Positions 1-51,765 of a DNA stretch of 51,765 nt are shown one piece after another. Below the pieces are notes generated by a model that was given only the letters and a program-made list of their open reading frames with translations, did no database searches and was not told where the DNA came from. The translations under genes were made by a program, and so were the position numbers. The stretch is from Pseudomonadota bacterium (GTDB lineage: Bacteria; UBA10199; 2-02-FULL-44-16; JBDRGF01): positions 1-51,765 of the forward strand of contig JBDRGF010000165.1 in NCBI GenBank assembly GCA_043818055.1, written 5' to 3'. How positions within the stretch are numbered: position 1 is the stretch's first letter; each line of letters opens with the position of its first letter.

Positions 1-16
1 ACCTATGATTCCCGCT

Positions 17-94
17 TGTCATCCCCGCGAAGGCGGGGATCCAGATTTGGCTAATACCTATCAATACTGGATCCCCGCCTTCGCGGGGATGACA
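17..94. repeat. Palindromic REP/RPE-like element (perfect 28-bp inverted repeat)
   Basis: tgtcatccccgcgaaggcggggatccag (17-44) is the exact reverse complement of 67-94; related pieces at 8830-8978, 19239-19337 and 46054-46079. Confidence 0.85.
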
Positions 95-175
95 CGAAGA
101 ACAAAAAGAACAAAACAAAGTAGTTTTTAGAGGTGCCCTTAAGCACTTAAGAACTCACGCACTTAAGTACTATTA

Positions 176-1441
176 TTAACCAACCTCTTCTGTTTGTTTA
201 TTCAAAACCATCAGTGGATCTTTTTTCTTCAGGATCACGTCGGCATCGATAACTACTTCACGCACATCCCTCTTCGTGGGAATATCGTACATCATATTGA
301 GCATCACATCTTCCAGGATCGATCTCAAACCCCTCGCCCCTGTCTTTCGTTTGATGCACTCGGTGGCAACGCTTTCCAGCGCGTCATCTGTGAAAGTCAA
401 TTCCACCCCCTCCATTTCAAACAATCTCTTATATTGTTTGACCAGCGCGTTCTTAGGCTCCCGCAAAATTCTGACAAGCTCGGACTGCTTCAGCTCGTCA
501 AGGGTCGCGATAACCGGCAGCCTTCCGATGAATTCCGGAATCAGACCGAACTTGATGAGGTCCTCATTTCCAATTTTTCCCATCAGATTTGAATAGCTCT
601 TATCCTTCTTCTTTTTAATATCCGATCCGAATCCCAGCTTCTTTTCTCCGATCCTTCGATCGACGATCTCATCAAGCCCTATGAAAGCACCTCCACAGAT
701 GAAGAGGATATTCGATGTATTCACCTGCACAAAATCCTGCTGCGGATGTTTTCTTCCCCCTTTAGGAGGAACGGAGGCGACAGCCCCCTCCATGATCTTC
801 AAAAGCGCTTGTTGAACGCCCTCTCCGGAGACGTCTCTCGTGATCGATGGGTTGTCTGTCTTTCGTGAGATTTTGTCGATCTCATCTATGTAGACGATAC
901 CGCGTTCTGCCTTTGCAACATCATATTCCGCTGCCTGCAAAAGATAGAGGATGATATTTTCGACATCCTCTCCTACGTATCCAGCTTCTGTGAGCGTCGT
1001 TGCATCCGCAATCGCAAAGGGAACTTTCAACGAACGCGCCAAAGTCCTCGCCAAAAAAGTTTTTCCCGTGCCGGTCGGACCTATTAAAAGAATATTCGAT
1101 TTTTCAATCTCTATCTCATCTGAGAACCCGTGGCTCTTCTGCTCCACCCTTTTGTAATGGTTATAGACCGCAACCGACAAAACCCTCTTCGCCTGTTCCT
1201 GCCCGATCACATATTCATCCAGCATAGCCTTGATCTGGTAGGGTTTTGCTACGTGATCATCTTCATCAAAAGCAGTCTTGCTGCCCGCATCCTCTTCGAT
1301 GATATTATTGCACAAACCTACACAATCATTGCAAATGTAAACACCGGGGCCTGCAATCAGTTTATTCACTTCGCTCTGATTTTTGCCACAGAACGAACAA
1401 ATAAACTGGAGCTGATCATCATCCTTGCGTCGTTTTGACAT
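176..1441 (-). CDS. clpX: ATP-dependent Clp protease ATP-binding subunit ClpX
   Basis: C4 zinc finger CSFCGK...ICNDCV, Walker [34 protein letters not shown]. Confidence 0.98.
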
Positions 1442-1443
1442 TA

Positions 1444-2064
1444 TTATTTCTCCTTCGATAGTTCTTTAATCTGATGGTGAATCAGGAGATCATCTATCAG
1501 TCCGTATTTCATGGCCTCATGCCCATCCATGAAGAAGTCTCTGTCGGTATCAGTCGTCACACGCTTCATCGATTGCGAGGTGTGCTTTGCAATTACCTGA
1601 TTGAGTGAATCCTTCAACCTCAAAACCTCCTTCGCGTGAATGGCTATGTCGGATGCCTGCCCCTGAAATCCACCGATCGGCTGATGGATCATTATCCTCG
1701 AATGCGGCAGAGAAAAGCGTTTTCCCTTCGTTCCGCCTGCCAAAAGGATAGCAGCCATGCTCGCGGCCTGCCCTAAACATATCGTGGAAACTTCCGGGTG
1801 GATATATTGCATGGTATCGTAAATCGCCAGCCCCGATGTCACCACGCCTCCCGGGCTGTTTATATAGAGATAAATATCCTTATCCGGATCCTCCGATTCA
1901 AGAAAGAGGAGTTGGGCTATGACGAGATTCGCGAGATTGTCTTCAATCGTAGAGCCGATGAAGATGATCCGCTCCTTCAAAAGGCGGGAGTAGATATCGT
2001 ACGATCGTTCTCCTTTGTGCGTCTGCTCGACAACTATCGGAATCAATTGCGATTTTGATTTCAT
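1444..2064 (-). CDS. clpP: ATP-dependent Clp protease proteolytic subunit
   Basis: [24 protein letters not shown] (Ser), MIHQP (His), DRD; between tig and clpX. Confidence 0.98.
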
Positions 2065-3386
2065 TTTTTTCCCTTTTCTTTTGTTTTATGTTTTTCTTTT
2101 GAAGGTTTGACCTCTTTTATCTTTGCCTGTGAGAGGATCAGATCGAGCGTCTTCTCTGCCTGAAGCTGCCATCTTAAATTGGCCATCTCTTCATCTTTAT
2201 TATAATGAGCCTTTATCTTTTGAACTGGTTGATTTGTCTCTTTCGATATTTTTGAAAAATGCTCTTCAATACTATTATCATCTACTGTGACATTCTCCTT
2301 CTCAGCAACTGCCTTCAAAATCATATAGCTCGCAACACGCTGCCTGGCATCAGCTTCGTGCTTCAAAACGAAATCCTCGATCTTGATTCCACTATTTTCG
2401 AATTTCTTTCCCTCCGAGGCGAGTCTCTTTACAAAAGCAGCAAAAATATTCGAGAGCTCCTCTCTGACCAGCACCTCTGGAATCTCAAGCTTAAACTTCG
2501 CAATCAGCTGTTCGAGAATCTGTCTTGTGAGACTCTCCTTCTGAACATTCTCTTTCACCGAGGCGATTCTCTCCTTCATATCTTTTTTCAGACTCTCGAC
2601 ATCTTCAAAACTGCCGAGCGACTTCGCGAAATCGGCGTTGAGCTCTGGAACATTTTTCTTTTTTATATCCTTAACTGTAACTGTGAGAGTTCCTGACTTG
2701 GCGGCAAGATTCTTGTCGTAATAATCTTTCGGATAATCAATCGTCACTTCACGCGCCTCACCGACCTTCATACCCTTAACCTGTTTGGCAAAGGCAGGTA
2801 TCAGATTTCCGTCGGAGAAATCGAGCATACTATCCTTCCCCTCCAACTTGCTGCCATCGCCACCTTCGACATTTCCTGTGAAATCAACGAGGGCGACCAT
2901 CCCTTCATCAATGACAGCATCCTCGACGCTGGCAAGCTCTGCCATGCGGCTTCTCAAGATGTCTAACTCCCTTGTCACCTCTTCGTCCGTAACTTCAACC
3001 TTCTCCTTTTCAAGCTTCAAGCCCTCGTAACCTAGAGCCTCCACCTTGGGATAGACTTCGAAAACGACCTTGTAGGAAAATGGCTTCCCCTCTTTATATT
3101 CGCCCGGCTCAAACTGCGGCTCGGAAAGTGGCGCGAGATTGTTATCAACTGCTACCTTGGGAAAGGTGTCCCTAACGACCTGCTCCGCAACATCGGCGCC
3201 GATATCGTCACCGACCCTCTTCTTGATGAGCTGGAGGGGAACCTTGCCGGGCCTGAATCCCGGAACTTTGATCTCCTTCTGAAGCTTCTCATATACTTTG
3301 TTAAGGCTCTTCTCGACTACGCTGAAAGGAACTTCAACCGAGACACTTCGTTTGACTGGACTCAAATCCTCACAACTGACCTTCAT
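2061..3386 (-). CDS. tig: Trigger factor
   Basis: GFRPGKVP ribosome-binding signature and FKBP-like region; start set at MKVS (3386) after AGGAGG; ATGA overlap with clpP. Confidence 0.95.
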
Positions 3387-3476
3387 GAAACCTCCTATTT
3401 TCGTACGGTGTACGGCGTGCTGTGTACGGCGAGAAACATATAATAGATTTACATTGTACTCCGTACGCAGCACTTA

Positions 3477-3525
3477 GCACATTTTCAGTCGTCTTGTGAG
3501 AATCACAAGACGACTGAAAATGTGC
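3477..3525. terminator. Perfect 23-bp hairpin overlapping the tRNA 3' end
   Basis: gcacattttcagtcgtcttgtga-gaa-tcacaagacgactgaaaatgtgc; terminator role is assumed. Confidence 0.5.
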
Positions 3526-3604
3526 GAGGGAGGGGACTTGAACCCCTATCCGTTTCCGGACCAGATCCTAAGTCTGGCGCGTCTGCCAGTTCCGCCACCC
3601 TCGC
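3523..3604 (-). tRNA. tRNA-Leu (anticodon TAG), CCA not encoded
   Basis: Minus strand GCGAGGG TGGCGGAACTGGCAGACGC GCCAGA CTTAGGA TCTGG...GGTTCAAGTCC CCTCCCTCGC A; long variable arm; usual position upstream of tig. Confidence 0.95.
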
Positions 3605-3814
3605 GCCGATTTGACATCGTTTTTTTCGCAGAAAAAAACGATCTGTCAAATCGAGCGCCCCATTCTAATCGGGGCTAATTCGATCATCTTCCAAACCCAA
3701 ACCCAGCTAATGGAAAAACTTTCAGTTGTCACCAAAAAATAACTCAAAATGTCAAAAAAATGCCAAAATTCACATTTTTTTCAAAATTTAGAGGTGTTTT
3801 TACAGGTTCCCTTG

Positions 3815-5044
3815 TCAAAAGGCAAGAGAAAGGGATAAAAAATTTGTATGAATCTCATCTATTATATAGCCAGCGATGCATTTTTTGCTCATTTTATTCA
3901 CTTTCTTAAACTGGCCGCCTCGATGGACTATTATCACCTCATTTTCATCTGATCCAAAGACATCACGCCTTTTCACATCGTTGGCTATGATCATATTCGC
4001 TTTTGATCTTTTTGCCAGTCCAAGCGCACTCTCTCTCAACTGATCATCGCTCACATTAACTTCAGCCTTAAAACCAACCAAAAAGAGATTGTCATTCCAG
4101 CGTTTAATCAAATCCAAAATCTTCTCTGTTGGAACCAGCTCAAGCGACATATGTTGATTTGAACAAATCTTTCCCTCTACTCGAGTCTTCACTTTAAAAT
4201 CACTGACTGCCGCTGCATGCACGATTATATCGCTCTCATGCACATGCGCCTTAATCGCTTCTTTCATCTCCGAAGCGCTTTTCACCCTGATCTCTTCCAA
4301 TTGAACCATCGGCTCTACATCGCATCTGGCGCTTATAAGCTTTACCTTTGCGCCACGCCTCACAAACTCCCCGGCCAGACAGATCCCCATCTTGCCGGAC
4401 GATCTGTTCGTGATAACCCTCACGCCATCTATCTCCTCCTCAGTCCCACCGGCCGTGATGATGACCCTTTTATCTTTGAATTGGTTCCCCTTGTTTATCA
4501 GTTTTATGATTTCATCTTTGATGACATTCACATCGGGAAGTCTGCCCTTCCCGATCGTACCGCATGCGAGCATACCCTCTTCCGGTTCGAGATAGAGAGC
4601 GCCCCTTCGCACAAGGCGTTTCAGATTCTCCTGCGTTATCTCATTCTGCCACATATTGATGTTCATCGATGGACACAACAAAAGAGGAGCCTTCGATGCA
4701 AGGATTGTCGTAGTAAGCAGATCATCTGCAATACCGTTTGCTATTTTGGCTATGATGTTGGCGGTAGCAGGTGCAATGCATATGATTTTAGCCTTCTGGG
4801 CCAGGCTGACATGTTCAACCTCACGCCTGTTTAGCACATCCTTGTAATTGAAATCCGTAGAAAATAATTCCGATGCGACCCTGTTCCCCGAAGCAACTTC
4901 AAATTCATCTTGTGATAACATCCTCTTGGCATTTTCAGTCATCATCACAATGACATCAAAGCCCGCTTCACGAAGACCGCTTACAAGTTCAAGAGATTTA
5001 TAGGCGGCTATTCCTGACGATACGCCTATTATAATGGTATCCAT
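3815..5044 (-). CDS. coaBC: Bifunctional phosphopantothenoylcysteine decarboxylase/synthetase
   Basis: GIAAYK, APATANIIAK, PSMN, GMLACG..GKGRL, TAGGT.E.ID.VR.ITN.SSGKMG, AAVSDF, VGFKAE. Confidence 0.96.
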   Translation of the reverse strand: MDTIIIGVSSGIAAYKSLELVSGLREAGFDVIVMMTENAKRMLSQDEFEVASGNRVASELFSTDFNYKDVLNRREVEHVSLAQKAKIICIAPATANIIAKIANGIADDLLTTTILASKAPLLLCPSMNINMWQNEITQENLKRLVRRGALYLEPEEGMLACGTIGKGRLPDVNVIKDEIIKLINKGNQFKDKRVIITAGGTEEEIDGVRVITNRSSGKMGICLAGEFVRRGAKVKLISARCDVEPMVQLEEIRVKSASEMKEAIKAHVHESDIIVHAAAVSDFKVKTRVEGKICSNQHMSLELVPTEKILDLIKRWNDNLFLVGFKAEVNVSDDQLRESALGLAKRSKANMIIANDVKRRDVFGSDENEVIIVHRGGQFKKVNKMSKKCIAGYIIDEIHTNFLSLSLAF

Positions 5045-5565
5045 GTGTTTGAGAGAGTAGAAAAGATAACATATTCGTGCAAGGAACTATTTACATCCTC
5101 ATATGGCTCTGTTGATGAATATTCTTCTTTAGTCAGACTGGGAATGGTCTTTGATCTCTCGCCCTTTGTGTTTGTATCGACTAGCGATGCGTAAACCGAA
5201 GACAGGTTCTACGTATTCGTTAAAGCAGTTTCAACATTTACTCGAATTTTACGGATCTTAATCCATAAATAATCCATATTAATATATTTACAGATTATTT
5301 ACTGACACTATCATCCATATGTGGTCCAATTAGGCTAATTATGGATGATAAAAGCATATTAAAGATAATCAGAAAACTCAAAGAATAAGGCTCTGAATTG
5401 CGGTTAGGGTGATATTAATCCAACAAGTGAAACTAATATTATAAACACCCTCCCTCTAACTCCCTCCCGTCAAGGGAGGGAGGAAAATATGGTAAAATCA
5501 AGTGTCGGATTGTGGTCTACAAATACTACGTGTGATTTCGCCATATTTTCAACTCTCCCTTGAGA

Positions 5566-5645
5566 AGGCTGTTGCCGAAGCCTGCTTTTTGAGGTTTTTG
5601 TAAGGGCAGGCCGAAAAGGCACACCCTTTTAAGAGGGCAACCACG
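5566..5645. repeat. Partial MITE/REP copy
   Basis: aggctgttgccgaag...tttttgtaagggcagg...taagagggcaaccacg parallels 8847-8925. Confidence 0.6.
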
Positions 5646-5723
5646 TCCGCTATATCTTGCCTATAGATTTCCTTTGATTCGGTCTTCTATTAATAAATCT
5701 TGTTATTTCAATAAGTTAGAGTA

Positions 5724-5796
5724 TTGACATAAAAAACTTTACATATGTTAAATATTTTTATTGCAAAAAACTTTACATATGTTAAAAATATTTAAC
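5724..5796 (+). promoter_or_regulatory. Promoter/operator of the MNT-HEPN operon
   Basis: TTGACA at 5724; two exact 22-bp direct repeats aaaaaactttacatatgttaaa (5731-5752, 5765-5786), each with a near-palindromic core. Confidence 0.55.
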
Positions 5797-6447
5797 ATGA
5801 AACCGTTTGAATCATTAGATGAAATACTGGGAAGCGTTGTAAAAGTAAAAATTATGCGCCACATGGTTACCGGACACGAGGGAAAAACCGGAAGAGGGCT
5901 CTCTCTCATAGCCTCTGTATCACAACCGACTGCCATGAAGGCCCTTGAAGAGCTGGTCGCTCAGGGGGTGCTCACAAAAAAGATTGTGGGAAAAAGCTAT
6001 AGTTTCAATCTTAACAACGATAATATAATTGTTAAAGAGGGACTAATACCACTATTCAGATTAGAAAACAATCTACTGGGCAAATTCGCTAAAGAGCTTC
6101 AGGACATCTTAAAAGATAAAATACTCTCAGCGCTTATCTATGGCAGCATTGCCAGAGGAAACTCAACTAACACCAGCGATTGGGACATCCTCTTGTTGTG
6201 CGATGAAAAAGAAGACATAAATAAGTTAAGAGAAACAATTTCTAACGAATTAACAACACTGGCTAAGATCTTCTCCAGCAACCTTGACATTAAAATTATG
6301 AGTGTGCCGGAATTTCATCAAAGACTCACTTCAGGTGATTCATTAGCAACAAATATCTATCAGGATGTCATCGAAAGCCGCGTTCCCAATCCAATACTCG
6401 GGCTTTCCATTACAGAGCTACTAAGGAGCAGCAATGACAAAACGTAA
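5797..6447 (+). CDS. wHTH + minimal nucleotidyltransferase (MNT) antitoxin
   Basis: N-terminal HTH (GRGLSLIASVSQPTAMKALEEL) and Pol-beta motif YGSIARG...SDWDILL; start uncertain (5761/5779/5797). Confidence 0.8.
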   Translation: MKPFESLDEILGSVVKVKIMRHMVTGHEGKTGRGLSLIASVSQPTAMKALEELVAQGVLTKKIVGKSYSFNLNNDNIIVKEGLIPLFRLENNLLGKFAKELQDILKDKILSALIYGSIARGNSTNTSDWDILLLCDEKEDINKLRETISNELTTLAKIFSSNLDIKIMSVPEFHQRLTSGDSLATNIYQDVIESRVPNPILGLSITELLRSSNDKT

Positions 6448-6841
6448 AAAAACCATCCCTATTGCTAAAAATGAATGGCGTGATTATTGGCAAAAGTCAC
6501 AAAACTTTTTTAGAGGAATGTTACAACTGAGTGGAGAAGGGAACTGGGACTCCGCAGCCTCTCTAGCTATACATACTGCAATACAGGCAGCGGATGCAAT
6601 TCTCATCTATTCACAAGGATACAAAAATTCCGGAGAGCATTCAAATGTCGCCAGATTAATTTCTCAACTTTCGCTGGAGGGAACTAACTCTGCTTCTCAA
6701 CACCTTTCAAAAATCTTAAGCGTTAAGAGTCTGGTTGAATATTCCGGAGATAGCTATCTTGAAGAGGATTTTGCCGAGATAGCAAAACAGACTGAACGCT
6801 TTATGAATTGGGGACGGCAAATCCTGCCAAAACAGCTTTAA
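6434..6841 (+). CDS. HEPN domain protein (putative toxin)
   Basis: 135-aa helical protein with AASLAIHTAIQAADA, SGEH and KSLVEY; overlaps the MNT gene. Confidence 0.75.
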   Translation: MTKRKKTIPIAKNEWRDYWQKSQNFFRGMLQLSGEGNWDSAASLAIHTAIQAADAILIYSQGYKNSGEHSNVARLISQLSLEGTNSASQHLSKILSVKSLVEYSGDSYLEEDFAEIAKQTERFMNWGRQILPKQL

Positions 6842-6887
6842 CGATTACATGCCAACATAATCGAGGATGAAATCCATTTTCTAATTG

Positions 6888-8249
6888 CTAAAGAGAATGA
6901 TAGAAGTAAAAACAGGTCACTATACCCCTATAAAAATGACCAAGTTTGAAACGTTCATTTGGAGAGTGGATGTTGTCACCGGCAAGACCAAATCCCAATA
7001 AAATCGAAGGTGCCTTCAAGGCTGTCAAAAAGGTTTCGGTTAGTGGGATGGATGCCCCCTCTCTCACTAAAACCGGCCTCTTGTGAAATCCTTTTTCAAA
7101 GGCGTCGAGCGCGGCTTTCATATATTTACTATCGGTCGGAAACATCACAGGCTTTGCCCCATGTAACGCCTTTACATCCACGGTGATGCCGGGAGGGGCG
7201 ATCTTTTTGATGTATGCTTCATACAGCTTTGCTATTTTTTTAGGATCCTGATTCGGCACCAGTCGTGAGCTGATCTTGAATCCACATTCCGCGGCGATCA
7301 CCGTCTTTGCGCCCTCTCCTGAAAAACCGCCCCAGATGCCATGAACGTCGATCGAGGGGCGCGCCCAGTTTCTCTCGTTAGAGGTGAAGCCCTCCTCTCC
7401 CCACAGGGCTGTGAGTTCCAAATCCCTCATCATATCCTTGTCGTCATCTCCGACCTTTTTAAATTCCGATCTCTCCTGATCGGTGAGCTTGAGCACATCA
7501 TCGTAAAAGCCATCGATCTTGATCTTTCCCTTTTCATCCTGAAGACCGGCTATGATCCTCGCCATAGCATTCAGAGGATTCTGCACCTTGCCGCCATAGA
7601 CGCCTGAATGCAGATCGCGGTTGGGGCCTTTGATACGCACATCGAGATAACACATGCCTCTGAGCGCATATACTATGGTAGGAAGCGCCTCAGAAAACCA
7701 CGATGTGTCGGAGAGGGCTACGACATCGCAAGAGAGAAAATCGGCATGTTCACGGACAAAATTGGCTGTGCCATCTGTTCCACCCTCCTCCTCTCCTTCG
7801 ATGAAAATTTTGACGTTAACATTTAATTTTCCGTTTATCTTCAGCAGGGATTCCAGGGCAAAGAGGTGCGTGAGCAGCTGCCCCTTGTCATCTGATGAAC
7901 CGCGCGCATAGAGATACCCATCCCGAATGGTCGGCTCGAATGGAGGTGTCTTCCACTTTTCCAGAGGATCGGGCGGCTGAACATCGTAATGTCCGTACAC
8001 CAAAACTGTAGGCTTATCCTTCCCCGCATGAAGCCAGTCGGCATATACGCCGGGGGCACCATCTGTTGATATCACTTTGGCATTTTCAAAACCCATCCTC
8101 TCTAAGCGCTCTGAAAACCAGTTAGCACATTTGAGAATTTCATCCTTCTTGCTCGGATCTGCGGAGATGCTCTCGAATCGAAGCGATTCCTTGAGCTCTT
8201 CGAGATAATGCTCCTCATTTTTTTTGATGTACTCTAAAATCTTTTCCAT
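6888..8249 (-). CDS. M20/M25/M40 family metallopeptidase (dipeptidase)
   Basis: YGHYDVQPPDP, ARGSSDDKG, EGEEE, DLHSG, NIHSPNE. Confidence 0.93.
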   Translation of the reverse strand: MEKILEYIKKNEEHYLEELKESLRFESISADPSKKDEILKCANWFSERLERMGFENAKVISTDGAPGVYADWLHAGKDKPTVLVYGHYDVQPPDPLEKWKTPPFEPTIRDGYLYARGSSDDKGQLLTHLFALESLLKINGKLNVNVKIFIEGEEEGGTDGTANFVREHADFLSCDVVALSDTSWFSEALPTIVYALRGMCYLDVRIKGPNRDLHSGVYGGKVQNPLNAMARIIAGLQDEKGKIKIDGFYDDVLKLTDQERSEFKKVGDDDKDMMRDLELTALWGEEGFTSNERNWARPSIDVHGIWGGFSGEGAKTVIAAECGFKISSRLVPNQDPKKIAKLYEAYIKKIAPPGITVDVKALHGAKPVMFPTDSKYMKAALDAFEKGFHKRPVLVREGASIPLTETFLTALKAPSILLGFGLAGDNIHSPNERFKLGHFYRGIVTCFYFYHSL

Positions 8250-8354
8250 TTAGCTCCCCTCTCTATCATGACGATAATTTTTTGTTACTGCTCTTACTAT
8301 GAAAAATTGTCAAAATAAAAAATATTGCTTTAGCACATTGAGTAGCCTTATATT

Positions 8355-8873
8355 TTGATTGTGAAAATTATCGTCAATTCAAAAGAACATGAGATCGAGG
8401 CCTCTCCCGATGAGTTACTGATCGACATATTGAGGGAGAGACTCAGCCTCACCGGAACCAAGCGGGGTTGCAATATCGGCGTTTGTGGAACCTGTACGGT
8501 GCTCATCGATGGTAAACCGCGACGTTCTTGCATCGTAAAGATGGGAACGCTTGATAAAAAACCTGTTCCGAAGATCACCACGATAGAGGGGATGGAAACC
8601 GAAGATGGCCTTCATCCCATTCAGCAGGCTTTTATCGATTGTGGTGCTATTCAGTGCGGCTTCTGCACGCCGGGAATGGTGCTGACAACAAAGGCACTGC
8701 TCGACTCGAATCCGAATCCATCTCGCGAGGAGATCAAAAAGGCACTAACTGGAAACCTCTGCCGCTGCACCGGATACCAGCAGATATTCGAGGCTGTCGA
8801 AAAGGCGGCTAAGACAATATCAAAAGAAGCTGGATCCCAGCATTCAAGCCTGTTGCTGAAGTCCGTTTTTTGA
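8355..8873 (+). CDS. (2Fe-2S)-binding protein, CoxS/xanthine dehydrogenase small-subunit family
   Basis: GTKRGC..GVCGTCTV, QCGFCTPG, GNLCRCTGY; start may be GTG 8361. Confidence 0.92.
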   Translation: MIVKIIVNSKEHEIEASPDELLIDILRERLSLTGTKRGCNIGVCGTCTVLIDGKPRRSCIVKMGTLDKKPVPKITTIEGMETEDGLHPIQQAFIDCGAIQCGFCTPGMVLTTKALLDSNPNPSREEIKKALTGNLCRCTGYQQIFEAVEKAAKTISKEAGSQHSSLLLKSVF

Positions 8874-8961
8874 TGTTTTTGTAGGGGCAGGCCCCTGTGC
8901 CTGCCCTTATAAGAGGGCAACCACGGGGGGTTGCCCCTACATTTCAGTTCAGCAACAGTCT
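8847..8961. mobile_element. MITE-like element with 14-bp TIRs enclosing a GTAGGGGC REP doublet
   Basis: agcctgttgctgaa ... ttcagcaacagtct (1 mismatch); internal gtaggggcaggcccctgtgcctgccc / gggcaaccacggggggttgcccctac. Confidence 0.65.
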
Positions 8962-8993
8962 CCTTCGCGGGGGTGACAAAAAGGGAGGAAAGT

Positions 8994-9329
8994 ATGAGTG
9001 ACATGATCGCGTATTGTGGTTTGCTTTGTAATAAATGCCCCGCTTATATCGCCACGATTGAAGATGACGACAAGAAGAGAGCGGAGACGGCCAAAACATG
9101 GTCGGAGGTCTTCAAGGCCGACATCAAGCCGGAAAACGTCAACTGCCTGGGATGCCTGCACGAAGGGGATGATATCTTCGCCCATTGCAAGGTTTGCAAA
9201 ATCAGGGCTTGTGTTAAGAAAAAGGGATTTGAAAATTGCGCGCCCTGCTCCGATTATCCCTGCGAACATCTTGCCGAACTCTTCAAGATGGCGCCTGAGG
9301 CAAAGATGACTTTGGATAAATTGAGGTAG
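8994..9329 (+). CDS. DUF3795-like Cys-rich protein
   Basis: IAYCGLLCNKCPAY...CLGC...CKIRAC...CAPCSDYPC; RBS GGGAGG before ATG 8994. Confidence 0.8.
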   Translation: MSDMIAYCGLLCNKCPAYIATIEDDDKKRAETAKTWSEVFKADIKPENVNCLGCLHEGDDIFAHCKVCKIRACVKKKGFENCAPCSDYPCEHLAELFKMAPEAKMTLDKLR

Positions 9330-9594
9330 AATTTATCAAGTGATTCCAAAAATAATTTTAATTGCTGATAAAAATTTTTTTCTTGAACTCTGGGCTTTGC
9401 TGTGAGAAAAGGCGCTCGTCCTTCAGTGGTGGGAGATTTACCTTAAGTTTCAATTTCACAATAATTAAAAGATGATCGGTTAGATGGGCTTCATTAAAAA
9501 AGTCCATTTGCACGCCTTTTTCCTTTGGCCTTCAAGGATTTGCAGCGTCTAACCCACTGTAATCTCTAGCAAAAACCCTGCTCAAAAAAGATGG

Positions 9595-9622
9595 GCAACC
9601 TTTTTTGAGATGAAGTCGATAA
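9595..9622 (+). promoter_or_regulatory. GCAAC-N15-GTCGATAA motif (putative alternative-sigma promoter)
   Basis: One of five matching motifs upstream of orphan genes. Confidence 0.6.
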
Positions 9623-9648
9623 CTCTTGTGAAAAGAGCAACTAACATT

Positions 9649-12402
9649 ATGGCAACAATAAAACCTTTAACCAAATTAAACGCTACAAATATCGCCCCCC
9701 CAGGTGAAATGCAGAATGAGACAGGAATGCCTATAAATTCAGGCAATCTCGCTGCACAAAGAATATCAGTCGATTCGTCTTCAGAAATACGCCATTCATT
9801 ATTCTCTCCTGCTGGTAATGCAATACAACTTCACAATGAACAAGCTGTGAAGATAAGAGGAATCCTAGACACATGCTTCGAAGAGATGGCTAATTTCATC
9901 GTTACAGAGGTCGAGAACAACAGACCTTTTTCGGCTGAAGAGCTCCTGAGAACGATCGAGTCAACCAGCAGAGATCCTGTTACGATGATAAGACAGCTAA
10001 TCTCACTTGATAAGGTGGACCTTACTGACAAAGGTGAAGACTTGAAAGAGACCCTGTACGACTTAACAGCAGATGTTGAAAACGATTTAATGAAAAAAAT
10101 TAGAGCAAACCTCGAACAACATAACATTAGACACATACTAAATATTCATAATTACCTCGGGCTCCTCAATGCTATCGGAGCTTTCTCTGAGGATTCTATT
10201 TATATCGACCCGAATATTTCACCCCTTCCACTACCGCTCACTGTCGAAACTGAAATCGAGCATCTATTACATAGAGCTAAATCAACAGAAGAGAGTCGTG
10301 AGATAGCTATCACATGGTTAGATGATGTGATCTTTGGAATGATGCAAACACTGAGCAGAGTCGAAAAAGTGGACTCCTTTGCATTCAGAGATCTGTTAAG
10401 GGCTGTTACACCTCTCGATCAAGAAGCAATTTTCTTTGAACAGAGTATCGATTATGTGATCGAACATTTAAAATCTATCGGCCCAGTAAATCTCTCTGTG
10501 CAAGCGATGGAAATTATAAAGAGTTTCAATTCAAAAATACTCGTTCCCAAATTTAGCGTTGAGCTTAACACCTACTCAGATTTAATTGAATTCATAAAGC
10601 TCTGTTGTCCACGTCAGGCAAAGCTCCATGAAAAGTATCCTGTTCAAGACAAACCTTTAAATGAGCTGAGCCAGTTGTTTCGTGACATCTCATACATCTC
10701 TACACAATTCAAAAGCATCACCTCTATTGATGAGGCGATTACATATGCCTTCTTTCCCTTTGAACAGGATGGCATTCTATCTTCAAACCAGGTTGAAATA
10801 GCCAGGAAACATATAGATCGAGAGCTTCTCTCACATGGCGAGAAGAAAATCAGAGATGAACACATCGTCAGTTTTTACAATCTACTGGATGAGATGAATT
10901 TAAGTCTCAAACCCACTTATAGAAACTGGTTTTTAGCGATCGTTTGGAAGATCGAATCTCGCACATGTAGCCTTAAACAGCTAGACTATCTTGAGAATAC
11001 TCTCTCGGAGATGTCTGATTTAGCATTATTTCAAAATACATCTCACTCTTCACAGGATGGCATCTTTACGACAATGCTTGGAGATCAAGCAACTCCAAAG
11101 GGCATCCATGCTATGAGAGAGAAACTTAATAGAGTGCTGCAGGAATACGGACATCTTCCAATATTAGATGAAAGACTCCAAAGACAGGCGGAGTTGATTG
11201 AAAAAAACACAGGACTTCCGACACCGACGACATATCAAACATGGTTTGAGACAATCTTAATCCTGGTGCGGAAATATGAAGCTAAGAACAAACCTGAGCG
11301 CACAACATCCGAGTTTAAAACACTCAATGAACTGCTACCGAAAATGCAACAGGCAGTATTGAGCAATCCAGAGATCACAAAAATAGAAGATCTATTTCAA
11401 ACTCCTCGGGAAAACTACAGGGCAATCTATACTCAAATTAACAGGGCACTCGCTGTTGTTGGTAATACTGAAATTCCTCAGGATATGGCAAATCACAAAA
11501 TTCTCAACAAAGCCACTGCAACCTATAGCGATCTATTTAGAGCAATTTTACTTCGGATTAAAATCAACAACGCAAATAAAATTCGCGGCCCACAATCCAC
11601 ACCCTCTTACTCACCTGGGTTAGAAGTGAAATTCGAAATGAAACCACCCGTTCAAGAGAGGACTGTTGTAACCCCGATATCAAAAAAATCTCCCGAAAAG
11701 AAAAAACCAGTTAGGGTTCCGCCCGTAAAAACTTCGAAAAACGAAGTTGAGAAGAAAGAGGCTGCACCGCCACAACAAATATCGGCCCCCACTCCTCCCA
11801 GCAAGACAAAGAATGTAGCACAGCCGCAACAAAAAACCACAAAGGTTGAAATTCAACCAATGCCACCTCCAACAACAGATCGCACTCAGCTCAAAATCTA
11901 CAGAGAGCAGCTTTTTGAATTAAACAATAAGAGAATGTCGCCTCGTTACGGAAGCATCGAAGATGCTTACAAGGCAATGGAAATAGGTGGCATGGACAGC
12001 GGACTTAAGATGTTTGGTGATCAAACAATTCCAGACAAACTAAGGGAAACAGTGAACACATTAAACCCTGAAATCAAAACATTTGCTGAGTGGCACAAAG
12101 CACTTATCAACTTTTTTGAACACAGAAAATTAAAGATAGATCGCATGATAACACTTATAAATGAGAATGGTTTTTATAAAATTCTCCGACAAATGGTTTG
12201 GGAAAAAGGTTTTGATTTAAAAGTCTTTGCTAGAAATTCCAGAGCTACTATTACATCAGGCTTCAATAAAAAAACTAAAACACCATCAACTGAAATTTTA
12301 AGGCGTATTCGCCAGACATGGGTAGGCATGAATAACAACATCTACTCAAAAGAGATTGATTTGTTAATTCACGCTGCATTTATTTTAAACCCAAGAAGAT
12401 GA
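9649..12402 (+). CDS. Large hypothetical protein: helical repeats, Pro/Lys-rich linker, C-terminal XRE-HTH-like domain
   Basis: Long ORF; start chosen downstream of the promoter motif; C-terminus paralogous to 12413-13039. Confidence 0.75.
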   Translation: MATIKPLTKLNATNIAPPGEMQNETGMPINSGNLAAQRISVDSSSEIRHSLFSPAGNAIQLHNEQAVKIRGILDTCFEEMANFIVTEVENNRPFSAEELLRTIESTSRDPVTMIRQLISLDKVDLTDKGEDLKETLYDLTADVENDLMKKIRANLEQHNIRHILNIHNYLGLLNAIGAFSEDSIYIDPNISPLPLPLTVETEIEHLLHRAKSTEESREIAITWLDDVIFGMMQTLSRVEKVDSFAFRDLLRAVTPLDQEAIFFEQSIDYVIEHLKSIGPVNLSVQAMEIIKSFNSKILVPKFSVELNTYSDLIEFIKLCCPRQAKLHEKYPVQDKPLNELSQLFRDISYISTQFKSITSIDEAITYAFFPFEQDGILSSNQVEIARKHIDRELLSHGEKKIRDEHIVSFYNLLDEMNLSLKPTYRNWFLAIVWKIESRTCSLKQLDYLENTLSEMSDLALFQNTSHSSQDGIFTTMLGDQATPKGIHAMREKLNRVLQEYGHLPILDERLQRQAELIEKNTGLPTPTTYQTWFETILILVRKYEAKNKPERTTSEFKTLNELLPKMQQAVLSNPEITKIEDLFQTPRENYRAIYTQINRALAVVGNTEIPQDMANHKILNKATATYSDLFRAILLRIKINNANKIRGPQSTPSYSPGLEVKFEMKPPVQERTVVTPISKKSPEKKKPVRVPPVKTSKNEVEKKEAAPPQQISAPTPPSKTKNVAQPQQKTTKVEIQPMPPPTTDRTQLKIYREQLFELNNKRMSPRYGSIEDAYKAMEIGGMDSGLKMFGDQTIPDKLRETVNTLNPEIKTFAEWHKALINFFEHRKLKIDRMITLINENGFYKILRQMVWEKGFDLKVFARNSRATITSGFNKKTKTPSTEILRRIRQTWVGMNNNIYSKEIDLLIHAAFILNPRR

Positions 12403-12412
12403 GGACTACTTC

Positions 12413-13039
12413 ATGAATAATAAAAAAGATCATGTAAATAATATTGGAAGCAAAAAACAGGCCATCATAGCTGGCAAAAAGCAGCAAGTTGAAAAGAGTT
12501 TTAAAATAGATCAAATCGCCATCACTGATCTGCTCACGAGGATGACCAATTTAACAAACCATCTTCAAATAAGAAATATCAACTATGCTTATGAAACGCT
12601 CGGAGGAGATCAATTTCAAAAAACATTGATACTCAACCTGTACAAATACGGAGAGGATAATTTACCCGAAGAACGGAAAAAAGAGATCAAACACATCTGT
12701 GTTGGGATTGAAACATATGATGATTGGCATAAATCACTCGTTCAAATATTCGAAAATCGCATGAACACGCTCAAATCAATGACAAGAAAATTAGTACAGG
12801 GAGAATTTTATAGCTCGTTAAAAGAAACTATTTTGAAAAATAAGTCCGTCACGTTGCAGGAATTTGCCCAACGAGCATCCTTTCCAATTTCACGGTTTAA
12901 TAGTACAACCACAAAAGTTCCAGATCTAAAAACTTTCAGCTGTATCAAAATGACATGGCTCAATTCCGGCGGATATCTGATGGAAATCGACCCCCTTTTG
13001 CACGCCGCTTACATCGCTAAGATGGAAGAGGGATATTGA
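12413..13039 (+). CDS. Hypothetical protein, paralog of the upstream protein's C-terminal domain
   Basis: IETYDDWHKSLVQIFENR vs IKTFAEWHKALINFFEHR; EIDPLLHAAYI vs EIDLLIHAAFI. Confidence 0.8.
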   Translation: MNNKKDHVNNIGSKKQAIIAGKKQQVEKSFKIDQIAITDLLTRMTNLTNHLQIRNINYAYETLGGDQFQKTLILNLYKYGEDNLPEERKKEIKHICVGIETYDDWHKSLVQIFENRMNTLKSMTRKLVQGEFYSSLKETILKNKSVTLQEFAQRASFPISRFNSTTTKVPDLKTFSCIKMTWLNSGGYLMEIDPLLHAAYIAKMEEGY

Positions 13040-13047
13040 GGAAGCTC

Positions 13048-13144
13048 TTTGTAGGGGCGGGGTTCAAACCCACCCGCGTTATTATTTTAGGGCAGGTTTA
13101 AAACCTGCCCCTACAAAACCAGAGAACTCGCACACGGCGTTAAG
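13048..13144. repeat. REP doublet plus MITE right end
   Basis: gtaggggcgg...gggcaggtttaaaacctgcccctac...aactcgcacacggcgttaag, shared with 24577-24670. Confidence 0.7.
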
Positions 13145-13209
13145 TTTAAACTCAAAACAAATCATCTGCTAATTGACCTTACACGATTGCTCCGCTATAA
13201 GCGGCTTCC

Positions 13210-14343
13210 ATGTTTAAATTTGAACTTCTTCAAAATAGTCGTGATACAAAAGGAAGGCTTGGGGTAATCACGACAAGTCATAATTCCTTTGAGACACCGG
13301 TATTCATGCCGGTGGGGACTCAGGGGAGTGTCAAGACTTTGAGCCCTGATGAAATTGAGGAGATCGGTGCTAGTATAATCTTGGGAAATGCCTATCATCT
13401 CTTCATCCGGCCGGGACATGAGCTGATCAGGGATTTAGGAGGACTTCATAAATTCATGAACTGGAAGGGCTCGATCCTTACCGACAGCGGCGGATTTCAG
13501 ATCTTCTCGCTCTCCGATCTGCGTCTTAAATTCGATGAGAATGGTGTCGAATTTCAGTCCCACATCGACGGAGGCATAAAACACTTTTTGACACCTGAAC
13601 TCTCCATAGAAGTCCAGGAGGCGCTGGGATCGGATATAATGATGGTGCTCGACGAATGCACCCCATATCCGGCAACCGAAGAACAAGCAAAAAAATCGAT
13701 GGAGCTCTCGCTCAAATGGGCTGCGCGCTCCTTAAATGCCAGAAAATCCGATAACGCCCTATTCGGCATCGTGCAAGGCGGAACATACAAACATTTGAGG
13801 GAAGAATATATCGATCGACTTTTGGAAACTTCCAAACGCTTCACGGATTTTAATGGTTATTCCATCGGCGGCCTCTCTGTGGGAGAACCGACTGATTTGA
13901 TGTACGAGATGACGGCCATATGCACAGAAAAACTCCCTGCTGATAAACCGAGGTACCTGATGGGGGTTGGCACCCCTGAAAATATTCTCGAATCGATCGA
14001 TCTTGGTATCGACATGTTCGACTGCGTCATGCCCACAAGAAACGCAAGACACGGAAAACTCTTTACAAAACAGGGTGATATCAACATTACAAACGCTAAA
14101 TTTATTCGGGATATGAATCCCATCGAAGAGGACTGCGGATGTTTTACTTGCAAAAACTTCACAAAGGCTTATCTCAAACATCTATTTCAAGCTGGAGAAA
14201 TTTTAGCCTTGAGACTCGCTTCAATTCACAATTTACAATTCTATATCGATCTGATAGAGGGAGCAAAACTTGCACTGAAAAATGATAATTATCCTGAATT
14301 TAAAAGGGATTTTATCTCAAAAAGAAAGGGGAGAAAATGTTAG
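13210..14343 (+). CDS. tgt: tRNA-guanine transglycosylase
   Basis: TPVFMPVGT, LTDSGGFQ, GIVQGG, GGLSVGE, DMFDCVMPTRNAR, CGCFTC...H zinc site. Confidence 0.97.
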   Translation: MFKFELLQNSRDTKGRLGVITTSHNSFETPVFMPVGTQGSVKTLSPDEIEEIGASIILGNAYHLFIRPGHELIRDLGGLHKFMNWKGSILTDSGGFQIFSLSDLRLKFDENGVEFQSHIDGGIKHFLTPELSIEVQEALGSDIMMVLDECTPYPATEEQAKKSMELSLKWAARSLNARKSDNALFGIVQGGTYKHLREEYIDRLLETSKRFTDFNGYSIGGLSVGEPTDLMYEMTAICTEKLPADKPRYLMGVGTPENILESIDLGIDMFDCVMPTRNARHGKLFTKQGDINITNAKFIRDMNPIEEDCGCFTCKNFTKAYLKHLFQAGEILALRLASIHNLQFYIDLIEGAKLALKNDNYPEFKRDFISKRKGRKC

Positions 14344-14684
14344 AAAATCTATTTATGGGGACTGCTCACGCAATGGCGGGTCAATCAGCTCAAGGAGGAG
14401 GACAGGGGAATTTTCTTGTCAGCCTGCTTCCGCTCGTTTTGATCTTCGGCATCTTTTATTTCCTGCTCATCCGCCCGCAGCAAAAACAACAGAAGCGCGT
14501 TCAGGAGATGCTCTCCAATTTAAAACGCGGCGACAAGGTCGTCACACGCGGCGGCATACATGGAAAGATCGACGAGATCAAGGAGAATGGGGTCATCGTC
14601 GAAGTTGCGCAGAACCTCAAACTTACTCTGAATAGAGAGGCTATCGCTTCAATCGTAAATACTAACACAACTCAGGGGGAGTAA
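14337..14684 (+). CDS. yajC: Preprotein translocase subunit YajC
   Basis: FYFLLIRPQQK...GDKVVTRGGIHG. Confidence 0.96.
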   Translation: MLENLFMGTAHAMAGQSAQGGGQGNFLVSLLPLVLIFGIFYFLLIRPQQKQQKRVQEMLSNLKRGDKVVTRGGIHGKIDEIKENGVIVEVAQNLKLTLNREAIASIVNTNTTQGE

Positions 14685-14691
14685 AAAGCTT

Positions 14692-16428
14692 ATGTCTACT
14701 AACTGGAAATGGAAGGTCGGCCTTCTTGTCTTTCTGACCTTGTTGTCGGTCTATTTTCTTCTGCCAACGCTATACAAAACGAAGATCGAAGAGGACAAGG
14801 CTGCAAATAAGGTTTTACCCTGGTATTACTCGGTACTCCCTGACAAGTTTATCAATTTAGGACTCGACCTTCGCGGTGGTATCTATCTTGAATTTGAAGT
14901 ACTTACAAACAAAGCGCTGCTCAACCAAATAGATCTTCTCTCAGAGGACTTAAAATCTCAGCTGACCAAAGCAGGCTTTACAGATGTCGATAAGGTTTCG
15001 TTTACACCGGACAAGGACGAAGCTACCTTAACGATCGCATCCACAGATTCCAAGTTGATGGATAAGATTGTCACCATTATCACAAGCAGAGAATACAGCG
15101 CGATACTCACAAGGCCTGTAAGAAAAAATGACGAACTCAAATTCGGTTACGATGAAAGATATCTTAAAAATTTTAGAGCGTTCGTGATTGAGCAAGCTGT
15201 GGCCAAGGTGCGAAACCGCATCGACCGCTACGGAGTCGCTGAGCCGACGATCCAGAGACTCGGTTCAGGACGTATCGCGGTTGAGCTTCCGGGGCTTAAA
15301 GATCCTGAACGCGCTATAAACATAATCAAGCAGGCGGGTCAGCTCGAATTTAAAATAGTCGACAACAGCGTGCCAAACGACAAGTTGGAACTCATGATCG
15401 ACGAAGCAAGAAAAGAGAACGAATTCACGCAAAATGATTATACATACAAGACAGTCGAGCAGATAAATAAGACGCTCGCTCTCAAGTTGCCGAAGGATAC
15501 TGAAATAGCATTTGAGCTTAAGACTGACCAGGTGACTCAGGAGCTGACCGACGCGACTCCATTTCTTTTAAAGCGTAAGGTCTGGATCACTGGGGATATG
15601 CTAAAAGATGCAAAGGTCTCCGTCTCGGACAACGAACCGCACGTATCGCTGACTTTGGATAACAGAGGCGCAAAGCTCTTTGGTGAAGTCACTTCCAAAA
15701 ACATAGGTGAGCGGATGGCCATCCTGCTCGACAACACCGTGATATCAGCGCCCACAATTCAGAGCGCAATCTATGGCGGACAGGCGATGATCACCATGGG
15801 AAGAGGTAGCTACGAAGTTTTGAGAAAGAGATCTCAGGACCTTGTGCTGGTATTGCAGGAGGGAGCCCTTCCCGCTCCGCTCGTCGAGGCTACAAAGACA
15901 GTGGTCGGTCCATCTTTAGGTGCAGACTCCATTCATAAAGGTATAATCGCAACCCTTATCGGCGGCGCTTTGGTTTTCATCTTCATGTTGGTCTACTACA
16001 AGGTTGGTGGTCTGCTCGCTGACCTCGCACTCGGCTTGAACCTCCTCTTCATCCTCGCAGCACTTGTTCCATTTCAGGCCACTCTGACTTTGCCGGGAAT
16101 CGCTGGAATTGTTTTGACTCTCGGCATGGCTGTCGATGCAAATGTGCTGATACTCGAGAGAATCAAAGAGGAGCTTAGATTAGGAAGGTCAGCGCCTAAT
16201 GCCGTTAAATCCGGCTATCACAATGCGATGCGAACGATCATCGATGCGAATATCACGACACTCATAGCAGCACTTGTTCTTTATCAATTTGGAACAGGTC
16301 CGATCAAGGGCTTCGCAGTGACACTTGGAATAGGTCTGGTGATAAGCATGTACACAGCCTGTGTTTGCACGCGCATGGTATATGATATCGTAATTTCAAA
16401 ATTTAAATTAACTACGCTTAAGATTTAA
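14692..16428 (+). CDS. secD: Protein translocase subunit SecD
   Basis: LGLDLRGG, RIDRYGVAEP, VGPSLG, GMAVDANVLILERI, GPIKGFAVTL. Confidence 0.97.
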   Translation: MSTNWKWKVGLLVFLTLLSVYFLLPTLYKTKIEEDKAANKVLPWYYSVLPDKFINLGLDLRGGIYLEFEVLTNKALLNQIDLLSEDLKSQLTKAGFTDVDKVSFTPDKDEATLTIASTDSKLMDKIVTIITSREYSAILTRPVRKNDELKFGYDERYLKNFRAFVIEQAVAKVRNRIDRYGVAEPTIQRLGSGRIAVELPGLKDPERAINIIKQAGQLEFKIVDNSVPNDKLELMIDEARKENEFTQNDYTYKTVEQINKTLALKLPKDTEIAFELKTDQVTQELTDATPFLLKRKVWITGDMLKDAKVSVSDNEPHVSLTLDNRGAKLFGEVTSKNIGERMAILLDNTVISAPTIQSAIYGGQAMITMGRGSYEVLRKRSQDLVLVLQEGALPAPLVEATKTVVGPSLGADSIHKGIIATLIGGALVFIFMLVYYKVGGLLADLALGLNLLFILAALVPFQATLTLPGIAGIVLTLGMAVDANVLILERIKEELRLGRSAPNAVKSGYHNAMRTIIDANITTLIAALVLYQFGTGPIKGFAVTLGIGLVISMYTACVCTRMVYDIVISKFKLTTLKI

Positions 16429-16445
16429 CCCGGAGGAAGATAAAA

Positions 16446-17354
16446 ATGAGTTTCAAAATAAAATTTCCATTCATCAAATATCGAAAGATATTTATAGCGC
16501 TTTCCATCTTTGTTATTGCAGCATCCATCTTCTTCATCGCTACGAAGGGATTTAACTACGGCATCGACTTCAACGGAGGTGCTAAGCTTGAATATCAATT
16601 TTCTTCCGACGTGACTGAAAGCCAGGTCAGAGAGGCTCTTAAAGAGAGTTTTAACGACGTTTCGGTCGTCAGATTTGGTGAATCTAAGGATCGCAGGATG
16701 AGCATTAAGATTGGCGTAGCTTCGGAACATGCGCAAATTGGAACTCAGGTCACTCAATCTCTTGAAAAAACATTTGGAGCAGGAAATGTGACGCTTGAGC
16801 AGGAAGAGACGGTCGGCCCCAAAGTCGGCAAAGAGATGAGGCGCAAGGCTTTTTATACTATCCTCTTCTCATGGCTCCTCATGCTAATCTATATCGGATA
16901 TCGCTTCGATTTCCTTTACGCGCCGGGGGCAGTCGTAGCGCTCATTCATGACGTGATCATAGTGCTCGGATTTTTTGCCCTGCTCGGAAAAGAGATCAAC
17001 CTCGTGATAGTCGCTGCTATATTAACGCTGATCGGATATTCCATCAACGACACGATAGTCGTCTTCGATCGCATCAGGGAAAACAAGGGGAGAATTTCGC
17101 ACGATAGCATCGAAGAGGTCGTCAACGACAGCCTCAACTCGACACTTTCAAGGACGCTCATAACATCGGTGACTGTATTACTCGTTGTATTGGCTCTGTT
17201 TTTTAAAGGTGGAGGCACACTCCATGATTTCGCATTTGCACTCATTGTCGGCGTTATCACCGGAACCTATTCATCCATCTTCATCGCTTCCCCGGTTTAC
17301 ATCGATCTCTACAAATACTGGCCTAAAGTAAGCGCGCTGTGGGGGAAAAAATAA
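16446..17354 (+). CDS. secF: Protein translocase subunit SecF
   Basis: GIDFNGG, VGPKVG, GYSINDTIVVFDRIRE, GTYSSIFIA. Confidence 0.97.
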   Translation: MSFKIKFPFIKYRKIFIALSIFVIAASIFFIATKGFNYGIDFNGGAKLEYQFSSDVTESQVREALKESFNDVSVVRFGESKDRRMSIKIGVASEHAQIGTQVTQSLEKTFGAGNVTLEQEETVGPKVGKEMRRKAFYTILFSWLLMLIYIGYRFDFLYAPGAVVALIHDVIIVLGFFALLGKEINLVIVAAILTLIGYSINDTIVVFDRIRENKGRISHDSIEEVVNDSLNSTLSRTLITSVTVLLVVLALFFKGGGTLHDFAFALIVGVITGTYSSIFIASPVYIDLYKYWPKVSALWGKK

Positions 17355-17423
17355 AATACGTGAAACGTCCTCCCGTGAAGCGTGAAACGAAAAATCATTC
17401 TCTATCTAAAATAGGATAACAGC

Positions 17424-19109
17424 ATGACATGTTGGTCAATTGTAGCTGAAAATTCCCAAAAACAGAAAAAACTATCTGATAGTCTGAACATCAATCCTAT
17501 AATCGCAAGGTTGCTTGTCAACAGGGGGATAGTCGCTCCTGATGAAGCCAGGACATTTTTAAACCCTAGTTTGTCAAATATTCCAAATCCTTTTTTGTTA
17601 CCGGACATGGAGAAAGCAGTTGCAAGGATTGTTCAGGCTATTGAAGCTGGTGAGAGGATCGCGGTCTTTGGTGACTTTGATGCTGACGGCATCTGCTCAA
17701 CGGCACTCCTTTTCAGGTTTTTTAAAAAAATAGGAGTACATGTTGAAACCATAATTCCACACAGGATTGAACATGGATATGGTCTCAATTTGGAACTGAT
17801 CACCAAAAATAAACCGCAGCTGGTCATCACAGTCGATACAGGGAGCAACGATGAAAAGGTCATCGGCAAGGCAAAGAAAGCAGGAATAGATATCATAGTG
17901 ACCGATCATCATACGATCGAACAATCACCAAAGAGCGCAATCGCTACAGTCAATCCGAAACTTTCGACCAATAAATTTCCTGATGACGATCTTTCAGGAT
18001 GCGGTGTCGCTTTTTGTCTCATCATGGCTCTGAGAAAGAGTCTCAGGGAGCTTGGTAAATTAAAAGAAGAACCGAATCTTAAAGATCTTCTCGATCTGGT
18101 CGCAATGGCCACCATCGCAGATATGGTTCCTCTCACCGGAACGAATCGCATCTTAACAAAGATCGGCATGGAGGTGATCGCAAAAGGAAGCAACCCCGGA
18201 ATATCTGCGCTGCTCGAAGTCAGCTCCACATCTCATAATCCAACATCACAGGATATCGCGTTCAGACTCGCACCAAGAATCAACGCTGCGGGAAGATTGC
18301 ACGATGCTTCGATAGCGTTAAAACTGTTGATCTCAGAAGATCCTGTTGAGTGTAAGAATATCGCCGATGAATTAAACAGTCTCAATAGCAAGAGGCAACA
18401 GACCGAGGCAAAGATCATCAGCGATGCTCATGAGATTTTAAAAAATTCGAAAGATAACAGCGGAATAGTTTTGCATTCGGAAGAGTGGCATTTGGGCGTT
18501 ATGGGTATCGCCGCCTCCAAGCTCGCAAACTCATATGGAACCCCAGTCGCCATATTTGCCAAAGATGGAGATTCATGGCGCGGGTCAGTGAGATCCAAAG
18601 CTGACATCGATATCATGAAGGTTTTAGGCGAATGTTCTGATCTGCTGATCAAATTCGGAGGTCATAAAGCCGCCGCAGGAATATCGATCGCCGATGAAAA
18701 CCTTGAACTCTTTAAATCGCGTTTCGACGAAATCTGCTTAAAATATTTTCCTGAAAATTATGAGGAGAGGCTGAAAATTGATGCCCTTTTGAACATCGAT
18801 GATATCACAGAAAAGCTGATCGATGATATGGATAAGATGGAACCATTTGGAAACTCAAATCCCGAACCGTTATTTGGCCTCAACAACATCAACGTCGCAT
18901 CTGTCAAAGTCATAAAAGAAAAACACCTCAAGCTCAATCTGAAGGGAGCCACAAACCACATCGAAGCAATAGGCTTTGGTTTCGGCCATCTGGCATCAAC
19001 AATAGGAGAGAACACCTCCATCGCCTTTAGACCCGAATTCAACACCTGGCAAGGAGTAAGATCTGTGCAGTTGAGGGTGAGGGAAGTGAGAACTAGCGAT
19101 ATGCTGTAA
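17424..19109 (+). CDS. recJ: Single-stranded DNA exonuclease RecJ
   Basis: GDFDADG, ITVDTG, TDHH, TIADMVPL, PRINAAGR, GGHKAAAG, PFGNSNPEP. Confidence 0.96.
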   Translation: MTCWSIVAENSQKQKKLSDSLNINPIIARLLVNRGIVAPDEARTFLNPSLSNIPNPFLLPDMEKAVARIVQAIEAGERIAVFGDFDADGICSTALLFRFFKKIGVHVETIIPHRIEHGYGLNLELITKNKPQLVITVDTGSNDEKVIGKAKKAGIDIIVTDHHTIEQSPKSAIATVNPKLSTNKFPDDDLSGCGVAFCLIMALRKSLRELGKLKEEPNLKDLLDLVAMATIADMVPLTGTNRILTKIGMEVIAKGSNPGISALLEVSSTSHNPTSQDIAFRLAPRINAAGRLHDASIALKLLISEDPVECKNIADELNSLNSKRQQTEAKIISDAHEILKNSKDNSGIVLHSEEWHLGVMGIAASKLANSYGTPVAIFAKDGDSWRGSVRSKADIDIMKVLGECSDLLIKFGGHKAAAGISIADENLELFKSRFDEICLKYFPENYEERLKIDALLNIDDITEKLIDDMDKMEPFGNSNPEPLFGLNNINVASVKVIKEKHLKLNLKGATNHIEAIGFGFGHLASTIGENTSIAFRPEFNTWQGVRSVQLRVREVRTSDML

Positions 19110-19238
19110 GCTATAAGTGGTAAGAATTAAAAGCACATCTTTTTGTTTGCATTGTCATTCTGACCTTTGGACACTATTAGTTATAACTCAATAAAGGGCA
19201 AATTAACTTAATTTTAAGGCAGCTTTGTGAGCCTACAA

Positions 19239-19337
19239 TGTCATCCCGCACCCTGATGCGGGATCCAGATTGGGTTGAATTTACGCTGGATTCCCGCTGG
19301 AGTTTATCCCGCACTCGTTGCGGGGCGAGGAATGACA
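19239..19337. repeat. REP/RPE-like palindromic element
   Basis: tgtcatcccgca...tgcgggatccag...ctggattcccgc...ggaatgaca; same family as 17-94. Confidence 0.65.
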
Positions 19338-19431
19338 AAAAATGAAAAAGGGTTTATGAAATCGGCTTGTGAAACTATTTTTCCAGACAAAGATTATTTA
19401 ACAGTCGAACAATTCATTAAAAAATTGAAAT

Positions 19432-20187
19432 CTACTTCTTTATAGAACTCAAAAACTCAACCAACTTATTCAAGGCTGCTTTAAGTTTTTTATCTAGGCC
19501 TACGAGTTCGGTCTCATCAAGTAGTGGTGAGAGCTCTTTTCTTACTGCTTCATCGGTGAGATTTTTTGCTGCGTCGCTTAGCTCTGAGATAAATTCTTCA
19601 AGAGTCATGTTCTTAACTTTTTTGAGCTTTGGCAAACGGGACTCCACTTTTTTCAATCTATTATTTAAAGTCTCCATGTCCGGCTTTTCACCCACTACAT
19701 CAAAGAGATAATAGATATCGTAAAGATCTCTCATCAATCGTCTTTCATTCCACGCTGCCAACTTGTGAGAAAGGGCGACATCCAGACTCATCACACTCAC
19801 TATCCTTCCGAGCTGATTGACATGCCCTGCCAATACGTTGGTTGACATCGCAATCGCTTTACATTCTTTGGACACGCTGGCCTCTATCTGGATGGATACC
19901 CCTTCAACATGTATTTTAATTCGAACAGCCTTGGAATTCATCGTCTGAAAAATTTCAGCATTGGGAATTTCTTTGAGTATTTTATCCAATCCTTCAGTTA
20001 TCTCTTTTTTAGAACTGTATGGAACAAAGATATAATCGATATCATTTGTGCTTCTGGGACAATTTAGCAGCCTCAATTCTATTCCACCTTTTAGTATCGC
20101 ATGATCTCCAAATTCTTCAGAAATCCGATGCATCAACCAGACAAAGATCGAATCCAAATTGATTATTTCAGGAAATGGAATACTCAT
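19432..20187 (-). CDS. AbiEii/AbiGii-family nucleotidyltransferase toxin (type IV TA)
   Basis: LKGGIELRL...RSTNDIDY, HKLAAW, RDLYDI. Confidence 0.85.
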   Translation of the reverse strand: MSIPFPEIINLDSIFVWLMHRISEEFGDHAILKGGIELRLLNCPRSTNDIDYIFVPYSSKKEITEGLDKILKEIPNAEIFQTMNSKAVRIKIHVEGVSIQIEASVSKECKAIAMSTNVLAGHVNQLGRIVSVMSLDVALSHKLAAWNERRLMRDLYDIYYLFDVVGEKPDMETLNNRLKKVESRLPKLKKVKNMTLEEFISELSDAAKNLTDEAVRKELSPLLDETELVGLDKKLKAALNKLVEFLSSIKK

Positions 20188-20792
20188 AATTTGTTATCCT
20201 CAAAATACTTATTCACAAAGCTGATAAACTTTGGATTTTTATATTTTTTCAAATACTCTTCAATAATATTTCTATCTATAGATCTCAAATCTATATCCGA
20301 ATAGATATCAAAATAAAAAACTAATCCCTTATTATAAAAATAAAGCGTATCCAAAAGCGCCTTCTCTTTTGTCGCAAAATTAACCCCATTTATCGTTTCA
20401 TATCCGAAATAAAGGTGTTCTGAGACTCCAATATGAACGATGGTCAGATTTTGAAATTTATATTCCCTCTTCTTTCCGATCTTTACAGCCCTGATCTGAT
20501 TTTTGGGGATTGTGCCAATCATCAAATGTTTAGCTAAAATTGTTTCAAAACTGATATAAGATCTTTCACACAATTTTTGGCTGAGCACATTCGGATCGAA
20601 ATCTTTCGTGACGTATATGCCTCTTGTAAATCGTTTAAGAATTTTCAACTTCTCGAGATCAGCAATTCGTCTATAGAAGGTTTTAAAGTCCTTAGAAGGG
20701 AAAATGCTCTTTAAATCACCCAAAGTGAACACTCCACACATGTCATCCTTAAATTTATCAATTATTTCAATATGTTCTACTATTTTTTTCAT
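20184..20792 (-). CDS. AbiEi-family antitoxin
   Basis: N-terminal wHTH (...RFTRGIY), SYISFETIL..H, ATKEKALLDTLY; ATGA coupling to the toxin gene. Confidence 0.82.
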   Translation of the reverse strand: MKKIVEHIEIIDKFKDDMCGVFTLGDLKSIFPSKDFKTFYRRIADLEKLKILKRFTRGIYVTKDFDPNVLSQKLCERSYISFETILAKHLMIGTIPKNQIRAVKIGKKREYKFQNLTIVHIGVSEHLYFGYETINGVNFATKEKALLDTLYFYNKGLVFYFDIYSDIDLRSIDRNIIEEYLKKYKNPKFISFVNKYFEDNKL

Positions 20793-20838
20793 ATGGACAG
20801 ATATTGTACATTTTTTGGGAATATCTGTCCATATGAAA
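20787..20838. promoter_or_regulatory. Perfect 19-bp inverted repeat, likely AbiEi operator
   Basis: tttcatatggacagatatt-N14-aatatctgtccatatgaaa overlapping the abiEi start codon. Confidence 0.7.
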
Positions 20839-20884
20839 TTTTACATCCAACTTGACCCTCTCCCCCACATGATGATAACCATCA

Positions 20885-21244
20885 ATGCCAATGTACAATG
20901 TGAAAATCAAACATGAGTTTACAGCGCTACATCAGTTGATGTCAGATGGGCGGGAGTTGGAGCCGCTTCATTCGCATGACTGGGTTGTCGAGGCGATTTT
21001 TACAGCAACAGAGCTTGATAATACAGGCTGCGTGATCGACTTTCGCGATATCGATCAGTTGCTGAAAAATACAACCGACAACTGGAGTGACAAAGGTATC
21101 GGAGCCCTTTCGGCTGAGGTGATTGCAAGATCGATCTTCGACCAGATCGATATAGAGTTCAAAAAAAATGACAACAGTCGGGTCAAAATTCAATCCGTCA
21201 CGGTCTGGGAAGATATGCTCCACGCAGGAAGTTTTTTTCAATGA
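20885..21244 (+). CDS. queD: 6-carboxytetrahydropterin synthase / PTPS family protein
   Basis: F.A.H.L...EPLHSHDW, GCVIDF, SAEVIA, VTVWE; first gene of the que operon; lacks the canonical Cys. Confidence 0.75.
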   Translation: MPMYNVKIKHEFTALHQLMSDGRELEPLHSHDWVVEAIFTATELDNTGCVIDFRDIDQLLKNTTDNWSDKGIGALSAEVIARSIFDQIDIEFKKNDNSRVKIQSVTVWEDMLHAGSFFQ

Positions 21245-21254
21245 GGGGATATAG

Positions 21255-21887
21255 ATGAAAAAGGCAATCTCACTTCTATCCGGAGGCCTCGACTCCGTCG
21301 TCTCTACGGCACTTGCTCAGAAGAGATACGAAATCTGCTTGGCACTCACTTTCGATTATGGACACAAAGCAGCGCTGAAAGAGATACGTGCTGCAAAGGG
21401 TATATCTGAAAAAATGGGTATACCTCACAAAGTCATCGAACTGCCATGGCTGGGAAACATTACAACAACAGCACTTGTTAATAAAAATATTCAAACACCT
21501 GCCGCCTATGACAGGGACAGCGTCTGGGTTCCGAACAGAAATGCCCTCTTTGCGAACATAGCGGCGAGTTTCGCTGAAAACATGAAAGCCGATTACATAA
21601 TCGCAGGGCTCAATGCCGAGGAGGGGGAGACATTCCCAGACAACAGCATAGAATTCGTTCATCAGATCAACAAGATGTTCCAACATTCAACGCTTACAGG
21701 TGTAGAGCTAAAAAGCTTTACACAAAATTTACGAAAGATTCAGATTGTTGAAAGATTCATCTCGCTGGGCTTTCAGCCACATGAAGTATGGTCGTGCTAC
21801 AACGGCGGGGAAAAACCATGTGGAAAATGCGAATCGTGCCTTAGAAGCATAGCTGCATTTATTCAACTCGGAGTTACAAAAGTATGA
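21255..21887 (+). CDS. queC: 7-cyano-7-deazaguanine synthase
   Basis: LLSGGLDS, FDYG, WVPNRN, FPD, WSCY...PCGKCESC. Confidence 0.94.
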   Translation: MKKAISLLSGGLDSVVSTALAQKRYEICLALTFDYGHKAALKEIRAAKGISEKMGIPHKVIELPWLGNITTTALVNKNIQTPAAYDRDSVWVPNRNALFANIAASFAENMKADYIIAGLNAEEGETFPDNSIEFVHQINKMFQHSTLTGVELKSFTQNLRKIQIVERFISLGFQPHEVWSCYNGGEKPCGKCESCLRSIAAFIQLGVTKV

Positions 21888-22438
21888 TCGTCGAGTTTTT
21901 AAAGGATGAGATAACCTACGATGGCACACAGCTTCGATCCCATTGGATATCAGATCAGACCGGCAAATTCGGCGATGCGATTGTCTCCTTCGTTGGCCCG
22001 GCTGACGTTGATCTATCGCACATGGTAGATCTTGAGGATGTCAAGAACAAGGAGCCTATATCCAGCAATTCGATGCTCCATTTTATAGTTGAACATTTTG
22101 ATTTAGATCTTGAAAAGACTATCTTAAGACAGAGGCTCCTCGTCTCTATAATCCATCAAGCACTTTTGAACAGCAGTAAAACTAATATCAGAAGGACAGG
22201 AGACGATCTCTACGATGACGATGCAAAACTCTCAGTCTCAATCGCAACCCTATCAATGGTATCGACTCTGATTCATACAGCCATCAATATCGACAGCAAA
22301 AACACCCCCGTTAAAACAAAGGGGCTGAACGATTACAAGATTTCACCTTTAGCATTTGCACTCGATGTGATGAAGGCGTATTCTCACGAACTGGAATCTA
22401 TAAAAGTTGCTCGCGCAAAGGTCAGAGGGGTGAAATGA
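21884..22438 (+). CDS. DUF366 family protein
   Basis: YDGTQLRSHW, MVDLED, MLHFIVEHF, RQRLL, GDDLY...KLSVSIAT. Confidence 0.85.
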   Translation: MIVEFLKDEITYDGTQLRSHWISDQTGKFGDAIVSFVGPADVDLSHMVDLEDVKNKEPISSNSMLHFIVEHFDLDLEKTILRQRLLVSIIHQALLNSSKTNIRRTGDDLYDDDAKLSVSIATLSMVSTLIHTAINIDSKNTPVKTKGLNDYKISPLAFALDVMKAYSHELESIKVARAKVRGVK

Positions 22439-23178
22439 CTAACAACGGACAGCTAGTCGAAATATTTAGCTCGATACAGGGCGAGGGTTTATATGCCGGA
22501 ACCCGCATGACATTTGTGAGATTCGGCAGGTGCTCGTTGAACTGCAAATGGTGTGACACTCCTCAAGGAAAATGTGCTCAGGAAAGTTTCAAAGTCGAGA
22601 CAAAACCGGGAAGTGGCAAGTTCAATCAGTTCAAAAATCCGGCGTCCATAACCTCCTTGAATGAACACCTTCTCTCATTCGAGGACAAATTCTTAAGCCT
22701 TACAGGGGGTGAGCCGCTTGAGCAGGTCGATTTTCTTTTGGAATGGTTGCCGACTATTGATGCGCGCAGACACATTATGCTGGAAACAAACGGCATATTG
22801 TTCCAATCCTTAAAATTTATAATCCCGCATTTAAATACCATCTCCATGGATATCAAACTTCCTTCATCCTCAGGCTGCAAAAAGTATTGGGATGAACATG
22901 CCCAATTTTTGAATACAGCCTATACGAGTGGAAAAGAATTATACGTGAAGCTTGTCGTCACGGAATCTACTTCAAATGCAGACCTTGAAAGGGCGATTTT
23001 GATAGTGAACAAAACCAACAAGTTCATACCGGTCTTCATCCAGCCCGCTTCACAGACCCTCCTCTTCCATGACACGATATCCGAAGAGCGACTTAACTCT
23101 ATCGAAAGGCTCTGCTCCGCTTATCTCCCGAATGTAAAAACGCTCCCGCAGATGCATAAAATATGGGATGTGCTGTGA
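22435..23178 (+). CDS. queE: 7-carboxy-7-deazaguanine synthase (radical SAM)
   Basis: EIFSSIQGEG, CSLNCKWCDT, LTGGEPL, LETNG, PQMHK. Confidence 0.93.
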   Translation: MTNNGQLVEIFSSIQGEGLYAGTRMTFVRFGRCSLNCKWCDTPQGKCAQESFKVETKPGSGKFNQFKNPASITSLNEHLLSFEDKFLSLTGGEPLEQVDFLLEWLPTIDARRHIMLETNGILFQSLKFIIPHLNTISMDIKLPSSSGCKKYWDEHAQFLNTAYTSGKELYVKLVVTESTSNADLERAILIVNKTNKFIPVFIQPASQTLLFHDTISEERLNSIERLCSAYLPNVKTLPQMHKIWDVL

Positions 23179-23294
23179 CCTGATCAACTTTATCTCCTCT
23201 TTTTTTACAAAATTACAATAGGTTAAAGGGTTTATAAAATTCATATAAATTCAAGGTTGATTATTTTTTTCCACCATTGTAGGGCTTTCCGACT

Positions 23295-24581
23295 ATGTTG
23301 AATTTGACTGGCACAAAACACCAAAATTTGGCTTTGTTAGCAAACTTTGGGATATCATTGACTAACACCGGTCAGCTATCAAATCCAGAGATCGACAGAA
23401 CATCTCCTGAAGCGTTTGTGAACTTTCTTACAGAAATTAAGGGTGCTCAAAAAAACGGGAATGCGATTTTTAATAACGAAACATCTCATCTTTTAAAGGA
23501 TGTCGAACAGGACGCGATCGGAGCTTTGATATTATCCTCTGCTTCACAATCGTCCTTCGCCACTGATGAGATCGCTCCATTTGTTGATGATAAAAACCCT
23601 TCAGATGATTTTCATAAAGATCTTCTTACAATCAGATCTGTCATCGAAACATATGTCCTTGGAAAAAATGATCGTGCTGAGACAAATGTGCTCTCTGCTA
23701 AGTTAAAGCGCCTCATTCTACAAAACAGCGAACATCGGCATAAATTGGAAATAGCTATCGGTTTGATAAATTACACTCTCGCTTATGACGAAATTCTAAA
23801 AGGGAAGAGTAAGATAGATTCAGATGTTTATATTCTATTTGAAGAGGCAAAAAAACAATTTATTAGGTCATCTTCAACTCCATCACATCTTGCGATGCAC
23901 TATCTCTCTGAATTGCACTTTGATGGATTTATAGTTGATGACTTCGATCTTATTGTTAAAAGCTATTTCCAGGGAAATGTTCAGCTATACGGCCCTGCCC
24001 TTTTGAATATCGCGAAAATTTTCATGCAACAGGGCAGATACAAAGAACTTCAGAAGATGCTTGAAAAGCGGGTCATGCCTCACAGCAATCACTGGCAACT
24101 GCTTGAATTTTCACCACCATTATTTGTGGCTCGGTTAAAGGCCTTATCGGGAAAATTCTCAGAAGCAGCGGAAGATTTGTGGAATGCTTATGTTCAAAAT
24201 CCTGACATCGTTAATAATATTGAAATGGATGACAATCTTTCAATCGTGACATCATTTGCGATGACAGGCGAGATTGAAAAGGCAATCACATTGCTAAATG
24301 AAATAGCAAAAGCATCCGGAAAGAGCCGTCATTTCGAACAATTGCTGGGGGACACAAAGATATCCGAAAAAAATCCGGCATACATAATAACACTCCTGCT
24401 AAACGCATCCAGGGATGAAAAAAGGCTTTCAATCGCACTTTTAAACGCAATAAGAAGGCGCCCGAACAAGGCGCTCGGAATCGAGATTGACCCAAATATT
24501 ATCATCCCAAATGCGAAATCTCCGCTGGGAAATCTAGAATTCATTCAGATTTATCCTGACGAATGGGCATCTAATTCTTAA
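23295..24581 (+). CDS. Hypothetical helical (TPR-like) protein
   Basis: 428-aa ORF with TPR-like segments (ALLNIAKIFMQQGRY, LSGKFSEA, TGEIEKAITLL). Confidence 0.7.
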   Translation: MLNLTGTKHQNLALLANFGISLTNTGQLSNPEIDRTSPEAFVNFLTEIKGAQKNGNAIFNNETSHLLKDVEQDAIGALILSSASQSSFATDEIAPFVDDKNPSDDFHKDLLTIRSVIETYVLGKNDRAETNVLSAKLKRLILQNSEHRHKLEIAIGLINYTLAYDEILKGKSKIDSDVYILFEEAKKQFIRSSSTPSHLAMHYLSELHFDGFIVDDFDLIVKSYFQGNVQLYGPALLNIAKIFMQQGRYKELQKMLEKRVMPHSNHWQLLEFSPPLFVARLKALSGKFSEAAEDLWNAYVQNPDIVNNIEMDDNLSIVTSFAMTGEIEKAITLLNEIAKASGKSRHFEQLLGDTKISEKNPAYIITLLLNASRDEKRLSIALLNAIRRRPNKALGIEIDPNIIIPNAKSPLGNLEFIQIYPDEWASNS

Positions 24582-24670
24582 CGCTGTGTACGAGTTTTTG
24601 TAGGGGCAGGTTTAAAACCTGCCCCTACAAAATCAATGTGTTACAAGAAAAACTCGCACACGGCGTTAAG
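24577..24670. mobile_element. MITE-like element with 23-bp TIRs enclosing a REP
   Basis: cttaacgctgtgtacgagttttt / aaaaactcgcacacggcgttaag (2 mismatches) around gtaggggcaggtttaaaacctgcccctac. Confidence 0.7.
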
Positions 24671-24719
24671 TATTAATTCACTATCAGCCTAAAAGCCTAC
24701 AACCTATTTACCTATTTCC

Positions 24720-26822
24720 TCACAACTCCGGTGCGATAAGTGGTCTTTCAATTCTGTAGTCTGGCGGTACATCTTTTGACGGGTATAGACGTTTTAAAAC
24801 CCAATAGCTGTTCAATACTTTTTTCACATAAAGCTTGGTCTCAAAGTATGGTACATCCTCAATCCACTCATCGACCTCGACGCTGTTCGAATTTTTCACC
24901 CACCTCATCACGGCATGTTCACCTGCGTTATACGCTGCGATCGCAGCAACTATATTTCCGCCGAAGTAATCATGAAGCCTTTGCAGATACCGGATGCCAT
25001 ACCTGATATTCTGGTCGGGATCGAAGAGGGAATCATATTGAAATGTCTCATCATCTGTTATAACCGACCTGGCAGTGGTGGGCATCAATTGCATCAATCC
25101 CACAGCGCCCGCCGTTGAAATAACATCGGCCTGAAACAGCGATTCGTTGCGTATCATCGCATAGACAAGATCAGGATCGACAGATGTGCCGCTCGTCTCC
25201 TTTTCAACATGTTTGCTATATGCCTTTGGATAATAGTTCTCCCAGATGAAGCGATCAAAACCGGACTGCAGTGGAAAATCCTTCAACACTCTCCTATAAT
25301 GACGGGATATCAAACCGACTACTGCATGGTGCATATCCTCCTGAGATGCGCGCCACAGCACGAGTTCAACTGTCGATGATGGGAAAGATTTATAATGTTC
25401 AAGCTCTTTTATAGCCAAATTCTTCAACCCAAGTGCCATCAGCAATTCGACCCGCTCCAATTCAACGGAATCTTTCTTCAGTTCTTTAATCTGGGATTTT
25501 TTAGGCTCCCAATTCCCCTTGATATCATTTTTTTCTTCTTTGAGTGAAAGCCTCTGTGAGGCCATCTCGCGATAATAGCCTGTGGGATATTGATGTATAA
25601 GCGTCAGATATAATTTCCTGGCGTTCTCCTCTTCACCCATCTTTTCATATACCCTCGCCCGCCAGTATATCGATCTGTCGCGATAATCTGAACCTCTAAA
25701 GTGCTTTTGCAGAAGTTCAAACTGGCTTAGAGCATCCTTGTAATAACCCATCTTATAATACGACCAACCCAGATACCATCGACTTCTCGCCCTCATCTGT
25801 TGAGAGCTGGAATGCTGAAGCACCTCTTTCCATTCTGTGACAGCCTGCTCGAAATTTCCCATGTCACAATATAACAGTGCCAATCGCGATTTGAGTTTCA
25901 TATAAGCACCCGAATAACGAGCAGTTGCATCCTGCAGCCTTTTAATTATTCTAATCGCCTCCTGAAAATTATTCATCTTCAGGTAGACATCTGCCAGACC
26001 GTAATCGACGGCCCTTTTCAGGCTCGGACCTACATTTCTGGAATTGAGGCTCAAATAAATTTTTAAAGATTCGTCATATTGATGAAGCCATCGTTTTGAT
26101 CTTGCTACCTGATATTCAAACTGTGCCCGCATGCCGGGAGATAATGATTTGTCCCTGACAAAAGGAAGAGCCCTCGCTATCACCTGATCGAAACTGGCAT
26201 TAGCTGCGAAGGACTTGCATATAGCATACTGCTGCTCTGGAGTGGACATCCATTTAACAAGATTCACCTTACATACATCAGAGAGCTGCTTCATATAAGG
26301 AGCAGCTTTATTGATATCATCCTCGCTGCGAGATGATAGGATGATATCCTTCAACATACCCTGAGCAACACTACACCTTTTTGCATCAAGATTAACCCCA
26401 ACCATCTCAAGTTCTATATTGAGCTTCCCATTGGATTTAAGTGCTTTGAGATATTTCTTAAAATCGGCAAGTGACTCATCGTATTTTTTTTGACTGGACA
26501 AGACCCTTGCCTCACCCAAAAGCGCTTCGTCAACCCAGACACTCTTTGAATAATGTTTTTTAAGATCGAAAAAATCCTGGTAGGCCTCTTCCAATTTCCC
26601 AGCTTCTTTTTTGCTAAGCGCACGAAAGTAGAGCGCGTGGTCTTTGAGCAAAAATTCAGAATCGCTTAAAGCCTTCGATAAAAGCGAATCTGCTTCACTG
26701 AATTTTTGATTTTTATACGCAAGATATCCCTTTGAAAAATTCTGATCAGAGGAATCCACAGCAAAGAGCTCTCCACTGAAAAATGACATCATTATAATAA
26801 TTGCTATAATAATTTTCTTCAT
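24720..26822 (-). CDS. Soluble lytic murein transglycosylase with TPR repeats (Slt70-like)
   Basis: Signal peptide, TPRs, SLT motifs RNES.F, GAVGLMQLMP.TA, AAYNAG, PYFETKLYV. Confidence 0.92.
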   Translation of the reverse strand: MKKIIIAIIIMMSFFSGELFAVDSSDQNFSKGYLAYKNQKFSEADSLLSKALSDSEFLLKDHALYFRALSKKEAGKLEEAYQDFFDLKKHYSKSVWVDEALLGEARVLSSQKKYDESLADFKKYLKALKSNGKLNIELEMVGVNLDAKRCSVAQGMLKDIILSSRSEDDINKAAPYMKQLSDVCKVNLVKWMSTPEQQYAICKSFAANASFDQVIARALPFVRDKSLSPGMRAQFEYQVARSKRWLHQYDESLKIYLSLNSRNVGPSLKRAVDYGLADVYLKMNNFQEAIRIIKRLQDATARYSGAYMKLKSRLALLYCDMGNFEQAVTEWKEVLQHSSSQQMRARSRWYLGWSYYKMGYYKDALSQFELLQKHFRGSDYRDRSIYWRARVYEKMGEEENARKLYLTLIHQYPTGYYREMASQRLSLKEEKNDIKGNWEPKKSQIKELKKDSVELERVELLMALGLKNLAIKELEHYKSFPSSTVELVLWRASQEDMHHAVVGLISRHYRRVLKDFPLQSGFDRFIWENYYPKAYSKHVEKETSGTSVDPDLVYAMIRNESLFQADVISTAGAVGLMQLMPTTARSVITDDETFQYDSLFDPDQNIRYGIRYLQRLHDYFGGNIVAAIAAYNAGEHAVMRWVKNSNSVEVDEWIEDVPYFETKLYVKKVLNSYWVLKRLYPSKDVPPDYRIERPLIAPEL

Positions 26823-26841
26823 AAACACATCCAGTCTTCTT

Positions 26842-26942
26842 AACTCTCCCCCTTTATAAGGGGGAGGTGGAGGGGGTAAATCAAATACTTACCTCCCCTA
26901 CCCCCTCCTTAGCAAGGAGGGGAATGGGTTCGGCAACAGGCT
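26842..26942. repeat. Palindromic repeat (ccccctccttagcaaggagggg type) ending in a MITE TIR
   Basis: ctccccctttataagggggag and ccccctccttagcaaggagggg hairpins; ttcggcaacaggct at 26929-26942 matches the 8847/5566 TIR family. Confidence 0.6.
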
Positions 26943-26961
26943 CACATACCACATGCCATTT

Positions 26962-29900
26962 TTAAAATGATGTTCCAAATTCCAGGATCAAAACACCATC
27001 TTTGATATTCGCACCGGTTATCGGATCCTTGAATTTAAAGTCTTGAAATCTACCACGGTTGACTATGATTATACCATATCCCAACCTTCCTTCAATTGGG
27101 AGCGCATGTCCTATCACAAAGCTTCCCCTCACTTCAGCGCCTACACTCAACAAAAAATCGTCGAAGAAATGTTTGAAGCTCGATTGATCAGGATACCATG
27201 GAAACCATACGTTTCCATAATCTGTAAAAAGAGCGCCATGTATGCTCTTCAAAAATACTGGCCATGTGCTGATGCCGCGCTCAGGAGAAACGATGGGAAA
27301 GCGATATTCGGCGGAGAGGAGCATCGCCCTCTCACCGCTAATCCTCGAATAAGGCATTCCTCTCAACGGAAAATATGTAATACTGCTTCCACCTGTGAAC
27401 AAACTCTCCCCAACGCTACCACCCATCACAAATGTATTCTGAAAGAGCTTGTCGTTCCAGGTGATGCCCCCCTTCGCCCTGAGTGCCAACACCTGGTGCC
27501 CTCCGAGATGAATATATTCCCTGTGATCACCGACAAACACGATTTGTTCGTTATTTGCCCTTGAACCAAAAGCCTTGTCAGCCATCGACCAGTAGAGTCT
27601 GGTATATCTTCCACTCTCTTTACTGATCGACGTAACATATTTCTTGGCATCGCCATATGTGAAACTGAAGCTCACAGTACCGTAGTAGCCCAGATTCAAT
27701 GGGGCCTTCTGGGGAGCAGTGAGAACGGTCTTTGGATTATGATCGCTGAACGAATATCCAAAGGAGAGCCCCCAGTTATTAAACGGAAAGGTCAAACTTG
27801 CATAACCTGTCCTTCGCTTTTCATAATAAACCTGATTGTTTGCCAGGGCGACACCTCCTGCAGCAATCGCTTCATAGGTACCCAAACCCAACACAGGCCT
27901 GAATCGATTATAGAAATAGCTGAAGAAGTAGCCCAGGTGATCGGCGTCGGTTCTATAATTGATTCCACCGGTCCAGTTATGCCATCTCAGGGGATCAAAG
28001 CCGCCAGTCAAGGCGGTCACAAATAGCGTATCATCTGCGTAAGATATCATCGGCGAGATAAATCTGGGCAGGAAGAGAGGGACTCCGAACGCGACATATT
28101 TATCCTCTTTGTATTTTAATTCTGTTTGATTCTCCCCGGCCTTCGGTTCAGCTAAATCTTCAGAAAGCTTTGCATCGACCTTCTCCCCTTTTTCAAAATT
28201 CGCAAACTCAGCCTTCTTTATCCAGCCGCCATCGAATTCCTTCACGTAGATCGTATCCTTGATCTTGATTTCGTCATGGACTCCCGAACCAATCGCAACC
28301 TTTGAGATATTAAAACCTGTCGCCGAATATGAGCTTATGTAGATATCCTTGCCATCATGAGTTGAGGGCTGAAAGAGGCCACCCAGCACATTTGTGACCC
28401 GGCGTGTGGAAGAATCGCTGAGCTTGTAACGATAGATATTATCTATGCCGTTTCTGTCTGATATGTAAAAGATCTCCTTGCCGTTTGGATGCCATATCGG
28501 GTGATTTTCCATCACCATCCCCTTGAAGGTCGTCAGGCGTTTTGGATGAGTCCCATCGATATCGTATCTGACCACCCTCCATCCATTTTTACCATCGTGT
28601 CTCACTATCAAAAACGACTTTCCATCCGGCGAAACACGGGGGTAGGCGAACTGGGTTTTGGGTTCGCTCAGTATTATCTTTGGCTTTGATTCTTCATCTT
28701 TTTTAACCGGCTGAGCTATACTTTTATTTCTTCCAATCCTCTTTTTTTCCCATCCCTTATTCCGATCTTCTTTCTTCTCTTCATCCTCCGGCACATTCAT
28801 CACAGCAACTTCGTCGTATAAGACCTTGCCCTGCACAAACATAATCTTCTTTCCATCTTCAATAAATTCAGGATCTCTCGCCCTCTCCCCCGTTGTAAGA
28901 CGTTTTGTCTTTTTTGTTTCGAAATCATACATCCAGATATCGTAATAGTAATGATAGCGCTTATATTTAGCTGCTGACGAGAATGCTATTTTCTTTCCAT
29001 CCGGGTTCCACGAAAAATACGTGGCAACCTTGTCCTTGACGAGGAGCTCATCCTTGCCACCTTCCAAATCCCTGACCCGAATTTCCGGCCCATGATGAGG
29101 AGAGGTCAAGACATAGACAAACCTCTTTCCATCTGGGGAGAGGGTGGGAAGCCTTAACTGGCTATATTTCACCTGTTCAACCACGACAGTCGGATCGGTC
29201 AGACCCTCTCCTTCAATATTCTTTTTCAGATCATCATATCTCTTGGTAAGAACATCCTTCCATTCCTTCCAGAGCTGGACGACGGTCTTTCCATAGACCT
29301 TCTTGGCCTGACGATTTATGGCAAACAGGAGCGGCGAACGCCTGATTCTCTTGTCGAACTGATGAAACTTATCCTCTCCATAAGTTGTGATAAGATAGTC
29401 CACAAATTTCAAACCATAGATGTAAATAGAATATCCCCCGGGCCATTTTGAAATCCAGCCTGTGGCCTGATCTATCGGAAGAAATTCGTCTCCCAAAATG
29501 GCGGAGCGGATCACCATCTCTGAATAGCTCCCCCTGCCCCTTCCACCATCTGTGAGCCTCGTCTCTTCGATCTGAGCTAATCCCTCGTGCATCCAGCTGG
29601 GTGTGACACCCGATGGGGCTATGATCTTGCCGAGCAGAACGCGGGGAAACCTCCAAAAACCTTCAGCCCCGTCGAGTTGAATGACATGAGTGAGCTCATG
29701 CGAGATGAGCATCTTGAGCCAGTCATCGTAGTTCGCGATAGCATCATCAGGTTCTGGTGGCGTAATCCACAGCATTATCCAGTTGTAGGGTAAGACGGAG
29801 GCCCAGCCGTTTGGATCGTCGCTGTCATCCGTCAGGATAATTTCGATCAGCCCCCACGGCTTCCAGTCCCAGCGCTGGGTCAGACCCGGGTAAATCTCTT

Positions 29901-30081
29901 CACAGATCCTAGCGGATCTCACCGCCGTATCTTCGAGCCTTTTAGGAAAGTTAATTCTGAAGTGCTTCGTCGTGATGGATTGCCACTTGTTGGATGGATC
30001 GACAAAAGCCGCGTGGGCATTTGAGATAAAAATGAAAATGGATATGATAAGAGCTGAGATGATTACGATATGCCTTTTCAT
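26962..30081 (-). CDS. Outer-membrane protein: zinc metallopeptidase + PD40/TolB-like propeller + Omp85-type barrel
   Basis: Signal peptide; HELTH...WMHEGLA; SPDGK/WNPDGK/WHPNGK repeats; PLRG, SAEYRFP, FTDYGNVW, C-terminal Phe. Confidence 0.85.
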   Translation of the reverse strand: MKRHIVIISALIISIFIFISNAHAAFVDPSNKWQSITTKHFRINFPKRLEDTAVRSARICEEIYPGLTQRWDWKPWGLIEIILTDDSDDPNGWASVLPYNWIMLWITPPEPDDAIANYDDWLKMLISHELTHVIQLDGAEGFWRFPRVLLGKIIAPSGVTPSWMHEGLAQIEETRLTDGGRGRGSYSEMVIRSAILGDEFLPIDQATGWISKWPGGYSIYIYGLKFVDYLITTYGEDKFHQFDKRIRRSPLLFAINRQAKKVYGKTVVQLWKEWKDVLTKRYDDLKKNIEGEGLTDPTVVVEQVKYSQLRLPTLSPDGKRFVYVLTSPHHGPEIRVRDLEGGKDELLVKDKVATYFSWNPDGKKIAFSSAAKYKRYHYYYDIWMYDFETKKTKRLTTGERARDPEFIEDGKKIMFVQGKVLYDEVAVMNVPEDEEKKEDRNKGWEKKRIGRNKSIAQPVKKDEESKPKIILSEPKTQFAYPRVSPDGKSFLIVRHDGKNGWRVVRYDIDGTHPKRLTTFKGMVMENHPIWHPNGKEIFYISDRNGIDNIYRYKLSDSSTRRVTNVLGGLFQPSTHDGKDIYISSYSATGFNISKVAIGSGVHDEIKIKDTIYVKEFDGGWIKKAEFANFEKGEKVDAKLSEDLAEPKAGENQTELKYKEDKYVAFGVPLFLPRFISPMISYADDTLFVTALTGGFDPLRWHNWTGGINYRTDADHLGYFFSYFYNRFRPVLGLGTYEAIAAGGVALANNQVYYEKRRTGYASLTFPFNNWGLSFGYSFSDHNPKTVLTAPQKAPLNLGYYGTVSFSFTYGDAKKYVTSISKESGRYTRLYWSMADKAFGSRANNEQIVFVGDHREYIHLGGHQVLALRAKGGITWNDKLFQNTFVMGGSVGESLFTGGSSITYFPLRGMPYSRISGERAMLLSAEYRFPIVSPERGISTWPVFLKSIHGALFTDYGNVWFPWYPDQSSFKHFFDDFLLSVGAEVRGSFVIGHALPIEGRLGYGIIIVNRGRFQDFKFKDPITGANIKDGVLILEFGTSF

Positions 30082-30171
30082 AAGTGGTAGTTTTAACTCA
30101 TCGCAACACTTTGGGCAATTAGAATATGGTGCGGAAAATCATACAAGATGATTTTTAAACCTTCACAACAA

Positions 30172-31404
30172 TTAGATGTGCAGTTCTTCGGAGATGCCGA
30201 TCAGAATATCGATCCCCTGGATGAAGGTGATGTTTGATTGTAACTTCGCTCGCTCACTTTCATTCAACGCCTCATCTGACAGGAGCAAGAGGAGCTGGTG
30301 CATATAGGTATCGAGCTGATAATCTGTTGGGTTTCTGACAAGATCAAAGGCTATTCTAGAAAAAATAAGCCGGGCATAGTTCGAAACATCTACTCCAGAC
30401 AAACGATCTCCAAAAAAGAGAGGGGTTACTCTGCTCAATTGTGCACTGTTATAAAAAAACTGTTCATCGACCCAAACAGGATCCAACGCCTTGAATTCAC
30501 TCTTCACCCTTATCGAGAGTTCCCTCCTTTGCCTTTGCGTCAAAATGGCACGAAGTGATTCGTAATCGACTACACCCTCTGATGCCATCGAGGCAAGCTG
30601 ATCGGGATATTGAGTCAACAGCCACTCGACAGCTCTGATTTGTGCGACGAACTCCCGCTGAAGCTCGACTGTGTATGTCATGGCTGCGCCATGGAGCAGC
30701 TGGTCGAGATCCCCCTCCAGATCCCTTCGGTAAAATGATCTTCCGGGCATGGGATGAATACAGAGGATCCCGAGCGGGGCGAAAGTTGTTGTCCGAATGT
30801 ATCTTCGCAATTCAACAGAGATATAAAACGACCCTTCCAATCCGTACCTTACATCATGATAAAGCCCTCTAAGTTTCCAATCAGAATAACCTGTCAAATT
30901 ATGCAAACCGCGATCGGATTCCTGGGGAATAGGACACACATTTTCCAAGCCCGTAGCAACGAGCTGCATGATCTTCTCTTTCTCTTCATCAGTTGCTGGA
31001 AGTTTTGGATTCAACACAAAGGAGACGACATCAGGTATCTCCGATTCATCTTCGCCTCTGACAGGCAAGGTGTCAAAAAGCCTGCCGATAAAAACGCCGT
31101 AGTGATTCACAGAGGCTGAGAGTTCCTTTTCCACACGCTCTAAAATACGCATATGATCAAAAACAGAGTTGTACAACCTATCTGCTCTTCTCTCTTCTCT
31201 CAGATAATCCCGTCCGTGCAGTCGTAACTCTTTGCCAAAGCCGACCAGCTCTTGCCGCATTTTCTTCAGTTGACCTGCGATTTTGCTATCATCGCCATAG
31301 CCGCCGTCAGATTGCGAGGGGAGTGACGGGATGGGTTCAAATATCTTCGGCGGAGCGCCGCCTGACGATCCGGAACTCAATCTCATGGATGGCAGAACAG
31401 CCAT
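30172..31404 (-). CDS. Hypothetical protein
   Basis: 410-aa ORF with AGGAGGAGG RBS; inverted partial paralog at 34064-34670. Confidence 0.8.
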   Translation of the reverse strand: MAVLPSMRLSSGSSGGAPPKIFEPIPSLPSQSDGGYGDDSKIAGQLKKMRQELVGFGKELRLHGRDYLREERRADRLYNSVFDHMRILERVEKELSASVNHYGVFIGRLFDTLPVRGEDESEIPDVVSFVLNPKLPATDEEKEKIMQLVATGLENVCPIPQESDRGLHNLTGYSDWKLRGLYHDVRYGLEGSFYISVELRRYIRTTTFAPLGILCIHPMPGRSFYRRDLEGDLDQLLHGAAMTYTVELQREFVAQIRAVEWLLTQYPDQLASMASEGVVDYESLRAILTQRQRRELSIRVKSEFKALDPVWVDEQFFYNSAQLSRVTPLFFGDRLSGVDVSNYARLIFSRIAFDLVRNPTDYQLDTYMHQLLLLLSDEALNESERAKLQSNITFIQGIDILIGISEELHI

Positions 31405-31460
31405 ATCAGCACACCTCCTCCTTTTTCATACTCCATATTTCATCCGTGTCAATCGAAAGC

Positions 31461-33584
31461 TTACTTAACCTTATCCCAGCTTAGGTAACAAAGCAGCCCT
31501 TCCTTTACAGGGGGAAAGGAGGTCATTGGTTTTAAGATTCGACCGCCAAACGCTTCAATCGCCCTTCTGACATCGATCCCGATGGAGAGGATCGGTGCCA
31601 CGCCGCGCTGACCCTTTGCTGCTTCCACAACATCCCCCATGTCGTGAAGCAGAGTTACCAACCCCTTTCTATCCTCTTCACTTTTGAGAGCTTTTTCCAA
31701 CTGATGATAGAGCGCTGTGATCGTGAGGGGCGCTCTTAGTGGTCGATAGTCGCGATAGGGAAAGCTGGAGATGCGAAAGCGATAATATCGGCTCCCCAAT
31801 CGGGTGTATCTCCTCGCAACCCAGAGCGGGATGCGCATCGTTTCGACCTCCCCGGTTGGGCTGCCATCCCGATCCAGAAGATAATACTTTAGTTTGTAGG
31901 TTACCTGAAATCGAGTCCTGAATTCATTCCGAACACCTCTCTGAACCTGGCGTATCATCCATGCAGCTTGCTTCTCATCAGTTGCATCAAACGAGACCGC
32001 AATCAGATCCCCTTTGAATGCCATGATAATCGGTATTTCATTTCCCTCCGCCTCGAAGCGCTCAAACCAGAGTTCCATGACTCGGTTGAAATCGCGGTTG
32101 CTAAAATCCCGCCTGCCGACCTGTTTCATATGCTGCCTGAAGTTGTCGTATTCAAAGAGGCTTAGATAGTTATAGCCCTTAAGGGCGAGCTCCTGGGCAA
32201 AGAAGTTGCTGTTTTCAAAAAAGTGTTCATCCGTGCTGGGGAGCTCTGGCCGCAAATAATAGATGCTGTTTTTCAATATCCTCGGATATGTCGCAGTGTA
32301 CATCGCCTCTATGCCGAGGCGGATGAGATTCGCAATATGTCCGACAAGCACCTTTCTTGTCTCAACCGATTTAGTATCACTTACGAAAGAGGCAAAGCCA
32401 CCGCTTAAACGATTCATCACACCGTTGATCTCTCCTGTATAGAAAGGGGGAAGGGTCAATCTGTCGAGCTCGTCATTGCGTCGAACTCCCTCATATGGCA
32501 GATCCCCGACAATCCCGATTCTTCGAGAGAGGTACTTCTTCCAGGTGGCATCACTATCTGGCGGAAGCTGATCATCGGTATAGAGGATGCGAGTCGCATC
32601 CCCTGTCAAGTCGCCATGCTCCTCAACATAGCTTAGAGCAGACACAAGTCGGACCTGAATCTCCCTGATTTTCTCCGCCAGCCTCTCATTGCTTCTCTCT
32701 GATTCACTGATAGATGGAACATTCATCATGAATGCCTTGCAGGTTGGGTTGAACTCACTCAAGACTCTATCCCTATTTGGAATTTTTAATGGTGAAGGGT
32801 GACTCATCAATTTTAATTTTATTTCATCACTAAACAAGATAAGCTCTTTTTCGACTTTTCCAATGCTCACATTTTGTTTAAAAATAACATTGAACATTGT
32901 CCCAGCCGGATCCTTATAAACGGCGGATTTTCCAAATACATCCTTCAACCAGTGCAGCGCAGTTTCGATGAAGTGTTGGGCAAGATACCCCTTTTGCTCA
33001 ACCTTATTTGCTGAAGTGATATTCAGGCCGAGGCGCATTACCTGGAAGCCCTTACCCCTTCCCAACAGTTCAAATAACTCCTCCACAAAACCGGCCGGCA
33101 GGGCGCCATCTTCCAGATATTGAACTTTGACCTCCTGCGCTATATTTTGTAAAAACGTTTCAACGTAATCATATAACAACTCATCCCCCCGGCCAAATGC
33201 CCCCTGCGCAATCAAACCACCCACGATCGATGTATAGAGCAGCCGATCGATATGCGCCGAACGGAGCGCCTGCGGAACTCTCAGATATCCGCTCAGATCT
33301 CTTGTTGCATCTGAAAAGAGTGGTGCAAAGAGGGTTGAAAATGGTTCGGTCAGTGTATCGGGCAGAGGAAATGCGGTGACCGACAACGGCCCGAGCTCGA
33401 TAAAACGCCTGATAGATCGTATTTCCAGGGAGGGAGTAGCGCCGTTCTGAAGCAGGCTTTGAAGAGATCGTGCATTTTCAGCTATCTCAGGGGAATTGAT
33501 CAGCTCATTTGGATGATTGTGAGAGAGCACAAAGCTCCGGGCATTTGTCAGGAGTCGGATGCTGCCTCTGATGTTGTTGATCAT
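31461..33584 (-). CDS. Hypothetical protein with degenerate GGDEF-like domain(s)
   Basis: LSLFEYDNFRQ...G, MAFKGDLIAV, LTITALY, AAKGQRG follow GGDEF motif order; start at ATG 33584 (GGAG upstream) or TTG 33611. Confidence 0.65.
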   Translation of the reverse strand: MINNIRGSIRLLTNARSFVLSHNHPNELINSPEIAENARSLQSLLQNGATPSLEIRSIRRFIELGPLSVTAFPLPDTLTEPFSTLFAPLFSDATRDLSGYLRVPQALRSAHIDRLLYTSIVGGLIAQGAFGRGDELLYDYVETFLQNIAQEVKVQYLEDGALPAGFVEELFELLGRGKGFQVMRLGLNITSANKVEQKGYLAQHFIETALHWLKDVFGKSAVYKDPAGTMFNVIFKQNVSIGKVEKELILFSDEIKLKLMSHPSPLKIPNRDRVLSEFNPTCKAFMMNVPSISESERSNERLAEKIREIQVRLVSALSYVEEHGDLTGDATRILYTDDQLPPDSDATWKKYLSRRIGIVGDLPYEGVRRNDELDRLTLPPFYTGEINGVMNRLSGGFASFVSDTKSVETRKVLVGHIANLIRLGIEAMYTATYPRILKNSIYYLRPELPSTDEHFFENSNFFAQELALKGYNYLSLFEYDNFRQHMKQVGRRDFSNRDFNRVMELWFERFEAEGNEIPIIMAFKGDLIAVSFDATDEKQAAWMIRQVQRGVRNEFRTRFQVTYKLKYYLLDRDGSPTGEVETMRIPLWVARRYTRLGSRYYRFRISSFPYRDYRPLRAPLTITALYHQLEKALKSEEDRKGLVTLLHDMGDVVEAAKGQRGVAPILSIGIDVRRAIEAFGGRILKPMTSFPPVKEGLLCYLSWDKVK

Positions 33585-33769
33585 AAATCGCTCCGTTCCC
33601 GTTGTACTCAATGGTTTAAGTAACTTTCATGCCATCCCCTTTTGAATCGGGTAACTTCCTGCTTTGTATATATGAGTGGGAGGTTTCGAAACACAAATAA
33701 GTCTTTAAAAACCATATGTTCCATACTTTTAAATTGCATGAACTGTTTTTTGAATTCCCTCACACTTTA

Positions 33770-33796
33770 TTATCGTCGTCTGATAACAAAAGTTTC
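33770..33796 (-). promoter_or_regulatory. GAAAC-N14-GACGATAA motif (variant)
   Basis: Minus strand gaaacttttgttatcagacgacgataa upstream of the orphan operon 33584-30172. Confidence 0.45.
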
Positions 33797-34063
33797 GTAA
33801 AAAATGTTGGTATTTAAATATATTTTTAGATACCCGGGGAAAAAGGATCATCATCGATATAACTAATTGAAAATTAGCGCGAAATTTTTAACTCGGCCCG
33901 AAAGTTTCTCATAATGCATAATCGTCGCACAAAAGCTTTTCCCTTCGTGCTTATTTTTGAGAGGTTCAAAGGGGACAAGTAATTTATAGTCGTATTTTAT
34001 TGTAAATTCCCTTATCATCTCGTTTTATGTTGAAAAAACATGTTAAGGAGGAGGTGTTCTGAT

Positions 34064-34670
34064 ATGGCTGTTCTGCCATCCATGAGGTTAAGCTCCGGAT
34101 CGTCAGGCGGCGCTCCGCCGAAGATATTTGAACCCATCCCGTCACTCCCATCGCAATCTGATGACGGCTATGGCGACAATAGCAAAATCGCCAGTCAGCT
34201 GAAGAAAATGCGGCAGGAGCTGGTCGACTTTGGCAAAGAGTTACGACTGCACGGACGGGATTATCTGAGGGAAGAGGAAAAACCTAAAACTCTGCGCAAT
34301 TCATTTTTAACCTTTAAATCTATTTTAAAAAAGGGTGAAAAGTGAATTCGAGGTGTTGGATCCTGTTCGGGTCGATGAACGGTTTTTTTATAATGGTGTT
34401 CAGTTGAGAAACGTTACTCCACTACAATTTGGGAGACGCTTATCCGGCCCGATAATTCGAAACCGCGTTTCATCTTATTTTATTAATATAACTACTAAGC
34501 TCTTTCGAAGCCCAACAAATTGTCAGCTCGATACCTATATGCACCAGCTCCTCTTGCTCCTGTCAGATGAGGCGTTGAATGAAAGTGAGCGAGCGAAGTT
34601 ACAATCAAACATCACCTTCATCCAGGGGATCGATATTCTGATCGGCATCTCCGAAAAGTTGCATATCTGA
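34064..34670 (+). pseudogene. Internally deleted, frame-disrupted inverted paralog of 30172-31404
   Basis: Near-identical N-terminus to DYLREE and C-terminus from VKSEF onward; central ~220 codons absent; split over two frames. Confidence 0.8.
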
Positions 34671-34690
34671 TTGTTGTGGAATTTCAAAGC

Positions 34691-36784
34691 TCATCCGGAA
34701 CTGCGTTGTAATATAGCTATCCCAGCCTGATATGTGATAAAGGTGATAACATAGGCCAGGAACGTCAACCCGAAGAATTGCAGCGCAGAGAACTTCCATG
34801 AACCGGCCTCCCGTCGCACAACGGCGCAAGTCGCCATGCAGGGAGTGGCGATGAGCGCGAAAATCATGATGCAGATGCCTATCAGAGGGGAATATTCATC
34901 CCGCAATTTTTGTCGCAAGGTCGATGTACTGTGTTTCGCATCCCCTATCGACTGGACGATTCCCATCTGGGAGACGAAGACCTCCTTGGCCGCGAATGAT
35001 CCCAAAAAGGCTGTGACTATCTTCCAGTCGAAGCCGAGAGGTTTGAAGGCAGGTTCCAGGAAATTTCCGATCCTGCCCGCGTACGAATATTTTAAGTTTT
35101 CCTCCGTCATCTGAACCTTATCGGAATTTACAAGCTGATCGATCTCGAAAATATTTTTCTTGGGATAACTCGTCAAAAACCACATGATCATCGAAACAGC
35201 CAATATTATAGTGCCTGCTTTTTTCAGATAGAGTTTCCCCCTCTCCCACATATGGATAAACAGGCCTTTAAGCGTTGGCAGACGATAGGGTGGGAGCTCC
35301 ATGACAAAGGGGGTAGATGTCCCTTTGAACTTTGCAACATGTATGATCTTCATGATGAGAATAGCGAGCAGAATGCCTATGGCATAGATAATCCAAAGCA
35401 CTCGACCACGCCACTCCACAGGAAAAAAGGCGGGTATGATCAGCATATAGATTGGAAGTCTCGCCCCGCAACTCATGAGAGGCAATATCAACATCGTGAG
35501 CAGGCGGTCTCTTCTATGTTCGAGCGTGCGTGTCGCCATCACGGCTGGGACCGTGCAACCAAATCCTATCACCATCGGGATGAAGCTCTTCCCGTGAAGT
35601 CCGATCTTGTGCATCAGCTTATCCATTATAAATGCCGCCCTTGACATGTAACCTGTGTCTTCAAGCAGCGAAAGTCCTAAGAAAAGCAGAAGGATGTTGG
35701 GAAGAAAGACGATCACGCCTCCCACCCCTCCGATGATGCCATCGACTATCAGCGACTTCAGCCATGTGAGATTATTCGCTGGCCAGTTGTTTGATATGAC
35801 AGCCCCAAGCAAGTTGAATCCCGATTCGATCCAATTCATGGGATGCTCGCCAATTGTGAATGTTAGCTGGAAGAGAAGATATGTGACGACTAAAAAGATC
35901 GGAAATCCGATTATCCTACTTGTGACGATATCGTCGATCCTGTCAGAAAAATCCCTGCTATCGACGGCATGAGACTTAGCCGCCTCACGAAAAAGGCCTG
36001 CCGCAAAGCCATAGCGGTAAGCAGCGAAAATATCAAAGAGGCTCTCACCGTGATGAGATTCGATCTCACCCCTTCTTTTTGTTGCATAATTTACTACCTC
36101 GTCACCCTCCGGATGATTTTTTCGAACGAGAGCTGCTATCTCAGATTCACCCTGAGCAAGGCGGGCAACAAAAAATCTTTTCGGAAGCCCTTTGAAAAAG
36201 CCACTATCACCCTGTTCCAACCTTTGTTCCAGATCGTCGATGAACTGGTTGAACTCAGCCCCGTAATCTACCCTGATCTCCTCAGCAACTTTTGAATAAG
36301 CCTGTATGATCGCATCCTTTAACTCAGCAATTCCCTTTCCACGCGATGCCACAGTCTCAATCACCTCCGACCTCAGTCGAGCGGATAAGATTTTAAGATC
36401 GATTTCCTGTCCGAGCTTTTGCGCACGATCGCTCATGTTGAGGACAACGACAAGCTTCACACCCATTTCAACCAGATGAGAAGTCAGATAGAAATTTCTC
36501 TCAAGATTTGAAGAGTCGACGACATCGATGATGACGTCGGGACGTTCGAACAGGATGAAATCCCCTGCGACCTTTTCGTCGAGAGAACGTGCAGAGAGGC
36601 TATAGGTTCCGGGAAGATCGACCAATTCGATTTCAAAACCATCATGAACAAAGCTGCCGCTTCTCTTCTCTACGGTCACGCCGGGATAATTCCCAACGTG
36701 CTGATGAGCCCCGACAAGCTCGTTGAAGATGGATGTCTTTCCGGAATTGGGGTTGCCAGCAAGGGCAACGCGAATTTTCTTCAT
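34691..36784 (-). CDS. feoB: Ferrous iron transport protein B
   Basis: GNPNSGKT, VGNYPGVTVE, DLPGTYSL, LEDTGYMSR, GFGCTVPA, MSCGARLP, MELPPY, AKEV. Confidence 0.97.
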   Translation of the reverse strand: MKKIRVALAGNPNSGKTSIFNELVGAHQHVGNYPGVTVEKRSGSFVHDGFEIELVDLPGTYSLSARSLDEKVAGDFILFERPDVIIDVVDSSNLERNFYLTSHLVEMGVKLVVVLNMSDRAQKLGQEIDLKILSARLRSEVIETVASRGKGIAELKDAIIQAYSKVAEEIRVDYGAEFNQFIDDLEQRLEQGDSGFFKGLPKRFFVARLAQGESEIAALVRKNHPEGDEVVNYATKRRGEIESHHGESLFDIFAAYRYGFAAGLFREAAKSHAVDSRDFSDRIDDIVTSRIIGFPIFLVVTYLLFQLTFTIGEHPMNWIESGFNLLGAVISNNWPANNLTWLKSLIVDGIIGGVGGVIVFLPNILLLFLGLSLLEDTGYMSRAAFIMDKLMHKIGLHGKSFIPMVIGFGCTVPAVMATRTLEHRRDRLLTMLILPLMSCGARLPIYMLIIPAFFPVEWRGRVLWIIYAIGILLAILIMKIIHVAKFKGTSTPFVMELPPYRLPTLKGLFIHMWERGKLYLKKAGTIILAVSMIMWFLTSYPKKNIFEIDQLVNSDKVQMTEENLKYSYAGRIGNFLEPAFKPLGFDWKIVTAFLGSFAAKEVFVSQMGIVQSIGDAKHSTSTLRQKLRDEYSPLIGICIMIFALIATPCMATCAVVRREAGSWKFSALQFFGLTFLAYVITFITYQAGIAILQRSSG

Positions 36785-37095
36785 AAAGCATTCCCCCTCC
36801 TACGCCGCATGAATCTACGAATTCTATTTCTCCATCCACGACGACAATTGTTGCAGCGTTCGACTCGCTCTACTTCGATACACTTCGCTTCACTCCTTCT
36901 GATCGAAAGACTGTTGCCTCTTATCCTTATTTCGATCGGATCTGTGAGAGGTGCCTCACGCTTCAGATGAATGCAGACTCCCGGAACGACCCCCATTTCA
37001 ATCAGGCGTCCTCTCAGAGCAGAGGCTTTCAATCCTTTAATTACAGCCTTATCCCCGGGGTTGAGTTCATCAAGGGTCATGATATCCGATGTCAT
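36781..37095 (-). CDS. feoA: Ferrous iron transport protein A
   Basis: RLIEMGVVPG, APLTDPIEI, LSIRRSEA; ATGA overlaps with both neighbours. Confidence 0.92.
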   Translation of the reverse strand: MTSDIMTLDELNPGDKAVIKGLKASALRGRLIEMGVVPGVCIHLKREAPLTDPIEIRIRGNSLSIRRSEAKCIEVERVERCNNCRRGWRNRIRRFMRRRRGNAL

Positions 37096-37484
37096 AACTT
37101 TATCTCTCCACAATCGACGCGAGTACAGAATTTCTTCATGGCATCTATCGTCTCTCTGCTGAGTTCATGTTCAACTATGCACGCATCCCTGTCGGCAATC
37201 TGGAGCTCAACCCCCAACAACTCGTTGAAAAATTTTCTGAGCACGTGATGGCGCCTTGCAAGGTTGGCAGCTCTAGTCATACCCTTGTCGGTGAGGGTCA
37301 GGTAATCGTAGCGATTATAATCTACCATCCCCAGATTTTTGAGCTTGATGAGTGCGGCTGTGACGGATGGCATCTTCACACTCTTCTTCGATGCGATATC
37401 GCGCACGCGCACGGCGTTCATCCCCTCCCCCTGCAGTTCGAATATCACTTCCAGATAATCCTCAAGGCTTGCAGAAATATCCAT
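37092..37484 (-). CDS. DtxR/MntR-family metal-dependent regulator
   Basis: SLEDYLEVI, RVRDIA...VKMPSVT, RRH, ACIVEH. Confidence 0.93.
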   Translation of the reverse strand: MDISASLEDYLEVIFELQGEGMNAVRVRDIASKKSVKMPSVTAALIKLKNLGMVDYNRYDYLTLTDKGMTRAANLARRHHVLRKFFNELLGVELQIADRDACIVEHELSRETIDAMKKFCTRVDCGEIKL

Positions 37485-37560
37485 AAAACCTCCGACAGCT
37501 GTAAGCTATAAGCAAAATCTTATAGCAGCCGATAGCTTATAAATATAAAATTTATAGTTT

Positions 37561-37601
37561 GTTAGATGTGACTAACTATATAAGGCAGGACTAATTGTCA
37601 A
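37561..37601 (-). promoter_or_regulatory. Promoter with DtxR-like operator
   Basis: gttag-atgtga-ctaac palindrome (37561-37576); minus-strand TTGACA at 37601-37596. Confidence 0.55.
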
Positions 37602-37604
37602 AGC

Positions 37605-37640
37605 AAAAAAACACCGGGGGTTGGATCAACACCCGGTGTT
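37605..37640 (-). terminator. Rho-independent terminator
   Basis: aacaccggg...cccggtgtt stem followed by a T-run on the minus strand, after 37659-38006. Confidence 0.7.
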
Positions 37641-37658
37641 GAATTTTTTGGTTATAGG

Positions 37659-38006
37659 TTATAGTTTTTTGAGTTTTTCCTTCGCCCGCAGAATTTGCGT
37701 GGTGAGGCTTGCGAGAGCGGAATCATGATTTCCAACTTTTTTCTGATAGAAGTTGGCTTTTGACCAGTCCTTCTTCTTCTGGAAGGCCTGCACCTTTGCG
37801 ATGACCGTCATCCTCGTCTGTTCGATCTTCCCCTTCTGCTTTTCGATCTTCTTCTGATAATCCTGCAGGTATTCCTTCACCTTGACCTTAAAAGCCGCTT
37901 CAAAGGCCTTTTTACCCTCTTTTGAAGTGCGCTTTAGATCTTCCTTCTTGTGCTCAGGGTTATCCTTTAAAAAATCTTTCCATGTATACTTTTGATTTAA
38001 CGACAT
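37659..38006 (-). CDS. Hypothetical Lys-rich protein
   Basis: 115-aa ORF with AAAGGGA RBS and its own terminator. Confidence 0.75.
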   Translation of the reverse strand: MSLNQKYTWKDFLKDNPEHKKEDLKRTSKEGKKAFEAAFKVKVKEYLQDYQKKIEKQKGKIEQTRMTVIAKVQAFQKKKDWSKANFYQKKVGNHDSALASLTTQILRAKEKLKKL

Positions 38007-38082
38007 AAAAAATCCCTTTCTATTGATTAAAGAAGCCCTGCAATTATGCGATAACGCTTGCTAAGTCAAGAAATTAAACCAT

Positions 38083-39174
38083 TTAGGCGTACTGCGGAAA
38101 GAGTTTTTTAAGAACAGGGAGCGTCACTTTTCCATCTTTTACCTGCAAACCCAGTTTCAAAGCCGGATCATCTGCGAGCGCTTTCTCGATACCTTTATTG
38201 GCCAGCTCTTTCAGATATGTAAAGGTAGCAGAGGTCAATGCCTCCGTTGAAGTCCTTGGGGTGAGGGCTGGCATGTTGGGGACGCAGTAGTGAATCACAC
38301 CATGCTCTTTGTAAATCGGCTCCTCGTGAGATGTCGGACGGGATGTCTCGATGCAGCCACCCTGATCGATTGAGACGTCGACGACCACGGAGTCGGGCTC
38401 CATCGTCTTTACCATCTCCCGCGTGACAACGTGCGGGGCACGATCGCCATATATGAGGACAGCGCCGATGAGAAGATCGGCCTTTTTTACCCACTCGGCA
38501 ACGCTTTGAGGTGTTGATTTTACAATTTTAATTTTTCCATCATATTCCTGATATAGTTCGTCCATACGCTTTTCATCAATATCCAGCAGAATGACGTTGG
38601 CCTTCAAACCCACAGCAACATCCATTGCATTGACACCGACAACTCCACCACCGATTACAACAACTGTTCCACGCTGCGTGCCTGTGACCCCTCCAAGGAG
38701 AACTCCCTTACCGCCATGATTTTTATGCAAAAGATATGTTCCAACCTGAGTCGCGATCTTTCCGGCAACCTCGCTCATGGGAAACAACAATGGCAGATGG
38801 CCATCCGCCGTCTCGACGGTCTCGTAGCCGATCCCCATAACACCACTCTTGCACATCGCATCGACGAGCTCAGGAACACTCGCTAGATGAAGATATGTAT
38901 AGATGCATAAATCTGACCTGAAATATTTATACTCGCTCTTCAAAGGCTCCTTCACCTTAACGATCAGCTCAGAGCCCTTCCAAACCTCGTCGGCCTTTTC
39001 TACAATCTTCGCACCAGCCTTGATATAATCTTCGTCGGAATATGCAGTCATTAGACCTGCCGATTTTTCAACGAGAAGCGTATGCCCCTCCTTCACCAAT
39101 TCTTTAATTCCAGCGGGGGTAACAGATACGCGTGATTCTTTTGTTTTGATCTCCTTAGGAATGCCTATTATCAT
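38083..39174 (-). CDS. ald: Alanine dehydrogenase
   Basis: MIIGIPKEIK..ESRV, KVKEP, YLHLA, PMSEVAG, GGGVVG, DQGGC, HYCVPNMP; RBS AAGGAG. Confidence 0.97.
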   Translation of the reverse strand: MIIGIPKEIKTKESRVSVTPAGIKELVKEGHTLLVEKSAGLMTAYSDEDYIKAGAKIVEKADEVWKGSELIVKVKEPLKSEYKYFRSDLCIYTYLHLASVPELVDAMCKSGVMGIGYETVETADGHLPLLFPMSEVAGKIATQVGTYLLHKNHGGKGVLLGGVTGTQRGTVVVIGGGVVGVNAMDVAVGLKANVILLDIDEKRMDELYQEYDGKIKIVKSTPQSVAEWVKKADLLIGAVLIYGDRAPHVVTREMVKTMEPDSVVVDVSIDQGGCIETSRPTSHEEPIYKEHGVIHYCVPNMPALTPRTSTEALTSATFTYLKELANKGIEKALADDPALKLGLQVKDGKVTLPVLKKLFPQYA

Positions 39175-39309
39175 ATCTATCTCCTTCTCTGATTGAAACT
39201 GTGCACTTCTATTATTTATCGAAAATTTAGTCAAAGAATAAAGCAATAAACAATTAACAATGGCCAATTAACAATTTTATAAGGATATCCTTATGAATTT
39301 AGAGAGAGT

Positions 39310-39656
39310 TGCTGATATTTGGCTTCGCTTTAGTTGCGCAAGCTCGCCTTCCCATCTCTTGGCCGACCAGTTCAGAATTGGACTTATCTATCCTTTCTGG
39401 AGCCTGTCCTGAGCATAGTCGAAGGAGCCCGATAACTCGTCTCATGCCTTACGGCGTGTTCCCTCACGAGATCACGCTGCCCTCCCAGAGTTATCTGCAG
39501 ACAACTCTGGGCCACGTGCCATCAAGCATCGCTTTTGACTCCTATAAACCCTCAAGCCCGAGCTTCGGGTGGCGAACTTCGGAATCGTCCTACCACCGGG
39601 GATTCTTGCCCTTTTCCCTCCTTTCTCCTACGTTAAAAGAAATCTGCCTCGCACAC
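39310..39656 (-). mobile_element. Group II intron 5' fragment (domain I, class C-like); no RT ORF or domain V
   Basis: Minus strand starts GTGTGCGAGGCA; has GGGCAAGAATCCCC, a CTC-GTGA-GGG GNRA loop and the Id3-like GGCGAGCTTGC-GCAAC-TAAAGCGAAGCC; putative EBS1 is complementary to the 5' flank GTTGC; left boundary approximate. Confidence 0.7.
39399..39429. repeat. Short REP-like insert with 6-bp duplication
   Basis: ggagcc-tgtcctgagcatagtcgaa-ggagcc. Confidence 0.6.
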
Positions 39657-39684
39657 GCAACTTTTTGTCGGTATACGCCGATAA
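39657..39684 (+). promoter_or_regulatory. GCAAC-N15-GCCGATAA motif
   Basis: Perfect sigma28-type -10; upstream of 39752. Confidence 0.65.
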
Positions 39685-39751
39685 CAATACGATTGTTGAA
39701 AATTCCCCGTGGTTTCCAAGGGTACTTCAATGAATAAAAAGGAGACAGTTT

Positions 39752-41935
39752 ATGGCAGGGGTTGGTGTTTTTAAACTCAGCACGCTGAAATTTTTACAGC
39801 ATGGACCAACGGATGCGATGAATCGCTTTCTCGGTCAAGCGGGAAAGCTATCCTCTGTGCTGATTCAAAGTGATCCTCAATTGATCAATGATCGAAATTT
39901 TGCAATGGCCAACGGTTTTTTCTCAAGCCCAATGGCAAAGGCGGATTTCGTTCGAGAGAGAGTGCCGCCGCAACAGTTTGTTTCCATGGCTAATTCGCTG
40001 CTCGATGTTTTGAAGAAGAGCAGTGAGCAAGAGGCCCTTTCAAATATTCCTGCAGTTCGATTTTTTCAGGATATCGCAAATATACAGGAGAAGATGGCTG
40101 AGTTACCTGCTGCGGTTACCTTGTTGGGATATTCTTTGGCTGCCCCCCTTGAGGGAAGGTTTTATGAAAATGTAGTTCTGCCTTTTTCAGATGATGGGGA
40201 GAGCATCTCAATAGCTATGATCGATGCGATAATGGATCTCCAAATTGAAGGTGAAGCTATCGGTCGGAAAATGATAACCACATTTATGCGCGCCTTTACC
40301 GAGCGTGAAATCTCAGCTCTGGAAAAGGGTGCGGAATATACGGATGATCAAGAGCGAGTAGTTGAGCGTTTTTCCGTTCGATATCTTGGAGATTCTATTC
40401 CCGCCGGTGTAACATCAGAGGTTATTGCAAATGATCTCTTTGCTATCTCGCCATTCTCAGAATCTCCTCAAAACTGCACTCCAATCTACGGTATCTACTA
40501 TATGTTGGGATGTTTGAGTATTGGCGCTGAGAACATTGATATTGTGAGTGCTGATCCGAGAGCCGAGTATATGTTTCGATTTGCACCATCCGAGGATCTC
40601 CCCCGTGAATCTTCAAAAGTAATGGGTACGATGGATGTGGCTGTCCCATCATTAGGTACATCAGCAGTAGAACCAACGCCACTGTCGGATCCAAAACCTC
40701 AAAACAATGAACCATGGGAAAGGGTTCTGTTTTCACAATCATTCAAAATTAGCTGTAAAACAAAAAAATCCGGGAGTTATGATTTTTCACCACTATCGCA
40801 GGTGGCTAGGGAGATTGTTGCGCATATCAGTGAAGTATCCCATCGTCCAAATATGAGATTACGAAACATTCAGTTGGATGCTGATGAGGTTTATATTGCG
40901 CTCTCAAATGCCCATTCTCAAGTGCTGAAGTTAAAACAGCAGTGGTATATTGAAAATGGACGTTGGAGAAAACCATCTCAAGAGGGGGATAAGCTTGCAT
41001 GGAAGATCGATGCTAGAGGGCAGCTCTGGATCTTTATACATTTGACAAGTTCTTGTAACGTGGTTGTACCTTTCGACTTCTATAAATGGTCCTATAGCGA
41101 TGATCCGGAGAGAATCAAATATAAGATTGAGAAAAAAGATTCATGGGAAAAGGTCGAATCTGGGAAAAATCAGCAGCGAGATTTTCAGGGACACGTCTAT
41201 GCACGTCTTTCAGCACATTTTCAAACATCGGAACAGCGATGCGATGAGAAGCCAGTGATGATCAAATCACCAACACCTGTAGCAAGCGATATGTCGGATG
41301 AAGGAGAGAGGAAGCATCCCGACCCCGATGAAAGGGAGGATGCCTCGGAAGTTGAGGAAGGAGCAAAAAACGAAGGCGTTGTGGATAAACAATCTATTGT
41401 TCCAAAGGATGAAAAAGCTGCAGATTTAGTTGAGCCAGCTGTTGAAGGAGAGCCAGAAGAGAAGGGTGTTGATTCTGAAGAGGTTGTCGGCTCAAAGGAT
41501 GAGGAAGCTCCAGAGATGGGTGATGAATCTAATCCCTCAGATAAAATAAGGAGTGGCTATACACCGCCTAAAAAAGCACCGTTTCAGGAGATCACAAAGG
41601 CCAAGTTTAGAGCAGGAGCAACAAAAATAGTTAGTCGATTGTCTAAAGCGTTGAGAGCTGAATTTGGCGCTAATGCCGTTGAAGATAGGAATGTGGAGCA
41701 ATCAGTCTCCCTTTTCCTTTTAAATGCAGTTGGAAACACAAATAAAAAACAGGTCGATCGTCTCTCATGTGAAGGAAAATTTCGTTTTGGATTAAACAAT
41801 GATCAGCGCTTTTTTGAAGCTCAGTTAAAGATGGGTAAGAATGTGCGTATTATTAAAGCGCCTATAATTGTCGAAGAAGAGGGTGATGGACATACTAAGA
41901 GAGTGCGGATCAGTTTTGGTGAGATTGAGAAGTAG
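39752..41935 (+). CDS. Large hypothetical protein with acidic linker
   Basis: 727-aa ORF, AAGGAG RBS; modules resembling those of the downstream protein. Confidence 0.8.
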   Translation: MAGVGVFKLSTLKFLQHGPTDAMNRFLGQAGKLSSVLIQSDPQLINDRNFAMANGFFSSPMAKADFVRERVPPQQFVSMANSLLDVLKKSSEQEALSNIPAVRFFQDIANIQEKMAELPAAVTLLGYSLAAPLEGRFYENVVLPFSDDGESISIAMIDAIMDLQIEGEAIGRKMITTFMRAFTEREISALEKGAEYTDDQERVVERFSVRYLGDSIPAGVTSEVIANDLFAISPFSESPQNCTPIYGIYYMLGCLSIGAENIDIVSADPRAEYMFRFAPSEDLPRESSKVMGTMDVAVPSLGTSAVEPTPLSDPKPQNNEPWERVLFSQSFKISCKTKKSGSYDFSPLSQVAREIVAHISEVSHRPNMRLRNIQLDADEVYIALSNAHSQVLKLKQQWYIENGRWRKPSQEGDKLAWKIDARGQLWIFIHLTSSCNVVVPFDFYKWSYSDDPERIKYKIEKKDSWEKVESGKNQQRDFQGHVYARLSAHFQTSEQRCDEKPVMIKSPTPVASDMSDEGERKHPDPDEREDASEVEEGAKNEGVVDKQSIVPKDEKAADLVEPAVEGEPEEKGVDSEEVVGSKDEEAPEMGDESNPSDKIRSGYTPPKKAPFQEITKAKFRAGATKIVSRLSKALRAEFGANAVEDRNVEQSVSLFLLNAVGNTNKKQVDRLSCEGKFRFGLNNDQRFFEAQLKMGKNVRIIKAPIIVEEEGDGHTKRVRISFGEIEK

Positions 41936-41978
41936 GAACCTCTCTTTTAAGAATTGGAATAAGGTTAAGGAGGATAGG

Positions 41979-44900
41979 GTGACAATAACGGGTTCAGCAA
42001 TAGGGCGAAGTTTTGGGAATACCTCTCTATTTACAACACGTTTGATAGATGGGGTTTCTAAGGCGTCCAAAGAGGGACTACTTAAGTTGCTAGGATCTTC
42101 AAGCGATACGATTCAGAAGAGTGAAGTTTTTCAGAACGAATGGATTGGGAATGACCCCTATGCATCAGCTGTGGGTTCCTTTTCACGAATGGGTCAGCAG
42201 TATCAGGGCCGCTTGTCTTCGATGCGATTAGCTGAAAGTGCGAATGCCCTCTTGACGATGGCGCATAATTTGGACCAATCAGAACGTACTTCTGAACTCG
42301 ATCTCCTTCTGACGTTGGGTGATGCTCTTCAATCTCAAGAAAACGATTCCGAGAAATTGTCGAAGTTTGTGAACGGCGTTCTTTCCGGAGAGGGTGACCA
42401 ACTATTCTTTTCCGTGATGCGGGACTTGACTCAGATGGCCAATGAGAAGGTTGTGCGCGAAGAGCTTTTCGAGCCGAATCTCTTTGCTTGTATGGGTCGT
42501 TATATGGGCGAGGGTTTTTCTGATGAACTCAGTCTAGATGAGATTGTAGTCGATCTGAAATTTTTGTCCGACTTTGTGGATGACACTATCGATTTTGGCG
42601 TCATGACGATCGATCCTAAACAAGTATTGAGTGTTATCGAGAAGACCTTAAGTCAGGCCGATAATGCTGCAACTCTGAATACACTCAGCCTTAAGGTTTA
42701 TCTAAATCTCCATGGTATGGATGCACAAAAGGATGATGTTAAAACATCGGTAGATCTAGCTAGTGCCGGTATGGGTGTAATAGGCGATGCCTCAAAAAAG
42801 GAGTGGAAAAAAGGTGCTTCTGTCGATTTCACCGAACACTATCTGTCTAATAGTGAAGCCTATCAATCCATTGCTGATCATATTTGTACAGTCACCTATT
42901 CCCGCTACAATGTTACACACACGGAGGTTGATCTTTCCGTTCGAAAATATATTTCGAATATTTTGCGTAGCAATAAAGACTTGCTTGATAAGATTAAAGA
43001 TGAGGGTCAGATACGCTGGAAATATGATGCGAGTGAAGGAAAATATTATATACAGTTTGGCGATTGGAAAGACAATGTCGTCGAACTACTCCTTGTTGAA
43101 TATCCGGAACAAAAAGAATTGGGAATGGTTGTCTATTCTATCGGAGCTCGCAGGAAAACACGAAATCTGGGTTATGATAATATTATCATTCGAAAGATTT
43201 CGATGGTGCCGCAGAGCTTTGAGCTTTTGGAGGGGGATGACCATGTTCATCATCAATTGCCGATTCAAGAATTGCGATTGATAGGTGATGTTGAGTTTAA
43301 AATGGAGGATTTTGTTTCGGAACGTTCAGTGCTGAGTCGAATGGTTGTGAAGCATCTTCGAGATCAGCATAATATTCGCATGCAGTCCATTGCCATCGCT
43401 CGTTCACTCGCTATTTATCGAAATAAATTGATCGAAGAGGTCTCTCCACTTTTTACTAATCCTCTCGGCTATGCATTTGCGATTGCCCATGGCGGAACTC
43501 TTTGGATAAAGATTCGACTTACGAATGATAAGATTTTTTCCTATCCGCTGGGAATGTATTACAACGATTATGACACAACTCGTCCAACTTTCATGATCGC
43601 TCTAAAACGTCCACATGAATTAGAAAGTGATTTTAAGAGATCTGAAACCGAAGCAGAGAAATCGGTTCCGGTCGCCTTACCGGCTCAACCGGATGAAAAA
43701 ATGAGCAGCTCTACCGAAGGGAATCTGCTCTATCATAAATCAGATTCACGTTTTTTAACTGCAGCCCAAGAACTCCACGACCTTCTGAGAGGGAACGCGC
43801 TCTTGAATGATTCCGATGATGTTTCAATCGCCTCTCTTCAGCAGACAATTCGCACTTTTGTTGATGGTATGAAGCGATTTTATTCTGAGAAATCCGTATC
43901 CTTGCAACGAGAAATGGTGGCCGATGATGTTGAATGTCAAAAGTCGATTAATGGTGCAAAGGAGTTGGCCTCCGGTTGGAGCTCCACCTATTTTCGAAGA
44001 GTTGGAATTCAAAAGGGTAAGAATGATCAAGATACACCCTTCATTGAATTTCGCCATCATGAGGGAAGGATCTTTCGTCAGCAGATTGATGTCGATCGAT
44101 CAGGAGAGAGGGCTTCAGTCATAATCGGTCGAGAGATCACCAGTTATAAGTCGACATCTAAATCGGTGACCTCTCACCAGAATACCTATTCAGGGGCAGT
44201 TGTCTCTTCGGATGGTGAGGTTCTGATTCAGATTCAAGATGAGATTAAGCGTTTTGTTTCGATTCAAGATGCAAAGGATCGTTTGAAACGCTTTTTGGAT
44301 CTTCGTAAGATATTTACTGGTGGATCGATCGGTAACGATATCATGAAGTATTTGGATCAGATCTATTTAGATGCCTATGGTAAACAAAGCTCTCAGGAAC
44401 TATTTCAAGAGGTCAAGCAAGCTCGCTGGCGAATCGATGGAGGGCGTGTTCAATTTGAGGTCAAGCTGCACAATAGTGAATATGTGACCATTCCGTTGCG
44501 TTTCTATGTTCTATCTAGGGATTTGCGCGACGTGCTGATTGCCAATGCGGGCTTGGGTGATCAAAACGTGCATGCAGAGATTGGAACAAATGATTTTTAC
44601 TATAAATGTTTTGACGAGCTTCGTGAGAACTCGGTGCAGTCTGTTGTGCCGGTCGAACAGTGGTTCAACATGTCTTTGCCAGCCATAGATGATGATTATT
44701 ATCTTTTTAATTCGAATGAGAAAAACCGTCTTTTATTTTCAAGTCATGATAGAGAGACCGAATTAAAATCATTCGATGAAGCGGTTGCTATTTTGGAAAA
44801 ACATTTTAAGGATGTAGCTCGAAATCAATTAATTCTTCCACGATCTTTAAATCAAGTATTGAAAGATTATTTAAGAGATGTGGCCCTGCAGACGACTGAA

Positions 44901-45650
44901 AAAGCGGTCTCCAATACGAGAATTTCTAATGCAGCCTATAAAGCTGAAAGGAGTGAAGAATCCTATAAAGAGTATTTAAGAGTTCAGGAATATGCGGAAA
45001 AACAGAAGATATGGGCAGATCGCATTCTATCTTTAGATTTTGTTGTCAGTCATCGATACGTTGAGCCTGGAACTATTGAGTTGAAATTTCGACTTAACAA
45101 TGAAGATGGCATCTTTCATCGTATGTATCTGAATGTCTTTATAATGGATGTGAATCACGGTGAGGGAGAGTTTAAAGATCGTTACCAATATCGTGGTGAA
45201 TATGTCTGTCACAACGTTTCAGGCACCTTCGAGGGGGATGATCGTGAGCAACCTCTTCCAGTTGAAGAAAATGGTACAGCTTATCGGGATGAAATTCATT
45301 GTTTGCCAGAGATGGAGATAGAAAGCTCCGAATTTTGTCCTGTTCCTGCCTTTACCCGGGAATTCAGCACTTATCTTCAGAGTGCAGGATACGAGATCAC
45401 ATCTCAAGATGTGATGGCCATGCTCGAGGCAAAGTTGAGTATAGAGGGGCTGCTGATGCAGGATAATACGATGATGCGTTTAGGTATTAAAAATGGGGTT
45501 GTCGCATTGGAGATTCAGACCCCGAATTGGAGTGAACATAAGACATATTTTTTTACACTCGTAGAGGTTACAAAAGTTGTTTCGGGAAGGGAGATCTCCT
45601 ATTTTGATCTTTCACCTTTCACCTTTAAGGGGACTCATCGGAATTGGTAA
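41979..45650 (+). CDS. Very large hypothetical repeat-module protein
   Basis: Long ORF; GTG at 41979 follows AAGGAGGA and avoids overlap with the upstream gene. Confidence 0.8.
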   Translation: MTITGSAIGRSFGNTSLFTTRLIDGVSKASKEGLLKLLGSSSDTIQKSEVFQNEWIGNDPYASAVGSFSRMGQQYQGRLSSMRLAESANALLTMAHNLDQSERTSELDLLLTLGDALQSQENDSEKLSKFVNGVLSGEGDQLFFSVMRDLTQMANEKVVREELFEPNLFACMGRYMGEGFSDELSLDEIVVDLKFLSDFVDDTIDFGVMTIDPKQVLSVIEKTLSQADNAATLNTLSLKVYLNLHGMDAQKDDVKTSVDLASAGMGVIGDASKKEWKKGASVDFTEHYLSNSEAYQSIADHICTVTYSRYNVTHTEVDLSVRKYISNILRSNKDLLDKIKDEGQIRWKYDASEGKYYIQFGDWKDNVVELLLVEYPEQKELGMVVYSIGARRKTRNLGYDNIIIRKISMVPQSFELLEGDDHVHHQLPIQELRLIGDVEFKMEDFVSERSVLSRMVVKHLRDQHNIRMQSIAIARSLAIYRNKLIEEVSPLFTNPLGYAFAIAHGGTLWIKIRLTNDKIFSYPLGMYYNDYDTTRPTFMIALKRPHELESDFKRSETEAEKSVPVALPAQPDEKMSSSTEGNLLYHKSDSRFLTAAQELHDLLRGNALLNDSDDVSIASLQQTIRTFVDGMKRFYSEKSVSLQREMVADDVECQKSINGAKELASGWSSTYFRRVGIQKGKNDQDTPFIEFRHHEGRIFRQQIDVDRSGERASVIIGREITSYKSTSKSVTSHQNTYSGAVVSSDGEVLIQIQDEIKRFVSIQDAKDRLKRFLDLRKIFTGGSIGNDIMKYLDQIYLDAYGKQSSQELFQEVKQARWRIDGGRVQFEVKLHNSEYVTIPLRFYVLSRDLRDVLIANAGLGDQNVHAEIGTNDFYYKCFDELRENSVQSVVPVEQWFNMSLPAIDDDYYLFNSNEKNRLLFSSHDRETELKSFDEAVAILEKHFKDVARNQLILPRSLNQVLKDYLRDVALQTTEKAVSNTRISNAAYKAERSEESYKEYLRVQEYAEKQKIWADRILSLDFVVSHRYVEPGTIELKFRLNNEDGIFHRMYLNVFIMDVNHGEGEFKDRYQYRGEYVCHNVSGTFEGDDREQPLPVEENGTAYRDEIHCLPEMEIESSEFCPVPAFTREFSTYLQSAGYEITSQDVMAMLEAKLSIEGLLMQDNTMMRLGIKNGVVALEIQTPNWSEHKTYFFTLVEVTKVVSGREISYFDLSPFTFKGTHRNW

Positions 45651-45654
45651 TACA

Positions 45655-45688
45655 ATATAGGAACTTTCTGAAAAAGTGGACGGGATAT
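45655..45688 (+). repeat. IS-end-like repeat, copy 1
   Basis: atataggaactttctgaaaa...ggatat, also at 50885-50918. Confidence 0.5.
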
Positions 45689-46053
45689 AAAAGCCAAAAT
45701 TGGTATGATTCGAAGGATTTTGCAGCTATTTTTTCAAAAAATATCGGTGATGCATTTAAAAACAATGATTTTTTATAAAATGAGAGATGAAGAGTTTGTT
45801 ATCGATTCTATTCGGCGATGACGATTTAGCATTTTAAACGCACTCACCCATCACCAGCTGATTTCCTGGTTGAAGTATGACTCATCCCACTCTTGCTCCT
45901 GGCAGATATTTTCCTTCTGATTCTCTGAGAATAGGGAGTAACTTGTTTCATTCTCATTTGGTTCGTATTTTTCAAATTCAAGTTTAGGTGGTACTCTGGC
46001 GGCATAAGGAAAAGCCCGTTGAATGAGTTTATATCGCAGGATTCACCTCTTAT

Positions 46054-46079
46054 TGTCATCCCCACGGAGGCGGGGATCC
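46054..46079. repeat. Half copy of the REP/RPE-like palindrome
   Basis: tgtcatccccacggaggcggggatcc resembles 17-42. Confidence 0.6.
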
Positions 46080-46117
46080 GATAATAATTGAAAAAAATAT
46101 CATGATTCTCACAACTA

Positions 46118-48169
46118 TTAAAGACTAAACGGATCGATCCCATCAAACTTCTCTGAAAAAGCACACGTGACCTCTGCAACAGACTTGATGGCAAGAGTTG
46201 TGTTGTATTTTGATTCATTAGTCAGAAGGGGTTTTCCAACCTCCTCGACTCCCTTTGAATTTGGCCATTGTGCCCACATGCTATTTTTCTTTCTCCTAAA
46301 TCCCATCTGTTGTGTTGTGTTTCGATAGAGCTGAATGATGCGATCTTTGAGCGATAAGAATTTCTCCAGTTCATCAATGAAACTTTGATCATTTGATTGT
46401 CTTATAATTTCTGGGATTCGAGGCACATCCATATTTTCCAGATAGTGCCTAGCATCCAAATCATTTTGTACAAGATAAATACCCAGAAATGCTGATGGAA
46501 CATGAGGATACGCACACTTTATGAAGCTACCATCGATAAAACGAACCGATCCATTTCCTAATTTCACTAAAATTCTTGTTCCAACTATAGCTAACCATTC
46601 CAGCGGATTCATTCCTCCTGAGAATTTTTTAAACTCTTCATAACTCTCCTGGTTGCCATTCCTTGCACCCTGAATTTGTACAATATCGAGAGAATTTTCT
46701 GAGATGCAGAAACCAAGCTTTGCTAGAATAGCATTTTTATGTTTAAGCATGAAACGCATCCCGCCAATCGATTCATGATCTCCTTTGACAATTCTCAATG
46801 AAAAGCCATTGAAAAGGTCGATGCCATCAAAATCGATTTTGCGAAGTTGTTCTAAAAATCTGAATTTATTCTTTAAATTTATTACACAGTCCTCTGGCTT
46901 CATCGTTCCTAAAAAATAGGTTGTGGATATTGAACTTGGCTCAGAAATGACACCCTTATCAGCAAAACTTTTCAATGCCTTAATTTCTGGGATAGTAAAA
47001 TCATTATTCCCTCTCATCCTTATCTCATAGAGTGCCTCCGCGAGTGGGCAATTATTATATGGTAGATTATTTTTAAAATCATCTAAATCAGGATCGTTAC
47101 TGAAGAGATTATCCAGGAGAAATTTTGTTGCTGCAACTCCTGCAAAACGCACCTTGATATTGTTTCTAAGAAGATGATTCCAGGTTTCACTCCCCGCAAG
47201 TATCACCACTTTGATGTTATATTGTGGTTCTTCTGATGGATCCCATCCCTCAATCAGTTCTAGCAATATACTCAACTCTTCATCGCAAACATAATGAATG
47301 TTCTCTACTAACCTCTCTGAATATTCGCGATTAGTCGATGCCAACACTGCTGCGGCTTTAATTGGATTATCGAAGAATCTTGCAGCATGGAGAACCTTGA
47401 ACTGTTCATTCTTTAATATGACATCGATTGTAGAGATATCCTCAAGTGTGATTGGATGCCTCTGTTTCATTTTTTTTCGGGAAAAGAGATTCAATAATGT
47501 TGCGATGCATTGTGGATCGAGATGATCTACTGGTATCCCGTTTAAATCAAAGCACCGCTCGAATTTTTTTCTATTAGTTTTTACTGCACGGTCATAATTT
47601 TCATTCAAAGCTATTAAGCCGCGATCATTGAATTCATGGACGTATCTTGAGATGTTAAGATAGGTGTAAAAAACTCCACTTGTATTATATTTGTCTCCCA
47701 GAATTGTCCATATTCTTTGATTGATCTTTTTTATTATCTCATTGAATTTTGTTCTGAACGGCTCAGGAAATTTAATAATAGCCATTTCGGTTCTTTCACT
47801 AATATACATATAATCTGTCGCAGTATCAAAGATTCCTGCGAGTTGCTCTCCAGATATCTCTTTATCAACTACACCAAACGAGACTTCAAACTTCTCCGAG
47901 GAATGCCTTGCAATTTGAATTAGGTCGGAAAGATTTTGTGCCTTTTCTACTCTTTCTTCTAAACCTAGTTCAGGCTTAGCGATGTGGCGATCATGCTGTG
48001 GTGAAAATAGGGCGTGAGCTGTATGAGTTGGATAGAGCAGCGATGTATCAGGTTGTTCGCAGTAGCTTGAAACCGGATCCACCGAATCATGTGGATGCAG
48101 TGGTTCAACGCTCCGATTTAATGATAGAAGCTGTCTAAAATTCAATCTGCTCAATCTATGCATACCCAT
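46118..48169 (-). CDS. Hypothetical protein with C-terminal VirK/DUF535-like domain
   Basis: 683-aa ORF; LGF.....LDIVQIQG...FKKFSGGMNPLEWL...Y...QQMGF resembles the DUF535 pattern. Confidence 0.65.
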   Translation of the reverse strand: MGMHRLSRLNFRQLLSLNRSVEPLHPHDSVDPVSSYCEQPDTSLLYPTHTAHALFSPQHDRHIAKPELGLEERVEKAQNLSDLIQIARHSSEKFEVSFGVVDKEISGEQLAGIFDTATDYMYISERTEMAIIKFPEPFRTKFNEIIKKINQRIWTILGDKYNTSGVFYTYLNISRYVHEFNDRGLIALNENYDRAVKTNRKKFERCFDLNGIPVDHLDPQCIATLLNLFSRKKMKQRHPITLEDISTIDVILKNEQFKVLHAARFFDNPIKAAAVLASTNREYSERLVENIHYVCDEELSILLELIEGWDPSEEPQYNIKVVILAGSETWNHLLRNNIKVRFAGVAATKFLLDNLFSNDPDLDDFKNNLPYNNCPLAEALYEIRMRGNNDFTIPEIKALKSFADKGVISEPSSISTTYFLGTMKPEDCVINLKNKFRFLEQLRKIDFDGIDLFNGFSLRIVKGDHESIGGMRFMLKHKNAILAKLGFCISENSLDIVQIQGARNGNQESYEEFKKFSGGMNPLEWLAIVGTRILVKLGNGSVRFIDGSFIKCAYPHVPSAFLGIYLVQNDLDARHYLENMDVPRIPEIIRQSNDQSFIDELEKFLSLKDRIIQLYRNTTQQMGFRRKKNSMWAQWPNSKGVEEVGKPLLTNESKYNTTLAIKSVAEVTCAFSEKFDGIDPFSL

Positions 48170-48179
48170 ATCTCTATTG

Positions 48180-48206
48180 TTATCGGCGAATTCGGATAAT
48201 AGTTGC
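48180..48206 (-). promoter_or_regulatory. GCAAC-N14-GCCGATAA motif
   Basis: Minus strand gcaactattatccgaattcgccgataa, 10 nt before ATG 48169. Confidence 0.65.
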
Positions 48207-48218
48207 TAAGATTATAAT

Positions 48219-48826
48219 CCACAATCCGACACTTTAAAAAAAGATGGGGGGTTTTCGTTATTTGGAGGTTAATTTTTTTTGAAAAAAACTGTAATTTTAA
48301 CCTCAAAATTATTTTTTTATCTTTTTTCTGTTCATATCACCCATATCACATACAAAAACCGGCTGATATCACATCCTCAGATAACACTTGTCCATCAAGT
48401 GTTTCCACCTCCTTCCCTGAACTCTGTTTTTTTCGTTTCTCTGTTTTTTTCTACGGCACAGCCAATGCGAATATCTTCTCCCGCGCTTCCTTATATATCC
48501 TGAAAGATGGATGACCACGGCTTAACTTCAATATGATGCTCCTCACCGTCTTTACCACCTTTCCCGCTATACACAATAACTTAAACCTCAATCGCTTCAT
48601 ATGGCAGTGCTTTAGGAAGATTCCTCTTATTTCCTTCGTCGGAATCAGGACTTCTTTTCTCTATCAACGACTGAAGAGCACGATCCCCCTGCAACATCTG
48701 TACATCTTCCATGTGTTCCCCGCCGGATACTACGATACCGATTATCGCCTCGATCAGCTCGTTCTCACTCCAACCCGCCTCTTTTACCCTCACATGCTTT
48801 CTTATCAGCCTGGGTAGCTTGAGTTT
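48219..48826 (-). mobile_element. Degraded IS1380-family element (internally deleted transposase and putative right end)
   Basis: KLKLPRLIRKHVRVKEAGWS...GGEHMEDV..L..D fused to C-terminal KRLRFKLLCIAGKVVKT..(stop 48451); matches the IS at the window end; terminal ccacaatccgacactt also occurs at 5500-5515. Confidence 0.75.
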
Positions 48827-49486
48827 GAGGTTCGAATATCATGGTAGTGTTTACAAGGGTCCTAATATAACTTGAAAAAACTTCAAAATAATCCTTAGTC
48901 GGAACAAAATTTCTCATTAATACGATTAATGGTTGCCTCACTGAAACGTTTTCTAAAACTGAACTATTTACAAGTCTTTGCTTAATTTGCCAAGGTATGT
49001 TACTTATATCATCTTCCGTTTCCGCCCCTTCAATTCCAGCAATTGTCTTAAGAGATTCTAGTAGAGCGTCAAATCTTGTATCTGCATCGTAAACATCTAC
49101 ATCGACAAAAACATTACCCAACCCTTTAAGGGCAGCACTGAGCATTTCATTTGCAACTCTGATTGTAGAGTGCGATATGTGTGAGTGATCAATGCAAGCC
49201 ATAGAGTCTTCTTCATTTAAAATTGCATTAATAGTCCGTTGATTTTTTTCCTTAATTTCATCTTCGGAAAGCTTTACGCGCCCCCCATTTTAATAGCTTC
49301 TTCTCTCGCAGTATCATCAAGTAGTTTTGTTATGACGAAATCTGATTTTCTTGAATTTTCAGTAGCATCGTCACTTAATTCAATGCCATATGCTCTAAGC
49401 CACTCGGATGCTTTCTCAACAAAACGCACGATTGATTTTACTTTGGAGCTTGGGATTTCTGGTACATAAAACCGTCTCTTTCCCAT
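48827..49486 (-). pseudogene. Frameshifted, 3'-truncated hypothetical gene
   Basis: ORFs 49486-49274 and 49202-48765 join if one G is added to the G6 run at 49281-49286; 3' end is fused to the IS1380 remnant. Confidence 0.6.
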
Positions 49487-49507
49487 AACCTCTTTTGCAA
49501 TTGAGAC

Positions 49508-49704
49508 TCCCTCACGAGATCACGCTGCCCTCCCAGAGTTATCTGCAGACAACTCTGGGCCACGTGCCATCAAGCATCGCTTTTGACTCCTATAAACCCT
49601 CAAGCCCGGGCTTCGGGTGGTGAATTTCGGAATTCTCCCACCATCGGGGATTCTTGCCCTTTTCTCCCCTTTCTCCTATGTTAAAAGAAATGTGCCTCGC
49701 ACAC
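49508..49704 (-). mobile_element. Second, shorter group II intron 5' fragment
   Basis: 49508-49709 aligns ungapped to 39460-39661 (11 mismatches in 202 bp by eye); same GTTGC|GTGTG junction. Confidence 0.7.
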
Positions 49705-49731
49705 GCAACAAACTTGAGATTTAGCCGATAA
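49705..49731 (+). promoter_or_regulatory. GCAAC-N14-GCCGATAA motif
   Basis: Upstream of 49760. Confidence 0.65.
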
Positions 49732-49759
49732 TTAATTGTAAGTTAAAAAGGAGATTGCT

Positions 49760-50713
49760 ATGTCGAAAATAGGAAATTTCAGAAATAAAACTAGGCCTCT
49801 GCAAATAGGTGCTCAACAGCAAATAGCTCCTCTATCTAAACCGCAAAATATGCCATCTACAAGCACGGTTCCCCCTGAACAAGGTTCTTCCCGAGGTTTC
49901 CTTATTAATCCGATCCTTCGCGGAACTTCCCAGGTCGCATCAGGTTATGAGCAGCCTATCGGTTTAACAGTTGACCTTGATTCAATTCTGGAGCGCATAC
50001 AAGCCTCAATTGAGACTGAAGTGGTCAATAATGATCCTTATGCCAGAGAGAGTAAATCAAGAGAGCTATTCGATTATTCGTTTGATGCTCTTATCTCTCG
50101 GTCAACTCAATTTCAAAAACCATGGCTCGAGTCGATAGGAGAAGCTGCGGAAAAAATTGAATTATGGATTAAAGAAACGTTAGGACTGTTAGCTAACGAC
50201 CTTAGAATTGGATTTGTTGGCGAAAGCCTATTAGACTTTTGCCCAAATCCAGATAGACCCGCTAAAATAGATATGGTTAAAGTTCAAATTAAAACATTAA
50301 AAAACGATCTTTTAATATCATGGCTATATATTTCAATGCCAAATACGAAGTTAGAGTTATTAGAGCAATTGAGCCATAGGATCTTAGAAATAAAAAATCC
50401 TCAACAAATCTCTAAAAAAGTTTATCTCCCGTTAGATCTTGAAAGTGCAGAACGTGAAATGATGAGTATTTGTCAAAAAGTCTTGGATGAAACGCTCTCT
50501 GCAACTGAGGCAGCTAAGTACACAATAACACGCAGCAGAGAATGGAATGAAGAGGGTAAGTATATGGGACGAACACCATATACTCGAATACTTGTTTTTC
50601 TTGAAAGGGACGGATCGCGTAACGTATGGATAACATACGAAGAGAATGCTCCTTTTAATATTGATGACAAAATGTGTCGAAAACGCCTTAAAGAAATTCT
50701 AACACGAAGTTGA
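49760..50713 (+). CDS. Hypothetical protein
   Basis: 317-aa ORF, AAGGAG RBS, low-complexity S/P/Q N-terminus. Confidence 0.78.
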   Translation: MSKIGNFRNKTRPLQIGAQQQIAPLSKPQNMPSTSTVPPEQGSSRGFLINPILRGTSQVASGYEQPIGLTVDLDSILERIQASIETEVVNNDPYARESKSRELFDYSFDALISRSTQFQKPWLESIGEAAEKIELWIKETLGLLANDLRIGFVGESLLDFCPNPDRPAKIDMVKVQIKTLKNDLLISWLYISMPNTKLELLEQLSHRILEIKNPQQISKKVYLPLDLESAEREMMSICQKVLDETLSATEAAKYTITRSREWNEEGKYMGRTPYTRILVFLERDGSRNVWITYEENAPFNIDDKMCRKRLKEILTRS

Positions 50714-50884
50714 ACCTCAAAGAAATTCCAATTTTGACAGATGCTGAATTACTATTAACAACTCTAGAGAGTCGTCTTGAGATTAAAAATCTCGATTTAA
50801 CAGTTGAATTCTCTAATGAAGTATCAGAAAACATGAAAACACTGACAACTGTTGATAGCATCCCCAGCTTCAATGAGTAAATCT

Positions 50885-50918
50885 ATATAGGAACTTTCTG
50901 AAAAGTTGGATGGGATAT
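50885..50918 (+). repeat. IS-end-like repeat, copy 2
   Basis: Matches 45655-45688. Confidence 0.5.
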
Positions 50919-51307
50919 GAAGTTGTATCCAAGCAGCGATTTTGAAAATCACGCCGTGTTTTTCTTTGATGACAAGCTAGTTTAACATGCAGACGCCTTA
51001 ATTTCTGTCAAATTATAGTGCAATAGTTAGCCTTGGAATGGTTTTGTCTATGAATATCTGCTGTTTTGGACCAGATTCTTAATCCGACAGCGAAAAAAGA
51101 GAGAAGCGAGTAAGAGCATGAAAGATATGAGAAAGCACAAGTAAGGGTGATGAAAAGGATTCACCGGATGGGTGAAAGATTAGGGGAGTTTAAGGACTTC
51201 ACCAGAAATTGTTCAGGATAGACAGAGAGACGTGATTTTTTGTGTAGTCAACGTGAATAGCAGAAGAGAATCATCGATCATCAGCAGCTCTTCATATCAT
51301 CGGAGTA

Positions 51308-51429
51308 GGGCTAAGAAGAAAATCTTATCCACAAGCAATTGATGATGAAAGTCCCTGACGGGATTTTTAAGGATCCCACAAGGGACATCATTTCTATGTT
51401 GCTTGTGGATAAGATTTTTTTCTTAGCCC
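51308..51429. repeat. 31-bp inverted repeat (MITE-like) with a DnaA box in each arm
   Basis: gggctaagaagaaaatcTTATCCACAagcaa ... ttgctTGTGGATAAga(t7)cttagccc, 1 mismatch. Confidence 0.7.
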
Positions 51430-51624
51430 GGGTTTCTGTTCATGTGAGAGGATTGAAGAAGGGATTATTCAGATAATTTTTATAATCACAGATTTGCGGA
51501 GATGTAGATGTAGTGGTGATAATCAGAGGATAAAAAAAGAAAAACTCCTTTTCTCTCGTTAAGAGAGCGTGTAAGATGATAGCTGAAAAGAGAAACCAAA
51601 TTACACAAAAAAAGGAGTTTTCCG

Positions 51625-51765
51625 ATGAAGAGAGTAACCCAGGGCGTATTAAAGTTCAAGCTTTCTGAGACAGAAAATAATTCACAGCTAACAAGCTATG
51701 CAGGAGTGCCTCTTGTTTACGAGCTCTACCGGAAGCTCAAACTTCCAAAGCTTATAAGAAAGCAT
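51625..51765 (+). CDS. IS1380-family transposase, N-terminus (runs off the window)
   Basis: AAGGAG RBS; MKRVTQGVLKFKLSETENNSQLTSYAGVPLVYELYRKLKLPKLIRKH; continues in the homologous remnant at 48826. Confidence 0.75.
   Translation, partial: MKRVTQGVLKFKLSETENNSQLTSYAGVPLVYELYRKLKLPKLIRKH

Follow-up and report, generated by a model that had tools for sequence, protein, structure and literature searches.

A group II intron fragment beside a promoter-like site

The window, that is, the whole stretch of 51,765 nucleotides analysed here, contains a 364-nt 5′ fragment of a group II intron on the minus strand (39293..39656), which comprises domain I minus about its last 50 nt. It lies between an alanine dehydrogenase gene (38083..39267, minus strand), its downstream neighbour and outside the element, and an ORF of 727 amino acids without a Pfam match (39752..41935, plus strand). 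Along the minus strand, TTATCGGC (39684-39677) is followed by 15 nt, then by GTTGC (39661-39657) and, from 39656, by GTGTG. On the plus strand, the same bases form GCAAC (39657..39661), a putative −35 core of the σ28 type whose antisense is IBS1, and GCCGATAA (39677..39684), by motif match a putative σ28-type −10 box. This promoter-like site points at the 727-aa ORF, which lies 95 nt past GCAAC and has an RBS-like motif.

An earlier description made from the letters of this DNA (the sequence-only reading) had proposed a domain I fragment with the junction GTTGC|GTGTG and a downstream hairpin whose loop pairs with AGTTGC. Junction and hairpin are where it put them, and the window has two occurrences of the junction pattern, against none in 100 shuffles. 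The fragment is indeed domain I, but it runs on to 39293, further than had been proposed, and lacks the end of the domain. Its 5′ splice-site consensus, GUGUG (39652..39656, minus strand), is identical to the start of all 12 intact junctions in the host genome. The hairpin is Id3 with EBS1 (39321..39348, minus strand); GCAAC in its loop, GCGCAACTA (39331-39339), pairs with exon GTTGC. Among the aligned copies its stem varies in sequence with pairing mostly retained, and the loop core GCAACT is invariant. A weak alignment of a metagenome relative (L032) to the Rfam model RF02001 places the EBS1 hairpin at the model's Id3. The pairing with AGTTGC exists in the window copy, where it is 6 bp long, but only the 5-bp GTTGC is a family-wide rule: at exon position −6 only 4 of the 12 copies have A and the other 8 have T, so IBS1 is restricted to these 5 bp, and the EBS1 loops of the copies on contig C14 stop pairing at GTTGC.

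The remaining parts of the fragment are also on the minus strand. The α′ strand (39309..39315) covaries with α in relatives and is degenerate in the window copy. A hairpin with the invariant loop AGATAA (39380..39393) lies in the arm 5′ of Id3 and is an insertion relative to RF02001. The loop is present in all six copies that cover the region, one of which was retrieved using the motif as query, and GATAA within it complements the −10 box on the template strand, which makes it a candidate extra pairing. We rejected this hairpin as the κ motif, which the RF02001 alignment puts elsewhere. A short REP-like repeat of 24 nt within domain I (39403..39426) matches many places in relatives and is absent from the related copies G045, G038 and L032. 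A purine-rich 5′-subterminal tract (39603..39629) is found in all eight aligned 5′ ends; it is Shine-Dalgarno-like, several targets have a pyrimidine-rich RBS antisense further up the 5′ exon, and pairing between the two is conceivable.

The same intron family is represented in the window by another, shorter 5′ fragment (49508..49704, minus strand, 94.6% identity). It abuts a second occupied promoter-like site, GCAAC-N14-GCCGATAA (49705..49731, plus strand), which precedes a 317-aa ORF at 49760. A third promoter-like site (48180..48231, minus strand) carries no intron; its GCAAC motif is at 48206-48180, and the end of an IS1380-type element at 48219-48231 lies 12 nt upstream of GCAAC. Three orphan ORFs that follow such motifs in the window were scanned, and none matches a Pfam family. 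Elsewhere in the window we noted a tRNA gene (3523-3604, minus strand), which is its only Rfam match, and, at 34691-37484 (plus strand), what we take from inspection of the ORF sequences to be feoB-, feoA- and DtxR-like genes.

Scanning the fragment with the Rfam group II models, as the sequence-only reading had suggested, did not help, as no family scores. The folding energy is also unremarkable (z −1.28), and the identity of the fragment was therefore drawn from its relatives. It is 91% identical (39656→39293) to a copy with both ends on C14 (C14:7795-7163), and the shared bases stop at 39293. It is a dead copy: it is truncated, its α is degenerate, a repeat has been inserted into it, and it has neither domains II to VI nor a reverse transcriptase (RT). 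That the window holds no RT or domain V had been noted before and agrees with the ORF lists and the Rfam scan; genome-wide RT and domain V searches likewise gave no match on this contig.

Copies, relatives and class of the intron

Copies were sought by BLAST and motif search in the host genome (G000; 2.93 Mb in 166 contigs), which has 12 intact 5′ junctions of the family: two in the window (39656 and 49704), two on C14, a 12-nt stub on C18, and seven others in or close to the ends of contigs. As their flanks are nearly identical, the two C14 copies were counted once, giving 11 independent junctions; a further locus, L031, is a duplicate of the C14 locus and adds no independent junction. Six of the seven contig-end junctions are identical across ~130 assembled bases, which is a sign of recent spread, with the interior of these copies missing from the assembly. 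A matching intron 3′ end is found on four contig ends of G000. The two end families are tied together by the C14 copy (C14:7795-7163), which is 633 nt long and has both ends and an internal deletion. The overlap of contigs C156 and C4 gives a copy with a deleted RT, interrupted by an IS, in which the RT remnant on C4 is 65-66% identical. We considered a start two bases further on (GTGCG) and discarded it, as the C14 loops cannot then pair and the rejoined C14 site mismatches empty sites.

In the public run X3, a 2,450-nt contig spans both ends of the C14 copy with 1,293 + 337 extra letters. This implies a full intron length of ~2.1-2.2 kb, subject to the possibility of repeat-chimeric contigs, and run X1, possibly the source sample itself, likewise shows the larger joint. 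Run X3 is labelled RNA but is represented by contigs only, and it is therefore no evidence of transcription. No empty allele or spliced joint was found in the contigs of the four public runs.

Beyond G000, the full-length or RT-bearing relatives that the sequence-only reading had called for do exist. L032 comprises domain I from IC onward together with a 415-aa RT and domains V/VI; G045 has an 818-nt copy with both ends and no RT ORF, and G038 and G018 have 5′ parts. As a clear intron 5′ end is present in only 4 of 93 phylum genomes, the evidence outside G000 is thin. A protein search of the 93 genomes found no intact close RT, and an RNA model with a domain V pattern found no clear new copies beyond G018, G038 and G045. 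A single-protein scan of GTDB contigs gave no match, and an alignment-based scan of the same contigs gave one sister-clade locus together with distant introns. Viral contigs contained no close relative of the intron RT. A search of 301 family genomes for the sister clade returned one distant match, and the sister-clade intron itself (L049) has no 5′ end.

The copies and relatives have the ends and helices of a group II intron. All 12 starts read GTGTG, and the 3′ ends read ...CGAT in five G000 ends, G045 and L032. Domain V, folded from the 3′ ends of G000 and G045, has a CGC triad with G•U and a bulge (neither is in the window copy), and domain VI in the G000 fold has a bulged A eight nt from the end, with the sequence ending in AT. 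The α–α′ helix is maintained at 7/7 pairs through compensating changes (TTGTTAG/CTAACAA, TTGTTGG/CCAACAA and TTGCTGA/TCAGCAA): G045, G018 and the multicopy C164-type α pair 7/7, G038 pairs 6/7, and the helix is degenerate in the window and C14:7795 copies. The basal stem also covaries (CGAGG/CCTTG vs CGTGG/CCACG), while EBS1 and IBS1 are complementary but invariant across copies. The L032 RT (415 aa, YADD) scores 365 bits against TIGR04416 (cut-off 300), and its only Pfam domains are RVT_1 and GIIM. In Rfam the gathering score was not reached: RF00029 omits the 3′ ends of the family, and the best RF02001 score is 24.6 bits (L032) vs 32; the sister-clade intron L049 comes to 38.7 on RF00029, where gathering is 40. 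By its RT- and domain V/VI-bearing relatives and the covariation of their helices, the window element is confirmed as a group II intron, which bears out the sequence-only reading.

The RT has at least 32 close homologues of 63-91% identity, and a sister set at ~50-54%, among the 120 matches listed. We built an RT tree, as had been proposed earlier, from a subsample of RT homologues (FastTree LG, 346 columns; 146 of 155 sequences retained after length and duplicate filters), in which the class C clade is labelled by domain V motif and not by named references. The close clade (support 0.999) joins its sister at 1.0 on a long branch of its own, and falls outside the group of introns with a short domain V and a CGC triad (support 1.0). 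By this tree, with class C labelled from the domain V motif, the intron lineage is not class C. No named class can be assigned, because the tree has no named references for F/g2-g6 or U1-U3. L049 has an AGC triad, a different EBS1, for which AGCCTT is the candidate, and a different loop at the AGATAA position; since the sister clade has AGC, the CGC triad may be convergent with class C. The RT ORF of many homologues (for example G000 C153_R, C154_R, C48_R and C95_L; P0005-P0033) extends into domain V and ends ...CSA-stop; that of the sister clade (L049) reads through the domain.

Hallmarks of class C are a short domain V and a small domain I. Domain V of the present family is 33 nt long with a 9-bp lower stem, and domain I closes at nt 366-413. 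Class C introns, as described in PMC4424553, PMC8919778 and PMC7306698, insert after intrinsic terminators or in attC. The present lineage shares with them the absence of an endonuclease (En) domain, a short IBS1, the absence of a conserved IBS2, the CGC triad, little expected transcription, and the use of many unrelated sites of one functional type. It differs in an RT outside the clade, a domain I of ~370-410 nt, the 9-bp lower stem of domain V, and a target that is a promoter-like box on the template strand with no terminator-like hairpin found (none occurs at 39150-39800, and the 12 flanks share the boxes with no stem evident by eye). Judged by these comparisons, the lineage works like class C but is not a member of it. 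With the En-minus groups F/g2-g6 and U1-U2 (PMC3552965 and PMC8919778) it shares a protein of ~415 aa with RT and X domains only and a place in the tree outside class C, but it forms its own long-branch clade with a sister at 50-54% identity, in a tree without named references for those groups. About half of the g6/U1/U2 introns are reported to lie after terminators and none at promoters.

The insertion site and its putative promoter

The sequence-only reading had proposed antisense insertion exactly upstream of GCAAC. All 12 intact 5′ junctions, and those of G045 and G038, follow this rule: each of the 12 stands behind GTTGC, the antisense of GCAAC in GCAAC-N14/15-(GC)CGATAA. When the flanks were tabulated as that reading had advised, CGATA was found at a 14- or 15-nt spacer in 12 of 12, with the two lengths used 4 and 8 times, so that none of the 12 is without the −10-like box. 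The 11 distinct flanks lie ahead of different genes. G045 and G038, from host families other than that of G000, have the same type of site with the −10 box at 14-15 nt (with a G•T wobble in G038); the G018 flank is overwritten by an IS end. Of the loose ends in public runs, two flanks have the −10 core; the loose-end consensus of run X4 is without the −10 box, from two records at 0.65 agreement. A bias towards the lagging strand is not apparent: seven of the 12 copies are on the G-rich strand (vs 28/83 available), and the C60 copies occur in both orientations.

G000 has 5,164 GCAAC sites, 119 of them with the −10 core at spacers of 14-16. Spacers of 14 and 15 nt account for 54 and 53 sites, vs 1-12 at each of the other lengths within 8-23. 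Among empty sites, the −10 core is found at 107 of 5152 GCAAC and at 83 of 645 that are intergenic. Its share rises as the intergenic site is extended, from 76/387 for GCAACW and 49/151 for A|GCAACW to 56/107 for GCAACWWWW and 24/29 for TA|GCAACWWWW (26/62 genome-wide for the last). The probability of 11/11 is accordingly 3e-19 against all GCAAC, 2e-8 against intergenic GCAACW and 4e-6 against intergenic A|GCAACW, and is 0.12 against intergenic TA|GCAACWWWW, the only null of the series that was not exceeded. PWM-matched nulls gave P from 3e-13 to 0.07, with the strictest settings at 0.02-0.07. Because the −10 core accompanies 24/29 intergenic TA|GCAACWWWW sites, a requirement for the −10 box is inseparable from the −35 context. 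The location rule is certain; dependence on the −10 box is not.

The sequence around the box follows the same pattern. Exon positions −6 to −10 are A/T-rich at occupied sites. Although the introns are nearly identical, positions −7 to −13 of their 12 sites are unconserved, which leaves no canonical IBS2. In G000 all five 3′ exons begin with TA, and the 3′ exon of L032 starts with G. TA is also the most frequent context of empty sites, preceding GCAAC at 34/83 empty promoter-like sites vs 284/5045 other sites.

The GCAAC motif looks like a σ28-type promoter, on the evidence of gene orientation, presence throughout the phylum and a FliA-like σ factor in the host. A codirectional ORF begins within 250 nt of 71/83 empty intergenic sites vs 191/562 controls, using a crude ORF caller that missed the 727-aa window gene; when an RBS was required, the counts were 7/12 occupied, 59/83 empty and 170/562 control sites. 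The motif is present in all 65 phylum genomes that are at least 90% complete, with 4-85 matches vs 0-3 for the reversed control. Across the phylum it takes the form GCAAC-N15-17-CCGATAA, and our literature search found no description of this −35 variant. In Table 2 of PMC4183435, E. coli FliA sites, including TCAAC-type −35 variants, have a −10 box and spacing in register with the motif; in this register the splice site falls immediately 5′ of the base that opens the −35 box.

Among the four σ70-family proteins of G000, one best matches FliA/WhiG (138.6 bits vs a TIGR02479 cut-off of 189.6), and many of its homologues are named FliA by JGI; the homologue names hint at a candidate lineage of deltaproteobacteria. 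Its gene lies among YscJ-, SctN- and FliP-family genes in a type III secretion cluster on C90 (L138, 675-14026), and a GCAAC...GCCGATAA motif is found upstream of the first gene of that cluster. Most likely, the motif is read by this single FliA/WhiG-like σ of the host. The three orphan ORFs of the window may belong to its regulon.

The sequence-only reading had also held that insertion leaves the promoter intact. At occupied sites the −35 core, the spacer, the −10 box and the gene are indeed contiguous, but the upstream YTA and A/T tracts are displaced, being moved ~2.1 kb off, with CAC in their place (the dinucleotide AC precedes 15/83 empty sites). We infer that promoter activity is kept after insertion.

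DNA transposons also use these sites. An IS1380-type family (DDE_Tnp_1_4) ends 12 nt upstream of the −35 box (GCAAC/ACAAC) at 9 of 15 assessable ends. On C18 an element of this type is inserted 12 nt into an intron copy, the remainder of which is probably on C155, and its offset from GCAAC equals that at intron-free sites. If the IS1380-type element depends on promoter recognition, the occupied C18 promoter would still be recognised. This element and its short derivatives occur at window 48219-48231 and on G000 C16, C17, C18, C20, C28, C33, C155 and C162 (L241). Our literature search found no promoter-linked targeting by IS1380. A second IS family abuts the box at four sites, a third repeated end does so at one, and 23/119 strict sites carry some mobile-element end. 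The second family, with ends TTAACCGGCC, crosses the YTA|GCAAC junction, apparently duplicating ~5 bp; it is on G000 C30, C56, C126 and C154 and seven other contig ends, and in G018 (L242), beside DDE_5 and DUF6788 ORFs. These promoter-like sites appear to be a point of convergence for mobile elements that are unrelated to one another.

Recognition of the site

How could an intron with so short a guide find these sites? The intron lies on the promoter template strand, antisense to the gene and at offset 0 from the −35 core, and its EBS1, GCAAC, is a copy of that core; there is no conserved IBS2 and no En domain. A second cue would be needed, because 5 bp cannot select ~100 of ~5,200 sites. With moderate confidence we favour a mechanism in which the RNP reverse-splices into the single-stranded template strand and is guided by a further promoter cue, located distally in the 5′ exon. 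The fragment would then be a remnant from a lineage of group II introns that lack an endonuclease and are specialised on GCAAC-N14/15-GCCGATAA of the host phylum. Reverse splicing would take place probably at the replication fork, as for other En-minus introns, and the second cue would be the −10 box, read in antisense around positions −21 to −28 of the 5′ exon. Its most likely reader would be the RT protein, with an RNA loop or bound σ/RNA polymerase as alternatives; the two spacer lengths (4 and 8 copies) are awkward for a rigid direct readout. The intron would thereby have a safe haven at many sites, equivalent on the promoter side to the terminator targeting of class C. The explanations weighed below overlap partly with this one as to the nature of the second cue.

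The chief competitor, which we regard as possible but the less probable account, is that an extended −35 element (A/T tract + GTTGC | TA) is recognised by itself, with genic insertions purged and the −10 box a passenger. The high frequency of the −10 core at intergenic TA|GCAACWWWW sites (24/29) speaks for this, both spacer lengths occur, and exon −6 to −10 is A/T-rich when occupied. Once the assumption of purging is dropped, however, the relevant frequency is the genome-wide 26/62, against which 11/11 has P=7e-5. The G-starting 3′ exon of L032 suggests that TA may be dispensable, and the looser null (56/107) then gives P=8e-4. The mixed A/T tract of the element would also have to be read, and the RNA shows no evident reader for it.

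It is rather unlikely that the RNP is instead tethered by a σ28-like RNA polymerase, or uses DNA opened by it, with EBS1 fixing only the bond. Such an arrangement would fit the mobile-element ends described above (9/15 IS1380-type ends at 12 nt, the second IS at four sites, element ends at 23/119 sites) and a spacer tolerance that matches that of a σ. It has a precedent in the TnGBS/p-MULT transposases (PMC3942029). According to that source, TnGBS/ISLre2 (p-MULT3) and ISKra4 insert 13-17 bp upstream of σA promoters, for which a protein-protein cue was proposed. Because they insert in one orientation and at a constant distance ahead of a −35 box, TnGBS/ISLre2 are the closest functional analogue of the present intron, which, unlike the TnGBS DDE transposases, is an RNA-guided retroelement with the −35 sequence as guide, an offset of 0 and σ28-type promoters as targets. 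From general knowledge of promoter complexes, two points speak against tethering. The splice site, at the edge of the −35 box, is outside the region that is normally melted, and a bound σ would cover IBS1.

Reading of both boxes by the RNA, EBS1 with −35 and the AGATAA loop with TTATC of the −10 template in a displaced EBS2-like pairing, seems doubtful. The loop is invariant in 6/6 copies, in a domain ID arm 5′ of Id3, and L049 differs both in this loop and in EBS1; GATAA is present at 12/12 occupied sites. In IIA introns, EBS2 forms a terminal loop (PMC8643678). But GATAA is also present at 72/83 empty sites, one new flank has GATAC, and covariation is impossible because all targets are alike. 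The comparison covers ~4 lineages, in which neighbouring bases are equally conserved. Scarcely less doubtful is the wider proposal that the ribozyme is an RNA-guided promoter reader, pairing both boxes through EBS1 and the AGATAA loop over the 14-15 nt spacer and so parasitising an alternative-σ regulon. If two-box reading were true, the parasitised regulon would be that of type III secretion and orphan genes, with DNA transposons sharing the sites.

We think it very improbable that the bipartite motif is some other protein-binding or structural site and not a promoter. GCAAC is unlike the enterobacterial −35 consensus TAAA(G), and the σ falls under its family cut-off, but the exact σ28-type −10 box and the spacing are in the FliA register (PMC4183435), and the motif is oriented towards genes and is phylum-wide. 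Chance, or one old insertion multiplied by duplication or assembly artefact, might be suspected from the near-identical C14 flanks and the seven junctions at or near contig ends, but can practically be dismissed given 11 distinct flanks before different genes and the same rule in G045, G038 and public runs.

The target is unlike those described for other group II introns. The IIB1/CL1 introns Avi.groEL and EcKTE56.groEL (PMC12584367) target start or stop codons on the sense strand, are En-plus, use a single site and have EBS2. The present intron is antisense, En-minus and multi-site, and has a 5′ tract of ~30 nt vs their 300-700. Unlike IIB introns (classes D/E/F), it has no EBS2-IBS2 pairing just upstream of IBS1. 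In the parts available, PMC4424553 distinguishes three kinds of target for these introns in bacteria (homing site, terminator and attC), PMC8919778 has no occurrence of 'promoter', and PMC7306698 uses the word for Ty3 only. No promoter-targeting group II intron was found in the literature searched, which consisted of main texts, few of them from subscription journals, and included parts of PMC8632793 and PMC3753933. Promoter targeting is thus a landing rule that we have not found described for group II introns; it would add a further rule beside homing site, terminator, attC and the start/stop-codon specialists. Yeast Ty elements insert upstream of promoters, and the present intron would be a parallel among bacterial retroelements. 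How specificity arises from a 5-bp guide without EBS2 or a hairpin is a puzzle whose answer bears on targetron design. In addition, the insertions would locate with single-base precision the −35 edge of a σ28-like promoter that is found throughout the phylum, an uncultured lineage, and is apparently undescribed.

Two candidate partners for the family were rejected. A complete class C-type intron, L001 (C30:1-1900), with a 467-aa RT and further ends on C23 and C126, belongs to another family and lies behind a terminator-like hairpin. Six domain V/VI ends followed by ACAA fit five GTGCGCCAGG starts in REP-like repeats instead. The latter form a second multicopy group II family (5 starts, 6 ends), which appears to insert in REP-like hairpin repeats at GGATG|ACAA; its 5′ ends are C162_L, C29_R, C56_L, C62_R and C96_R and its 3′ ends L003-L008, with starts and ends tentatively paired by their flanks. 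Finally, L002 (1036-2571, on C109) encodes a 511-aa RT with YRDD that is unlike group II RTs and lies beside a 288-aa gene; it is possibly a defence-type RT.
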